A stretch of 64,000 nt of DNA from contig CAYQJB010000001.1 of NCBI GenBank assembly GCA_964417855.1, positions 230,709 to 294,708 on the forward strand, read 5' to 3'. Below, one piece after another: positions 1-64,000 of the stretch. This DNA is from an uncultured Candidatus Saccharibacteria bacterium. GTDB lineage: Bacteria; Patescibacteriota; Minisyncoccia; Phycocordibacterales; CAIZLB01. Positions within the stretch are counted from its first letter, which is position 1. Each line of letters starts with the position of its first letter. The position numbers and the translations under genes are program-made. The notes below the pieces were generated by a model, which was not told the origin of the DNA, made no database searches, and worked only from the letters and a program-made list of their open reading frames with translations.

Positions 1-31
1 TGATGCAGATGGGTCTGTAGAGCTTTTTTAT

Positions 32-970
32 GTGTCTCCAGAGTATAAAAGTGTAGAGGCAGTATATGAGTTGGTGGGTCCAGAAGAGTTTTTTGTAGAA
101 CTAAACGAGCAAATTATCGAAAAGTCAGGTTTTTATGAGGGTGATTGGGGTGCTGATTTGGATGCTGTTGATTCAGAAGAAGAGGTTAAGGATAAAGAAA
201 ACCCTGTGGAAAAAAAGGAGGAGTCTGTGATTCCATATGGTATGGTTGTGGTTGGAAACAAACTTCTTTCCGCTGCGGCTGCTTTGACACTGGCTTTTAC
301 AGCTTGTAACAAAAAAACCGAAGTGGAAGCTTCTCGTTCTGGTGTTGAACATACAGCCTCTAGTCATAATATTTCAGAAAAAGCCCCAGGTTCAACCCTA
401 GTAAAAAAAGGGGGAGCAGGAACAGAGGTTTTTGAAAAATACAGCAAAGAAATATTACCTTCAGGAGATATTGAAAATGGTTTTATTAATCTAAACGACA
501 CTACAGCAGATGCTGTTGCCGCTGGTGCTTTAAAGCCTTTTTCAAACCTTGAGATTTATTCACTTGAGGGTGCCAAGAAACCCAGTGTGCAAGGTATTCC
601 ATTTAAATCTATTTGGATATTAAAAATGAGTGAAGGTAAAATCCCAAGACCTTTGATTGGTGGAAATGCAACATTTAAATCGTATTGCACTAAAAGCAAA
701 AAGGGTGCACTGGAGGTTACACCCGCCAAGATGAAAAGATACAGAGAGGATGTTGCTGCAAGTGTTTCAAGACTGGTTGCTACAAATGAAAAAGGAGAGT
801 TTAGTCAAAGTAAGTACAAGAAAATTGTAGATGAATCTGAAAAATTTGCTCACTTGGAAATCGAAGCTATTTTGGAATTCCAAAATGCAAGTCCGGCGGA
901 AAAAGCTGCTCTAGTTCAAAAATGGGTTAAACCATATCAAGGAAGAACAGGTACTACTAAAAGTAAATAG
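32..970 (+). CDS. Hypothetical protein, probably a lipoprotein. Its frame is open to the window edge, so the gene may begin upstream of the window.
   Basis: Acidic N-terminal segment, then an internal signal peptide with a lipobox (MVVVGNKLLSAAAALTLAFTAC) starting at nt 242. No family recognised. Confidence 0.4.
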   Translation: MSPEYKSVEAVYELVGPEEFFVELNEQIIEKSGFYEGDWGADLDAVDSEEEVKDKENPVEKKEESVIPYGMVVVGNKLLSAAAALTLAFTACNKKTEVEASRSGVEHTASSHNISEKAPGSTLVKKGGAGTEVFEKYSKEILPSGDIENGFINLNDTTADAVAAGALKPFSNLEIYSLEGAKKPSVQGIPFKSIWILKMSEGKIPRPLIGGNATFKSYCTKSKKGALEVTPAKMKRYREDVAASVSRLVATNEKGEFSQSKYKKIVDESEKFAHLEIEAILEFQNASPAEKAALVQKWVKPYQGRTGTTKSK

Positions 971-1008
971 TTAAAATAGATATCGCAGCCTTGTATCATT
1001 TCAGTTAA

Positions 1009-1046
1009 ACACCGATAAGTATTAGCCATACTTATCGGTGTTTTTA
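1009..1046 (+). terminator. Intrinsic terminator hairpin
   Basis: ACACCGATAAGTAT-tagcca-ATACTTATCGGTGT followed by TTTT. Confidence 0.55.
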
Positions 1047-1085
1047 CTACTAGATTTTTAATATTTTTCTGGCATCATTATATTA

Positions 1086-1595
1086 ATGAATAAGACAATA
1101 TCGTACTCAATTGAAGATACTAAGAAATTTGCTCAATTTGTTTTAGATGAGGTTTTTAGGTCTAAAAAGGAGGTTGAGTCTGCATTCCAAAATGACTCAA
1201 AAAAGGAAGCTACAGTTATAATTCTAAAAGGAGACCTTGGAGCTGGAAAAACAGCCTTTACAAAATGTGTAGGAGAAATAATTGGTATAAAAGAGGAAAT
1301 TACTAGTCCAACATTTGCAATAGAAAAGAGGTATAATATAACAAACAAAAGTGAAGATTTTGGAGGAATTGAAAATTTAATTCACATTGATGCATTTAGA
1401 CTGGAATCCGGAAAGGAAATTCTAGCAATAGACTTTGAAAGAGAGCTTAAAAACCCTAAAAATCTAATTTGTTTTGAATGGCCGGAGATGGTTTCAGATA
1501 TTGATATATTGCCCCAGGACGCTCCGATTGTTGAATTTGAATTTATTGATGAAAACACAAGAGGACTATCTTTTAGCCCAACACCCTGCGAATAG
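1086..1595 (+). CDS. tsaE: tRNA threonylcarbamoyladenosine biosynthesis ATPase TsaE (YjeE)
   Basis: Walker A motif GDLGAGKTAFTK, then SPTFAI and HIDAFRL, the motif order typical of TsaE; about 170 aa. Confidence 0.75.
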   Translation: MNKTISYSIEDTKKFAQFVLDEVFRSKKEVESAFQNDSKKEATVIILKGDLGAGKTAFTKCVGEIIGIKEEITSPTFAIEKRYNITNKSEDFGGIENLIHIDAFRLESGKEILAIDFERELKNPKNLICFEWPEMVSDIDILPQDAPIVEFEFIDENTRGLSFSPTPCE

Positions 1596-1646
1596 TGGGT
1601 GTTAAAAAAAAGTAAGGAAGTGGAGGTTTGATAAAGCAACAACAAA

Positions 1647-4193
1647 ATGATGACAAAAACAGAAAAAACAAAAGAGAAAAAAGATAAAAGTAAGTCTAAG
1701 ACGCTAGTCTTACTAGACTCGCACGCAATAATACATCGTGGTTATCATGCACTCCCTGATTTTGCTACATCAAAAGGTGTTCCAACTGGAGCACTTTATG
1801 GATTATCATCAATGTTAATTGGAATAATAGAAAAGTTTAATCCAGATTATATTGTTGCATGTTATGACCTTCCTCAACCAACATACAGACATGAGGCTTA
1901 TAAAGATTATAAAGCCGGCAGAAAAAAGAGTGATGGAGAATTGGTTGAGCAAATAAAGCTATCTCGGAAAATTTTTGAGAATTTTAATATTCCCGCATAT
2001 GACAAAGCGGGTTTTGAAGCCGATGATATGCTTGGAACTATTGTTGAACAAACAAAAGACAATCATAATCTTAAAATTATTATTGCATCAGGAGATATGG
2101 ACACACTTCAACTTGTTCGTGATAAAGAAGTTCAAGTTTTCACGCTAAAGAAAGGAATTAAAGATACTGTAACTTACGATGAGGATGCTGTTGTTGAAAG
2201 ATTTGGTTTTCTTCCAAAATATTTGCCTGACTATAAAGGTTTAAGAGGCGATCCATCAGATAATATTATTGGAATTTCTGGAATTGGAGAAAAGACAGCA
2301 ACAACTTTAATTTCTCATTTTAAAACTGTAGAGAATATATATAAAACATTAAATAAAGGTAAAACAGGGGAGAGAGATGAGAAGGGTATTGCTGAAATAA
2401 AGAAGCTGGGAATTACAGACAGAATCATTGATTTACTTGTTAATGGTGAAGATGAAGCTATATTCAGTAAAATGCTTGCGACAATCAGGCGGGATGCTCC
2501 AATTAAGTTTGAATTACCAGAACAAGCATGGAAGGAGTCATTTGATATTAAAAAAGCACAACAAGTTTTTGATGAATTTGAATTTAGAGTTCTTGGTGCT
2601 CGACTTAATAATATAATAGAAAGGAATAACGGAACACAAGTAGAAGGGCAAGTTTCTGGACAAAGTAATGGAGTAGTTGTTGTATCTAAGAAAAAAGCTG
2701 ATTTGATTGTAGAAAAAGAAGAAGAGGAAGAGGGAATTACAGAAGAACAAAAGAAAAAAGTTTGTATCGCTTTATGGGTTCTAAATTCCAGTCTAACAAA
2801 CCCATCTTATGATGATGTTATGAGATACTCAAAATCTAAGAAATACGCAGATATTGAGAAATATCTTTTGTCAGAGATTGAAAAACAAGGTTTAACCAAA
2901 GTCTTGAAAGATATTGAATGGCCACTAATTCCTGTTGTGGAAAAGATGGAAGAAGATGGAATATTGATTGATAAAAAATATCTTAAAAAATTATCTGAAG
3001 ATTATCATGTCGAACTAGCAAGGCTAGAAAAAGAGATTTGGGAAATGGCTGGTAGAGAATTCAATGTTGATTCACCAAAACAATTAGGTGTTGTTATTTT
3101 TGAGGAAATGAATCTTGGGGAAGGCTTGGGAGCAAAACGTTTGAAAAAGACAGCTTCAGGGGCAAGATCAACAAAAGAATCAGAGTTAGAGAAAATGAAG
3201 GGGGTACATCCAATAATCGATAAGATTCTTGAATACAGAGAGTTGGCAAAACTTTTGTCTACATATATTGATCCTTTGCCAAAACTAACTGATTCTAAAG
3301 ACAGGCTACATGCTAAGTTTTTACAAGCTGGTACAACAACAGGTAGAATGTCATCCCAGAGTCCAAATCTACAGAATATTCCAATAAAAACTGAATTAGG
3401 CCGCAGAGTTAGAGGTGGATTTATTGCAGAAAAAGGTCATGTATTACTTTCTTTTGATTATTCCCAAATTGAATTAAGAATAGCCGCTATAATGACGGAG
3501 GATAAAAATCTGATCGATATTTTTAAGAAAGGTCACGATGTACACACTGGAGTTGCATCAAAAGTTTTTGGAGTAGAAGAATCTGAGGTTACAAAAGAAA
3601 TGAGAAGAAAAGCAAAGGTTATTAACTTTGGAATACTTTATGGAATGGGAGTAAATGCACTTAAAACTAATTTAGGTGGAACAAAGGAAGAGGCTCAAAC
3701 TTTTTACAATGAATATTTTAAGACCTTTGTTGGTGTTGCTGAATTTATAGAGAATACAAAAAAGTTTGCTGAGCAGAATGGTTACACAGAGACTCTGTTT
3801 GGAAGAAGAAGATACTTTGAGGGTATAAGGTCCAAGTTGCCTTTTATTAGGGCTGCAGCGGAGCGTATGGCCATCAATGCACCCCTTCAGGGAACATCTG
3901 CTGACATTATTAAGATCGCTATGCGCAATGTTTACGATTTAATAAATGATTCAAAGAATAAGGAAATATTTGGTAAGGTAAAAATGTTATTACAGGTTCA
4001 TGACGAACTTGTTTTTGAAGTAGAGGATAACAAGGAGTTTATTAAAAAAGTTTCAAAGAAGATTCAGGATCATATGCAGGACATACTATCAGATAGTCAA
4101 TCAAAAGGTGTACCTCTTGTTACATCTGCTAATATTGGTATGAATTGGGGAGAGATGAGTGCAATTGAAGACTTTATTAATGATTCAAAATAA
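1647..4193 (+). CDS. polA: DNA polymerase I
   Basis: N-terminal 5'-3' exonuclease domain. Polymerase motifs RRKAKVINFGILYGMG and QVHDELVFE. Confidence 0.9.
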   Translation: MMTKTEKTKEKKDKSKSKTLVLLDSHAIIHRGYHALPDFATSKGVPTGALYGLSSMLIGIIEKFNPDYIVACYDLPQPTYRHEAYKDYKAGRKKSDGELVEQIKLSRKIFENFNIPAYDKAGFEADDMLGTIVEQTKDNHNLKIIIASGDMDTLQLVRDKEVQVFTLKKGIKDTVTYDEDAVVERFGFLPKYLPDYKGLRGDPSDNIIGISGIGEKTATTLISHFKTVENIYKTLNKGKTGERDEKGIAEIKKLGITDRIIDLLVNGEDEAIFSKMLATIRRDAPIKFELPEQAWKESFDIKKAQQVFDEFEFRVLGARLNNIIERNNGTQVEGQVSGQSNGVVVVSKKKADLIVEKEEEEEGITEEQKKKVCIALWVLNSSLTNPSYDDVMRYSKSKKYADIEKYLLSEIEKQGLTKVLKDIEWPLIPVVEKMEEDGILIDKKYLKKLSEDYHVELARLEKEIWEMAGREFNVDSPKQLGVVIFEEMNLGEGLGAKRLKKTASGARSTKESELEKMKGVHPIIDKILEYRELAKLLSTYIDPLPKLTDSKDRLHAKFLQAGTTTGRMSSQSPNLQNIPIKTELGRRVRGGFIAEKGHVLLSFDYSQIELRIAAIMTEDKNLIDIFKKGHDVHTGVASKVFGVEESEVTKEMRRKAKVINFGILYGMGVNALKTNLGGTKEEAQTFYNEYFKTFVGVAEFIENTKKFAEQNGYTETLFGRRRYFEGIRSKLPFIRAAAERMAINAPLQGTSADIIKIAMRNVYDLINDSKNKEIFGKVKMLLQVHDELVFEVEDNKEFIKKVSKKIQDHMQDILSDSQSKGVPLVTSANIGMNWGEMSAIEDFINDSK

Positions 4194-4217
4194 ATTACAT
4201 TTAACTCAATAACTTTA

Positions 4218-4955
4218 ATGCTTTATTTAATTCACGGTACAAATACAAACAAAGTCCGAGCTAAACAAAAAGAGCTTATTGGTATTATGCAGAGTAAGCA
4301 ACCAAATGTTTCATTGTATAAAGTAACAACTGAGAATTGGAGTGAAATCATGATGGATGAGTTAATGTCCAGTCAGGGTCTGTTTCTTGCAAAATATATA
4401 GTTACTTTGGATAAGATATTGGAAGATAAAGAGATTGGTCCAACTGTTGTTAAGGTTTTGAAAGAATTAAAAGAAAGTGATCACGCTTGGATAATTATTG
4501 AAGAAAAAATACTTTCTGTAAATCTAAAAAAAATAGAGAAGTTGGCGCAAAAGGTTTACGATTTTAATGAGACTACCGAAGGGGTAGGTGGGGGAACTTT
4601 GGCTAAAAAACAAAAACCTACAGCATTTAACTTTGCAGAACAGTTTGCTGCAAAGAATAAGGTTGGAGCGTGGAAAGAATTTTTACAATTAAAAGAAGCT
4701 GAGCTTGCAGGGGAGGAAATTCATGGAGTCTTGTGGTGGCAAATGAAGTCTGTGTATTTGGCTAAGTTTTGTAAAACAGCGGAGGAGACTGGGTTAGCCC
4801 CATACTCTTATACTAAAGCATTAAGATTATCCAAAGGGTGGGAATTAAAAGAGTTAAATAATTTAATGGATAGTTTAGTTGGGATGTATCATGAGGCACA
4901 CAGAGGAAATGGGGACTTATTGGTAGGTTTGGAGAAAGCATCGCTAACACTGTAG
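4218..4955 (+). CDS. Putative DNA polymerase III delta subunit-like protein
   Basis: N-terminal MLYLIHGTN...LFLAKYIV pattern resembles HolA clamp-loader delta; the match is weak. Confidence 0.35.
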   Translation: MLYLIHGTNTNKVRAKQKELIGIMQSKQPNVSLYKVTTENWSEIMMDELMSSQGLFLAKYIVTLDKILEDKEIGPTVVKVLKELKESDHAWIIIEEKILSVNLKKIEKLAQKVYDFNETTEGVGGGTLAKKQKPTAFNFAEQFAAKNKVGAWKEFLQLKEAELAGEEIHGVLWWQMKSVYLAKFCKTAEETGLAPYSYTKALRLSKGWELKELNNLMDSLVGMYHEAHRGNGDLLVGLEKASLTL

Positions 4956-5011
4956 AAAAGGCCTATTTCAGCGTCAGGCGAAGATGTTGGATTATATAAC
5001 TTAATAAGTAT

Positions 5012-5055
5012 TTGCAAAAATAGAGTAACTTTATAAAGTTACTCTATTTTTGCAA
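5012..5055. promoter_or_regulatory. Perfect 44-nt palindrome (operator or bidirectional hairpin) upstream of the fic gene
   Basis: TTGCAAAAATAGAGTAACTTTA|TAAAGTTACTCTATTTTTGCAA. Its core AACTTTATAAAGTT is repeated again at 5056-5069. Confidence 0.6.
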
Positions 5056-5110
5056 AACTTTATAAAGTTTGCTAATATACAAGTATTCCAATAATTCATA
5101 AATAAACCTT

Positions 5111-6058
5111 ATGACAATATCTAAAAAACTAGAAACAATTCAAAAAGCCTTATGTTTAACACAATCCAAACTTGCTGAAAAAGTTGGGGTGTCTTTTCCT
5201 TCGTTAAATAGTTGGATGTCTGGTAAAAGTATTCCAAGATCCAAAAATAGTAAAATTATTGAGGATTTATTTCTGGAAGTTACGGGTCAAAAGCAAATCC
5301 CAGAAGAAAATTTACAAAGAAAGAAGCGTATACTCCTTTATAAAACCTTAGGGTATAAAAGTGTGTTACGTGAAGTCTTAAACAACCCTGATATTAGAGA
5401 TCAATTTGTTCTTAAGCTTACCTATCATAGTAATAGTATTGAAGGTAGCACCCTAACTGAATCGAACACAGCCTCGATTATTTTTAACGATATTGCTCTA
5501 GCAAACAAAAGTCTTGTTGAGCACTTGGAAGCAAAAAACCATCAGACTGCATTGTTGTATATCTTTGACTATTTAAATAAGGGACAAAAAATAGATGAAA
5601 ATTTAATACTTAAACTACATAGTATTTTAATGAATGGTATTAGGCCTGATGCTGGAGTATATAGAAATCACACCGTTAGAATTGTTGGTGTTCATTTACC
5701 AACTTCAAATTACATGAGTATTCAGAAGAATATTAGCGAACTTATAAGTTTTGCCGAAAAGGTGTTAAGCAAGAACAAGCCGGATATTATTTTTCTAATA
5801 TCAAGATTTCATAGTAGATTTGAACAAATATACCCCTTCTCTGATGGAAACGGGAGGGTTGGAAGATTATTAATGAATGCTTTCCTTCTTAATTTTAATA
5901 TTGCCCCAGCCATTATAAGGCAAGAGAAAAAACAACTTTATTATACTTACTTGTATAAGTCTCAAACAAAAGATGATTATAGTCAATTTGAGGACTACGT
6001 TTGTGATGCAATAATGGATGGATTTATGGTTCTGGAGAGGGAGGACACAGTTTGGTAA
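5111..6058 (+). CDS. Fic/Doc family protein with an N-terminal XRE-like HTH
   Basis: Fic motif HPFSDGNGRVGRLLMN. The N-terminus (LTQSKLAEKVGVSFPSLNSWMSGKSIP) looks like a helix-turn-helix. Confidence 0.85.
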   Translation: MTISKKLETIQKALCLTQSKLAEKVGVSFPSLNSWMSGKSIPRSKNSKIIEDLFLEVTGQKQIPEENLQRKKRILLYKTLGYKSVLREVLNNPDIRDQFVLKLTYHSNSIEGSTLTESNTASIIFNDIALANKSLVEHLEAKNHQTALLYIFDYLNKGQKIDENLILKLHSILMNGIRPDAGVYRNHTVRIVGVHLPTSNYMSIQKNISELISFAEKVLSKNKPDIIFLISRFHSRFEQIYPFSDGNGRVGRLLMNAFLLNFNIAPAIIRQEKKQLYYTYLYKSQTKDDYSQFEDYVCDAIMDGFMVLEREDTVW

Positions 6059-6080
6059 TCCAAAAAAATGTGCCAATTTG

Positions 6081-6153
6081 TCCGCTCGGTAGGAATCGAA
6101 CCTACGACCCTCTGCTTAAAAGGCAGGTGCTCTACCGACTGAGCTACGAGCGG
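6081..6153 (-). tRNA. tRNA-Lys (anticodon UUU)
   Basis: The reverse complement folds as a cloverleaf: acceptor CCGCTCG/CGAGCGG, D-arm GCTCAGTCGGTAGAGC, anticodon loop CUUUUAA, T-arm GGTTCGATTCC. No encoded CCA. Confidence 0.85.
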
Positions 6154-6166
6154 ATATATATTTGAT

Positions 6167-6769
6167 TTGTTTCTATCGTCAAATAATGTTAAAACTATAT
6201 CAAAAAATCAAGAAATGTCTATTATTAAACACAATAATGAGTTAGAAGGCCCAGAAACAGTGGTCAAAGCTTCAAAAAAGCCTAATTTTGATGTAGTTGT
6301 TGTTTTGCCTGACATAAGAAGCGCTCATAATGTTGGTTCTGTTTTTAGAACATCAGATGCGGCTGGGGTGAATAATATATATATATCTGGTTATTCTCCG
6401 ACCCCATTAAATAAGTTTAATAGACCTCAGCCTGAAATTGCAAAAACAGCATTGGGTGCAGAAAAGAGTATTCCTTGGAAATATTTTGAGAGTCATACTT
6501 CAATGTTAAATAGTCTAAAAAAGGATGGTTTCAAAATTGTTGCAGTGGAACAAACGAAGGACTCAGTAAGTTATAAGAATTTAAATCTTATCGATTTTTT
6601 GGATGGTGGTAAAAAAGTTGCCTTTATCTTTGGTAATGAAGTTGATGGGTTGCCAAAAAAGATTTTGAGTAAAGTCGATATTTGTGTGGAGCTACCAATG
6701 AAGGGGATGAAGGAGTCCTTAAATGTTTCAGTCACAGCCGGAATCGTGCTTTTTCAATACTTAGTCTAA
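6167..6769 (+). CDS. SpoU/TrmH-family RNA 2'-O-methyltransferase
   Basis: SPOUT motifs VVVLPDIRSAHNVGSVFRTSDAAG ... IFGNEVDGLP ... LNVSVTAGIVLFQ. Confidence 0.75.
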   Translation: MFLSSNNVKTISKNQEMSIIKHNNELEGPETVVKASKKPNFDVVVVLPDIRSAHNVGSVFRTSDAAGVNNIYISGYSPTPLNKFNRPQPEIAKTALGAEKSIPWKYFESHTSMLNSLKKDGFKIVAVEQTKDSVSYKNLNLIDFLDGGKKVAFIFGNEVDGLPKKILSKVDICVELPMKGMKESLNVSVTAGIVLFQYLV

Positions 6770-7728
6770 TTATATTTTATTTGATGATGGTCACAATAGT
6801 GTGTACCTCTTCCTCCTACTACTATTCTTTTAATATTGCCATCGCAGCCTTTTTTGCTGCACTTTTGATTTGTCTTTCTATAGGCATTGTGCTTTTCTTG
6901 AAACGAACCTTTTTCTCCGTCTATATTTCTGTAGTCTGACATAGAATCTCCTCCAAAATCAATTCCGTTTCTTAATACTGTTTGAATAGAGGTAAATAAT
7001 TTTTTGAGATTTATTGTGCTTATTTTTTTGACTAGGCTCTCTGGGTGAATATTTGATAGCCATAGAGATTCATCTGAATAAATATTTCCTATTCCTGCGA
7101 TAATTGTTTGGTCTAGTAAAACACTTTTTATTTTACCGTTTGGTTTTTTAAGTAGGCAAGACTTAAAATCATCGAAAGTAAATTTTTCTTCTAGTGGTTC
7201 TGGTCCTAGGTGCGCCAAGTCAGGGGAGTGAAATATTTTATCTGTTTTTATTACAGTTACCTTGGCAAATTTTCTTGTATCAGATAGAACTAGATGCTTG
7301 TTGTTTTTTAAAGTCTTCGTTTTGCTTGTACTAGGGCTTTCAAGGCTAAAAACAAGTCTTATGTGTGAATTAAAAGGATCGTTTAATGATTTGTTGTCTT
7401 TATCTACAGGTACCCAAGGGTCATCCTTCTTTTTTCCAACCGCAGCATATTCACCAAACATTAAATGACCAGTCATTTTCATGTGTATTAATATCGTTTC
7501 ATCATTACTTAAGTTTATTAGAATATTTTTTGCCCGTCTTTCTGCGCTCTTAATTGTTGTTCCTATTATTCTTTTTTTAAATTCAGTAAAAAAATCTGGG
7601 TCTTTTATGTTTTGTTTTGATTTATAGTATGAACTGTTGTAAATACTCCATACACTCACAATCTTAAATCCCTTAACCTTTCGATTAATTCCATTAACTG
7701 TCGTTTGTACCTCAGGTAGTTCTGGCAT
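6766..7728 (-). CDS. Formamidopyrimidine-DNA glycosylase / endonuclease VIII family (Fpg/Nei)
   Basis: N-terminal MPELPEV catalytic start and a C-terminal zinc finger (C..C...C..H-rich CSKKGCDGNIKRIVVGGRGTHYC). Confidence 0.8.
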   Translation of the reverse strand: MPELPEVQTTVNGINRKVKGFKIVSVWSIYNSSYYKSKQNIKDPDFFTEFKKRIIGTTIKSAERRAKNILINLSNDETILIHMKMTGHLMFGEYAAVGKKKDDPWVPVDKDNKSLNDPFNSHIRLVFSLESPSTSKTKTLKNNKHLVLSDTRKFAKVTVIKTDKIFHSPDLAHLGPEPLEEKFTFDDFKSCLLKKPNGKIKSVLLDQTIIAGIGNIYSDESLWLSNIHPESLVKKISTINLKKLFTSIQTVLRNGIDFGGDSMSDYRNIDGEKGSFQEKHNAYRKTNQKCSKKGCDGNIKRIVVGGRGTHYCDHHQIKYN

Positions 7729-7744
7729 GGAAGTTAAGTTGTGT

Positions 7745-8350
7745 TTAGGCTAAAACTTTTAATGTAGCCTTCAGTATTGTTCCTACATCCTTTGTATCCT
7801 TGATTTCTTTTGAAATATTATCAAGTGCGTCACGAGCTTCTTTTTGTGTGTAACCAAGCGCTTTAAGTGCTTCAAGTGCTTCAAGTTCAGAGCTTCTGCC
7901 TTGTTTGTTGTAGTATGTTGAGTCTTTTTCCTCATCGCTTTCCAAAACTTTACCTTTAAGTTCTAATACAATTTTTTCAGCAATTTTTTTACTTATACCA
8001 GCAATGCCTGTTAGGTATGATGAATCTTGAGAGGTGATAGCCTGTCTTAAGTTTTGTACATTTGCAAGACCTAGAATGTTTAAGGCTGACTTTGGTCCGA
8101 TTCCAGAAACACTAAGTAGAAGGTTGAAGAAATCTAAAGCTTCTTTATTTTTAAAACCATATAGATCTATAGCGTCATCTTTTACAACAGTATGAATCCA
8201 AAGTTCTACATGAGATTCCGCCTCCTTTTCAAATATAAAATCTGGTGTTACATAAACTTTATAACCAACACCATTTAGGCCGTTCCCTGTATTTATTATA
8301 AGGAACTTTGAATCTTTATAGAATATTTCTCCCTTTAGGTATCCAATCAT
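7745..8350 (-). CDS. ruvA: Holliday junction branch-migration protein RuvA
   Basis: N-terminal MIGYLKGEI and the HhH segment LLSVSGIGPKSALNIL; about 200 aa. Confidence 0.9.
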   Translation of the reverse strand: MIGYLKGEIFYKDSKFLIINTGNGLNGVGYKVYVTPDFIFEKEAESHVELWIHTVVKDDAIDLYGFKNKEALDFFNLLLSVSGIGPKSALNILGLANVQNLRQAITSQDSSYLTGIAGISKKIAEKIVLELKGKVLESDEEKDSTYYNKQGRSSELEALEALKALGYTQKEARDALDNISKEIKDTKDVGTILKATLKVLA

Positions 8351-8414
8351 ATTGGTATTGTAACATATATAAGGACTTGTTAATTAAATTAAAAAGTTGT
8401 AGGATTTTTGAGGG

Positions 8415-8442
8415 AATAGGGTTGGAACCCTATTTGTTTTTT
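8415..8442 (+). terminator. Hairpin plus T-tract (terminator or attenuator-like) at the 5' edge of the atypical cassette
   Basis: AATAGGGTT-GG-AACCCTATT followed by TGTTTTTT. No + strand gene lies upstream. Confidence 0.45.
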
Positions 8443-8469
8443 GAGTTTAAAACAAACATATAACCAGCT

Positions 8470-9114
8470 ATGAGCTATAGAACACAAATGAGAGTAGATC
8501 ATCCTGTTTTGAGCGGTCACGCTTTGAGAAGGGCGGGAAGAAGTCTTCGTTCTTATGAGATTGGAGACTTGTTACACTGGAATCGAGCTGTGGAAGTCAG
8601 GCAGGATGATCCAAGTTTGATGGATCGAAAGAAGTATAATTTTTGGAATTCAGTGCTTGATACGCACATGATAGCAGTGGTTTCCAAGGATTTGTGTGTG
8701 GTGACAGCCTACCCCGACGAGCACAAGTTGAGCCATCGGGAAAATACAGGTACAATGGTATCTCTTGCAAAGAATCCATTCTATCTTCCTGTGTTTAATA
8801 CACCGCTTTGCGGAAAGGTAAACATCACAGTTGTGGCCCAAAGTAACTGGTCTAAGAAAGGGGAAAGCCCTACCACGTTTGTCGCAGGCCGCATTTTTAA
8901 AGCCGGTAAGACTTGCCGAGTTTGGCAGGCATTACAAAACAACACATGGGGCGGAATTGTTAATTCTATTTGTCGTTCTGAACTGAAGGGTCTTTTGCCT
9001 TTAGGACTTTATGTGGACGGCATCAAGATACCGATATCTGCTGTTTTGAACAGAAGGTGTCATAATGAAGGACGAATTGTTGTGCCTTGGGCATTCAGGG
9101 TTGCCCATAATTGA
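8470..9114 (+). other. Atypical 214-codon ORF, or alternatively a structured RNA. It is compositionally foreign and its function is unknown.
   Basis: Visibly higher G+C than the flanks. The predicted protein is rich in Trp, Cys, His and Arg, unlike the neighbouring lysine-rich proteins. It has no SD motif and antisense ORFs overlap it. Intrinsic terminators bound it at 8415-8442 and 9140-9170. Confidence 0.3.
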
Positions 9115-9139
9115 GTTTTTGATTTGTAGTGTTTTTTTG

Positions 9140-9170
9140 AAGCCCGGCGCGTGAGCGCCGGGCTTTTCTC
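9140..9170 (+). terminator. Strong GC-rich intrinsic terminator
   Basis: GCCCGGCGC-GTGA-GCGCCGGGC followed by TTTTCTC. Confidence 0.7.
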
Positions 9171-9249
9171 ATACCCAAAAAAGCTTCTGAGTCATACTTG
9201 TCGCCAAGTATTGTCAAAAATTCATTTCTCTGCTATTGTTCCTGTACAT

Positions 9250-9510
9250 ATGCCAATAACCCAATCAGCAAAAAAAGCACTTAGAGGCTCAGAAAGAAAG
9301 CGAGTTGTTAATGTTCGCCGTAAGAAGAAAGTTGACATTGCAGTTAAGGATGTTAAGAAGCTTACAGTTACTAACAAAACAGACGCTCAAGCTATGCTAT
9401 CAAAGGCTTACAAGGAATTAGATAAGGCTGCAAAAAACGGTCTTATTAAAAAAGGTGCCGCAGATAGAAAGAAGTCAAGATTAAGTAAGATGGTAAAGAA
9501 GTTAGGCTAG
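9250..9510 (+). CDS. rpsT: 30S ribosomal protein S20
   Basis: MPITQSAKKALRGSERKRVVN...KAYKELDKAAKNGLIKKGAADRKKSRLSK. The tracked ORF starts at 9151, but the homology begins at the internal Met. Confidence 0.85.
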   Translation: MPITQSAKKALRGSERKRVVNVRRKKKVDIAVKDVKKLTVTNKTDAQAMLSKAYKELDKAAKNGLIKKGAADRKKSRLSKMVKKLG

Positions 9511-9537
9511 TCAAATAGTTTAATTATTTAACAAAAC

Positions 9538-9570
9538 AAAAGGCCTTAAAAAGGGCCTTTTGTTTTGTTT
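9538..9570. terminator. Bidirectional terminator between convergent genes
   Basis: AAAAGGCC-TTAAAAAG-GGCCTTTT with an A-tract before it and a T-tract after it. Confidence 0.6.
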
Positions 9571-9587
9571 TCAACGTTTGAATAAAA

Positions 9588-19085: not shown

Positions 19086-20390
19086 ATGCAAAATCTTAAA
19101 GAGTCTAAAATATTCAAAAAATACTTAGTGTACACATCTATGTTGGTATTAAGCACTGCTATTATTCTATTTTTTTCCGTATTAATATTTGAAGGAGGAA
19201 ATTTTGTAATTAATAGCTACAAAGGATATCGTCAAAGGGAGTTACTAGCTTTTGTGAATGGAACTTCTGAACAACAAGGTTTTGTGTACGATCTTGAGAA
19301 TAGTATATTTAAGACCATAGATAATATAGGTCAATATTTTGAAGGAGGCTCTGAAGAGGGTACTACAACAGAAGGAATAGATGCTGTAATAAGTAAAAAA
19401 ATCGATCCAGAATTGTTGAATCAAATTTTATCAAATCAGGCAACATCAACAGCTTCAACTTCAGAGATACAATACGTTATATTCTCATTTGATGGATCAA
19501 GGTCTATAAAAATGTGGAACGAGACTCGTCAATTTGCAAAAGAGATGATATCCAAAGGAAAACCTCTCCATTTTTCATATTTTATTAATCCTATATATTT
19601 GATTACAAAAGAGGTTGCGATGAAAACATATCAACCACCGAGAGCTACCCTAGGATCATCACTAATTGGATATGCTGATAGTGAGCAAGATGTTAAAGAT
19701 AGGGTAGAACAAATTAATCTTGCTTATAGTGAAGGTAATGAGATTGGATCACACAATGTAGGCCACTTTAATGGTGTTAAATGGACTCATGATGAATGGT
19801 TGCAGGAGTCTAACTCTTTTGATTCTATCATGGCTAATGTCCAAAAAAATAATCCAAATACAGTAATTCCTGCTTGGACGTTTGATACTACAAAGATTGC
19901 AGGTTTTAGAGCTCCAGAGCTCGGTGTAAACAATAACCTTTACAAAGTTCTGGCTGAGAAAAAATATCTATATGACGCTAGTGGAATGAGAATGCCAAAT
20001 AAATATCCTGTAAAAGATAGTAATGGTATTTGGCATATTGGTTTAGGAATAATTAAGATGAAAGATGCTGGAACTTCTCATTATGTGCTTTCAATGGATT
20101 ACAATTTTTGGATGTTGCAGTCAAATGTTAAAAATGTTGCTAAAAAAGGAACACCACTTTGGGATAAGTTTTTTAAAGAGGTAACAGGGGCCTATGAGGA
20201 TTATTTTAATAAAAATTATAATGGAAACCACGCCCCTGTGGTTATTGGTCATCATTTCTCATCATGGAATGATGGTGTTTATTGGGAATCAATGAAGGCC
20301 TTTGCTGAAGATGTTTGTGGAAAACCTAAGGTTAAATGTGTGACTTTTAAGGAGTATGTAGATTATCTAGATAAATCGACTGTTAAATAA
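19086..20390 (+). CDS. Membrane-anchored polysaccharide deacetylase-like (CE4/NodB-like) protein
   Basis: N-terminal transmembrane helix. FDGSRS and EIGSHNVGH resemble CE4 motifs 1 and 2. Confidence 0.45.
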   Translation: MQNLKESKIFKKYLVYTSMLVLSTAIILFFSVLIFEGGNFVINSYKGYRQRELLAFVNGTSEQQGFVYDLENSIFKTIDNIGQYFEGGSEEGTTTEGIDAVISKKIDPELLNQILSNQATSTASTSEIQYVIFSFDGSRSIKMWNETRQFAKEMISKGKPLHFSYFINPIYLITKEVAMKTYQPPRATLGSSLIGYADSEQDVKDRVEQINLAYSEGNEIGSHNVGHFNGVKWTHDEWLQESNSFDSIMANVQKNNPNTVIPAWTFDTTKIAGFRAPELGVNNNLYKVLAEKKYLYDASGMRMPNKYPVKDSNGIWHIGLGIIKMKDAGTSHYVLSMDYNFWMLQSNVKNVAKKGTPLWDKFFKEVTGAYEDYFNKNYNGNHAPVVIGHHFSSWNDGVYWESMKAFAEDVCGKPKVKCVTFKEYVDYLDKSTVK

Positions 20391-20535
20391 AATTCATAAT
20401 ATAAACTTGAGGTAGCTTGGGATTGGCTAAAAAGCAGCATTTTTGACGAAAGTAGAAATATATGGTACTTTGTTCTAAACCTTGTTCATTGAACATATTT
20501 AAAACAACTCTCAAAAATAGAAAGAAACGATTGGA

Positions 20536-21078
20536 ATGAAAAATAAAATGTATGTGGCATCTGTGGTGTTGGCCGTTTGTTCTTACGTAACTATTATAAG
20601 CAAGGCTGTTGTGGGGACTGAAGGTCTTTCCTTAAGCACTTTTTCATTATGGGCGTTATTGGCCGCAATAATTGGCCTTGCTCAAAAGGATGACGCCACA
20701 GACCCAGCCCTGGCTATGGTCTATGGAATAGGTGCGTCCATAACGGCCTTGGTACTTTTTGTAAAAGGACAATGTGTTTGGACGCCACTAGATACAACTG
20801 TGTCTATATTAGTATTTGTATGCTTGGTCCTTTGGAAAACATTAGGTTCAAAGTGGGCTATGACCTTAGCTATTCTCAGTGGAGTCATTGCTTCAGTACC
20901 TTATGTAATGCTGACGTGGAAATTTCCTCAGAGTTCACCGTACGTAGCAAACATTATGTTTTTGGTTGCAAACACACTAGCGTTCATGTCAGTTGATGAT
21001 TGGGCAATCACAAAAGTGTTGTATCCAGGAGTTAACGTCTTGATGGGAATTATTATGTTGGTTCCGTTATTCTTCTAA
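20536..21078 (+). CDS. Integral membrane protein, hypothetical
   Basis: Five or six predicted transmembrane helices. No family recognised. Confidence 0.4.
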   Translation: MKNKMYVASVVLAVCSYVTIISKAVVGTEGLSLSTFSLWALLAAIIGLAQKDDATDPALAMVYGIGASITALVLFVKGQCVWTPLDTTVSILVFVCLVLWKTLGSKWAMTLAILSGVIASVPYVMLTWKFPQSSPYVANIMFLVANTLAFMSVDDWAITKVLYPGVNVLMGIIMLVPLFF

Positions 21079-21088
21079 ATTCAACTAA

Positions 21089-21116
21089 GGCCCGGACGAA
21101 AGTCCGGGCCTTTAAT
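21089..21116 (+). terminator. Intrinsic terminator
   Basis: GGCCCGGAC-GAAA-GTCCGGGCC followed by TTTAATC. Confidence 0.65.
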
Positions 21117-21171
21117 CTATCCAAATTTTACCTAGTAATTTTTTAAATAAAAGTAATGGTATAATTAGCTT

Positions 21172-21426
21172 ATGTTTTCCGTATATATATTAGAGTGTAG
21201 AGATAAAACACTTTATGTTGGCTGCACTAATGATTTAGAAAAAAGATTAAATCAACATAATAATCTAAAATCAGGTGCTCATTACACTAAGATTAGACGT
21301 CCTGTTGTACTGAAACATTTTGAAATTTTTGAGACCTTACTAGAAGCAAGGGGTAGGGAGGCAGAGATTAAAAGGTGGACAAGAGAAAAGAAACAAGAGT
21401 TATTAAATAGCAAAAATAGCGGGTAG
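21172..21426 (+). CDS. Small stand-alone GIY-YIG nuclease-domain protein (UPF0213-like)
   Basis: [27 protein letters not shown]. Confidence 0.75.
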
Positions 21427-21464
21427 ACCGGTGTATTTAAATAATTTTGTAGTATAATATCAAA

Positions 21465-22067
21465 ATGATTCAATCAATGTATTTTTTGAATAGTCTACTG
21501 TCATTTGCAGCGTATTTTAGATACCCACTTATTGCTGTGGGTGTTATTTTTGAAGGGCCAATTTTAATGATAGCTTCCGGCCTTCTTTATAGAACGGGGT
21601 TCTTTGAGCTGGCCCCGCTTTTTATTGCAATTCTAGCTGGAGATTTGATTGGTGATGTTTTTTGGTACATGTCTGGAAGATACTTTGCTGATCCGATTCT
21701 TAAAAAACACGGAAAATTTATAGGAATTACTCCAGAGAAATTTGAAAAAATTAAGGATTTATTCTCAAGATATCATGAGAGAATACTTATTTTTTCAAAA
21801 TTAACTCTAGGTCTAGGTTTTGCGATCGGAATCTTGGCTGTTGCTGGAATGACAAAAGTATCATTCAAAAGATATATGATTATTAATATCATAGGTGAAT
21901 TTTTCCTTGTTTCCATCCTGCTTTCTGTGGGTTATTTCTTTGGAGAATTATATTTGGGTATATCAGATAATCTAAAAGCTGCTTTTATTGCTATTGTATT
22001 TGTTGTTGTAATTTCAGCCTTCTATTTTTTCTCGAGATATATTAGGAATAAAAGTAAGGAACTTTAA
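21465..22067 (+). CDS. DedA/SNARE-associated (TVP38) family membrane protein
   Basis: GVIFEGPILMIASGLL...YFADPILKKHGKF and the family's membrane topology. Confidence 0.65.
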   Translation: MIQSMYFLNSLLSFAAYFRYPLIAVGVIFEGPILMIASGLLYRTGFFELAPLFIAILAGDLIGDVFWYMSGRYFADPILKKHGKFIGITPEKFEKIKDLFSRYHERILIFSKLTLGLGFAIGILAVAGMTKVSFKRYMIINIIGEFFLVSILLSVGYFFGELYLGISDNLKAAFIAIVFVVVISAFYFFSRYIRNKSKEL

Positions 22068-22092
22068 TATTTAAGCCACGTAATTGTAAAAA

Positions 22093-22806
22093 ATGATTTC
22101 TTTTATTATACCCACACTGAATGAAGAGAAGACTATTGAAGATACATTGAAATCTATAATCGCATTTGAGGGTCAAAAAGAAATTATCATATCTGATGGA
22201 AAAAGTAGGGATAATACAATTGAAATAGCAAAAAAATATACTAATAAAATAGTAATTCATAGCACTCCCGAAAAACAAAATATTGCACAAGGAAGAAATG
22301 CTGGGGCAAGGGAGGCAATAGGGGATTATTTCGTATTTATGGATGCCGATGTGATAATTCCTAATGCTAATGTTTTTTTTGCAAAAGCTCTGAAATATTT
22401 TGAGGAAGATGAAAAGCTTATTGCTTTAACTGCAGAGTGTGTGGTTCTGAAAGAGATGGCTAACTTTTTTGATATAGTTATTTTTAAATTAGTTGGTTTA
22501 TATTTCTCTTTTCTTAATTATATTGGTTTTGGGGGAGCTGGAGGGGAATTCCAAATGATTAAAAAAGAATCGTTCCTTCAAGTACATGGTTTTGATCCTC
22601 ATTTATCAGTTAGTGAAGACATGGATTTATTTTGGCGATTAGCAAAGAACGGTAAAACTAGGCTACCTCTTGGCCTAAAAGTCTATCATACAGGAAGAAG
22701 GGCTCATAAAATTGGGTGGCCTAGATTATTGTGGCAGTGGGTTTCAAATACAATCTCTGTTTTCTTCTTCAAGAAATCTGATGACGAATGGGTAGAAATT
22801 AGGTAG
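22093..22806 (+). CDS. Family 2 glycosyltransferase
   Basis: ISFIIPTLNEEKTIEDTL ... FMDADVII (GT-A fold, DxD). Confidence 0.75.
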   Translation: MISFIIPTLNEEKTIEDTLKSIIAFEGQKEIIISDGKSRDNTIEIAKKYTNKIVIHSTPEKQNIAQGRNAGAREAIGDYFVFMDADVIIPNANVFFAKALKYFEEDEKLIALTAECVVLKEMANFFDIVIFKLVGLYFSFLNYIGFGGAGGEFQMIKKESFLQVHGFDPHLSVSEDMDLFWRLAKNGKTRLPLGLKVYHTGRRAHKIGWPRLLWQWVSNTISVFFFKKSDDEWVEIR

Positions 22807-22862
22807 TGTTCTGAACTATTCATTAGTTTTCTTGTTCACTGTACTGTATTATATATTCATAA

Positions 22863-24257
22863 ATGAGAGAACTAAAATTATTCCCGAAGCCGGTTTCTTT
22901 AAAGAAACTTATCGGTCCCAGCTTTGTAATTCTTGCTCTAGGGCTTGGTTCAGGCGAGGTTATTCTCTGGCCTTATCTGGTTTCAAATTATGGTTTGGGA
23001 ATCGCCTGGGGAGCGCTACTTGGAATAACATTTCAATATTTTTTAAATATGGAAATAGAACGCTATGCCTTGGTTAAAGGAGAAAGTGTTTTTGTAGGTA
23101 TACATAAAATTTTTAAACCAGCTATATACTGGTTTATTGTGTCTACATTTATTGGATTTGGGCTACCTGGAATTGTGGCTGCATCAGCACAGATCGTGGC
23201 TAGTGTTCTTGGGCTTACAGACTTTAAATGGCTTGCTGTAATTCTTTTAATATTTATTGGTCTTATTCTTAGTACAGGAAAGACTGTTTATAATAGAATG
23301 GAGGGGCTTACTAAAATATTGCTCGCTGTTATTATTCCTTTCTTGTTTATTCTAACAATTTTCGTTTGCTTTCAAATGGATTGGTTGCATTTGGCTCAAG
23401 GTTTGATGGGTAAAGGTGAGGGGTATTGGTTTCTACCAGGAGGAATAAGTCTTGCAACCTTCCTGGCTGCATTTGCTTACTCAGGTGCAGGAGGAAATCT
23501 AAATCTAACGCAGTCTATTTATATAAAAGAAAAAGGTTATGGTATGGGTGTTTATTCACAAAAAATTGCTAGTCTTTTTTCAAAAAAAGAGGAAACAGAA
23601 ATTGTCCTAGATGGCAAAGATTGTGCGGGAGTACCTGAGGATGTTAATCGTTTTAAAAAATGGTGGAAGTTAATAAGCCTAGAGCACGCATTGGTTTTTT
23701 GGTTGTTGGGTTTAATTTCAATGATTTTTTTGATGATTCTTTCATATACAACAACTTATGGTTTACCAGGGAATACGCAGGGGATTAGTTTTGTAATTAA
23801 GGAAGGACTTATTATTGGGCAAAGAGTTTTTCCTTTTGCAGGTACTATTTTCCTATTCGCAATTTCTCTGATGCTATTTCAGACTCAATTAGGAATAATG
23901 GATTCAACTTCTAGAATAATGGCCGAGAACCTAGCTATTAAAAAGTTAAGAGGAAAAAGTGGTGGAAAAATCAATCTTTCAAATCTATACTATTATTTTT
24001 TATGGGCTCAGATTGCATTTGGGAGTATTTTGTTTTTATTTAATATATATGAACCAAAAACCCTAATCGTTCTGGGGGCCGTAATTAATGCCTTTGCAAT
24101 GTTTGTTCATTTAGGACTGGTATTTTGGCTTAATCACAGTGTTCTACCAAAAGTCTTCAGGCCTTCATGGTTCAGAAAAATTATTATAATTTGTATCTTT
24201 ATTTTCTTTGGAGTGTTTAGTCTTTATGTATTACTAAATAATTTTATGGTCTTTTGA
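22863..24257 (+). CDS. Divergent NRAMP-like polytopic membrane transporter
   Basis: GPSFVILALGLGSGEV...YGLGIAWGALLG parallels NRAMP GPGFL...DPGN...YGYSLLW, but the metal-binding DPGN is replaced by GSGE. About 11 transmembrane helices. Confidence 0.45.
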   Translation: MRELKLFPKPVSLKKLIGPSFVILALGLGSGEVILWPYLVSNYGLGIAWGALLGITFQYFLNMEIERYALVKGESVFVGIHKIFKPAIYWFIVSTFIGFGLPGIVAASAQIVASVLGLTDFKWLAVILLIFIGLILSTGKTVYNRMEGLTKILLAVIIPFLFILTIFVCFQMDWLHLAQGLMGKGEGYWFLPGGISLATFLAAFAYSGAGGNLNLTQSIYIKEKGYGMGVYSQKIASLFSKKEETEIVLDGKDCAGVPEDVNRFKKWWKLISLEHALVFWLLGLISMIFLMILSYTTTYGLPGNTQGISFVIKEGLIIGQRVFPFAGTIFLFAISLMLFQTQLGIMDSTSRIMAENLAIKKLRGKSGGKINLSNLYYYFLWAQIAFGSILFLFNIYEPKTLIVLGAVINAFAMFVHLGLVFWLNHSVLPKVFRPSWFRKIIIICIFIFFGVFSLYVLLNNFMVF

Positions 24258-24343
24258 TAGTTGTTGTAAGGCGAGGAATTATTGAAATAAGAAACGGTGT
24301 CATTTTATGGATTTAATATGGAATTATAGATATACTTAAGGCA

Positions 24344-24994
24344 ATGGCATTTCATATCGTTTTCAATAAAGTAACTTGGTATTCAAAATTACTGTCTGTA
24401 ATATTTTTATTTGTGGTTTTTCCTTATATTGTTTTTATAATAGGGCAACGTTATCAGGAATACATAGATTTGATGAATGGAGCAAACTACATGTCTTTAG
24501 ATTGGCATAATTCTGATTATCAGCAGGATTATAATCCTCGTAATAATGAGCAATATATATTAGAAAATAAAATAGAAGGAAAGTGGAGAAATATTAGCGA
24601 TGCAAAGTTCGTTTTAATTTTTAGGGATTTGAATAGGTATTTTGAATACTATGATGGTTCAGTCGTAAACTCAGGTGCATGGTTTTTAAAACAAAGTCTT
24701 GCTAATACAAAGTTTTCAAACCTACCATCTGACAGTGGATACGTAAATTCTGGAGGTAAAGAGCCAACAACCTACTTATACGAGAGGTTGATTAATGGTT
24801 CGCAAAGCTCTCAGTCTGATGCCAAAAAAACGCAAAATAAAAACAGTTTGGATTTATATAATAATGATTTTATATACAAAATAGCATTTTCTCCTGACTA
24901 TAGCAGTTTAACTTTAACCTATCTTGAAACTGGAGAGGTGATGAATTTTGCAAGGGAACGTTATAATCCTGGAAGCCTAGATAAGGTTAATTAA
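24344..24994 (+). CDS. Hypothetical membrane-anchored protein
   Basis: N-terminal transmembrane helix with an Asn/Tyr-rich soluble part. No family recognised. Confidence 0.35.
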   Translation: MAFHIVFNKVTWYSKLLSVIFLFVVFPYIVFIIGQRYQEYIDLMNGANYMSLDWHNSDYQQDYNPRNNEQYILENKIEGKWRNISDAKFVLIFRDLNRYFEYYDGSVVNSGAWFLKQSLANTKFSNLPSDSGYVNSGGKEPTTYLYERLINGSQSSQSDAKKTQNKNSLDLYNNDFIYKIAFSPDYSSLTLTYLETGEVMNFARERYNPGSLDKVN

Positions 24995-26126
24995 ATTGAT
25001 TGCCTGTTGATGAACTACTTGAGTCAGTTGAACTTGCTGTTGTCTGTGTACTGGAGGAGTTGAGATAATTGTAATTCAAAAAGTCCTGAAGAGCGATCTT
25101 TTCTGTAAACACATCATTTGCATTATCAACACCAATATATCTAAAGTGCCAAGGCTCATATATGTATCCAGTTTCTGCTTGCTTTTTGTCTGGATAACTC
25201 ATTATAAAACCGTATTTATAACTATTTTGAGCCATCCATTTTCCTTCTTTACTTTTTGAAAAAGCAACTGACACGCCAGCATAGCCAATACTTTTACCGG
25301 TGACATCTACAGCTGTACCAAGTTGATGCTCAGAATGCCCAGCTTCAGCAATTCCAGCCTTTGCTGCGTTTCCATCCTTTCCAACCCACATTGAGTATAA
25401 AAACTTTTGCATTTCTGCACTTCTGTAAGATGATGTTATTGCGATATCCAACTTTTGTTTTTTTGCATCTGAAATCATTTCATTTAAATGTCTCACTATT
25501 CTTTCAGAAACACACATAACACCAATTGTTTTTATTTTATCAGAAACCCTTACAATATCCTGGGGTATATAATCAAAAGGAACTGATGTTGATCTATTTA
25601 AGTTCTCAAAAACCTTATTAAAATCACTCTCAACCATATTGTCTCTTCCAATAACTCTGATTGCGGTTGGGCACAAGACTTTGTACATTAGACCGTTTAG
25701 ACCAACTCTTGTTGTAAGGTCCAGAATTCCGGTGACTGGAATATTTAGCTTTGATTGAATCGCTTTCACTCCAGCCTCTGTCTTGGGTCCAAAGTGAGAA
25801 TTAATAACAGATCCAGATGTGTCATTTAATAACGACTTTAAAATAATTTGAAGTACTTTAACATCATTGCTGTTAGAACCGTATTTAAGTGTTCTAGTAA
25901 ACTCACCGCTTTCCTGCCAAACTTTTACTGCATTTATTGAAACTATGGTTGACGTACTATTATTTAAGTTGCCTGTGTTGTTTGAGCTGCTAGCATTGAG
26001 TATATCGATTAGTGGAGAGTAGGGAATTGTTGTTGTTGCTTGGGCTTTAGAATCCATAAGAATAAAACACAATATGAGTGTTATTATTATAATAAACCTT
26101 GGGTTCGATAATTGGGTTGAGGTCAT
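24987..26126 (-). CDS. Secreted M15-family D-Ala-D-Ala carboxypeptidase (VanY-like) with a peptidoglycan-binding domain
   Basis: Signal peptide, a PG-binding repeat (VKVLQIILKS...GPKTEAGVKAIQ) and the zinc-binding motif SGHSEHQLGTAVDV. Confidence 0.7.
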   Translation of the reverse strand: MTSTQLSNPRFIIIITLILCFILMDSKAQATTTIPYSPLIDILNASSSNNTGNLNNSTSTIVSINAVKVWQESGEFTRTLKYGSNSNDVKVLQIILKSLLNDTSGSVINSHFGPKTEAGVKAIQSKLNIPVTGILDLTTRVGLNGLMYKVLCPTAIRVIGRDNMVESDFNKVFENLNRSTSVPFDYIPQDIVRVSDKIKTIGVMCVSERIVRHLNEMISDAKKQKLDIAITSSYRSAEMQKFLYSMWVGKDGNAAKAGIAEAGHSEHQLGTAVDVTGKSIGYAGVSVAFSKSKEGKWMAQNSYKYGFIMSYPDKKQAETGYIYEPWHFRYIGVDNANDVFTEKIALQDFLNYNYLNSSSTQTTASSTDSSSSSTGNQFN

Positions 26127-26185
26127 TCTAATTTTAGGGTGTTTAAATTATTTTATCTATAGTTAATAAGTAGTATACTATAGGT

Positions 26186-26563
26186 ATGACAAAATCCGTT
26201 AATAAAGCTATTGGTTCATATAGGTCTTTCTACGGTTCCTTTGGCTATGCATTTAAGGGTATTAAACATGTGTTTAAGAATGAAAGAAATTTTAGACTAC
26301 ATATACTAAGCTCTGTAATGGTTTTGTTTTTGGCCTTCTATTTTAAATGTGATTTAATAGAGTTTGCTCTGCTAATAATTTCTATGACAATGGTTTTTGT
26401 CGCAGAAATTATAAATAGCACCATAGAATATACATGGAACAAGCTGGAACCAAATCATCACCCTGTTGTCGCTGTGATTAAGGACAGTATGGCGGGGGCA
26501 GTACTGATTTCTGCAATATCAGCGTTAATGATCGGTATTATCGTAATTCTAAGACATTTATAA
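26186..26563 (+). CDS. Prokaryotic diacylglycerol/undecaprenol kinase (DgkA family)
   Basis: About 125 aa, three transmembrane helices, EIINSTIEYTWNKL signature. Confidence 0.65.
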   Translation: MTKSVNKAIGSYRSFYGSFGYAFKGIKHVFKNERNFRLHILSSVMVLFLAFYFKCDLIEFALLIISMTMVFVAEIINSTIEYTWNKLEPNHHPVVAVIKDSMAGAVLISAISALMIGIIVILRHL

Positions 26564-26572
26564 AAAGTCAGT

Positions 26573-27139
26573 ATGAACTCTCAATTACTTTTAATAGCAA
26601 GAAAAATAGACCTAGACGTTCTTAATTTTATACCAAGTATTAGGAATGCGTTTGGTATCAAAATTGCGATATTTGTAAGTGCGATTGGAAGTCCTCAGGC
26701 CTTCTTTCTCTTCATGGTTGGTTTTTGTTTATTATTTTGGCTACACAAAAAACCCTATCATTTAGTTCAATTTGTAATTACAGTAGCCTCTGGCTCGCTC
26801 ATTGTTTACCTGATGAAGATATGGATTGCAAGGCCTCGACCTGCCGAGGCACTTGTGGAAGTTAGTGGGTATTCATTTCCAAGCTGGCATGCTGCTGCAT
26901 CCACATTGTTTTGTTCATTAATTATATTTGCATATAAGAATCATTTCAAAAACCCTATCTTAAGGTTTGTTTTTATATCTTTTTTTGCGATCTCAGCTTT
27001 AGCGATATCTTTTAGTAGGGTTTACTTGTCTGTGCATTATTTGAGTGATGTTGTTGTTGGCATTATTCTTGGTCTATTTTTATCATCATTATCTGTGTTT
27101 ATATTTGAAAATTTTTATAAAAAGGAAGTTCTGCTATAA
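26573..27139 (+). CDS. PAP2-family lipid phosphatase
   Basis: PAP2 motifs KIWIARPRP, PSWH and SRVYLSVHYLSD. Confidence 0.75.
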   Translation: MNSQLLLIARKIDLDVLNFIPSIRNAFGIKIAIFVSAIGSPQAFFLFMVGFCLLFWLHKKPYHLVQFVITVASGSLIVYLMKIWIARPRPAEALVEVSGYSFPSWHAAASTLFCSLIIFAYKNHFKNPILRFVFISFFAISALAISFSRVYLSVHYLSDVVVGIILGLFLSSLSVFIFENFYKKEVLL

Positions 27140-27147
27140 TAGGCTCA

Positions 27148-27942
27148 ATGAACATAATACATGCAATAATTCTGGGGGTAGTTGAGGGAATAACTGAGTT
27201 TTTACCAATATCGTCAACTGGGCACATGATTCTAGCCGCAAAACTACTTGGGCTACAGGAAACAGATTTTTTAAAGACCTTTGAAATCTTTATTCAATTA
27301 GGTGCCATATTAGCTGTTGTTTTTCTGTATTTTAGAAGATTGCTAACATCAAAGGATACAATAAAGAAGGTTATTGTTGCTTTTATACCAACAGCAATAC
27401 TCGGACTTCTTCTGCATGGTTTTGTTAAAAAATATCTCCTTGCTAGTCCTCTAATCGTTTCAATATCATTAATTGTTGGTGGTGTATTGATTATCTGGTT
27501 TGAGAAATGGAATGCAAAAAAACAAGCACCATTAAATATTAGTAAGGGAGAAGATTTGAATATTGGATATGTCCAGGCTGTACAGGTTGGTTTATATCAA
27601 TCGATAGCTATGATTCCCGGAGTATCCCGCTCTGCCGCTACAATAATTGGAGGACAACTTTCTGGAATATCTAGAGTTGAGATTGTGGAGTTTTCTTTTC
27701 TTCTTGCGATACCAACAATGTTTGCAGCCTCAGCTCTAGACTTATACAAGGGGGTCGGGGAGATTGGACGTAATGAAGTTGTTCTTTTGGCTGTCGGTTT
27801 CTTTACGGCATTCATTGTGGCCTTCTTAGCAATAAAGAGCTTTCTATCATATATAAGGAATCATAATTTTGTGGGTTTTGCCGTTTACAGAATTATTGTA
27901 GGAATCCTGTTCTTATCTTTGTTGTATTGGTTTGGCTTCTAA
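27148..27942 (+). CDS. uppP: Undecaprenyl-diphosphatase (BacA/UppP)
   Basis: N-terminus ILGVVEGITEFLPISSTGHMIL and conserved SRSAATIIGG. Confidence 0.9.
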   Translation: MNIIHAIILGVVEGITEFLPISSTGHMILAAKLLGLQETDFLKTFEIFIQLGAILAVVFLYFRRLLTSKDTIKKVIVAFIPTAILGLLLHGFVKKYLLASPLIVSISLIVGGVLIIWFEKWNAKKQAPLNISKGEDLNIGYVQAVQVGLYQSIAMIPGVSRSAATIIGGQLSGISRVEIVEFSFLLAIPTMFAASALDLYKGVGEIGRNEVVLLAVGFFTAFIVAFLAIKSFLSYIRNHNFVGFAVYRIIVGILFLSLLYWFGF

Positions 27943-27957
27943 TGTAAAATTAGCGGT

Positions 27958-28692
27958 ATGAATAAAGAAAATAACTCTCAAATATTTAAATCGAGTTTTG
28001 TAATTGGTATTACGATATTTCTTTCAGCTGTCTCTGCTGCGTATGCATTCTATAGTGTAAAAGCAATGGATGACGCTGTTGTTGTTACAGGCTCTGCAAA
28101 GAAAAGTGTTATATCTGACCAGGTAAATTGGTCTGTAAATTTTATGAGACCAATAACATTAGATACAGTTAAAGATGGCTATGTAAAAATGAATAGTGAT
28201 CTTAAGGTGGTTAAAGATTTTTTTGCGAAGAATGGTTTTGTTGAATCTGATCTTACAATTTCACCAGTTTTAATGAATGAGGTCTATGAAAGTAATACTC
28301 CTGCTGGCGCAGCAAAAAAATATGATCTTGTTCAAACAATAAGTATCTCTTCTGTAGATGTAAAAAAAGTTGATCTAATATCAAAAAATATTCAAGAGCT
28401 TGTGCTTGGTGGTGTAATCGTAAATCCTCAAAGTCCACAATATTACTATTCAGGTCTTCAAGAATTAAAAGTAAGTCTACTACCAGAAGCATTAAAGGAT
28501 GCAAAGACAAGAGCTGAAGCTATTGTTAAGCTGGCCGGAAGTTCAGTTGGAAAAATAAAATCAGCTGGAGCTGGGGTTGTTCAGGTTCTTTCGCCAGGCT
28601 CTAGTGATGTTTCTGATTATGGATCATATGATACTTCAAGCATAAATAAGGATGTGATGGTTACTGTTCGTGCATCTTTCCAAATTAAATAA
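27958..28692 (+). CDS. SIMPL-domain (DUF541/BP26-like) periplasmic protein
   Basis: Transmembrane helix followed by VVVTGSAKKSVISDQVNWSVNF; SIMPL-type fold pattern. Confidence 0.5.
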   Translation: MNKENNSQIFKSSFVIGITIFLSAVSAAYAFYSVKAMDDAVVVTGSAKKSVISDQVNWSVNFMRPITLDTVKDGYVKMNSDLKVVKDFFAKNGFVESDLTISPVLMNEVYESNTPAGAAKKYDLVQTISISSVDVKKVDLISKNIQELVLGGVIVNPQSPQYYYSGLQELKVSLLPEALKDAKTRAEAIVKLAGSSVGKIKSAGAGVVQVLSPGSSDVSDYGSYDTSSINKDVMVTVRASFQIK

Positions 28693-29644
28693 AACAAAGA
28701 TGATTCTACTTCGCGGTGTTGAAATTAGAAATAATAAAAGAGAAAATCTTAAGATACAAATTGAGACTATTAAGAATAAAAAAATAGATAGTTTTATTCC
28801 GCCGGTTCTTGTGATATTTCAAATAGGGGATAATAAAGCGTCAGGAGTTTACATAGAACAGAAAAAACAGTTTGCTGCATATATTGGAGCAGAGGTATTA
28901 CACATTAAGCTACCTGATGATATTGAGGAGGAAGAAGTGCTTGAAGAAATAAGAAATTACAATAACGACAGCTCTGTTCATGGAATTATTGTTCAATTAC
29001 CAATACCTAAAAATCTTTCTGTACACAACATCACAAATGAAATTGATTATAGAAAAGATGTCGATGGATTGAGTAGTACAAGTCTGGGTCTTTTGGTAGA
29101 CAGAGATTTTAATGAGAAAAAAAACAGTGAGAGTAAGATTGTTGATGATGATTTTAGGAAGTCTGTATTTAAAGGTTTTATTCCAGCTACAACCAAAGGC
29201 GTTCTGAGTTTGTTTGAATATTATGATATTGAATTGGAAGGAAAGAATGTTTGTATTGTCGGGAGATCGGTTCTTGTCGGTAAACCGACAGCGCTTGTGA
29301 TCCTAGCAAAGAATGCAACGATTACAGTTTGTCATTCCAAAACTAAGAATTTAAAAGATATAACTAAGGCCGCTGATATTATAATTTCTGCTATTGGCGT
29401 ACCTAATATGATAGACGAGAGTTATGTCTCTTTGGGTCAAACGATAATTGATATTGGTATAGTTTCCAGAGAAGAAAAAAATGAGAACGGCGAGAGTGTA
29501 AGAAAATTATGTGGCGATGTTGCGTTTGATGAAGTTTCTAAAATAGTTAATGCAATAACTCCAGTACCAGGAGGTGTTGGTCCTTTAACTGTTGCGTCAC
29601 TTTTTGAAAATTTATTTGAATCTTTTTACAATACTCTGCTATAA
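28670..29644 (+). CDS. folD: Bifunctional methylenetetrahydrofolate dehydrogenase/cyclohydrolase
   Basis: GIIVQLPIP, VGRSVLVGKP and TPVPGGVGPLTV. The true start is probably the MILLRG Met near 28700. Confidence 0.85.
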   Translation: MHLSKLNKTKMILLRGVEIRNNKRENLKIQIETIKNKKIDSFIPPVLVIFQIGDNKASGVYIEQKKQFAAYIGAEVLHIKLPDDIEEEEVLEEIRNYNNDSSVHGIIVQLPIPKNLSVHNITNEIDYRKDVDGLSSTSLGLLVDRDFNEKKNSESKIVDDDFRKSVFKGFIPATTKGVLSLFEYYDIELEGKNVCIVGRSVLVGKPTALVILAKNATITVCHSKTKNLKDITKAADIIISAIGVPNMIDESYVSLGQTIIDIGIVSREEKNENGESVRKLCGDVAFDEVSKIVNAITPVPGGVGPLTVASLFENLFESFYNTLL

Positions 29645-38026: not shown

Positions 38027-39943
38027 ATGAAAAATAAAACACAGCTTAGATTCAGAAAATTGTTAAGCATAAACAAAACTTTAGTATTCTCTATGTTAAC
38101 AATGGCTTTACTGTTTTCAAATCTATTGGTAGGTGTAAACAAAGTATCGGCTGTAAGTATCTCAGAAGCTTCCAGAAAAGTAGTGGCTCCAACAATAACA
38201 GTAACTTCTCCAAACGGGGGTGAGATGTTTACTGTAGGTAAAACATACAAAATCAATTGGAAAAGTACCGGAGCTGCAGCTTCAAGAAAAGTACAGATAG
38301 GCATTATCGATACTCGTTTCAGCACAGAAGGTGGAGAAAGAGCTGAACAAATAATTGCTTTTTCAATTCCAAATGACGGAAGCTATTCTTGGAAGGTGCC
38401 TGCAAAAATAGGTACTATGAACCTAAATGTCACAACACGTCCTGTGTATAAAATAATTGTACATTCATATTTGGATTTAGAAACAGGGATAGGGCTTGGT
38501 GATTTAAGTAATGGTCCTTTTGCTATACAAGATCTTTCTCCTGTTATTTCATCGCTTTCACCTGTAAATGGTTTAGTTGGAAGTAAGGTAAAAATAACTG
38601 GCTCGGGTTTTAGACTCCCAAATAAAGTTATTTTTGTAGGCTCTACAAACGCAGTTGTTGGGCAAGGTTCAGACACTGTTTCTCCAATTAACGGTGAGTT
38701 TGTTAGTAAAGATGTAAAGCCTACAGATGATAATAATTTGGTAGTTACTATTCCGTCAAAAATGTCAGCACAGGGTGGCGAGGATGGGAAAAGCCATCTG
38801 GGGGCAGATGTTATCCCTGGTAATTATTACTTTATAGTTGAGACAGATAATGGTAAAAGTACCCCCACCTATTTCAAGGTTCGTTCAAAGGATCCGATAC
38901 AAAGTACGTCTACTCCGGTACAAGTTTCTCCAACAATTACATCAGCAGGGGAACCAGGTTTTGTGAAGGCTATGGCACGACCTGATCAAACTGGGGCTGC
39001 TGCAGATATTTACACAGCAACTTTTAATGTGAAGATTAAAGCTGAAGGAAAGGATGTTGTCCTTGGTCTCTCAAACTCACCATGGCCTTTATTTGGAAAA
39101 ACATCTGACTTTGTACAGATATATAAAAATGGTTCTATGGATCCATTGCTTTATGGTTTAAATGTAAACTATGCTGTGCCAGTAGGGGCAATTCCTTCTA
39201 CTGATGGTATGACATTTAAGGTTCTTGCTGGAAGTAGTGTTTCGGTTCCAGTGATGTATTCTTTTCAAGTTAAGGATTCTTCTGCAAGTCTTTACGGAAT
39301 TCAGTTAAAGGCCGTAGGTTTTGATTCTAAAGTTCTTGGTTTTAATCCACTAATGTCAGCTGGACCAGGAGTTCCTTCAGCCACAACTGCAACTATTGCA
39401 CCTGTTGTTACTACAATTGGTACACCTCTGTTTACAAAAAATTATTCAAATGGCCAGACTGGAGCATCTTTCTATACAGCTTCTTTTGAAATGAACATTG
39501 CAAATCCTTTAAATACAGACATTGTTCTAGGGCATCCAAATTCTTCATGGCCAGCATTCGGGACAAGTTCTAATTATGTTCAAATAATAAAGAATGGAGT
39601 TGTTGATATGGCGGATTATAATTTATCTGTTGTGTACGCTTCACCAACTGGTGCTATTAATTCTACCGATGGAAAGACATTTAAAATTCTGGCTCGTAGT
39701 GTGGCGAATGTAAGGGTTAGCTATTTATTCAGTAAAGCGAGTCAATCAGCTGATATCTACAAGGTTAATTTAAGAGGACTCGGATGGGGTACTGTAACTC
39801 AGCCAAATCAGATAGTCCCACTTAGTATCTCTACTCCGTTAGCTTTTGATATCAATAAGCTTTCCCAAAAAGCAAATGTAATGGATGCATTTGGGACATG
39901 GATTATGGATATATGGGATGGTGTGTTCGGTATATTTAGATAA
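38027..39943 (+). CDS. Secreted or surface Ser/Thr/Gly-rich protein with an internally duplicated domain of about 110 aa
   Basis: N-terminal signal or transmembrane segment. Two homologous segments: ...ADIYTATFNVKIKAEGKDVVLGLSNSPWPLFG...FVQIYKNG... and ...ASFYTASFEMNIANPLNTDIVLGHPNSSWPAFG...YVQIIKNG... Confidence 0.5.
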   Translation: MKNKTQLRFRKLLSINKTLVFSMLTMALLFSNLLVGVNKVSAVSISEASRKVVAPTITVTSPNGGEMFTVGKTYKINWKSTGAAASRKVQIGIIDTRFSTEGGERAEQIIAFSIPNDGSYSWKVPAKIGTMNLNVTTRPVYKIIVHSYLDLETGIGLGDLSNGPFAIQDLSPVISSLSPVNGLVGSKVKITGSGFRLPNKVIFVGSTNAVVGQGSDTVSPINGEFVSKDVKPTDDNNLVVTIPSKMSAQGGEDGKSHLGADVIPGNYYFIVETDNGKSTPTYFKVRSKDPIQSTSTPVQVSPTITSAGEPGFVKAMARPDQTGAAADIYTATFNVKIKAEGKDVVLGLSNSPWPLFGKTSDFVQIYKNGSMDPLLYGLNVNYAVPVGAIPSTDGMTFKVLAGSSVSVPVMYSFQVKDSSASLYGIQLKAVGFDSKVLGFNPLMSAGPGVPSATTATIAPVVTTIGTPLFTKNYSNGQTGASFYTASFEMNIANPLNTDIVLGHPNSSWPAFGTSSNYVQIIKNGVVDMADYNLSVVYASPTGAINSTDGKTFKILARSVANVRVSYLFSKASQSADIYKVNLRGLGWGTVTQPNQIVPLSISTPLAFDINKLSQKANVMDAFGTWIMDIWDGVFGIFR

Positions 39944-40078
39944 TCTAGGTTACGTAACAAGTTGGTGAAAAAACAGTATAGTGTAGCCCTTTTTTGGGTA
40001 TCATAATATGCTGTTTTTTTTGTGTCTCTGTATGAAGCTTTTTATAACAAAACCACTTTTTTATGATAGTATGTTTTC

Positions 40079-43000
40079 ATGACTGATTTAAAACAAGAAG
40101 ATAAATTGTTAGAAGATAAGGACAAAGGGGTAGAGAGCGCTATAGGCGATAAGATTACCACTGACGCTGTAATTGACGAAACTAAGCAAATTACAGAAAT
40201 CACTGAAACCCCAATAACTATTAAAGAAAAGGCTATTTTAAATTTTTGGAATGATAATCAAATTTTTGAGAAAACCCTGCTAAAAAATTCACCACTTGGT
40301 AACTTTGTGTTTTACGATGGTCCACCATACGCAACTGGGCTACCTCACTTTGGACACATGGTGCCAAACTCGTTAAAAGACCTTATCCCAAGATATAGGA
40401 CTATGAGAGGGTATCATGTAGATAGAAAATGGGGATGGGACTGTCACGGTCTTCCTGTTGAGAACCTGATTGAAAAAAGATTAGGACTTGCTGATAAAAA
40501 AGCTATTGAGGAATATGGTATTGATAAATTTAATATTGCAGCCAAAGAGAGTGTTTTAATTTATGCCGATGAATGGAAGGAGAGAATTCAAAGAATTGGT
40601 AGATGGTCAGACATGGACAATGATTACAGAACTATGGATTCTAGTTATACAGAATCTGTATGGTGGTCATTTTCAGAGTTGGATAAAAAAGGTCTTGTAT
40701 TTGAAGACTACAAAGTAATGCAAATTTGCCCAAGATGTGGAACTCCGCTTTCTAACTTTGAGGTTGCGCAGGGTTATAAGGATATTGTTGATATTTCATT
40801 ATATGCAAAGTTTCAAATAAATGATGAAGCTTCTTTTTCTACTATAAAAAAGTTTTACGATATAGATCCCGCAGTTAAAACTTCTTTTGTTGCTTGGACT
40901 ACTACTCCTTGGACTCTTCCTGGAAACGTGGCTCTTGCAGTAAATCCAGAATTAAATTATGTAATTGTCTCAGCTAAATCAGAAACTGTTGCCGGCGGGT
41001 CAACAGAAGGTACTCTTGAAAATTATATTATTGCAGAAAGTCTTTTTGAATTACTTAAAACTAAAAAAATAATTCCTGAAGATTCTACATTGTTGTCACT
41101 GCGGGACACAAAGAATTCATTAACTGGAAATGATTTGGCTGGTGTTTCTTATGAGCCAGTTTTTGATTACTACAAAAAAGAGGGAACACTGGAAACTTCA
41201 GAAAAGGATAGAAAAAATATTTGGAAAGTTTATACAGCTCCTTTTGTTACAGCAGAAGATGGTACAGGAATAGTTCATATTGCACCTGCGTATGGAGATG
41301 ATGACATGAAGTTGTCTAAAACAAATTCAATTCCCGTGATTAAGCACGTTGGATACGATGGACATTTTGTTGATTTAGTTGAGGAAATGAAAGGAAAAAT
41401 TGCTAAACCAAAGGAAGATCATCAAAGTTCTGATATTGAAATCATCAAAATCTTAGCTCATAAAGGCGTTCTGCTTGCAAAAGAAAAGATGACTCACTCA
41501 TACCCACACTGTTGGAGATGTGAGACACCATTAATAAACTTTGCAACATCAAGTTTGTTTGTTAGAACAACAGCTCTTAAGGATAAGTTAATTGCAGAAA
41601 ATAATAAAATAAATTGGGTGCCAAAAGAAATTGGATCCGCTCGTTTTGGCGATTGGTTGGAAAATGTTAGAGATTGGGCAATATCAAGAACGAGATTCTG
41701 GGGAGCGCCTGTTCCTATGTGGAAATCAGAAAGTGGAAAAACAGAAATCCTAGGATCATATGCTGAGCTTAAGGAAAAAATTAGACAAAGCTCAAATAAT
41801 AATAAGTATGTACTAATGCGACACGGTGAATCCGAGTCCAATGTACATGACATTATAAATTCACACGATCTTAACCTTTATGGTCTAACTGAAAAAGGTG
41901 TTGCTCAAGTTGAGGCTGCTGCAAAACTTTTAGACGCTACTGGTGTTGTATCAAATGCTGTAAACAGCGATGCTGAGGAAGGTTCAAATGACAGTGTAGA
42001 TAAAACAGGAGCGAAGCGTCCAATAACAAAAATGTATTGTTCAGATTTTAGAAGAACAAAAGAGTCTGCGAAAATTTTGGCAAAGACTTTGGGAATTGAT
42101 GAATCGAACATAATCTATGACGCAAGACTTAGAGAGTGTGATGGTGGCGAGCTTGAAGGTCGTTCTTGGAATGAAAGGCTTACATGCTTTATGACAGAAT
42201 GGCAAAAAGTATTTCTAAAGCCATATGGAGGGGAGTCAACTTTTGATATTAAAAAGAGAGTTGCTAATTTTCTTTATGAAACTGACTCTGCAAACAAGGA
42301 CGAGAATATCTTGATTGTTACACATGGACTTCCTGCAAGAATGATAAAGGAAGTTGCTAAAGGGCGAACAACAAGAGATATGATAAGAAGTGGATGGCAG
42401 GATCGTTCTGATATAAATGCTTCACTTCACTACATTGATTTCGTTCAATGGCCTCACGATGATAATTTTGAACTTGATATTCACAGACCTTTAATTGATG
42501 CTGTAACTTGGAAAAATGAAGAAGGTGAATTAATGAAAAGAATTCCAGATGTTTTTGATGTTTGGTATGACTCTGGTTCTATGCCTTTTGCTTCTCAGCA
42601 TTATCCTTTTGAAAACAAGAAGGAGTTTGAAATGCCAGATAGTAAGATATTCCCAGCTGATTATATTGCCGAAGGATTGGATCAAACAAGAGGTTGGTTT
42701 TATTCTCTACTTTGTCTTGGTGTTGGATTGTTTGATAAGTCACCATTCAGAAATGTTTCAGTAAACGGACTTGTTCTAGCAGAGGACGGCAAGAAGATGT
42801 CAAAGAGTCTTAATAACTTCCCAGAGCTTATGGGGGTAGTTGAAAGATATGGCGCTGACTCACTTAGATATGCATTGGTCACATCGCCCGTTGCACAAGC
42901 TGAGGATTATGCCTTTTCTGAAAAAGCATTAGATGAAGTTAATAAAAAGCTATTCAATAGATTGGATAATGTTTATACATTCTACAAAACTTATCGTGAC

Positions 43001-43900
43001 ATGTTTGGAGGTGAAATTGAACAAAGTTTTTATCAGCTTGTTTCCAAAAATGTCTTAGATCAATGGATTGTGGCAAGACTTAAGAAATTGAGTAATGACA
43101 TGACGAGGGATCTTGATGCGTATCTGATATCAAAAGCTATTCGTCCAATAAATCAATTTATCGATGATCTATCAACTTGGTATTTAAGAAGATCAAGAGA
43201 CAGATTCAAAGGTGATGATGTTGAAGATAGAAACTATGCGATTTCAACAATGAGATTTGTCTTAATTAATCTTTCTAAATTAATAACACCAGTAACACCA
43301 TTTTCAGGAGAGGATTTGTATCAAAAGATTAAATTAGATAATATTGGTGATTTAAAATTAAGTGTGAACCTAGAGGAATGGCCAAATCTTGGCGAGCTTT
43401 CTGATGAAGAAGAGACACTGCTTGCTAATATGGAAACAGCGAGATCTCTTGTTGAAACTGGATTGTCTCTTCGTGCAAAATTTCAGATAAAAGTTAGACA
43501 ACCTCTTGCTTCATTTGTTTATGCAAACAAGGAAGGAGAAACTCTACCGGTGAGCATTGAGGAGATTATTAAAGATGAACTAAACGTTAAGTCTGTTGTA
43601 GCGGGCAGTGCTGTAGCACTCGATATAAACCTAACACAAGAATTAAAGGAAGAGGGGATGTCCAGAGATCTAATTAGAGCTATTCAGGAGGCTAGAAAAG
43701 CTTTTGGTTTTTCTCCACAAGATAAAATTATTCTGGAATTAGAAGATAATGCTGTTGGAAAAATGTTAGAGTCTAAGTATTCTGCCTCAATTGCAAAAAC
43801 TGTTCTCGCAAACAGTTTGGTGCTTATGGATTTTGAGGGAGGAGAGGCTGTGTCTATTGGAGATCAAGAAATACATTTCACAATTAAGGCTGTTGTATAA
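40079..43900 (+). CDS. ileS: Isoleucine--tRNA ligase carrying an inserted histidine-phosphatase (RHG-motif) domain of about 225 aa
   Basis: YDGPPYATGLPHFGHM (HIGH), CP1 editing signature TTTPWTLPGN, WAISRTRFWGAPVPMW and KMSKSLNN. Between the FWGAPVPMW segment and DVWYDSGS lies YVLMRHGESESN...ILIVTHGLP (histidine phosphatase branch 1). Confidence 0.9.
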   Translation: MTDLKQEDKLLEDKDKGVESAIGDKITTDAVIDETKQITEITETPITIKEKAILNFWNDNQIFEKTLLKNSPLGNFVFYDGPPYATGLPHFGHMVPNSLKDLIPRYRTMRGYHVDRKWGWDCHGLPVENLIEKRLGLADKKAIEEYGIDKFNIAAKESVLIYADEWKERIQRIGRWSDMDNDYRTMDSSYTESVWWSFSELDKKGLVFEDYKVMQICPRCGTPLSNFEVAQGYKDIVDISLYAKFQINDEASFSTIKKFYDIDPAVKTSFVAWTTTPWTLPGNVALAVNPELNYVIVSAKSETVAGGSTEGTLENYIIAESLFELLKTKKIIPEDSTLLSLRDTKNSLTGNDLAGVSYEPVFDYYKKEGTLETSEKDRKNIWKVYTAPFVTAEDGTGIVHIAPAYGDDDMKLSKTNSIPVIKHVGYDGHFVDLVEEMKGKIAKPKEDHQSSDIEIIKILAHKGVLLAKEKMTHSYPHCWRCETPLINFATSSLFVRTTALKDKLIAENNKINWVPKEIGSARFGDWLENVRDWAISRTRFWGAPVPMWKSESGKTEILGSYAELKEKIRQSSNNNKYVLMRHGESESNVHDIINSHDLNLYGLTEKGVAQVEAAAKLLDATGVVSNAVNSDAEEGSNDSVDKTGAKRPITKMYCSDFRRTKESAKILAKTLGIDESNIIYDARLRECDGGELEGRSWNERLTCFMTEWQKVFLKPYGGESTFDIKKRVANFLYETDSANKDENILIVTHGLPARMIKEVAKGRTTRDMIRSGWQDRSDINASLHYIDFVQWPHDDNFELDIHRPLIDAVTWKNEEGELMKRIPDVFDVWYDSGSMPFASQHYPFENKKEFEMPDSKIFPADYIAEGLDQTRGWFYSLLCLGVGLFDKSPFRNVSVNGLVLAEDGKKMSKSLNNFPELMGVVERYGADSLRYALVTSPVAQAEDYAFSEKALDEVNKKLFNRLDNVYTFYKTYRDMFGGEIEQSFYQLVSKNVLDQWIVARLKKLSNDMTRDLDAYLISKAIRPINQFIDDLSTWYLRRSRDRFKGDDVEDRNYAISTMRFVLINLSKLITPVTPFSGEDLYQKIKLDNIGDLKLSVNLEEWPNLGELSDEEETLLANMETARSLVETGLSLRAKFQIKVRQPLASFVYANKEGETLPVSIEEIIKDELNVKSVVAGSAVALDINLTQELKEEGMSRDLIRAIQEARKAFGFSPQDKIILELEDNAVGKMLESKYSASIAKTVLANSLVLMDFEGGEAVSIGDQEIHFTIKAVV

Positions 43901-43962
43901 GCTGTATATAAGTGAAAGTGTGTTTACTACAACCCTATTCCTAAGTTATTTAATTTACTACT

Positions 43963-44559
43963 ATGTCATATAGAATTTATCACACCGATGGATATATAAT
44001 AGATAGTTCAAGCTCGGGGGAGTCTAATAAAGTTTTTACAATTCTAACTGCAGAGCTAGGTACTATTATTGCTATCGCACAAGGGGTGCGTAAATTGCAA
44101 TCAAAACTAAGATATAGTTTACAGGACTTGAGTTTTGCTAAATTTGCCTTAGTTAGGGGAAAGGACATTTGGAGAATTACGGGGGCGGAAAAAATCGTTA
44201 ATATTTATGACAAAAAAGTTCCAATTCAAATTAGACAATCCTTGGCTAGAATTCTAACTTTCATTAAAAGGCTTTCGCCGGGTGAGGCTGTAAACAAAAA
44301 AGTATTTGAGGAGTTTGGAAAACTACATAAGGTTTTAATCTCATCGAAGCTTGTAAGAGATAGGAATGATTTAATTGCAATAGAAACGCTTGCATGCCTT
44401 AGGGTTGCTCATCATTTTGGATATGGAACACCAAGTGAAAAATTGAAGGACATTGTTTATTCATCAGTTTGGGATGAGGGAGTGAGAGACTCGACATTAA
44501 TTTCAATTGAGGAAGCTAAGAGAGAGCTGTCTTCTGTCTTGGCTGAAGCTCAACTTTAA
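43963..44559 (+). CDS. RecO-like DNA repair protein (short form)
   Basis: The N-terminal OB-fold pattern YHTDGYIIDSSSSGESNKVFTILTAELGTIIAIAQGVRKLQSKL resembles RecO GIVL..DYGESDKIV.L.T.E.G.I.AIAKGAR. Confidence 0.5.
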   Translation: MSYRIYHTDGYIIDSSSSGESNKVFTILTAELGTIIAIAQGVRKLQSKLRYSLQDLSFAKFALVRGKDIWRITGAEKIVNIYDKKVPIQIRQSLARILTFIKRLSPGEAVNKKVFEEFGKLHKVLISSKLVRDRNDLIAIETLACLRVAHHFGYGTPSEKLKDIVYSSVWDEGVRDSTLISIEEAKRELSSVLAEAQL

Positions 44560-44623
44560 TTTGTAATTAGTTTATCTAAATAGCACTATATGTGACTGAT
44601 GGCTGTATCCCCGCTTCTGTGAG

Positions 44624-44703
44624 GTGATTTAGTAAAATCACCTACTGGGTGATTTAGCCAAATCACCTACTGGGTGGTTTAGCCAAATCACCTACTGGGT
44701 GAT
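44624..44703. repeat. Three tandem 25-nt palindrome-containing repeats (operator-like) overlapping the promoter of the downstream gene
   Basis: GTGATTTAGTAAAATCACCTACTGG, GTGATTTAGCCAAATCACCTACTGG and GTGGTTTAGCCAAATCACCTACTGG, then a partial GTGAT followed by TATAAT (-10) at 44703-44708. Each unit contains the inverted repeat GTGATTT-N4-AAATCAC. Confidence 0.7.
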
Positions 44704-44715
44704 ATAATTTATGAT

Positions 44716-46647
44716 ATGAATGATGAAGAAAAAATCGAAGAGCTGAAAAAAAAGCTTTACTCTCGAGTAGATAATCTACCAAAAATGAAACATGCCAAAC
44801 TGCATGAGCATCATGTCTTGGTAAACAGAGACTGGGATGAAAAGGGGGAGCAGGCAGGGATACCAAAAATTGAATATGGAAAAAATAAAACTCACTCATT
44901 CCTAAAAGGTATGGCTGTTTTTGCTGTAATATTTTTCTTGATTGCCGCTGCAATAGCTTATTATTTTTTCATGGTCAGCCCCAATACAATTTCTAATGCA
45001 AATATTGGAATAAACATATCAGGGCCTATTACAGTTTCTGCAGGCCAAGAACTTTCACTGGACGTAAGTATATTCAATAATAATAGTGTAGCAATTGAAT
45101 CAGCAGACCTTGTTGTTACATACCCAGAAGGAACAAGAAATTCTGTAGATAAGGTGACGAGCCTTGTAACCGATAGGACTCCAATAGGAGATATAGCGGC
45201 CGGCGCTAATCAAAGAGTTACAATAAAGTCTATTCTTTTGGGGGAGGAAGGCTCAACAAAAAATATATCTATTGCTTTGGAGTATAAAATGCCTGGTACA
45301 AACAGTCTTTTTATTAAGCAAAAAGATTATCCAATAGGCATAGGAACAGGTCCTGTTTCCGTGACCGTTGATTCTGTTAAGGAAATCACCCCAGAACAAA
45401 ATACAAAATTTACTGTATCTGTTAAATCTAACTCTTCAGATGTTATCAGAGATGTTGTTCTTAGGTCAGAGTATCCTTTTGGATTTAATTATATATCTGC
45501 AGTCCCTGGTCCGTCATCATCAAATAATAGTTGGAGACTGGGAGACATCGCACCAGGTGAGGTGAAGAAAATTGTGGTAGAAGCAAAGATTTTTGGGCAA
45601 GCTAATCAAGAGAGAACTGTTAGATTCTATGCTGGAACTGCGCAAGCCAAGGATCCAAATGAAATAGACACGACCTTCGCTTCATATTCACAGACGGTTA
45701 ATTTGAAGGATCCATTCTTAGGGGCTGATGTAGCTATAAATGGCAAGGGGTCAGAAATCGTTATTGTTAACAGTGGGCAGTTTATTCAGGGCGATATTCT
45801 GTGGAAGAATAATCTCGATGTTTCTGTTCATAATGTTCAAATTCTAGGTGTTCTAAATGGTGTAAGCGTAGACAGAAGCTCAATTATTGCAGAAGGTGGA
45901 TTTTATAAATCTAGCGATGATACCTTATCTTGGGAAAAGAGTACCAATCCAGAACTGGAAGACATCGCACCCAATCAAAGTGGCTCAGTCCATTTTAATA
46001 TGAAAGTTTTTGATTTAACAAAGGATCTAGCCTCAAATTTAAGAAGACCAGAAGTAACATTGGTTTTTTCGGTTAAGGGAACTAGATTAAATGAAAATAA
46101 AGTTTCTGAGGAAGTGACTTCACAGGCCTCAAGAAAAATAAGAGTTGCGAGTGATCTAGCTCTAGACACAAGGTTGCTTTACAATGATGGACCATTTGAA
46201 AACACAGGTCCATTGCCCCCAAGAGTAGATAGTAAAACAACTTACACGGCAAATGTGAAGATTTCAAACTCATATAATAATGTTAGGGGTGTAATTTATA
46301 CGGCCTCGCTACCGATATATGTAAAATGGCTGGGGAATGTAAGTCCAATGACCGCCAGTTCAACAGTTGTTTATGATGCTGAGAACAGAACTGTGACTTG
46401 GAATGCAGGGGACATTGCACCTGGTACTGGTTATATTTCTAATCCAAAAGAAATGACATTTCAAGTTGAGTTGTTGCCAAGTCTTTCTCAGCAGGGCCAA
46501 TCTCCAATTATTGTAAGTAATCAAAGAATAGCTGGTACTGATAGTTTTACTAATACAGTTGTTACAGCCAATGGGTACTCCTTAAACACCCAAATTAAGC
46601 TAGATTCAAAATATGATATGGATTTGGACAAGGTGGTTGGGAAGTAG
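44716..46647 (+). CDS. Membrane-anchored surface protein with repeated beta-rich (CARDB/DUF11-like) domains
   Basis: Cytoplasmic N-terminus, one transmembrane helix, then repeated patterns such as ISGPITVSAGQELSLDVSIFNNNSVAIESADLVVTYPEG and the recurring GDIAPG. Confidence 0.4.
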   Translation: MNDEEKIEELKKKLYSRVDNLPKMKHAKLHEHHVLVNRDWDEKGEQAGIPKIEYGKNKTHSFLKGMAVFAVIFFLIAAAIAYYFFMVSPNTISNANIGINISGPITVSAGQELSLDVSIFNNNSVAIESADLVVTYPEGTRNSVDKVTSLVTDRTPIGDIAAGANQRVTIKSILLGEEGSTKNISIALEYKMPGTNSLFIKQKDYPIGIGTGPVSVTVDSVKEITPEQNTKFTVSVKSNSSDVIRDVVLRSEYPFGFNYISAVPGPSSSNNSWRLGDIAPGEVKKIVVEAKIFGQANQERTVRFYAGTAQAKDPNEIDTTFASYSQTVNLKDPFLGADVAINGKGSEIVIVNSGQFIQGDILWKNNLDVSVHNVQILGVLNGVSVDRSSIIAEGGFYKSSDDTLSWEKSTNPELEDIAPNQSGSVHFNMKVFDLTKDLASNLRRPEVTLVFSVKGTRLNENKVSEEVTSQASRKIRVASDLALDTRLLYNDGPFENTGPLPPRVDSKTTYTANVKISNSYNNVRGVIYTASLPIYVKWLGNVSPMTASSTVVYDAENRTVTWNAGDIAPGTGYISNPKEMTFQVELLPSLSQQGQSPIIVSNQRIAGTDSFTNTVVTANGYSLNTQIKLDSKYDMDLDKVVGK

Positions 46648-46663
46648 TACTAACTGAAATTTT

Positions 46664-47226
46664 TTATTCACCAATACAGTAATAATCTGGGAATGTTTCC
46701 GTGATGCCATTATAGGTATAACTAAATTTTTCTCTCAAAAGAGAATCTAAATTATAGTTTGGTGAATTAAAATATAGAAGCCATTGAACAGTTCTGCCTC
46801 CGCACATTCTGGGATACCCAGCATTAATTAATACTAAAGGTCCACTGTAGTTAATTGAGATTTGGGAAGTGTCTCCACCGCTATTAATTTGTATTAAACC
46901 TTTTGCTAGTTCCGGAGATTTTGAAATAGCTTTATCTAAAACTAGATCATTAAAAAAGTCAATCTCATTTTCGCCCAAAGCGAGGTCTACTTCACTATAC
47001 GGGTCTACGTCTAAATAGTGGCCATTTTTTGTATAATATATTTCTTGAGCGTAATTAAATTTTTAAGATTTTCAACAAAAGTTATAGCTTGAGCTCGCTG
47101 TCTAGCCTTACTTACAGATACAAGCACAACGCTTGAAAGAAGAGCAATTATTGAAATAACAACCAATAACTCGATAAGAGTGAATCCTCCCGCTTTTCTT
47201 ATTTTAAAACAAGATGTCGGCTTCAT
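46664..47226 (-). pseudogene. Type IV pilin / pseudopilin split by a frameshift
   Basis: The upstream ORF (47226-47011) has a prepilin N-terminus KAGGFTLIELLVVISIIALL. The downstream ORF (46978-46664) is in another frame and carries a pilin-like C-terminal Cys pair (PRMCGG...YYCIGE). The frames overlap around a T/A homopolymer near 47025-47065. Confidence 0.5.
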
Positions 47227-47312
47227 GTATATATATTAACACATAAATATTGTATTAATTAAGTAGTCGGTATCATTTTTGATTAATGTGAAAAAACTGG
47301 TACTATATTGCT

Positions 47313-48671
47313 ATGGAAGAAATAATTGCTTTAGCTAAAAGACGTGGATTTATATACCAAGGTTCTGAGATATATGGAGGTCTTGCTGGTACATGGGATT
47401 ATGGCCATTTGGGCCTAGCTCTTAAAAACAACATCAAAGCTCTTTGGTGGAAGCGTTTTGTGCTAGATAGAGAAGATATGTATGGAGTTGACGCTGCCAT
47501 TTTAATGAATCAAAATGTTTGGAAGGCGAGCGGTCACGTTGCTGGATTCTTTGACCCACTTGTTGATGACCTAAAGACAAATAAAAGATACAGAGCTGAC
47601 TCATTGCTTGAGGAAGCGGGCCTTAGTATTAAAGGTATGTCTATTGAAGACATGAATAATCTAATTAAGGAGAAGGGGATTAAAAGCCCAGAAGGCAATC
47701 CTCTTGGAGAAGTTAGACAATTTAGAATGATGTTCACTACTCACGTTGGGGCAAATCAAGATGAAGATTCAGTTTCATACTTACGTCCTGAAACAGCACA
47801 AGGAATGTTTGTAAACTTCAAAAATATTATAGACTCATTTCATCCAAAGCTTCCTTTTGGAATGGCACAAATTGGTAAGGCATTCAGAAATGAGATTGCA
47901 CCAAGAGATTTTATATTTAGAACTCGTGAGTTTGAGCAAATGGAAATAGAGTATTTTGTTTATCCTGTTGCCTGGGAGGTTTCCTTTGAGCTTTTTAGAA
48001 AAGAAATGCATGCCTTTGCCTCAGATGTTGGTCTGAATCCTGCAAAAGTTCATGAGCTGGAAATTGCGCCTGAAGACCTTGCTCACTATTCAAAAAGAAC
48101 AATAGACTTTGAGTTTGATTTCCCAATGGGAAGGAAAGAGCTGTACGGTCTAGCTTACAGAACTGATTTTGACCTTAAGAGTCACACAAATGCTTCAAAG
48201 GTAGATCTTTCTTTTTTCGATGAGGAAACAAAAGAACGTTTTTTTCCACACTGTATTGAGCCATCGCTTGGAGTAGACAGAACTGTTCTTGCTGTGCTAA
48301 CAGATGCATATTCAGAAGATATTGTGGGTGAAGAAAAAAGGGTTTATATGAAGATTTCTCCTAAAATCTCCCCTGTGTTAATTGCTGTCTTTCCACTCTT
48401 GAAGAATAAGCCTCAATTAGTTGAAAAGGCAAGAGAAATTTATAGTACATTAAGAAAAGCTTTTCCTGGAAGAATAATGTTTGATGATAATGGAAATATT
48501 GGAAAGAGATACAGAAGACAAGACGAAATAGGAACTCCTTATTGTATAACTGTTGATTTTGATACCTTAGAAAAGGATCAAAAAGTGACTCTAAGATATA
48601 GAGATTCAGCCTTACAGGACAGGCTTTCAATGGAGCAAATAATGGATGTTATTAAAGATACTTTGCAGTAG
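47313..48671 (+). CDS. glyQS: Glycine--tRNA ligase (alpha2 dimeric type)
   Basis: N-terminus MEEIIALAKRRGFIYQGSEIYGGLAGTWDYGHLG and class II motifs. Confidence 0.9.
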   Translation: MEEIIALAKRRGFIYQGSEIYGGLAGTWDYGHLGLALKNNIKALWWKRFVLDREDMYGVDAAILMNQNVWKASGHVAGFFDPLVDDLKTNKRYRADSLLEEAGLSIKGMSIEDMNNLIKEKGIKSPEGNPLGEVRQFRMMFTTHVGANQDEDSVSYLRPETAQGMFVNFKNIIDSFHPKLPFGMAQIGKAFRNEIAPRDFIFRTREFEQMEIEYFVYPVAWEVSFELFRKEMHAFASDVGLNPAKVHELEIAPEDLAHYSKRTIDFEFDFPMGRKELYGLAYRTDFDLKSHTNASKVDLSFFDEETKERFFPHCIEPSLGVDRTVLAVLTDAYSEDIVGEEKRVYMKISPKISPVLIAVFPLLKNKPQLVEKAREIYSTLRKAFPGRIMFDDNGNIGKRYRRQDEIGTPYCITVDFDTLEKDQKVTLRYRDSALQDRLSMEQIMDVIKDTLQ

Positions 48672-48697
48672 AGTTAATCTAGTGGTATTCTGTAGAT

Positions 48698-49771
48698 GTG
48701 CCTGATAAAAGTAATTCGTTAAATATAAAAATAAGCTTTAAAACTCTATTTAAGATAGCTGCTTTTTTGCTTGGTATTTATTTTCTTTATCTTCTAAGAG
48801 GGCTTGGTTTGGTCATCCTTACTGGAGTTGTTATTGCTTCAGTTATAGAACCTGCTGTTAAGTGGTTTGTTAAAAGAAACATACCAAGAGTGCTTTCTGC
48901 AATACTTGTGTATGCATTGATTATTGGGGCTGTTGCTGGGATGTTTACTTTTGTTATACCGCCTCTTTTGGGAGAAATGGTCTCAGCTATAAGTAGTGTT
49001 CCAAAATATGTAAAGACAATAGATATATTTACACCAATAAACAGAAGTGCATATAGTGGAACAAAACTTCTATTCCCTGATATACCAAGCACTATTTCAG
49101 TAGGAGATATAATCTCAAACATAACAGACACTATCTCTACCTTCTCGGGAGGAATGTTTGATACAGTTGCTGGATTCTTCGGAGGAATCATTAGTGCTGT
49201 ACTTATGATGGTTATTGCATTCTACTTGTCAGTTAGAGAAGACGGTGTGGGGGAGTTCCTATCCATCGTTACTCCGCCTGAATATGAAAGATACGTAAGA
49301 GGTTTGTGGCAACGTGCGGAGAACAAAATTGCACGATGGATGCAAGGGCAACTCGCTCTTGGGTTAGTCGTGTTTATATTTATATACATAGGTCTACTTA
49401 TAATTGGTGTTAAGCACCCGCTACTTCTTGCTTTGGTTGCTGGGGTATTTGAATTAATCCCCGTAATTGGAATGACAATTTCTGCAATTCCAGCTTTCTT
49501 CCTGGGGGTACTAGATGGTGGTATTGGTGTTGGACTTTTCATACTAGGCTTATATTTTGTTGTGCAACAATTAGAGGCTCATGTTGTATATCCATTAGTT
49601 GTTAAAAAATTAATTGGTGTTCCACCACTTTTGGTTATTATCTCACTTGTTGCGGGGGCTGAGCTCGCTGGAATTGTAGGTGCACTTCTTGCTGTGCCTG
49701 TATCTGTTGCGCTCATGGAATACATAGATGATGTAGAAAGACGCAAGAAAGATGCTTTAGTAAAAGAATAG
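48698..49771 (+). CDS. AI-2E (PerM/UPF0118) family membrane transporter
   Basis: Eight transmembrane helices and family-typical spacing. The call rests on overall pattern only. Confidence 0.5.
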   Translation: MPDKSNSLNIKISFKTLFKIAAFLLGIYFLYLLRGLGLVILTGVVIASVIEPAVKWFVKRNIPRVLSAILVYALIIGAVAGMFTFVIPPLLGEMVSAISSVPKYVKTIDIFTPINRSAYSGTKLLFPDIPSTISVGDIISNITDTISTFSGGMFDTVAGFFGGIISAVLMMVIAFYLSVREDGVGEFLSIVTPPEYERYVRGLWQRAENKIARWMQGQLALGLVVFIFIYIGLLIIGVKHPLLLALVAGVFELIPVIGMTISAIPAFFLGVLDGGIGVGLFILGLYFVVQQLEAHVVYPLVVKKLIGVPPLLVIISLVAGAELAGIVGALLAVPVSVALMEYIDDVERRKKDALVKE

Positions 49772-49828
49772 AGACAGTATCAATAGAAAAGATTGAGTTA
49801 GCAGGGAATAAAGATTAAGAATAAACCG

Positions 49829-51310
49829 ATGACACAGAATAAAAAAACTTTTTACATCACCACAACATTACCTTATGTTAATGGTGATCCACATATAGGA
49901 TTTGCATTAGAAATTATTAGAGCTGATGTTATCGCTAGGTACAAAAAAGCCCTAGGCTATGATGTATTTTTTAATACAGGAACAGATGAACATGGTCTTA
50001 AGCTTTACGAAGCTGCAAAAGAAAAAGTGGTAGATATAATGGACTATTTGGATGAAGTGTCAGCAAAGTATAGAAATATTTTAACGGAATTGGATATTTC
50101 CGAGGATATTCATTTTATAAGAACAACGGATGAGCATCATAAAAAAAGTGCTCAAGCCCTTTGGAATAGAGTGTTTGAAAATGGTTATATCTATAAGAAA
50201 AACTATCAAACAAAGTACTGTGTAGGTTGTGAGGAGAATAAGACTGATTCAGAGTTAGAGGAAGGAAAATGCCCATTGCATCCTAATCGTCAAATTGAAT
50301 TGATCGATGAAGAGAATTATTTCTTCAAGCTTTCCGCTCTTCAAGATGATCTATTTACGCTTTTTGAGTCTAATCCAGAAATTGTGGTACCAGAAACTAG
50401 ATTAAATGAAATGAGAGGTTTTGTTAAAAGAGGCCTTGAGGATTTTAGTATTTCAAGATTGAAATCAAAAATGCCTTGGGGAATAGACGTGCCAGGGGAT
50501 GAGAATCAAGTTATGTATGTTTGGTTTGATGCTCTTACAAATTATATCTCAACATTAGGATGGCCTGAAAATGAGGGCGATGAGTTGGGAGATTTTAATA
50601 AATACTGGGTTAATGGAACACCTGTTCAATATTGTGGAAAAGACAATACCAGATTCCAGTCTATTACATGGCAATCAATGCTTTTAGCTGCTGGCTTGCC
50701 TACAACCCATAAAATTATAATAAACGGTTGGATAACTGGAGAGGGTGGAGTGAAGATGTCTAAATCGTTAGGTAATGTTATAAACCCATCAGACATTTGC
50801 TCAGAATTTAGCGCAGATGCTTTGAGGTTTTTTGTAACAAAAGAGTTACAGCCTTTTGAAGACTCACCTTTTACAGTAAGTAAATTTAAAGAAATTTATA
50901 ATGCTCACCTAGCAAATGGTATTGGTAATTTGGTTTCCAGAATGATGAAGATGGCAACTTCTTATGAAGCAAAGCTTAGTGAGGATGAAATAATGGCAGT
51001 TCGTGAATCTGTGGATATTTTGAATGGTAGGGAAGATAAAAATATTGAGGCCTTTAGATTAGACCTGTATGTTCAAGATATTTTCGATGAATTTACAAAA
51101 CTAGATCAATTTATTCAAAAAGAAGCACCTTTTAAGAAGTTTAAAATAGATCCGGAGGCAGCCAAAAAAGATTTAATATATTTACAGGAGCAATTATTGG
51201 CCGGAGCCTATAAACTATCTATCATAATGCCAAAGACCTCAGAAGTTATTGTTGATTGTATAGTGAATCATAAAATGCCAGAAGCACCTTTGTTTCTAAG
51301 AAAAGACTAA
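49829..51310 (+). CDS. metG: Methionine--tRNA ligase
   Basis: FYITTTLPYVNGDPHIGFALEIIRADVIARYKK (HIGH region) and KMSKSLGN. Confidence 0.9.
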   Translation: MTQNKKTFYITTTLPYVNGDPHIGFALEIIRADVIARYKKALGYDVFFNTGTDEHGLKLYEAAKEKVVDIMDYLDEVSAKYRNILTELDISEDIHFIRTTDEHHKKSAQALWNRVFENGYIYKKNYQTKYCVGCEENKTDSELEEGKCPLHPNRQIELIDEENYFFKLSALQDDLFTLFESNPEIVVPETRLNEMRGFVKRGLEDFSISRLKSKMPWGIDVPGDENQVMYVWFDALTNYISTLGWPENEGDELGDFNKYWVNGTPVQYCGKDNTRFQSITWQSMLLAAGLPTTHKIIINGWITGEGGVKMSKSLGNVINPSDICSEFSADALRFFVTKELQPFEDSPFTVSKFKEIYNAHLANGIGNLVSRMMKMATSYEAKLSEDEIMAVRESVDILNGREDKNIEAFRLDLYVQDIFDEFTKLDQFIQKEAPFKKFKIDPEAAKKDLIYLQEQLLAGAYKLSIIMPKTSEVIVDCIVNHKMPEAPLFLRKD

Positions 51311-51320
51311 TTTCTAAAAC

Positions 51321-52160
51321 ATGGAATTTCAATATATAGATATTCACGCACATGTAAACTCGTCAGAATTTGATAATGACAGAGACGAGGTTATTACGAG
51401 GTCGTTAGATGAAAGTGTGTATGTTGTTAATGTGGGGACTGATATAGAATCTTCTAAACAGGCTGTTTTAATAGCTGAAAAATATGAAGAAGGCGTTTAT
51501 GCCATAGTTGGCATTCACCCGCACGAGGTTATGAATCTTGAAAAGGGAGGTTTGATAGAAAGCACATTGGCAGAACTAAAAGAGATAGCTAGGAATCCTA
51601 AAGTTATTGGAATAGGGGAATGCGGTTTAGATTTCTTTAAAATGGAGGAGTATAACAAGGATGTTTTAAATGAAGCTGGAGAAGTTGATGTGAAAAAAAT
51701 AAAATCAGTTCAGGAGAGGGTTTTTAGGGGGCAAATTGATATTTCACTAGAGTTAGACAAACCTTTAATGCTACATTCAAGGGAAAGCTACGGCAAAACT
51801 TTAGGAATTCTTTATGAATATACAACCCTCCCTAGTGTAAGGTTACGAGGGGATGCACACTTCTTTGCTGGTTCATTAGAACAAGCATTGGCATTCATTA
51901 GTTACGGATTCACGATATCATTCACGGGTGTCATAACGTTTGCTAAAAATTACGAGGAAATAATCAAGGGAATTCCTCTAAATAAGATTCTTTCTGAGAC
52001 AGACTGTCCTTATGTAGCACCGATACCTTTCAGGGGTAAAAGGGCAGAACCTGTTCATGTTAAGTTGGTAGTTCAAAAAATTGCTGAAATTAAGGGAATT
52101 TCAACAGAAGAAGCACGAGAGCAAATAGAAAAGAACGTAAAAGAGATGTTTTTTAGCTAG
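51321..52160 (+). CDS. tatD: TatD-family metal-dependent DNase/hydrolase
   Basis: YIDIHAHVNS, GECGLDF and later conserved His/Asp residues. Confidence 0.85.
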   Translation: MEFQYIDIHAHVNSSEFDNDRDEVITRSLDESVYVVNVGTDIESSKQAVLIAEKYEEGVYAIVGIHPHEVMNLEKGGLIESTLAELKEIARNPKVIGIGECGLDFFKMEEYNKDVLNEAGEVDVKKIKSVQERVFRGQIDISLELDKPLMLHSRESYGKTLGILYEYTTLPSVRLRGDAHFFAGSLEQALAFISYGFTISFTGVITFAKNYEEIIKGIPLNKILSETDCPYVAPIPFRGKRAEPVHVKLVVQKIAEIKGISTEEAREQIEKNVKEMFFS

Positions 52161-52258
52161 ATTTGAAGTTGGGAGGTAGATTTTGGTTAAAAACCTAAAT
52201 TATAGGTATTCGACCCCAGACCGTTGCTCATCCTGGCCTTTTGTGTTAATCTTCTGGC

Positions 52259-52822
52259 ATGGCAAAAAAAGTTGAACTTATACAAGAGGACCAACAGCTT
52301 GAAAACAGAGTATATGAACTCGGTTTTCACTTCATCCCTACAATTGCGGAGGATGAGGTCGCTGTACAGTTCTCGCACCTTAAGTCACTTATTGAGAAGC
52401 GCGGAGGACAATTTATCGCAGAAGAAATGCCTAAATTTAAAAACCTTGCGTATCCAATAAGCACGACAAATAAGGGTCAGAAGAAAAATCATTTAGCATC
52501 ATATTTTGGATGGGTTAAATTTGAAATTAATCCAGAAGAGGTAATTGCGTTAGAAAAAGAGATAAAGGCTTTTGCCACAATGCTCAGATTTCTATTGATT
52601 AAGACTGTAAAAGAAAATACATTTCTTGGAGCAGTTGCAGAAATTAAGGCAGATTCATCAAGAGCTGTTAAGGCCGCTGATGAGGTTGCAGAAAGCGTAA
52701 TTTCAGAGGAAGTTGCCACAGCTGTAGAAGCTAGTGATGCAACATCAAATGAAGCTATTGCTGAAGCTGTTGCAGAAGAAGTTATTGATACTGAGAAGGT
52801 AGGTGATATCGCAACTGAATAA
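52259..52822 (+). CDS. rpsF: 30S ribosomal protein S6 with a long acidic or Ala-rich C-terminal extension
   Basis: YELGFHFIP...LAYPI pattern of S6. Gene order is S6-SSB-S18. Confidence 0.7.
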   Translation: MAKKVELIQEDQQLENRVYELGFHFIPTIAEDEVAVQFSHLKSLIEKRGGQFIAEEMPKFKNLAYPISTTNKGQKKNHLASYFGWVKFEINPEEVIALEKEIKAFATMLRFLLIKTVKENTFLGAVAEIKADSSRAVKAADEVAESVISEEVATAVEASDATSNEAIAEAVAEEVIDTEKVGDIATE

Positions 52823-52888
52823 GCGGTCCAGAAGGATCACTTACGGGGTGACGTATTAATCAAACTAATAAGTATTATATAAATCACT

Positions 52889-53377
52889 ATGTATTTAAAC
52901 AAAGCGTTTGTTATCGGAAATCTTACTCGTGATCCAGAGCTTAAGGCTTTGCCATCAGGAATGAGTGTTACATCTTTCTCTGTTGCAACAAATAGAGTTT
53001 GGAAAGATAAAGATGGTTCAAAGCAAGAAGCTGCAGATTATCACAATATTGTGGTATTCGGCCGCCAAGCAGAAACATCAGCTCAGTACTTAAAGAAGGG
53101 AAGTAGTGTCCTTGTAGAAGGCAGAATGCAAACTCGTTCATGGGATGGAGCAGATGGTAAAAAGCTGTACAGAACAGAAGTTATCGCTGACAATATTCAA
53201 TTTGGATCAAGAGCAGGAGATGCTGGAAGTACTGGATCTTTTGGAAACGGGGGATCAGAGGCAAAGGCCCCATCTGCATTTGCAAAGAAGGCTGATGATA
53301 CTGGTAACGCACTAAATCAATTAGATTCAATAGAATATCCAGAGGAGGAAATAAATCCTGAAGATATCCCATTCTAA
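52889..53377 (+). CDS. ssb: Single-stranded DNA-binding protein
   Basis: OB-fold LNKAFVIGNLTRDPEL...YHNIVVFGRQAE and the acidic C-terminal tail ending DIPF. Confidence 0.9.
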   Translation: MYLNKAFVIGNLTRDPELKALPSGMSVTSFSVATNRVWKDKDGSKQEAADYHNIVVFGRQAETSAQYLKKGSSVLVEGRMQTRSWDGADGKKLYRTEVIADNIQFGSRAGDAGSTGSFGNGGSEAKAPSAFAKKADDTGNALNQLDSIEYPEEEINPEDIPF

Positions 53378-53410
53378 TCCGGTTACTTAAAGGATAATTA
53401 AATTAAAAAT

Positions 53411-53614
53411 ATGACAAAACATTGTTATTTCTCACAAAACAACATCAAGCATGTTGACTATAAAGATACAGAGCTTCTAAAGAAGTTTCTTAATCCTCAC
53501 GCTAGACTTCTTTCAAGAAAGAAAACTGGTGTTAGTGCTAAAAGTCAACGTAAACTAGCGTTAGCAGTCAAGAGAGCAAGATACATGGCTATATTGCCAT
53601 TCATCGCTCAATAG
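53411..53614 (+). CDS. rpsR: 30S ribosomal protein S18
   Basis: KKFLNPHARLLSRKKTGVSAKSQRKLALAVKRARYMAILPF. Confidence 0.85.
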   Translation: MTKHCYFSQNNIKHVDYKDTELLKKFLNPHARLLSRKKTGVSAKSQRKLALAVKRARYMAILPFIAQ

Positions 53615-53666
53615 GCTGAATAAGCCCAAATAGGGCTATGCGCAAGGTGATGTTGGAGACAAGACA

Positions 53667-53710
53667 AAAGCCGCAATCCATTATGGATTGCGGCTTTTGT
53701 TTTGTTTGGA
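53667..53710. terminator. Bidirectional terminator between rpsR and efp
   Basis: AAAAGCCGCAATCCA-TTA-TGGATTGCGGCTTTT followed by GTTTTG. Confidence 0.7.
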
Positions 53711-53761
53711 CTAACTGTGTGTTTGTTCACACCTCCGATCCTTCGACCGACTTTTTGAACC

Positions 53762-54325
53762 CTATTTAACGCGCTCTACGTATTCTCCTGTTTCAGTGTT
53801 GATTCTAACCGTATCTCCTTCAACAACGAACATTGGTACGTTTAGTCCAGCCCCTGTCTCAAGAACCACTAGCTTGTTTCCACTTTTTGATGAATCTCCA
53901 CGAAGTACAGGAGGAGCTTCCTTAACTAGTAGCTCAACCTTTATAGGTAGCTTTACATTAAAGATGTGTTCATTAAAGATTGAGGCTTCAACAATTGAGT
54001 TTGGCTTTAAGAATTTTCCACTGTTTCCAAGGACACTTTCATCAATCTTAAAACGAGCTGCTGGATTGTTCTCTTCACAAAACCACCATTCTCCTTTATT
54101 TGCATATAGAAACTTGATTTTTTTTGTATCGATCTCAGCTGTGTGAACCTTGTCAGTAGCACCAAAAGAGTGCTCGACAATTCTTCCGTTTAATAAATTT
54201 CTTAACTTAGTATCGTTAACTGGCTTTCTCATTTGCTTTCTGAAAATATGAGAACTCATAACTTCATAAGGCTCACCCTCGAAAACGATAAACTTCCTAA
54301 CTGTAATTTCATTATAATCGTACAT
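53762..54325 (-). CDS. efp: Elongation factor P
   Basis: About 187 aa. KPVNDTKLRNLLNGRIVEHSF matches the EF-P KPGKG...KLKNLLTG region. Confidence 0.75.
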   Translation of the reverse strand: MYDYNEITVRKFIVFEGEPYEVMSSHIFRKQMRKPVNDTKLRNLLNGRIVEHSFGATDKVHTAEIDTKKIKFLYANKGEWWFCEENNPAARFKIDESVLGNSGKFLKPNSIVEASIFNEHIFNVKLPIKVELLVKEAPPVLRGDSSKSGNKLVVLETGAGLNVPMFVVEGDTVRINTETGEYVERVK

Positions 54326-54466
54326 AATATGGCCATTGTAGACTATTAAAGAGGGGATGTCTATGCCATATCTGTACGTGAATAGACCTCAGAGATATCT
54401 AAAAATATTGTATTTCTTTATAAATTCTTTATGAAAACTGAAGAGTTGTTCTGATAGTATTTAGAG

Positions 54467-54865
54467 ATGTTCAAAAAATTTATAGATTGGATGCATAGTA
54501 AGAAAAGAATTGACTCAAAAGAAAGGGCCGAAACGGTTATTAAAGAAAGAGAGGTCTACTGGTGTTCCCTAGGAGAAAATATTGGTGATGAAGAAAATGG
54601 TAAAGGCACGGTGTTTCGTAGGCCTGTACTAATATTTAAAAAATTTAACAACCGTATTTTTTGGGGAATACCAATGAGTACGAAAAACAAGGTAAACATT
54701 TACTATTTAAAAGTAAAACTAAGAGACATGGAGCAGTCAGTAATGCTTTCCCAGTTGAGGATTTTGGATACTAAAAGACTCGATACAAAAATAGGATATC
54801 TATCTGAAGGTGATTTTATAAAAATACAAAATTCTATAATGGATATTATAAAAAATAAACGTTAA
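54467..54865 (+). CDS. MazF/PemK-family endoribonuclease toxin, copy 1, with no adjacent antitoxin ORF
   Basis: EVYWCSLGENIGDEENGKG...RRPVLIF...GIPMSTK...VMLSQLRILDTKRLDTKIGYLSEGDF aligns with B. subtilis EndoA/MazF (VRPVLVI...ILLEQIRTIDKQRLTDKITHLDDEMM). Confidence 0.75.
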   Translation: MFKKFIDWMHSKKRIDSKERAETVIKEREVYWCSLGENIGDEENGKGTVFRRPVLIFKKFNNRIFWGIPMSTKNKVNIYYLKVKLRDMEQSVMLSQLRILDTKRLDTKIGYLSEGDFIKIQNSIMDIIKNKR

Positions 54866-54951
54866 GCCCGAGCTCTTTTGGAGCTCGGGCGTACGGGATA
54901 ACCCATTTGTACTTATAGTTTATCAAATAATTTTTGCTTGTCAAATTTTGC
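54866..54951. repeat. Conserved 3' element after MazF copy 1: a hairpin plus an approximately 57-nt segment repeated after copy 2
   Basis: GCCCGAGCTC-TTTTG-GAGCTCGGGC, then GGGATAACCCATTTGTACTTATAGTTTATCAAATAATTTTTGCTTGTCAAATTTTGC. On the minus strand this reads TTGACA-N16-TAAACT. Confidence 0.6.
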
Positions 54952-55061
54952 TGGTTCTACAAGCGTTATGTGGTGTATGGGCGACTGGTAAATATATTTT
55001 ATCTTCGGATTTTCTTTAACTTTTCTTTCAAGAAATAACAGTGCTGGCTTGTTAATATACT

Positions 55062-55454
55062 TTGATGTTTAAAAAATTCACAGAATGGATTCATGCAAAG
55101 ATTAATATCGATGAAAAAGAAAGAAAATCTCAAATTAAAGTAATGGAAGTATATTGGTGTGCTCTAGGTGAGAATATAGGTGATGAAGAGAACGGAAAAG
55201 GGGATGATTTTTGCCGCCCTGTCTTAGTGTTTAAGAAGTTTAATAATAATATATTTTGGGGTATACCCATGAGTACTAAAGAGAAAGAGAGCATTTATTA
55301 TATAAAGGTCAGGCTTTTGGACTCTGTGCGGTCCGTAATGATTTCTCAGGTTAGAACTTTAGATACAAAAAGGTTGCTTAAAAAGATAGGCTATATATCA
55401 AGGGCAGATTTTACAATCGTACAAGACGCAGTAATCGGAATCATAAAAAACTAA
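55062..55454 (+). CDS. MazF/PemK-family endoribonuclease toxin, copy 2
   Basis: Paralog of 54467..54865: EVYWCALGENIGDEENGKG...CRPVLVF...GIPMSTK...VMISQVRTLDTKRLLKKIGYISRADF. Confidence 0.75.
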   Translation: MMFKKFTEWIHAKINIDEKERKSQIKVMEVYWCALGENIGDEENGKGDDFCRPVLVFKKFNNNIFWGIPMSTKEKESIYYIKVRLLDSVRSVMISQVRTLDTKRLLKKIGYISRADFTIVQDAVIGIIKN

Positions 55455-55462
55455 TTTTTTAT

Positions 55463-55547
55463 CCGCGCCTTTTTACAGCGCGGACGGTCGGAATAATCCA
55501 TTTGTAACTAAAGTTTATCAAATAATTTTTGCTTGTCAAACTTTACT
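55463..55547. repeat. Conserved 3' element after MazF copy 2
   Basis: A different hairpin (CCGCGC-CTTTTTACA-GCGCGG), then CGGAATAATCCATTTGTAACTAAAGTTTATCAAATAATTTTTGCTTGTCAAACTTTAC. About 88% identical to the copy-1 element, including the minus-strand TTGACA and TAAACT. Confidence 0.6.
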
Positions 55548-55699
55548 TTGCGTAATGTTTCTAAAATTATTATTTACACAAGAAGTTCATTTGAGTAGGT
55601 GATTAATAAAAAAAGCGCCAAATTAATGACGCTTTTTATATTTAGAATACTTACATTGCACAGACTGGCTAGTCTAGGTTCGGTATCACAATGTTACTC

Positions 55700-56956
55700 C
55701 TAAAGCTCCTTCAAATGGTCTCTAATCTTCTTCAAAATTTCATTACTAATTTTTGAGTTAGATTTTAAGAACTGACGAGTAGCATCATATCCACGTCCTA
55801 GTTTTTCATCGCCATAAGCGTAACTTGTTCCACTCTTTGTAATTATTTTTAGTTTCTCACCAAGTGCAATAAGCTCACCCTCTCTTGAAATTCCTTCATT
55901 GTACATAAGATCAAATTCTGTCTGTCTAAAAGGTGCAGCAACCTTGTTCTTTACAACCTTAACACGAACACGTCCTCCCATTATTTCTTCGCCTTTTTTA
56001 ATCTGAGCAATTCTTCTAATATCTAATCTAACAGAAGTATAGAACTTCAATGCCTTTCCACCTGGTGTTGTCTCTGGATTACCAAACATAACTCCAATTT
56101 GCATTCTAATCTGATTAATAAAGATAACAATTGTTTTACTTCTTGCAACAATGGCTGTTAGTTTTCTAAGTGCCTGTGACATAAGTCTTGCTTGTTTACC
56201 CATATGAGATGCACCCATATCTCCTTCAATTTCATCTTTTGGAGTAAGAGCTGCAACAGAGTCAATAACAATAACGTCGAGCTTTCCTGATCTCACAAGA
56301 CTCTCAACAATCTCCAATGCCTGCTCTCCGGTGTCTGGTTGTGATATTAAAAGTTCATCAATTTGAACACCAAGTCTTTTTGCATACTCTGGGTCCATTG
56401 CATGTTCTGCATCAATGAAAGCACAAATACCATCTTTCTTTTGAGCTTCTGCAATAACATGAAGTGAAAGAGTAGTCTTTCCTGACGATTCTGGCCCAAA
56501 GATTTCTATGATTCTTCCTCTAGGAAGTCCTCCTACGCCAAGCGCAGCATCCAACCCAATTGATCCTGTTGAAATTGCATTAACATCAACTCTTGGTTTT
56601 TCTCCAAGGCGCATAATTGCGTCATCGCCAAACTTAGTTTTAATTTGAGCAATAGTATCTTTGATAGAAGAATTTAAATCTCTATCCTTGCTTGCTTTTT
56701 TCTTTGAACCAAAAGATGAACCTGAGCCAGATGATAGTAATGAAGAAAGGGAAGGGGAGTCAGACTTTTCTTCGTCCTTTTCCGCCTCCTCATTATTTTC
56801 ATCATCTGTTGCAACAGCTTGCTTTACATCAGCTGCTGTAGTTTTTTTCTTCACCTCCTCCTTATCAGCTTTCTTTACCTTCACTTCCTCAGGTTTTTTA
56901 CCAGCTACTTTTTTGTCATCAGCTTTCTTTTCCGGAACTATTTTTTTGTTTACCAT
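55700..56956 (-). CDS. recA: Recombinase RecA with an N-terminal Lys/Glu-rich low-complexity extension of about 90 aa
   Basis: [20 protein letters not shown] (Walker A), [18 protein letters not shown] and [20 protein letters not shown]. The conserved core begins at ...[18 protein letters not shown]. Confidence 0.9.
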
Positions 56957-57014
56957 AGCATTAAAAAATTTATTGAATTATTTATATTAATTTTCATCCT
57001 GTCTACACGCAGTC

Positions 57015-57428
57015 TTACTTCACGTCCGTTGTTGTACCATCCTTTGTTTCAGTATCTATTTTACCATCCGTATAAACTACTTGAAGCTCCTTTGTTACAT
57101 GGGATCCAAACTTGTCTTTTGCTTCTAGTTTAATGACATTGTATCCAGGGTAGAGAAGTACTTTTTCTTTAAATTGGCCGAACTCATCTATTGGTATTAG
57201 TCTGTCATTCAACATAATTACTGAAACGTTTTTAACTATACCTTTGACGTCTACAGCGCTATTGTTGGCACTAGTTGTGCTTGGACTTTGTATTGTGATT
57301 TGAGGACCACTAATTATTTTTTTTGATTGAAAACCTGCGTAACTTCCTATAACGCAAACAGCAAGGACAATAAGAACATTTCTAATTATTGTTTTACCTT
57401 CCTTAATGTTTTTGCGCGTTCCTATCAT
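57015..57428 (-). CDS. Small membrane-anchored or secreted hypothetical protein
   Basis: One N-terminal transmembrane helix or signal segment and a Thr-rich C-terminus. No family recognised. Confidence 0.35.
   Translation of the reverse strand: MIGTRKNIKEGKTIIRNVLIVLAVCVIGSYAGFQSKKIISGPQITIQSPSTTSANNSAVDVKGIVKNVSVIMLNDRLIPIDEFGQFKEKVLLYPGYNVIKLEAKDKFGSHVTKELQVVYTDGKIDTETKDGTTTDVK

Positions 57429-64000: not shown

Follow-up and report, generated by a model that had tools for sequence, protein, structure and literature searches.

The window, i.e. the whole 64,000-nucleotide stretch of DNA analysed here, carries an ileS gene with argS on its upstream side and with recO and a gene for a DUF11 surface protein on its downstream side (Table 1). 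The encoded protein reached 838.7 bits with the NCBIfam ileS model TIGR00392 and thereby passed the cut-off of 621.4, stayed below the cut-off of each of the ValRS, LeuRS and MetRS models, and matched Pfam tRNA-synt_1 with an E-value of 1e-125. The original prediction had described a canonical IleS core, and the motifs it named were recovered at their places: HFGH at residue 90, the CP1 editing motif TTTPWTLPGN at 274, WAISRTRFWGAPVPMW at 533, DVWYDSGS at 827 and KMSKS at 906. In an alignment of 63 homologues (A3) the HIGH, KMSKS and CP1 editing columns, TTTPWTL among the latter, are invariant, as are the Cys columns of the CP core zinc knuckles. The editing motif GTGxVHxAP of CP1 reads GTGIVHIAPAYG in the window protein. 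Judged by these signatures, the synthetase core is canonical, with HIGH, KMSKS, the editing site and the anticodon-binding domains intact. An AF2 model of residues 48-1247 (pLDDT 87, pTM 0.78) found its best fold matches in Priestia megaterium IleRS2 (8c8v/8c9d), yeast IleRS and Thermus thermophilus IleRS (1ile), and the likeness to 8c8v and 1ile extends over the whole synthetase scaffold (Foldseek TMt 0.74-0.83). IleRS2 (8c8v/8c9d, E=2e-74) was matched more closely than IleRS1 (8c9e, E=7e-52), which together with the C-terminal DUF5915 domain identifies the window protein as a type-2 IleRS, i.e. the eukaryote-like, mupirocin-resistant type.

Table 1 Features of the ileS locus. The table indicates the feature, its nucleotide position in the window, the strand and the basis of the assignment.
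Feature	Position	Strand	Basis
argS, arginyl-tRNA synthetase, upstream synteny anchor	36068..37876	+	Pfam
ileS, 1273 aa, type-2 isoleucyl-tRNA synthetase that contains the phosphatase domain	40079..43900	+	Single unbroken ORF, TIGR00392, Pfam
HIGH signature, HFGH, aa 90-93	40346..40357	+	Motif; His/Gly columns invariant in alignment A3
CP core zinc knuckles, CPRC aa 217 and CWRC aa 478, around CP1 editing domain	40727..41521	+	
CP2-CP3 linker motif WAISRTRFWGAPVPMW (aa 533) and N-terminal CP3, aa 549-573, strand-strand-helix	41675..41797	+	Sequence, AF2 model
Nested His_Phos_1 domain (histidine phosphatase branch 1), aa 574-795	41798..42463	+	PF00300, AF2, Foldseek, PDB profile search
RHG motif: R581, putative nucleophile H582, G583 (KYVLMRHGES from aa 576)	41819..41827	+	Aligns to PhoE RHG; R and H in 178/178
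N588, equivalent to N17 of dPGM	41840..41842	+	Asn in 164/178 homologues
Low-complexity acidic loop inside phosphatase, ~aa 621-647	41939..42019	+	AF2 pLDDT <50
R659, putative second phosphate-binding arginine (SDFRRT)	42053..42055	+	Arg in 177/178; aligns to PhoE Arg
E686, putative proton donor (RLRE)	42134..42136	+	99% conserved; aligns to 'RLRE' Glu of PhoE
H749, putative second catalytic histidine (IVTHG; ILIVTHGLP from aa 744)	42323..42325	+	His in 178/178; aligns to PhoE 'VTHG' His
C-terminal CP3 (ELDIHRPLID...MKRIP) and Rossmann return, DVWYDSGS aa 827-834	42464..42580	+	Aligned to short CP3 of insert-free relatives
KMSKS signature, aa 906-910	42794..42808	+	K/M/K columns invariant in A3
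Anticodon_1 domain aa 994-1143 and C-terminal tRNA-binding DUF5915 aa 1178-1270	43058..43888	+	Pfam E=2e-25; E=2e-18
recO, downstream synteny anchor	43963..44559	+	Pfam
DUF11 surface-protein gene after recO	44716-46647		

From 'WG' to 'DVW' the window IleRS spans 284 aa, compared with 56-60 aa in related IleRS that lack an insert, so the expansion of about 225 aa between the WG segment and DVWYDSGS that had been predicted for nucleotides 41790-42480 is real, and the boundaries that we found for the inserted domain lie inside that range. By sequence alignment and published domain boundaries, the insert falls into the CP3 region (named as in PMC7191050 and PMC7955072). CP3 begins at the CP2-CP3 linker, which is part of the tRNA-site pocket (PMC7955072). 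The CP3 of the window protein thus holds an enzyme domain of 222 aa, whereas every solved IleRS is without one. It also differs from T. thermophilus IleRS, which has the CP3 zinc ligands, in that the zinc-binding Cys pair is gone. Among 160 fused homologues with readable motifs, 109 have lost the CxxC...CxC pairs of CP3 and 51 have kept them; five insert-free IleRS show either CxxC...CxxC (3/5) or CxxC...CxC (L086 and L087). Residues H802, D807, D827 and W829 are invariant among the homologues.

The insert matched Pfam PF00300 (His_Phos_1) with 95.3 bits and E=5e-27 (gathering score 21.7), the best stretch being residues 645-770 with a second stretch also matching, which bears out the proposal of a branch-1 histidine-phosphatase domain between WGxPxPxW and DVWYDSGS. 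The AF2 model of the excised domain (pLDDT 90.1, pTM 0.87) was placed by Foldseek next to GpgP Rv2419c, PspA and PhoE with probability 1.0 and TM values of 0.68-0.77, and a profile search of PDB sequences retrieved PhoE with E=2e-25; the nearest structures are those of PhoE, PspA, GpgP and CobC. Likewise, alignment to PhoE and to 178 fused homologues showed the proposed RHG...N...R...E...H set to be intact, with R581, H582, R659, E686 and H749 conserved in 99-100% of the homologues. Sequence and model alike indicate a complete His_Phos_1 unit that has kept the full catalytic set R581/H582/N588/R659/E686/H749, and it is very probable that the domain is an active phosphatase. In both the sequence and the model, a short cap segment separates the catalytic Glu from the GGES motif. 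With a median net charge of -4 the domain is mildly acidic, and besides the catalytic arginines it has no conserved basic patch. The acidic loop is peculiar to the window protein and its close relatives, its columns being gaps in at least 90% of the homologues.

We compared the domain with characterised members of the superfamily. Small branch-1 phosphatases such as PhoE/YhfR (1ebb, 1h2e), the phosphoserine phosphatase PspA/iPSP1 (4ij5), the glucosyl-3-phosphoglycerate phosphatase Rv2419c (4pz9, 6s2q) and CobC (6nru) share its fold, its size of about 200 aa, the R-H...R...E...H residues and the short cap, but PhoE, PspA, GpgP and CobC have only 21-23% identity to it and are free-standing, whereas the window domain is nested in another enzyme. 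The phosphatase domain meets none of the NCBIfam equivalog cut-offs. The models of the alpha-ribazole phosphatase CobC (TIGR03162, 76.8 bits, cut-off 162.9), of the phosphoserine phosphatase PspA (NF045917, 45.8 bits, cut-off 350) and of the cofactor-dependent phosphoglycerate mutase dPGM (NF038349, 72 bits, cut-off 225; TIGR01258, pgm_1, 16.9 bits, cut-off 81.7) all gave scores under their thresholds. The mutase ligands, which we take to be Y92, K100, R116 and R117 of the E. coli GpmA sequence as we assume it, correspond in the inserted and stand-alone families to G/A/F, S/P/T, F and a gap, respectively, in an alignment whose C-terminal half is unreliable. The term 'phosphoglycerate-mutase-like' is accordingly apt for the fold only.

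The fusion is not confined to the window genome. PF00300 was present in all 120 best homologues of the full-length protein (46-100% identity), a query spanning the junction retrieved 138 clusters, formed at 50% identity, with E<=1e-30, and in species-level genomes of Paceibacteria/Parcubacteria the domain sits at the same site inside IleRS in 78/78 complete loci. The insert is thus lineage-wide in Paceibacteria/Parcubacteria, which answers a check that had been suggested. Moreover, the reading frame is continuous and the GC content of the insert (0.36-0.40) is the same as that of the rest of ileS. A frameshift, a chimera or a recent foreign insertion can be rejected, since the same architecture recurs in many independent assemblies; the fear of a frameshift artefact is thereby removed. 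Divergence of insert and core is correlated (r=0.79), and the insert changes more quickly than the synthetase core (~33% versus ~45-50% identity at equal depth); median pairwise identity among inserts is 36%, with the catalytic residues still 99-100% conserved. The architecture is also as non-standard as had been claimed: solved IleRS structures contain no such phosphatase insert, no phosphatase domain appears in the domain catalogue of AARS Online, and the literature searched holds no description of a phosphatase in IleRS. ArgRS and MetRS, the other class I synthetases in the window, have no such domain.

The closest stand-alone relatives of the insert are proteins of about 188 aa, e.g. P0001, P0331 and P0368, with Portnoybacteria and Staskawiczbacteria MAGs among the named sources. 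They are encoded between argS and ileS in 8/8 informative loci, and in all eight of these split loci the ileS gene is without insert, its CP3 being short (56-60 aa from WG to D[CV]W). The phosphatase is hence a separate cistron 5' of ileS. The junctions between the two genes range from an overlap of 7 nt to a gap of 185 nt, and the phosphatase stop and the ileS start codons overlap in four of the eight. The split loci share the synteny of the window (argS ... ileS-recO-DUF11) and continue downstream of ileS in the same recO-DUF11/CLIPPER order; in the fused loci, argS was found upstream of ileS in 44 and recO in 65 of 80 cases. The stand-alone proteins share with the insert at most 54% identity, the start N-x-[YF]-h-h-h-RHGE and the same catalytic set. 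They scored 163-222 bits against an HMM built from inserts only; PhoE scored ~93 bits with a different profile, A1, in which 33 inserts are combined with three stand-alone sequences. From these sequence comparisons, the stand-alone phosphatases appear to be a specific sister family of the insert. The stand-alone proteins resemble one another more closely (median identity 52%) than do the inserts (36%). Neighbour-joining (NJ) trees were used to ask whether the fusion arose once or several times. In the tree of the phosphatases the stand-alone and inserted forms are weakly set apart (13/100), and bootstraps of the IleRS core NJ tree gave a clean bipartition of split and fused forms in 0/100 replicates and placed one split form with fused forms in 91/100.

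Some IleRS variants of these lineages contain a second phosphatase copy, at two other sites, which suggests that histidine phosphatases entered IleRS repeatedly and independently, at a minimum of three sites. Besides the phosphatase, some IleRS variants contain a NUDIX, GNAT or P-loop kinase-like domain: P0238 combines NUDIX and His_Phos_1 within IleRS, P0209 combines GNAT with a CP3 phosphatase, and P0204 combines a phosphatase with a P-loop kinase-like domain. The latter domain matched no family, and its PDB matches (APS kinase, shikimate kinase, Pnkp1) had E-values of 0.02-0.06, none of them significant. A comparable case is the IleRS described by NF040702 ('ileS_w_GNAT'), where a complete small-molecule-modifying enzyme is likewise inserted in IleRS, but with another fold and at other sites than in the window protein. 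The latter does not belong to this family (316 bits, cut-off 1999) and has no acetyltransferase match in Pfam. Fusions of a branch-1 phosphatase to a second catalytic domain are further represented by MutT1 (NUDIX plus histidine phosphatase; in mycobacteria a nucleotide phosphatase), Rv2228c (RNase H plus CobC-like acid phosphatase) and PFK-2/FBPase-2, but these are end-to-end fusions instead of loop-nested ones, and none involves an aminoacyl-tRNA synthetase. The corresponding NCBIfam models stayed far below cut-off: PRK07238 gave 56-60 bits (cut-off 326) with the window protein and the excised insert, and the MutT1 model gave 19.8 bits (cut-off 475) with the stand-alone P0001 only.

Our analysis favours, by a modest degree of confidence, a bifunctional protein in which a type-2 IleRS houses a PhoE/PspA/CobC-like phosphomonoesterase in CP3 that would be dedicated to the synthetase; functional coupling of the phosphatase to IleRS as such we consider probable. 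The phosphatase would be a dedicated partner of IleRS instead of a chance passenger because the association recurs in three forms, as an adjacent or overlapping cistron, as a nest in CP3 and through second copies that were gained independently at two further sites of IleRS. By the chemistry of its family, the domain would cleave a phosphomonoester or a terminal phosphate, whereby H582 would be transiently phosphorylated, R581, R659 and H749 would bind the phosphate group and E686 would donate a proton to the leaving group. The linker with which CP3 begins lines the tRNA-CCA/adenylate pocket, and we therefore favour a substrate related to adenylate chemistry, with AMP, ADP, ApnA-type by-products or another small phosphorylated nucleotide as candidates; a nucleotide-type small molecule is nonetheless a tentative choice. 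It may be speculated further, with considerable doubt, that the phosphatase is a third catalytic site whose target takes part in the IleRS reaction itself, as product or as substrate. It could clear away an adenine-nucleotide by-product where the synthetic site opens, or a blocking 3' phosphate of tRNAIle. If so, aminoacylation in Parcubacteria would have come to include a hitherto unknown step of clean-up or repair that is directed at nucleotides or tRNA, and the stand-alone homologues would be a detachable IleRS subunit.

Several observations speak against coupling. IleRS chemistry has no obvious need of a phosphatase, the ArgRS and MetRS of the window do without one, gene adjacency is weak evidence in streamlined CPR genomes, where recO is also conserved beside ileS, and a nested domain may persist merely because un-fusing is hard. 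An alternative, which we regard as rather unlikely, is that a housekeeping or metabolic phosphatase encoded next to ileS on its upstream side was taken up into the permissive surface loop CP3 by local rearrangement, lacks any mechanistic link to aminoacylation, and was kept because both activities are needed and reversal is difficult. Its generic PhoE-like fold with a short cap, its faster divergence relative to the IleRS core and the tolerance of these synthetases for unrelated GNAT, NUDIX and kinase-like inserts would be in line with such a capture, as would the fact that argS-phosphatase-ileS-recO is part of a block of housekeeping genes which is conserved in general and also includes unrelated ones. 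However, a mere passenger would not be expected to enter IleRS independently at three or more sites, nor to stay associated with it in split and fused form over deep divergence, with stop and start codons overlapping in half of the split loci.

A dedicated phosphatase could also act on the tRNA end instead of on a small molecule. It would then strip a 2'/3'-phosphate, a phosphate derived from a cyclic phosphate or a pyrophosphate from the 3' end of tRNAIle and so render A76 chargeable, providing a repair site within the synthetase, e.g. following damage by a nuclease or toxin. The position of the linker at the tRNA CCA pocket and the short cap are compatible with this idea, and P0204 pairs a phosphatase with a kinase-like domain whose weak matches include Pnkp1. 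We consider it improbable, though, as the domain is mildly acidic and lacks a conserved basic patch, such damage would not be specific for tRNAIle, and the kinase-like domain of P0204 could not be placed in any family. We know of no branch-1 histidine phosphatase that acts on RNA ends.

Parcubacteria raise a further question, as PGM is reported to be absent from several of their shallow clades, where it may also be too divergent to be detected (Jaffe et al. 2020, PMC7304191). A dPGM, or another phosphatase of central metabolism such as a phosphoserine phosphatase, hidden within IleRS would explain this gap, and the short archaeal dPGM model is in fact the best NCBIfam match of the stand-alone relative (103 bits) and the second-best of the insert, with the short S. 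pombe dPGM 1fzt among the profile matches. Yet both of these scores, like that of pgm_1, lie far under the mutase cut-offs given above, the GpmA ligands are conserved neither in the inserted nor in the stand-alone family, and among solved structures both sequence profile and fold place phosphatases, not mutases, closest to the domain, which renders a hidden glycolytic enzyme very improbable. It is hardly credible that the domain dephosphorylates IleRS or a partner as a protein phosphatase, or that it regulates IleRS as a non-catalytic sensor of phosphate or a ligand: the superfamily does include the protein phosphatases SixA, PGAM5 and Sts-1 and the stand-alone relative weakly matches SixA (34.7 bits, cut-off 74.5), but no kinase partner was found in the neighbourhood of the window and split loci, and conservation extends to the whole catalytic set, proton donor included, so that turnover is more likely than mere binding.

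Few enzymes are as well catalogued as the aminoacyl-tRNA synthetases, and the nested domains known from them are editing or RNA-/protein-binding modules. Here, a complete second enzyme with an apparently intact active site lies within the catalytic domain of a synthetase and is conserved across a major CPR branch. As sister lineages encode it as a separate cistron abutting or overlapping ileS, this conservation is a clear comparative-genomic pointer to an activity coupled to IleRS. Split and fused forms also constitute a natural pair with which it can be asked whether the free protein docks where the fused version is inserted. More generally, the IleRS of these bacteria has repeatedly gained domains that modify nucleotides or small molecules, i.e. 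phosphatase (sometimes twice), NUDIX, GNAT and kinase-like domains. Public annotation describes the fused proteins only as 'class I tRNA ligase family protein' or 'isoleucyl-tRNA synthetase'. Because only the synthetase is named, the embedded phosphatase is invisible to metabolic reconstructions, including those on which the apparent absence of PGM in some Parcubacteria is based.

The ileS product of the window matches tRNA-synt_1 (E=1e-125), Anticodon_1 and DUF5915 in Pfam and scores 838.7 bits against the NCBIfam ileS model TIGR00392 (cut-off 621.4), and it stays under the cut-offs of the ValRS, LeuRS and MetRS models of that collection. The histidine-phosphatase block that had been predicted to be inserted in this synthetase was confirmed as a His_Phos_1 match (PF00300; 95 bits with the gathering score at 21.7; E=5e-27) within one continuous open reading frame, and each motif named in the original prediction was found at its predicted position. 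GC content stays even throughout the insert. Modelling of aa 48-1247 (pLDDT 87, pTM 0.78) gave the type-2 IleRS of P. megaterium and the IleRS of yeast and T. thermophilus as best fold matches in the PDB, all of which, unlike the window protein, lack the extra domain. The ~47 aa ahead of the conserved IleRS start form a low-complexity, acidic and poorly predicted extension. A 119-aa ORF antisense to ileS and to the beginning of the insert can almost certainly be dismissed as spurious; a comparable ORF lies opposite ileS in the homologous locus L082.

Positions of ileS, its nested phosphatase and associated features. Nucleotide positions refer to the window unless a homologous locus (L number) is named; P numbers denote homologous proteins.
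Feature	Position	Strand	Remark
ileS ORF	40079..43900	+	uninterrupted, 1273 aa
N-terminal extension	40079..40219
HFGH	aa 90
TTTPWTLPGN	aa 274
WAISRTRFWGAPVPMW	aa 533
Nested His_Phos_1 domain	aa 574-795, nt 41798-42463	+	boundaries set in this analysis
KYVLMRHGES	aa 576
Acidic loop	about aa 621-647; 41939..42019
ILIVTHGLP	aa 744
DVWYDSGS	aa 827
KMSKS	aa 906
Antisense ORF	41494..41853	-
MVP-like protein gene	30744..33239	-	831 aa
HIT-family gene	35567..36022	+	HinT-like
argS	36068-37876
Surface protein gene	38027..39943	+	Ig-like Kre9/TIG
Surface protein gene	44716..46647	+	DUF11/CLIPPER repeats
Further synthetase genes	47313-48671, 49829-51310
Stand-alone histidine phosphatase	L082 1128-1694; L085-L089 4501-~5070		~188 aa, split loci
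PF05635 gene	L086 1261-1611; L087 1240-1587
P0209	L081 6001-10686		two GNAT domains
P0238			NUDIX domain
P0204			P-loop kinase-like domain
P0256, P0288, P0290	C-terminal hairpin of CP3		second phosphatase copy
P0202	within anticodon-binding domain		second phosphatase copy

In yeast and Candida IleRS, CP3 is the segment between the 'WN/AISRxRYWG' linker and the return to the Rossmann fold; the T. thermophilus enzyme has a zinc motif in CP3, and the pocket for the tRNA 3' end is formed partly by the CP2-CP3 linker (PMC7191050, PMC7955072). The phosphatase of the window IleRS lies between the first CP3 helix (ending ...GSYAELKEKIRQSSNN) and ELDIHRPLID, and the span from WG to DVW measures 284 aa compared to 56-60 aa in insert-free relatives.

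In an alignment with Bacillus PhoE the insert matches at the RHG motif, at its second arginine (in SDFRRT), at the glutamate of RLRE and at the histidine of VTHG. AlphaFold2, run on the excised block with 36 aligned sequences, gave a model with a mean pLDDT of 90.1 and a pTM of 0.87; an acidic low-complexity loop of ~27 aa is disordered or poorly predicted in it, and 90% or more of the homologues have a gap there. Foldseek matched this model to small branch-1 histidine phosphatases in the PDB (probability 1.0, TM 0.68-0.77), namely the glucosyl-3-phosphoglycerate phosphatase Rv2419c, the phosphoserine phosphatase PspA and PhoE, and placed true mutases lower. A profile search of PDB sequences was led by PhoE (E=2e-25), PspA and TIGAR. 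The insert stays below every NCBIfam equivalog cut-off, scoring 77 bits for CobC (cut-off 163), 72 bits for archaeal dPGM (225) and 46 bits for PspA (350). When E. coli GpmA was added to the family alignment, its catalytic core could be aligned with the family; its mutase-specific ligands Y92, K100, R116 and R117 are not conserved there. Based on the alignment, the model, the fold matches, the low family scores and the missing mutase ligands, the insert has a complete phosphatase fold of the PhoE type, its catalytic set is intact, and it belongs to no characterised subfamily.

The 120 best homologues retrieved with the full protein (46-100% identity) all combine PF00300 with IleRS domains; their source names are Paceibacterota, Patescibacteria or 'class I tRNA ligase family protein'. 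A junction-spanning query of 320 aa, searched exhaustively, returned 138 clusters at the 50% identity level (E<=1e-30). On contigs from one genome per species, 140 stretches encode a relative; 80 loci were retained, and in 78 of these the domain is in frame with IleRS on both sides, while the other two end at contig ends. Titles of the fused loci include Kaiser-, Nomura-, Taylor-, Vogel-, Lloyd- and Sungbacteria and Paceibacter. R581, H582 and H749 are the same in all 178 full-length sequences compared; conservation is 99% for R659 and E686 and 92% for N588, at a median pairwise identity of 36% among the inserts, and the divergence of the insert is correlated with that of the core (r=0.79). 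The catalytic site is under purifying selection, and insert and core have long been inherited together. The conserved catalytic residues, the recurrence and the correlated divergence show that the domain is neither an artefact nor a remnant in decay. In the window, a stretch of about 15 kb holds four genes for aminoacyl-tRNA synthetases: ArgRS, IleRS, a class II enzyme whose anticodon domain is of the HGTP type, and MetRS. The phosphatase is present in IleRS alone.

A search with the domain alone found three non-IleRS relatives of 188-212 aa, whose genes each adjoin ileS or argS, and a profile built from these three led to a large family of about 188 aa in Patescibacteria, with named sources including Portnoybacteria and Staskawiczbacteria. 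The gene order is argS - phosphatase - ileS in all eight loci with informative flanks, and recO and a DUF11/CLIPPER gene come next after ileS in five of them. In these split loci ileS (931-981 aa) is without the insert in 8/8 cases. It overlaps the phosphatase gene by 4-7 nt in four and is 1-10 nt from it in three, with a 185-nt gap in one. CP3 is short and Cys-rich in all five split-locus IleRS examined. The identity of split-locus IleRS to the window core (42-47%) is near that of the most distant fused form among the best 120 homologues (46% overall). Members of the stand-alone family obtain 163-222 bits from the insert-only HMM; PhoE reaches about 93 bits against A1, a different profile made from 33 inserts and three stand-alone sequences. 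Inserted and stand-alone phosphatases share an N-x-[YF]-h-h-h-RHGE start, and the insert corresponds in extent to essentially the entire stand-alone protein. The synteny of the window (argS ... ileS - recO - DUF11 gene) matches that of the split loci, with the phosphatase inside ileS instead, and no extra phosphatase gene was seen beside ileS in fused loci except for one weak antisense match. The comparison of fused and split forms gives an unusually clear signal.

Large predicted surface proteins adjoin ileS and recO in the window, and the gene of the Ig-like one sits where split relatives have the phosphatase gene. Immediately upstream of argS lies a HIT-family gene that is outside the conserved synteny of the split loci; HIT proteins hydrolyse aminoacyl-adenylates and phosphoramidates. 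L086 and L087 contain a gene for a 23S rRNA intervening-sequence protein between smpB and infC.

The CP3 zinc cysteines flanking the insert are kept in 51 and lost in 109 of the 160 fused proteins with readable motifs, the window IleRS being among the latter. This pattern fits an insertion into a zinc-type CP3 resembling that of the split forms. In the neighbour-joining tree of the IleRS cores split and fused forms are interspersed: a clean bipartition appeared in 0 of 100 bootstrap replicates, and one split form clustered with the fused proteins P0192, P0203 and P0270 in 91 of 100. Stand-alone and inserted domains were weakly separated in the phosphatase tree (13 of 100 replicates), and the insertion point is identical across all fused forms examined. 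The history may have comprised one insertion and a reversal, or several insertions.

Distant IleRS relatives with the CP3 phosphatase carry additional nested enzymes. Given the second copies in the CP3 hairpin and the anticodon-binding domain besides the CP3 insert, histidine phosphatases have been inserted into IleRS at no fewer than three different sites. The kinase-like domain of P0204 received no family assignment in the PDB and NCBIfam comparison. P0209 stems from a high-GC organism, and members of its cluster lie on contigs of up to 2.1 Mb.

Whether nested or encoded by the adjacent cistron, this phosphatase family keeps a persistent association with ileS, and from its recurrence we infer that the phosphatase is probably a dedicated partner of IleRS. 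The main rival, in which the phosphatase is a passenger that came in by capture of the adjacent gene, seems rather unlikely to us. By family chemistry, H582 would attack a phosphomonoester or terminal phosphate held by R581, R659 and H749, and E686 would protonate the leaving group. The domain is mildly acidic and has no conserved basic surface, and the NUDIX domain that co-occurs with the phosphatase in P0238 recalls mycobacterial MutT1, a nucleotide phosphatase. Because of the mild acidity, the MutT1-like co-occurrence and the location of CP3 beside the adenylate/CCA pocket, we tentatively favour a small nucleotide-type substrate, while action on the tRNA 3' end appears improbable. A hidden phosphoglycerate mutase is possible, as PGM reportedly appears absent in some Parcubacteria (PMC7304191), but the scores below the family cut-offs and the unconserved ligand residues speak against it.

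The original prediction had called the architecture non-standard. In agreement with this, full-text searches turned up no account of an IleRS that carries a histidine phosphatase, the AARS Online domain catalogue lists no phosphatase domain, and NCBIfam, which holds an exception model for GNAT-bearing IleRS, has none for the phosphatase architecture. Public records name the fused proteins only generically. The sequences themselves are not new, since the architecture is already in sequence databases with precomputed Pfam matches. Class Ia synthetases with a nested second enzyme are a known kind; the phosphatase-bearing IleRS is new as a described entity. Elsewhere in the window, a protein combines the shoulder domain of Major Vault Protein (PF11978, E=8e-24) with a Vault_3 repeat (E=8e-7); such an MVP-like protein is unusual for a CPR-type bacterial genome.

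Follow-up and report, generated by a model that had tools for sequence, protein, structure and literature searches.

PemK/MazF is a textbook family of type II toxins, and many of its 'solitary' copies have hitherto been unexplained. In the canonical mazEF and pemIK systems, the toxin gene forms an operon with an upstream MazE or PemI antitoxin gene; an antisense RNA, aMEF, fine-tunes mazEF expression. In type I systems, the antitoxin is an RNA transcribed from its own promoter opposite the toxin gene, and the toxin is typically a hydrophobic peptide of less than about 60 aa. To our knowledge, nearly all known type I toxins are small membrane peptides and not 130-aa RNases, SymE and RalR being exceptions to the small hydrophobic type. 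The 3′-overlapping type I systems txpA/RatA and bsrG/SR4 of Bacillus subtilis and par RNA I/RNA II of Enterococcus pAD1 are convergent, overlap at the 3′ end or share a terminator, and have a strong antitoxin promoter; their toxins are small hydrophobic peptides, their antitoxin RNAs are 100–200 nt long, and SR4 and RNA II also touch the 5′ or ribosome-binding region. In the type III systems ToxIN, CptIN, and TenpIN, the toxin is an endoribonuclease of the Kid/MazF fold and the antitoxin a small structured RNA, which is encoded upstream on the same strand as tandem repeats with a terminator in between and is processed by the toxin. Two of these toxins, ToxN and CptN, are Kid/MazF-like in fold, and RNAs acting as pseudo-substrates inhibit them. 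The pemK RNA motif of Weinberg et al. 2017 is reportedly a candidate RNA tied to pemK genes without a protein antitoxin and proposed to be an RNA antitoxin; it is said to precede pemK on the same strand, often as multiple copies, in Firmicutes. For bacteria of the candidate phyla radiation (CPR), we know of few defence or addiction systems.

The window—the whole stretch of 64,000 nt that was analyzed—contained two genes of this family, with putative expression signals upstream:

54467..54865, plus strand: toxin gene 1, PemK/MazF family, 132 aa (PF02452, 46.1 bits)
55065..55454, plus strand: toxin gene 2, PemK/MazF family, 129 aa (PF02452, 50.2 bits); alternative TTG start at 55062 (130 aa)
54414..54460, plus strand: putative toxin 1 promoter region, with the repeat TTCTTTA-N4-TTCTTTA at 54414-54432 and TGaTAGTAT at 54452-54460
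55012..55058, plus strand: putative toxin 2 promoter region, with the repeats TTCTTTA/TTCTTTC at 55012-55029 and TGtTAATAT at 55050-55058

The initial annotation had read both open reading frames as paralogous MazF/PemK toxins, and this was borne out by the Pfam scores (the gathering cut-off of PemK_toxin, PF02452, is 23.1 bits), by the 66% protein identity of toxin 1 to toxin 2 (E 8e-63), and by a structural model. The AlphaFold model of the toxin (pLDDT 83) had the MazF fold with an SH3-like barrel as in MazF and Kid; its best Foldseek matches in the PDB were all MazF proteins (S. aureus, M. tuberculosis, B. subtilis), with TM values of 0.6–0.74 and E of about 4e-6. A profile search with the toxin also matched PDB sequences including S. 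aureus MazF and B. subtilis EndoA. Toxin 1 was 100% identical to the database entry P0001. The arginine of the RRP motif (R52) was invariant among 26 homologues and aligned with R25 of EndoA (the equivalent of MazF R29), which we take to be the catalytic arginine. The toxin family, the fold, and the catalytic arginine are shared with canonical type II mazEF/pemIK. In contrast to canonical MazF, the window toxins carry an extra N-terminal helix and a larger β1-β2 loop: in the PemK subfamily, the MazF core is extended by a K/R-rich helix (residues 2–17) and by a disordered GDEENGKG loop. Both proteins are presumably toxic. The 'solitary PemK' subfamily comprised 1546 clusters at 50% identity. 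The neighbours of the modules were housekeeping genes (efp, recA, prfB, and a tRNA gene).

No MazE-like gene was found beside either toxin, where the flanks hold only non-conserved micro-ORFs, and in the 64-kb window, ten small ORFs were searched for AbrB/MazE/RHH-type domains and had none. Neither the upstream MazE/PemI gene nor the operon of the canonical type II systems is present at the window loci. No recurrent neighbour ORF family was found in 74 homologous loci, save the tandem toxin paralogues and spurious frames crossing the RNA, and no conserved protein partner was found on three Campylobacterota plasmids; PADLOC and NCBIfam searches gave no match. The absence of an adjacent MazE-like ORF, claimed at the outset for the two toxin genes, was thus confirmed in the flanks, with no conserved neighbour family across the 74 loci. 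It is improbable that a protein encoded in trans, or one from an unrecognised family, is the true antitoxin, with the RNA fine-tuning toxin expression or terminating or insulating transcription. A solitary mazF with a non-MazE protein antitoxin does exist as a precedent (MrpC/MazF-mx; PMC4803016), the search for a partner at the source locus spanned 64 kb of the genome, and a type II pair, virA/virT, has been reported on the Campylobacter jejuni plasmid pVir, where VirT may be the PemK gene. Such a protein is argued against by the lack of a conserved partner in the 74 loci of many lineages and on the three Campylobacterota plasmids, by the absence of pVir0046 homologues from every locus, and by the fact that the RNA is the one partner that stays with the toxin, both at its three paralogous insertion sites in the source genome and across phyla.

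The RNA in question is predicted from a conserved element downstream of each toxin gene, in which the following features were located:

54850..54910, minus strand: predicted small RNA 1, start at about 54910 (the A of ACAAAU), predicted 3′ end; covariance model 78.3 bits
54894-54905, minus strand: hairpin H2 of small RNA 1
54866-54890, minus strand: terminator hairpin H1 of small RNA 1
54917..54944, minus strand: small RNA 1 promoter, with -35 TTGACA at 54939-54944, a 16-nt spacer, and a TG-extended -10 TAAACT at 54917-54922
55445..55505, minus strand: predicted small RNA 2, start at about 55505; covariance model 65.7 bits
55489-55500, minus strand: hairpin H2 of small RNA 2
55461-55485, minus strand: terminator hairpin H1 of small RNA 2
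55512..55539, minus strand: small RNA 2 promoter, with -35 TTGACA at 55534-55539, a 16-nt spacer, and -10 TAAACT at 55512-55517
55610..55637, both strands: bidirectional terminator-like hairpin from a terminator scan, between the small RNA 2 promoter and recA

Judged by these signals, the 3′ element is a predicted minus-strand gene for a discrete RNA of about 55–60 nt with its own promoter and terminator, probably transcribed in the source organism. The order within the RNA is a 5′-ACAAAU leader, a tetraloop hairpin of 3–5 bp (H2), a short linker, a GC-rich terminator (H1), and a U-tail. The initial annotation had noted after each toxin a hairpin whose sequence changes while its pairing is kept; indeed, H1 differs in sequence between copies 1 and 2 and is paired in both, and a second, small hairpin (GGGAUAACCC in one copy, GGAAUAAUCC in the other) shows compensatory change. 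Small RNA 1 folds with -27.4 kcal/mol (z -5.9) and small RNA 2 with -18.8 kcal/mol (z -2.8). The terminator hairpin begins 1 nt past the toxin stop codon in copy 1 and 7 nt in copy 2; the U-rich tail of small RNA 1 overlaps the stop codon of toxin 1 (54863-54865), and the tail of small RNA 2 extends to that of toxin 2 (55452-55454).

The opposite-strand TTGACA-N16-TAAACT read initially downstream of each toxin proved, with its TG-extended -10 (TGaTAAACT), to be the two top promoter matches within 3.5 kb, that of small RNA 1 having 10 of 12 matching positions plus the TG. The 29-nt block containing it (54917-54945 and 55512-55540) was 100% identical between the copies (29/29), as compared with about 69% for coding DNA; allowing up to 3 mismatches, it occurred twice in the window, with 0 occurrences expected by chance. 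The further claim that this promoter points back into the toxin gene stood in its direction, since it fires towards the gene, but not in its reach: the predicted RNA terminates at the stop codon. No Rfam match was found at E up to 10 in 54200-55800, and a search of the whole window and 20 related loci against Rfam 15 at the gathering score gave no relevant match; the Rfam pemK RNA motif was matched neither there nor in the plasmid loci. A tandem repeat array was absent from the RNA region, the RNA being a single unit, and an array of the type III kind was rejected on this lack of repeats.

Among 74 intact homologues, which reach down to about 40% protein identity, at least 63 had the same RNA anatomy on their 3′ side. 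On the minus strand downstream of the toxin, a promoter TTGAC(A/T)-16/17-TAnnnT was present in 58 of the 74 loci, as compared with 7/74 and 4/74 in two control regions. The TTTG-extended -10, which was not a selection criterion, occurred in 76–84% of loci, and H2 started 10–13 nt past the -10 in 50 of 52. The toxin-plus-RNA module is common to many candidate-phyla-radiation bacteria and forms one large family, not peculiar to the source genome; in the same genome, a third toxin paralogue located elsewhere has the same 3′ element. By its predicted features, a widespread PemK subfamily is linked to a defined small RNA gene absent from Rfam.

Covariation of the 3′ element, put forward at the outset as a check, was found at two scales: in the close clade, both partners vary in 10 of 14 pairs and none of the 500 shuffles attains the observed score, and for H2 family-wide, both partners vary in 4 of 4 pairs, with a score of 0.618 against 0.159 in shuffles. 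The close clade was aligned by a covariance model and the family-wide H2 by loop anchoring; both alignments are fitted to the structure, which biases the percentages of paired cells towards it, while the outcome of the shuffle and slide controls stands. When 59 RNAs were simply aligned with MAFFT, RNAalifold gave no structure, the variable terminator being misaligned there. Between loci with 80–95% identical proteins, RNA identity was 0.98, coding DNA identity 0.81, and spacer identity 0.50. The ACAAAU leader and the H2 loop were near-invariant in the close clade; across clades, the 5′ motif varied (ACAAAU, AUAAAC, or CUAUAC), and C. jejuni has a 35-nt extension.

It is highly improbable that the element acts on the plus strand as part of the toxin mRNA (a 3′-UTR signal or terminator), or that the likeness of the copies reflects gene conversion only. 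The plus strand of copy 1 folds well too (z -5.4). Nevertheless, the minus-strand reading contained 56 G·U pairs in 640, against 8 in 580 on the plus strand; it had the more stable fold in 32 cases and the plus strand in 15 (p = 3.5e-5), and its tail held 4.75 U per 10 nt against 2.04 (p = 1e-8). UUCG, GAAA, and GCAA loops were seen only in the minus-strand reading. On the plus strand, 19 of 28 outer H2 pairs become C·A mismatches, no U-tract follows H1, and the UUCG/GNRA loops are lost. On these strand tests, a plus-strand 3′-UTR element or toxin terminator was rejected, and the 3′-UTR alternative offered by the initial annotation is disfavoured: G·U pairs, loops, and U-tails all indicate the minus strand. 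As to gene conversion, the promoter spacers of the three paralogues in the source genome are 94–100% identical, which looks like conversion or extra local constraint. Across loci, spacers are otherwise about 50% identical, near random, and the -35 and -10 hexamers persist on either side of a diverging spacer, which is a promoter signature; pure gene conversion was rejected on this divergence.

The geometry of the minus-strand RNA gene was regular. Covariance-model matches occurred only directly 3′ of toxin genes and on the opposite strand. A DNA-pattern scan of metagenomes gave 23 matches in 22 loci, and all 10 genuine matches were convergent to a PemK gene. Twelve loci of the scan, considered as orphan RNAs, were rejected as false positives (high-GC TetR-like leaderless promoters), and so was L104, an isolated match lacking a PemK homologue in its vicinity. 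The distance between the toxin stop and the base of the terminator had a median of 5 nt and was 1–12 nt in 37 of the 52 loci. The toxin ORF runs into the RNA hairpins in 8 of these 52, which makes the overlap of RNA and toxin certain there; in the window, overlap of the small RNA with the toxin mRNA is likely because no plus-strand terminator precedes the RNA gene. For read-through from toxin gene 2, the hairpin at 55610..55637 is the first plausible plus-strand stop.

Several loci departed from the one-to-one arrangement. A contig syntenic with the window (L087) had three RNA copies and one toxin gene, and at two loci the toxin frame was interrupted and the RNA intact; this asymmetry is antitoxin-like. 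No RNA was visible at two or three toxins that look intact (L046, L055). L016 and L076 carry an additional bidirectional terminator, placed after the toxin stop and ahead of the conserved core of the RNA, so that overlap there would be limited to the terminator. The convergent, abutting layout was also found on plasmids of Nitratiruptor, Helicobacter, and Campylobacter, and the RNA of the Nitratiruptor plasmid has the full anatomy of the window type (AUAAAU, H2, H1). No Rfam match was found at E up to 1 in four plasmid loci, and the small RNA gene was unannotated in the PGAP gene tables of the homologous plasmid loci examined.

The plasmid locus of C. jejuni 81-176 provides transcript data. 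The sRNA CJpv3 of pVir is 77 nt long (31119->31043, minus strand), was detected by dRNA-seq and Northern blotting, and was marked as putatively antisense to pVir0047 (Dugar et al. 2013, PMC3656092). The step height of its start site, 16164, is the highest on pVir, and that of the pVir0047 toxin start site at 30608 is 28 (PMC3656092, Tables S5 and S12); the CJpv3 start signal is thus about 580-fold above that of the toxin. The pVir0047 gene (30634-31038) encodes a protein 40% identical to toxin 1 over 104 aa, N-terminal helix included (E 1e-23). CJpv3 is convergent to it, with a 3′ end at 31043, 5 nt from the end of the toxin gene at 31038. Like the window RNAs, CJpv3 has two 3′ hairpins beside the toxin stop and a very strong promoter. 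It differs from them in its length of 77 nt, in its 35-nt 5′ extension, and in the lack of an ACAAAU leader; its promoter is of the Campylobacter type, TGnTATAAT without a -35, whereas the window RNAs have a TTGACA -35, and its module is plasmid-borne, whereas those of the window are chromosomal. The close-clade covariance model R1 gave no match at the pVir locus (L106), so homology of the RNAs is argued from position and architecture. The RNA starts proposed initially near 54910 and 55505 have strong comparative support, with which the transcript mapping at this homologous locus agrees.

The passages of PMC10470494 and PMC7826846 that cite Shen et al. 2016 describe cjrA/cjpT on pVir as an antisense RNA antitoxin, CjrA, with a 'proteic' toxin, and as contributing to pVir stability. 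We lean towards equating CjrA with CJpv3 and CjpT with pVir0047; the alternative mapping would be CJpv2 with the 41-aa hydrophobic ORF pVir0034. The window modules and cjrA/cjpT may be one family. If cjpT is pVir0047, then cjrA/cjpT is the experimentally characterised founder of the module family.

The small RNA is probably the antitoxin or regulator of its toxin. Each unit would thus be a two-gene toxin-antitoxin-like module, in which a weakly promoted and probably leaderless toxin gene encodes an endoribonuclease of the PemK/MazF family and a near-consensus sigma-70 promoter 80–85 nt past the stop codon, directed at the toxin gene, is predicted to make the RNA. By an antisense route, the toxin transcript would read through the RNA gene because no plus-strand terminator precedes it. 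The abundant RNA would then pair with the 3′ end of the toxin mRNA, stop codon included, and the duplex would be cut (e.g., by RNase III) or the toxin mRNA otherwise destabilised or truncated. As long as the RNA is transcribed, little toxin would be made; once its synthesis stops, toxin would be produced. The RNA is antisense to the toxin 3′ flank and not to the coding or ribosome-binding region. No complementarity was found between the RNA and the 5′ or start region of the toxin, cognate, non-cognate, and shuffled pairs scoring alike, so that an antisense effect is only possible through the 3′ end.

With an RNA from its own promoter opposite the toxin gene, the predicted module would fit type I in this feature. 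It resembles txpA/RatA, bsrG/SR4, and par in its convergent layout, likely 3′ overlap, and strong antitoxin promoter, and differs from them in the class of toxin and the length of the RNA: the window toxins have a soluble RNase fold of 129–132 aa. Unlike SR4 and RNA II, the window RNAs show no sign of touching the 5′ or ribosome-binding region. This antisense route, type I-like with a 3′ overlap, is a tentative reading that we slightly favour over direct binding of the toxin. In the cis-antisense control proposed by the initial annotation, the minus-strand RNA is strongly supported (promoter, G·U pairs, loops, U-tails), while the type I-like mode of action is plausible only.

A type III-like mode, in which the small RNA binds PemK directly and blocks it with no RNA-RNA pairing required, is a serious rival, though rather unlikely, and it draws on several of the same observations. 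Single-stranded ACAAAU could act as a pseudo-substrate in the RNA-binding groove, and the tetraloop hairpin could be held by the basic N-terminal helix and the enlarged β1-β2 loop of the toxin, both specific to the subfamily. Constraint sits in the 5′ domain of the RNA (leader, shape and loop of H2), while the terminator stem covaries freely; at 80–95% protein identity, the conservation of the RNA over coding DNA given above points the same way, and this constraint on primary sequence appears to exceed the needs of a cis-antisense RNA, which counts against the antisense route. So do the UUCG/GNRA tetraloops, which are poor kissing-loop elements and would suit a stable structural scaffold. Direct binding would also accord with the lack of complementarity to the toxin 5′ region, the extra RNA copies retained near the sole toxin gene of L087, the RNA core kept in L016 and L076 despite the terminator separating it from the toxin transcript, and the roughly 580-fold RNA excess over the toxin start signal in C. 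jejuni. However, the window RNA lacks a repeat array and processing sites and does not precede the toxin on the same strand, being single, convergent, and downstream in contrast to the antitoxins of ToxIN, CptIN, and TenpIN; the 5′ motif is not constant between clades; and a protein-binding RNA would not need a convergent, stop-abutting geometry kept across phyla, a geometry which favours a cis mechanism. That the RNA is a single-unit, convergent, protein-binding antitoxin, with leader and tetraloop in the toxin groove and the N-terminal helix replacing the MazE interface, is accordingly doubtful. If it were true, the system would be type III-like with a new architecture and genuine PemK/MazF toxins, and the 1546-cluster subfamily, CPR bacteria included, would be RNA-neutralised. 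Rescue of an ORF-only toxin by the RNA would separate protein-binding from antisense neutralisation of a MazF-fold enzyme.

Both the antisense and the protein-binding readings take the unit for a toxin-antitoxin module. It is quite unlikely that the PemK-like protein is instead an RNase that has been domesticated for some cellular role, with the small RNA as substrate, guide, or product. The housekeeping neighbours named above, the lack of a PADLOC match, and the viral contigs, in which neither a toxin homologue nor the RNA pattern was found, would be in keeping with domestication. By contrast, variable copy number, paralogues in differing contexts, disrupted toxins, and orphan RNAs are typical of selfish toxin-antitoxin modules; plasmid homologues exist, and the catalytic arginine is kept.

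The annotations 'type II toxin without antitoxin' in CPR genomes may represent complete RNA-antitoxin modules. The coordinates and the covariance model allow a search for the partners of over a thousand toxin clusters, and uncultured Patescibacteria are connected to an experimentally tractable Campylobacter plasmid locus.

Regarding the expression of the toxin genes themselves, the ATG at 55065 is the likelier start of toxin 2 than the TTG at 55062, because the resulting 129 aa match the entry P0060 and the TGnTAATAT box (here TGtTAATAT) stops 6 nt ahead of this ATG. The TGaTAGTAT of toxin 1 also stops 6 nt ahead of its ATG, and the toxin 1 mRNA may be leaderless or near-leaderless. This putative promoter pattern was kept upstream of close homologues, and the TTCTTTA-type repeat was over-represented in the window.

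The host genome is Patescibacteria-like with a G+C content of 36%, and its toxin region is bordered by efp on one side and recA on the other:

53762–54325, minus strand: efp
54467–54865, plus strand: toxin 1 ORF, Pfam PemK_toxin, 46.1 bits
55065–55454, plus strand: toxin 2 ORF, Pfam PemK_toxin, 50.2 bits
55610–55637: bidirectional terminator, the first plausible plus-strand stop for toxin 2
55700–56956, minus strand: recA

Both toxin ORFs exceeded the Pfam PemK_toxin cut-off of 23.1 bits and shared 66% protein identity. The toxin structure predicted from 26 homologues (pLDDT 83) was a MazF barrel, with MazF or EndoA as the best PDB matches without exception; the initial annotation of the ORFs as paralogous MazF/PemK-type toxins was thus correct. 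A basic N-terminal helix (residues 2–17) is an addition in this toxin subfamily, and a longer, disordered GDEENGKG loop precedes the invariant RRP arginine, which aligned with catalytic R25 of EndoA. The genome encodes a third paralogue at another site, flanked by a tRNA gene and prfB and followed by the same 3' element. A direct repeat, TTTCTTTA-N4-TTCTTTAt(g/a)gaaact, was found upstream of both toxin genes (54414–54439 and 55012–55036) and, on the minus strand (57442–57469), upstream of an unrelated gene with a Glucodextran_B domain (57015–57428). Its core matched ten times in the window versus 2.3 expected, and the repeat may function as an operator or promoter common to these genes. RecA (418 aa) carried a low-complexity, Lys/Glu/Ser-rich N-terminal extension of about 85 residues before the conserved core.

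We failed to find a MazE-like ORF beside the toxins, in agreement with the initial annotation. No AbrB, MazE or RHH domain was identified among the ten small ORFs of the window, and no ORF family recurred beside the toxin when the neighbours of homologous loci were compared. Since the defining protein antitoxin was looked for and absent, the module is unlike a type II mazEF operon.

Each toxin stop codon was followed by a GC-rich hairpin, a small hairpin and a 29-nt block, in this order. The GC-rich hairpin differed in sequence between the two copies, the small hairpin (GGGATAACCC versus GGAATAATCC) contained a compensatory change, and the 29-nt block was identical in both, with no further occurrence in the window. 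Unlike but paired hairpins before a conserved block, and an opposite-strand promoter within it, had already been proposed, and both held: on the minus strand the block reads TTGACA-16-TGaTAAACT. Judged from its sequence, the conserved 3' element is a minus-strand small-RNA gene. Both window RNAs were predicted to fold into two hairpins (z = −5.9 and −2.8).

For comparison, 80 genomic loci with toxin homologues of 36–80% identity were taken, nearly all from Patescibacteria metagenome-assembled genomes. With few exceptions, intact toxin genes were followed by the same minus-strand series:

Promoter, minus strand: TTGAC(A/T), spacer of 16–17 nt, (TG)nTAnnnT
Gap after the −10, minus strand: 5–7 variable nucleotides
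Leader, minus strand: short and A/U-rich, ACAAAU in the close clade (the nearest homologous loci), AUAAAC or CUAUAC farther away
H2, minus strand: 3–5 bp hairpin with a tetraloop
Linker between H2 and H1, minus strand: 2–5 nt
H1, minus strand: GC-rich hairpin, then a U-rich tail

By automatic criteria the RNA gene was present at at least 63 of the 74 intact toxins, and by eye at all except two or three; the element is thus also found downstream of the relatives' toxin genes. Rare exceptions to the linkage are loci L046 and L055, where the toxin genes look intact and no small-RNA gene was recognisable downstream. An Rfam DUF3800-II RNA (RF02961, 47.6 bits) was located in L021, from a Patescibacteria-like genome, at 4204–4269 (minus strand), about 1.3 kb from the toxin locus.

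A promoter of such quality was present on the minus strand of 58/74 downstream segments, compared with 7/74 on the plus strand of the same segments and 4/74 on the minus strand within ORFs. The extended −10 TG, which was no part of the selection, occurred in about 80% of loci, and H2 started 10–13 nt past the −10 in 50 of 52. Between genomes the promoter spacer was about 50% identical, i.e., near random, while the RNA was conserved at least as well as coding DNA (0.98 vs. 0.81 for locus pairs with proteins 80–95% identical). This points to a promoter with a functional transcript and away from gene conversion as the cause of the conserved element. Within this genome, the 16-nt spacers of the three paralogues (54923–54938; 55518–55533; about 3457–3472 in L001, the third paralogue) were 100% or 94% identical, compared with only 66–69% for the paralogues' coding DNA and about 50% for spacers of other genomes; this identity could stem from local gene conversion or from an additional binding site particular to this genome.

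Both strands were folded for 48 distinct elements. G·U pairs were more frequent on the minus strand (56/640 vs. 8/580), which also had the greater fold stability in 32 cases versus 15 for the plus strand (p = 3.5e-5) and more U in the 10 nt past H1 (4.75 vs. 2.04, p = 1e-8). Frequent UUCG, GAAA and GCAA loops in H2 and H1 appeared only on the minus-strand reading. A covariance model built from the close clade had exactly two matches in the window (78.3 and 65.7 bits); in other loci every match lay immediately 3' of a toxin gene and on the strand opposite to it. The covariation across relatives that the initial annotation had called for was found: 10 of 14 pairs varied on both sides in the close-clade alignment (0/500 shuffles reached the observed score), and all four H2 pairs covaried family-wide (0.618 vs. 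0.159 in shuffles). In 19 sequences the outer H2 pair was U·G, the plus-strand equivalent of which is C·A; in 9 it was U-A.

Metagenomes were scanned with a DNA pattern for the small RNA, and all ten genuine matches (10/10) were convergent to a PemK gene. L104, an isolated match with no PemK homologue nearby, was rejected, as were twelve high-GC metagenome contigs (L086, L088–L090, L092–L095, L097, L099, L101 and L102) sharing an unrelated TetR-type promoter, TTGACA...ATTTGTAAATATACGTTcATTTACAAATGGGCCGCCCC. The latter is palindromic and operator-like, its predicted transcript start lies at the ATG or a few bases before, and the gene behind it resembles a putative TetR-type regulator unconnected with the toxin–RNA module. 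Metagenome contig L087, syntenic with the window and with recA downstream, carried one toxin gene followed by three minus-strand RNA genes (319–375, 454–510 and 566–621; 74.6, 61.5 and 59.6 bits). A toxin gene is missing from the last two of these, and the −35 of the third, TTGCTA, is weakened. In L028 and L030 the toxin frames were interrupted and the RNAs intact (73.9 and 78.1 bits); match lengths were not multiples of three (L028 2501–2891; L030 2501–2895 and 3478–3533; ORFs of 83 and 80 aa), reflecting either pseudogenised toxins or assembly errors. The RNA outlasts the toxin, and a toxin without the RNA was almost never found, a pattern expected of an antitoxin. Whichever the route, the small RNA is quite likely the toxin's antitoxin or regulator.

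With 1546 clusters at 50% identity (E up to 1e-10), the toxin subfamily is large, and its members extend to plasmids of Campylobacter, Helicobacter and Nitratiruptor. The Nitratiruptor copy had the complete window-type anatomy (TGcTGTATAAT, AUAAAU, H2, and H1 abutting the stop codon); Helicobacter copies had three hairpins. The sole PemK gene of pVir from C. jejuni 81-176, CJJ81176_pVir0047 (30634–31038), encodes a protein 40% identical to toxin 1. Dugar et al. 2013 (PMC3656092) saw the 77-nt sRNA CJpv3 (minus strand, 31119→31043) on a Northern blot and marked it as putatively antisense to pVir0047; the step height at its start site is 16164, the plasmid maximum, versus 28 at 30608, where the toxin transcript starts. 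The 3' end of CJpv3 lies 5 nt from the pVir0047 stop codon, a geometry matching that of the candidate phyla radiation (CPR) loci; by toxin similarity and by RNA position and architecture, the window module probably belongs to the same toxin-plus-RNA family. As summarised in papers of the Zhang and Plummer laboratories (PMC10470494, PMC7826846), Shen et al. 2016 described a pVir type I system in which the antisense RNA CjrA is the antitoxin to a proteic toxin. With modest confidence, we prefer to equate cjrA/cjpT with CJpv3/pVir0047. The alternative pairs CJpv2, which starts at 25268 on the plus strand, with pVir0034, a hydrophobic ORF of 41 aa (25484–25609, minus strand) towards which it heads; these look like a classical type I pair. 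According to the published pVir start-site table, at least five pVir genes (pVir0013, 0035, 0044, 0046 and 0048) have near-identical copies of one promoter cassette, AAGTATAGATTAAGTATAAAAAAGGTATAAT, upstream.

A ToxIN-like type III locus was ruled out by the lack of repeats, the wrong position and the wrong strand, and no Rfam family matched the RNA of the window, of 20 related loci or of four plasmid loci. Closest in layout are 3'-overlapping type I systems (RatA/txpA, SR4/bsrG, par), from which the window module differs in that its toxin is an enzyme. A convergent RNA beside this PemK family has already been seen in pVir, and possibly characterised as cjrA/cjpT. New, as far as the literature showed, are the RNA as a conserved, definable family, its association with the whole PemK subfamily and the commonness of the module in CPR genomes.

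Regarding the mode of action, we tentatively commit to a type I-like reading, in which the RNA would act antisense on the 3' end of the toxin transcript. It is based on the convergent, stop-codon-abutting layout maintained across phyla and on how the Campylobacter RNA has been classified in the literature. The stretch from ACAAAU through H1 is 37–54 nt long, and the H1 base is separated from the toxin stop codon by a median distance of 5 nt (1–12 nt in 37/52 loci), so that the U-tail is complementary to the stop codon and the final Lys/Asn/Ile codons before it. In eight loci the toxin ORF extends into the RNA hairpins, making overlap certain there. Ahead of the RNA gene there is no terminator on the plus strand, and H1 lacks a U-tract on that strand; toxin transcripts therefore probably run through the RNA gene. 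In two loci (L016, about 2893–2940; L076, about 520–570) an additional bidirectional intrinsic terminator between the toxin stop and the conserved RNA core gives a three-hairpin RNA.

Type III-like direct binding of the RNA to the toxin is a serious competing reading that also fits the data, and we consider it only somewhat less probable. It would fit the constraint on the 5' domain (leader, H2 shape and loop) beside a freely covarying terminator stem, RNA evolution slower than that of coding DNA, loops that are stable structural tetraloops and not kissing loops, the lack of complementarity to the toxin start region, and the persistence of orphan RNAs. The L016/L076 terminator, which parts the toxin transcript from the RNA core, and the basic helix gained where canonical MazF depends on MazE point the same way. 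Direct binding, if shown, would make the module of greater interest, and it could operate together with antisense action.
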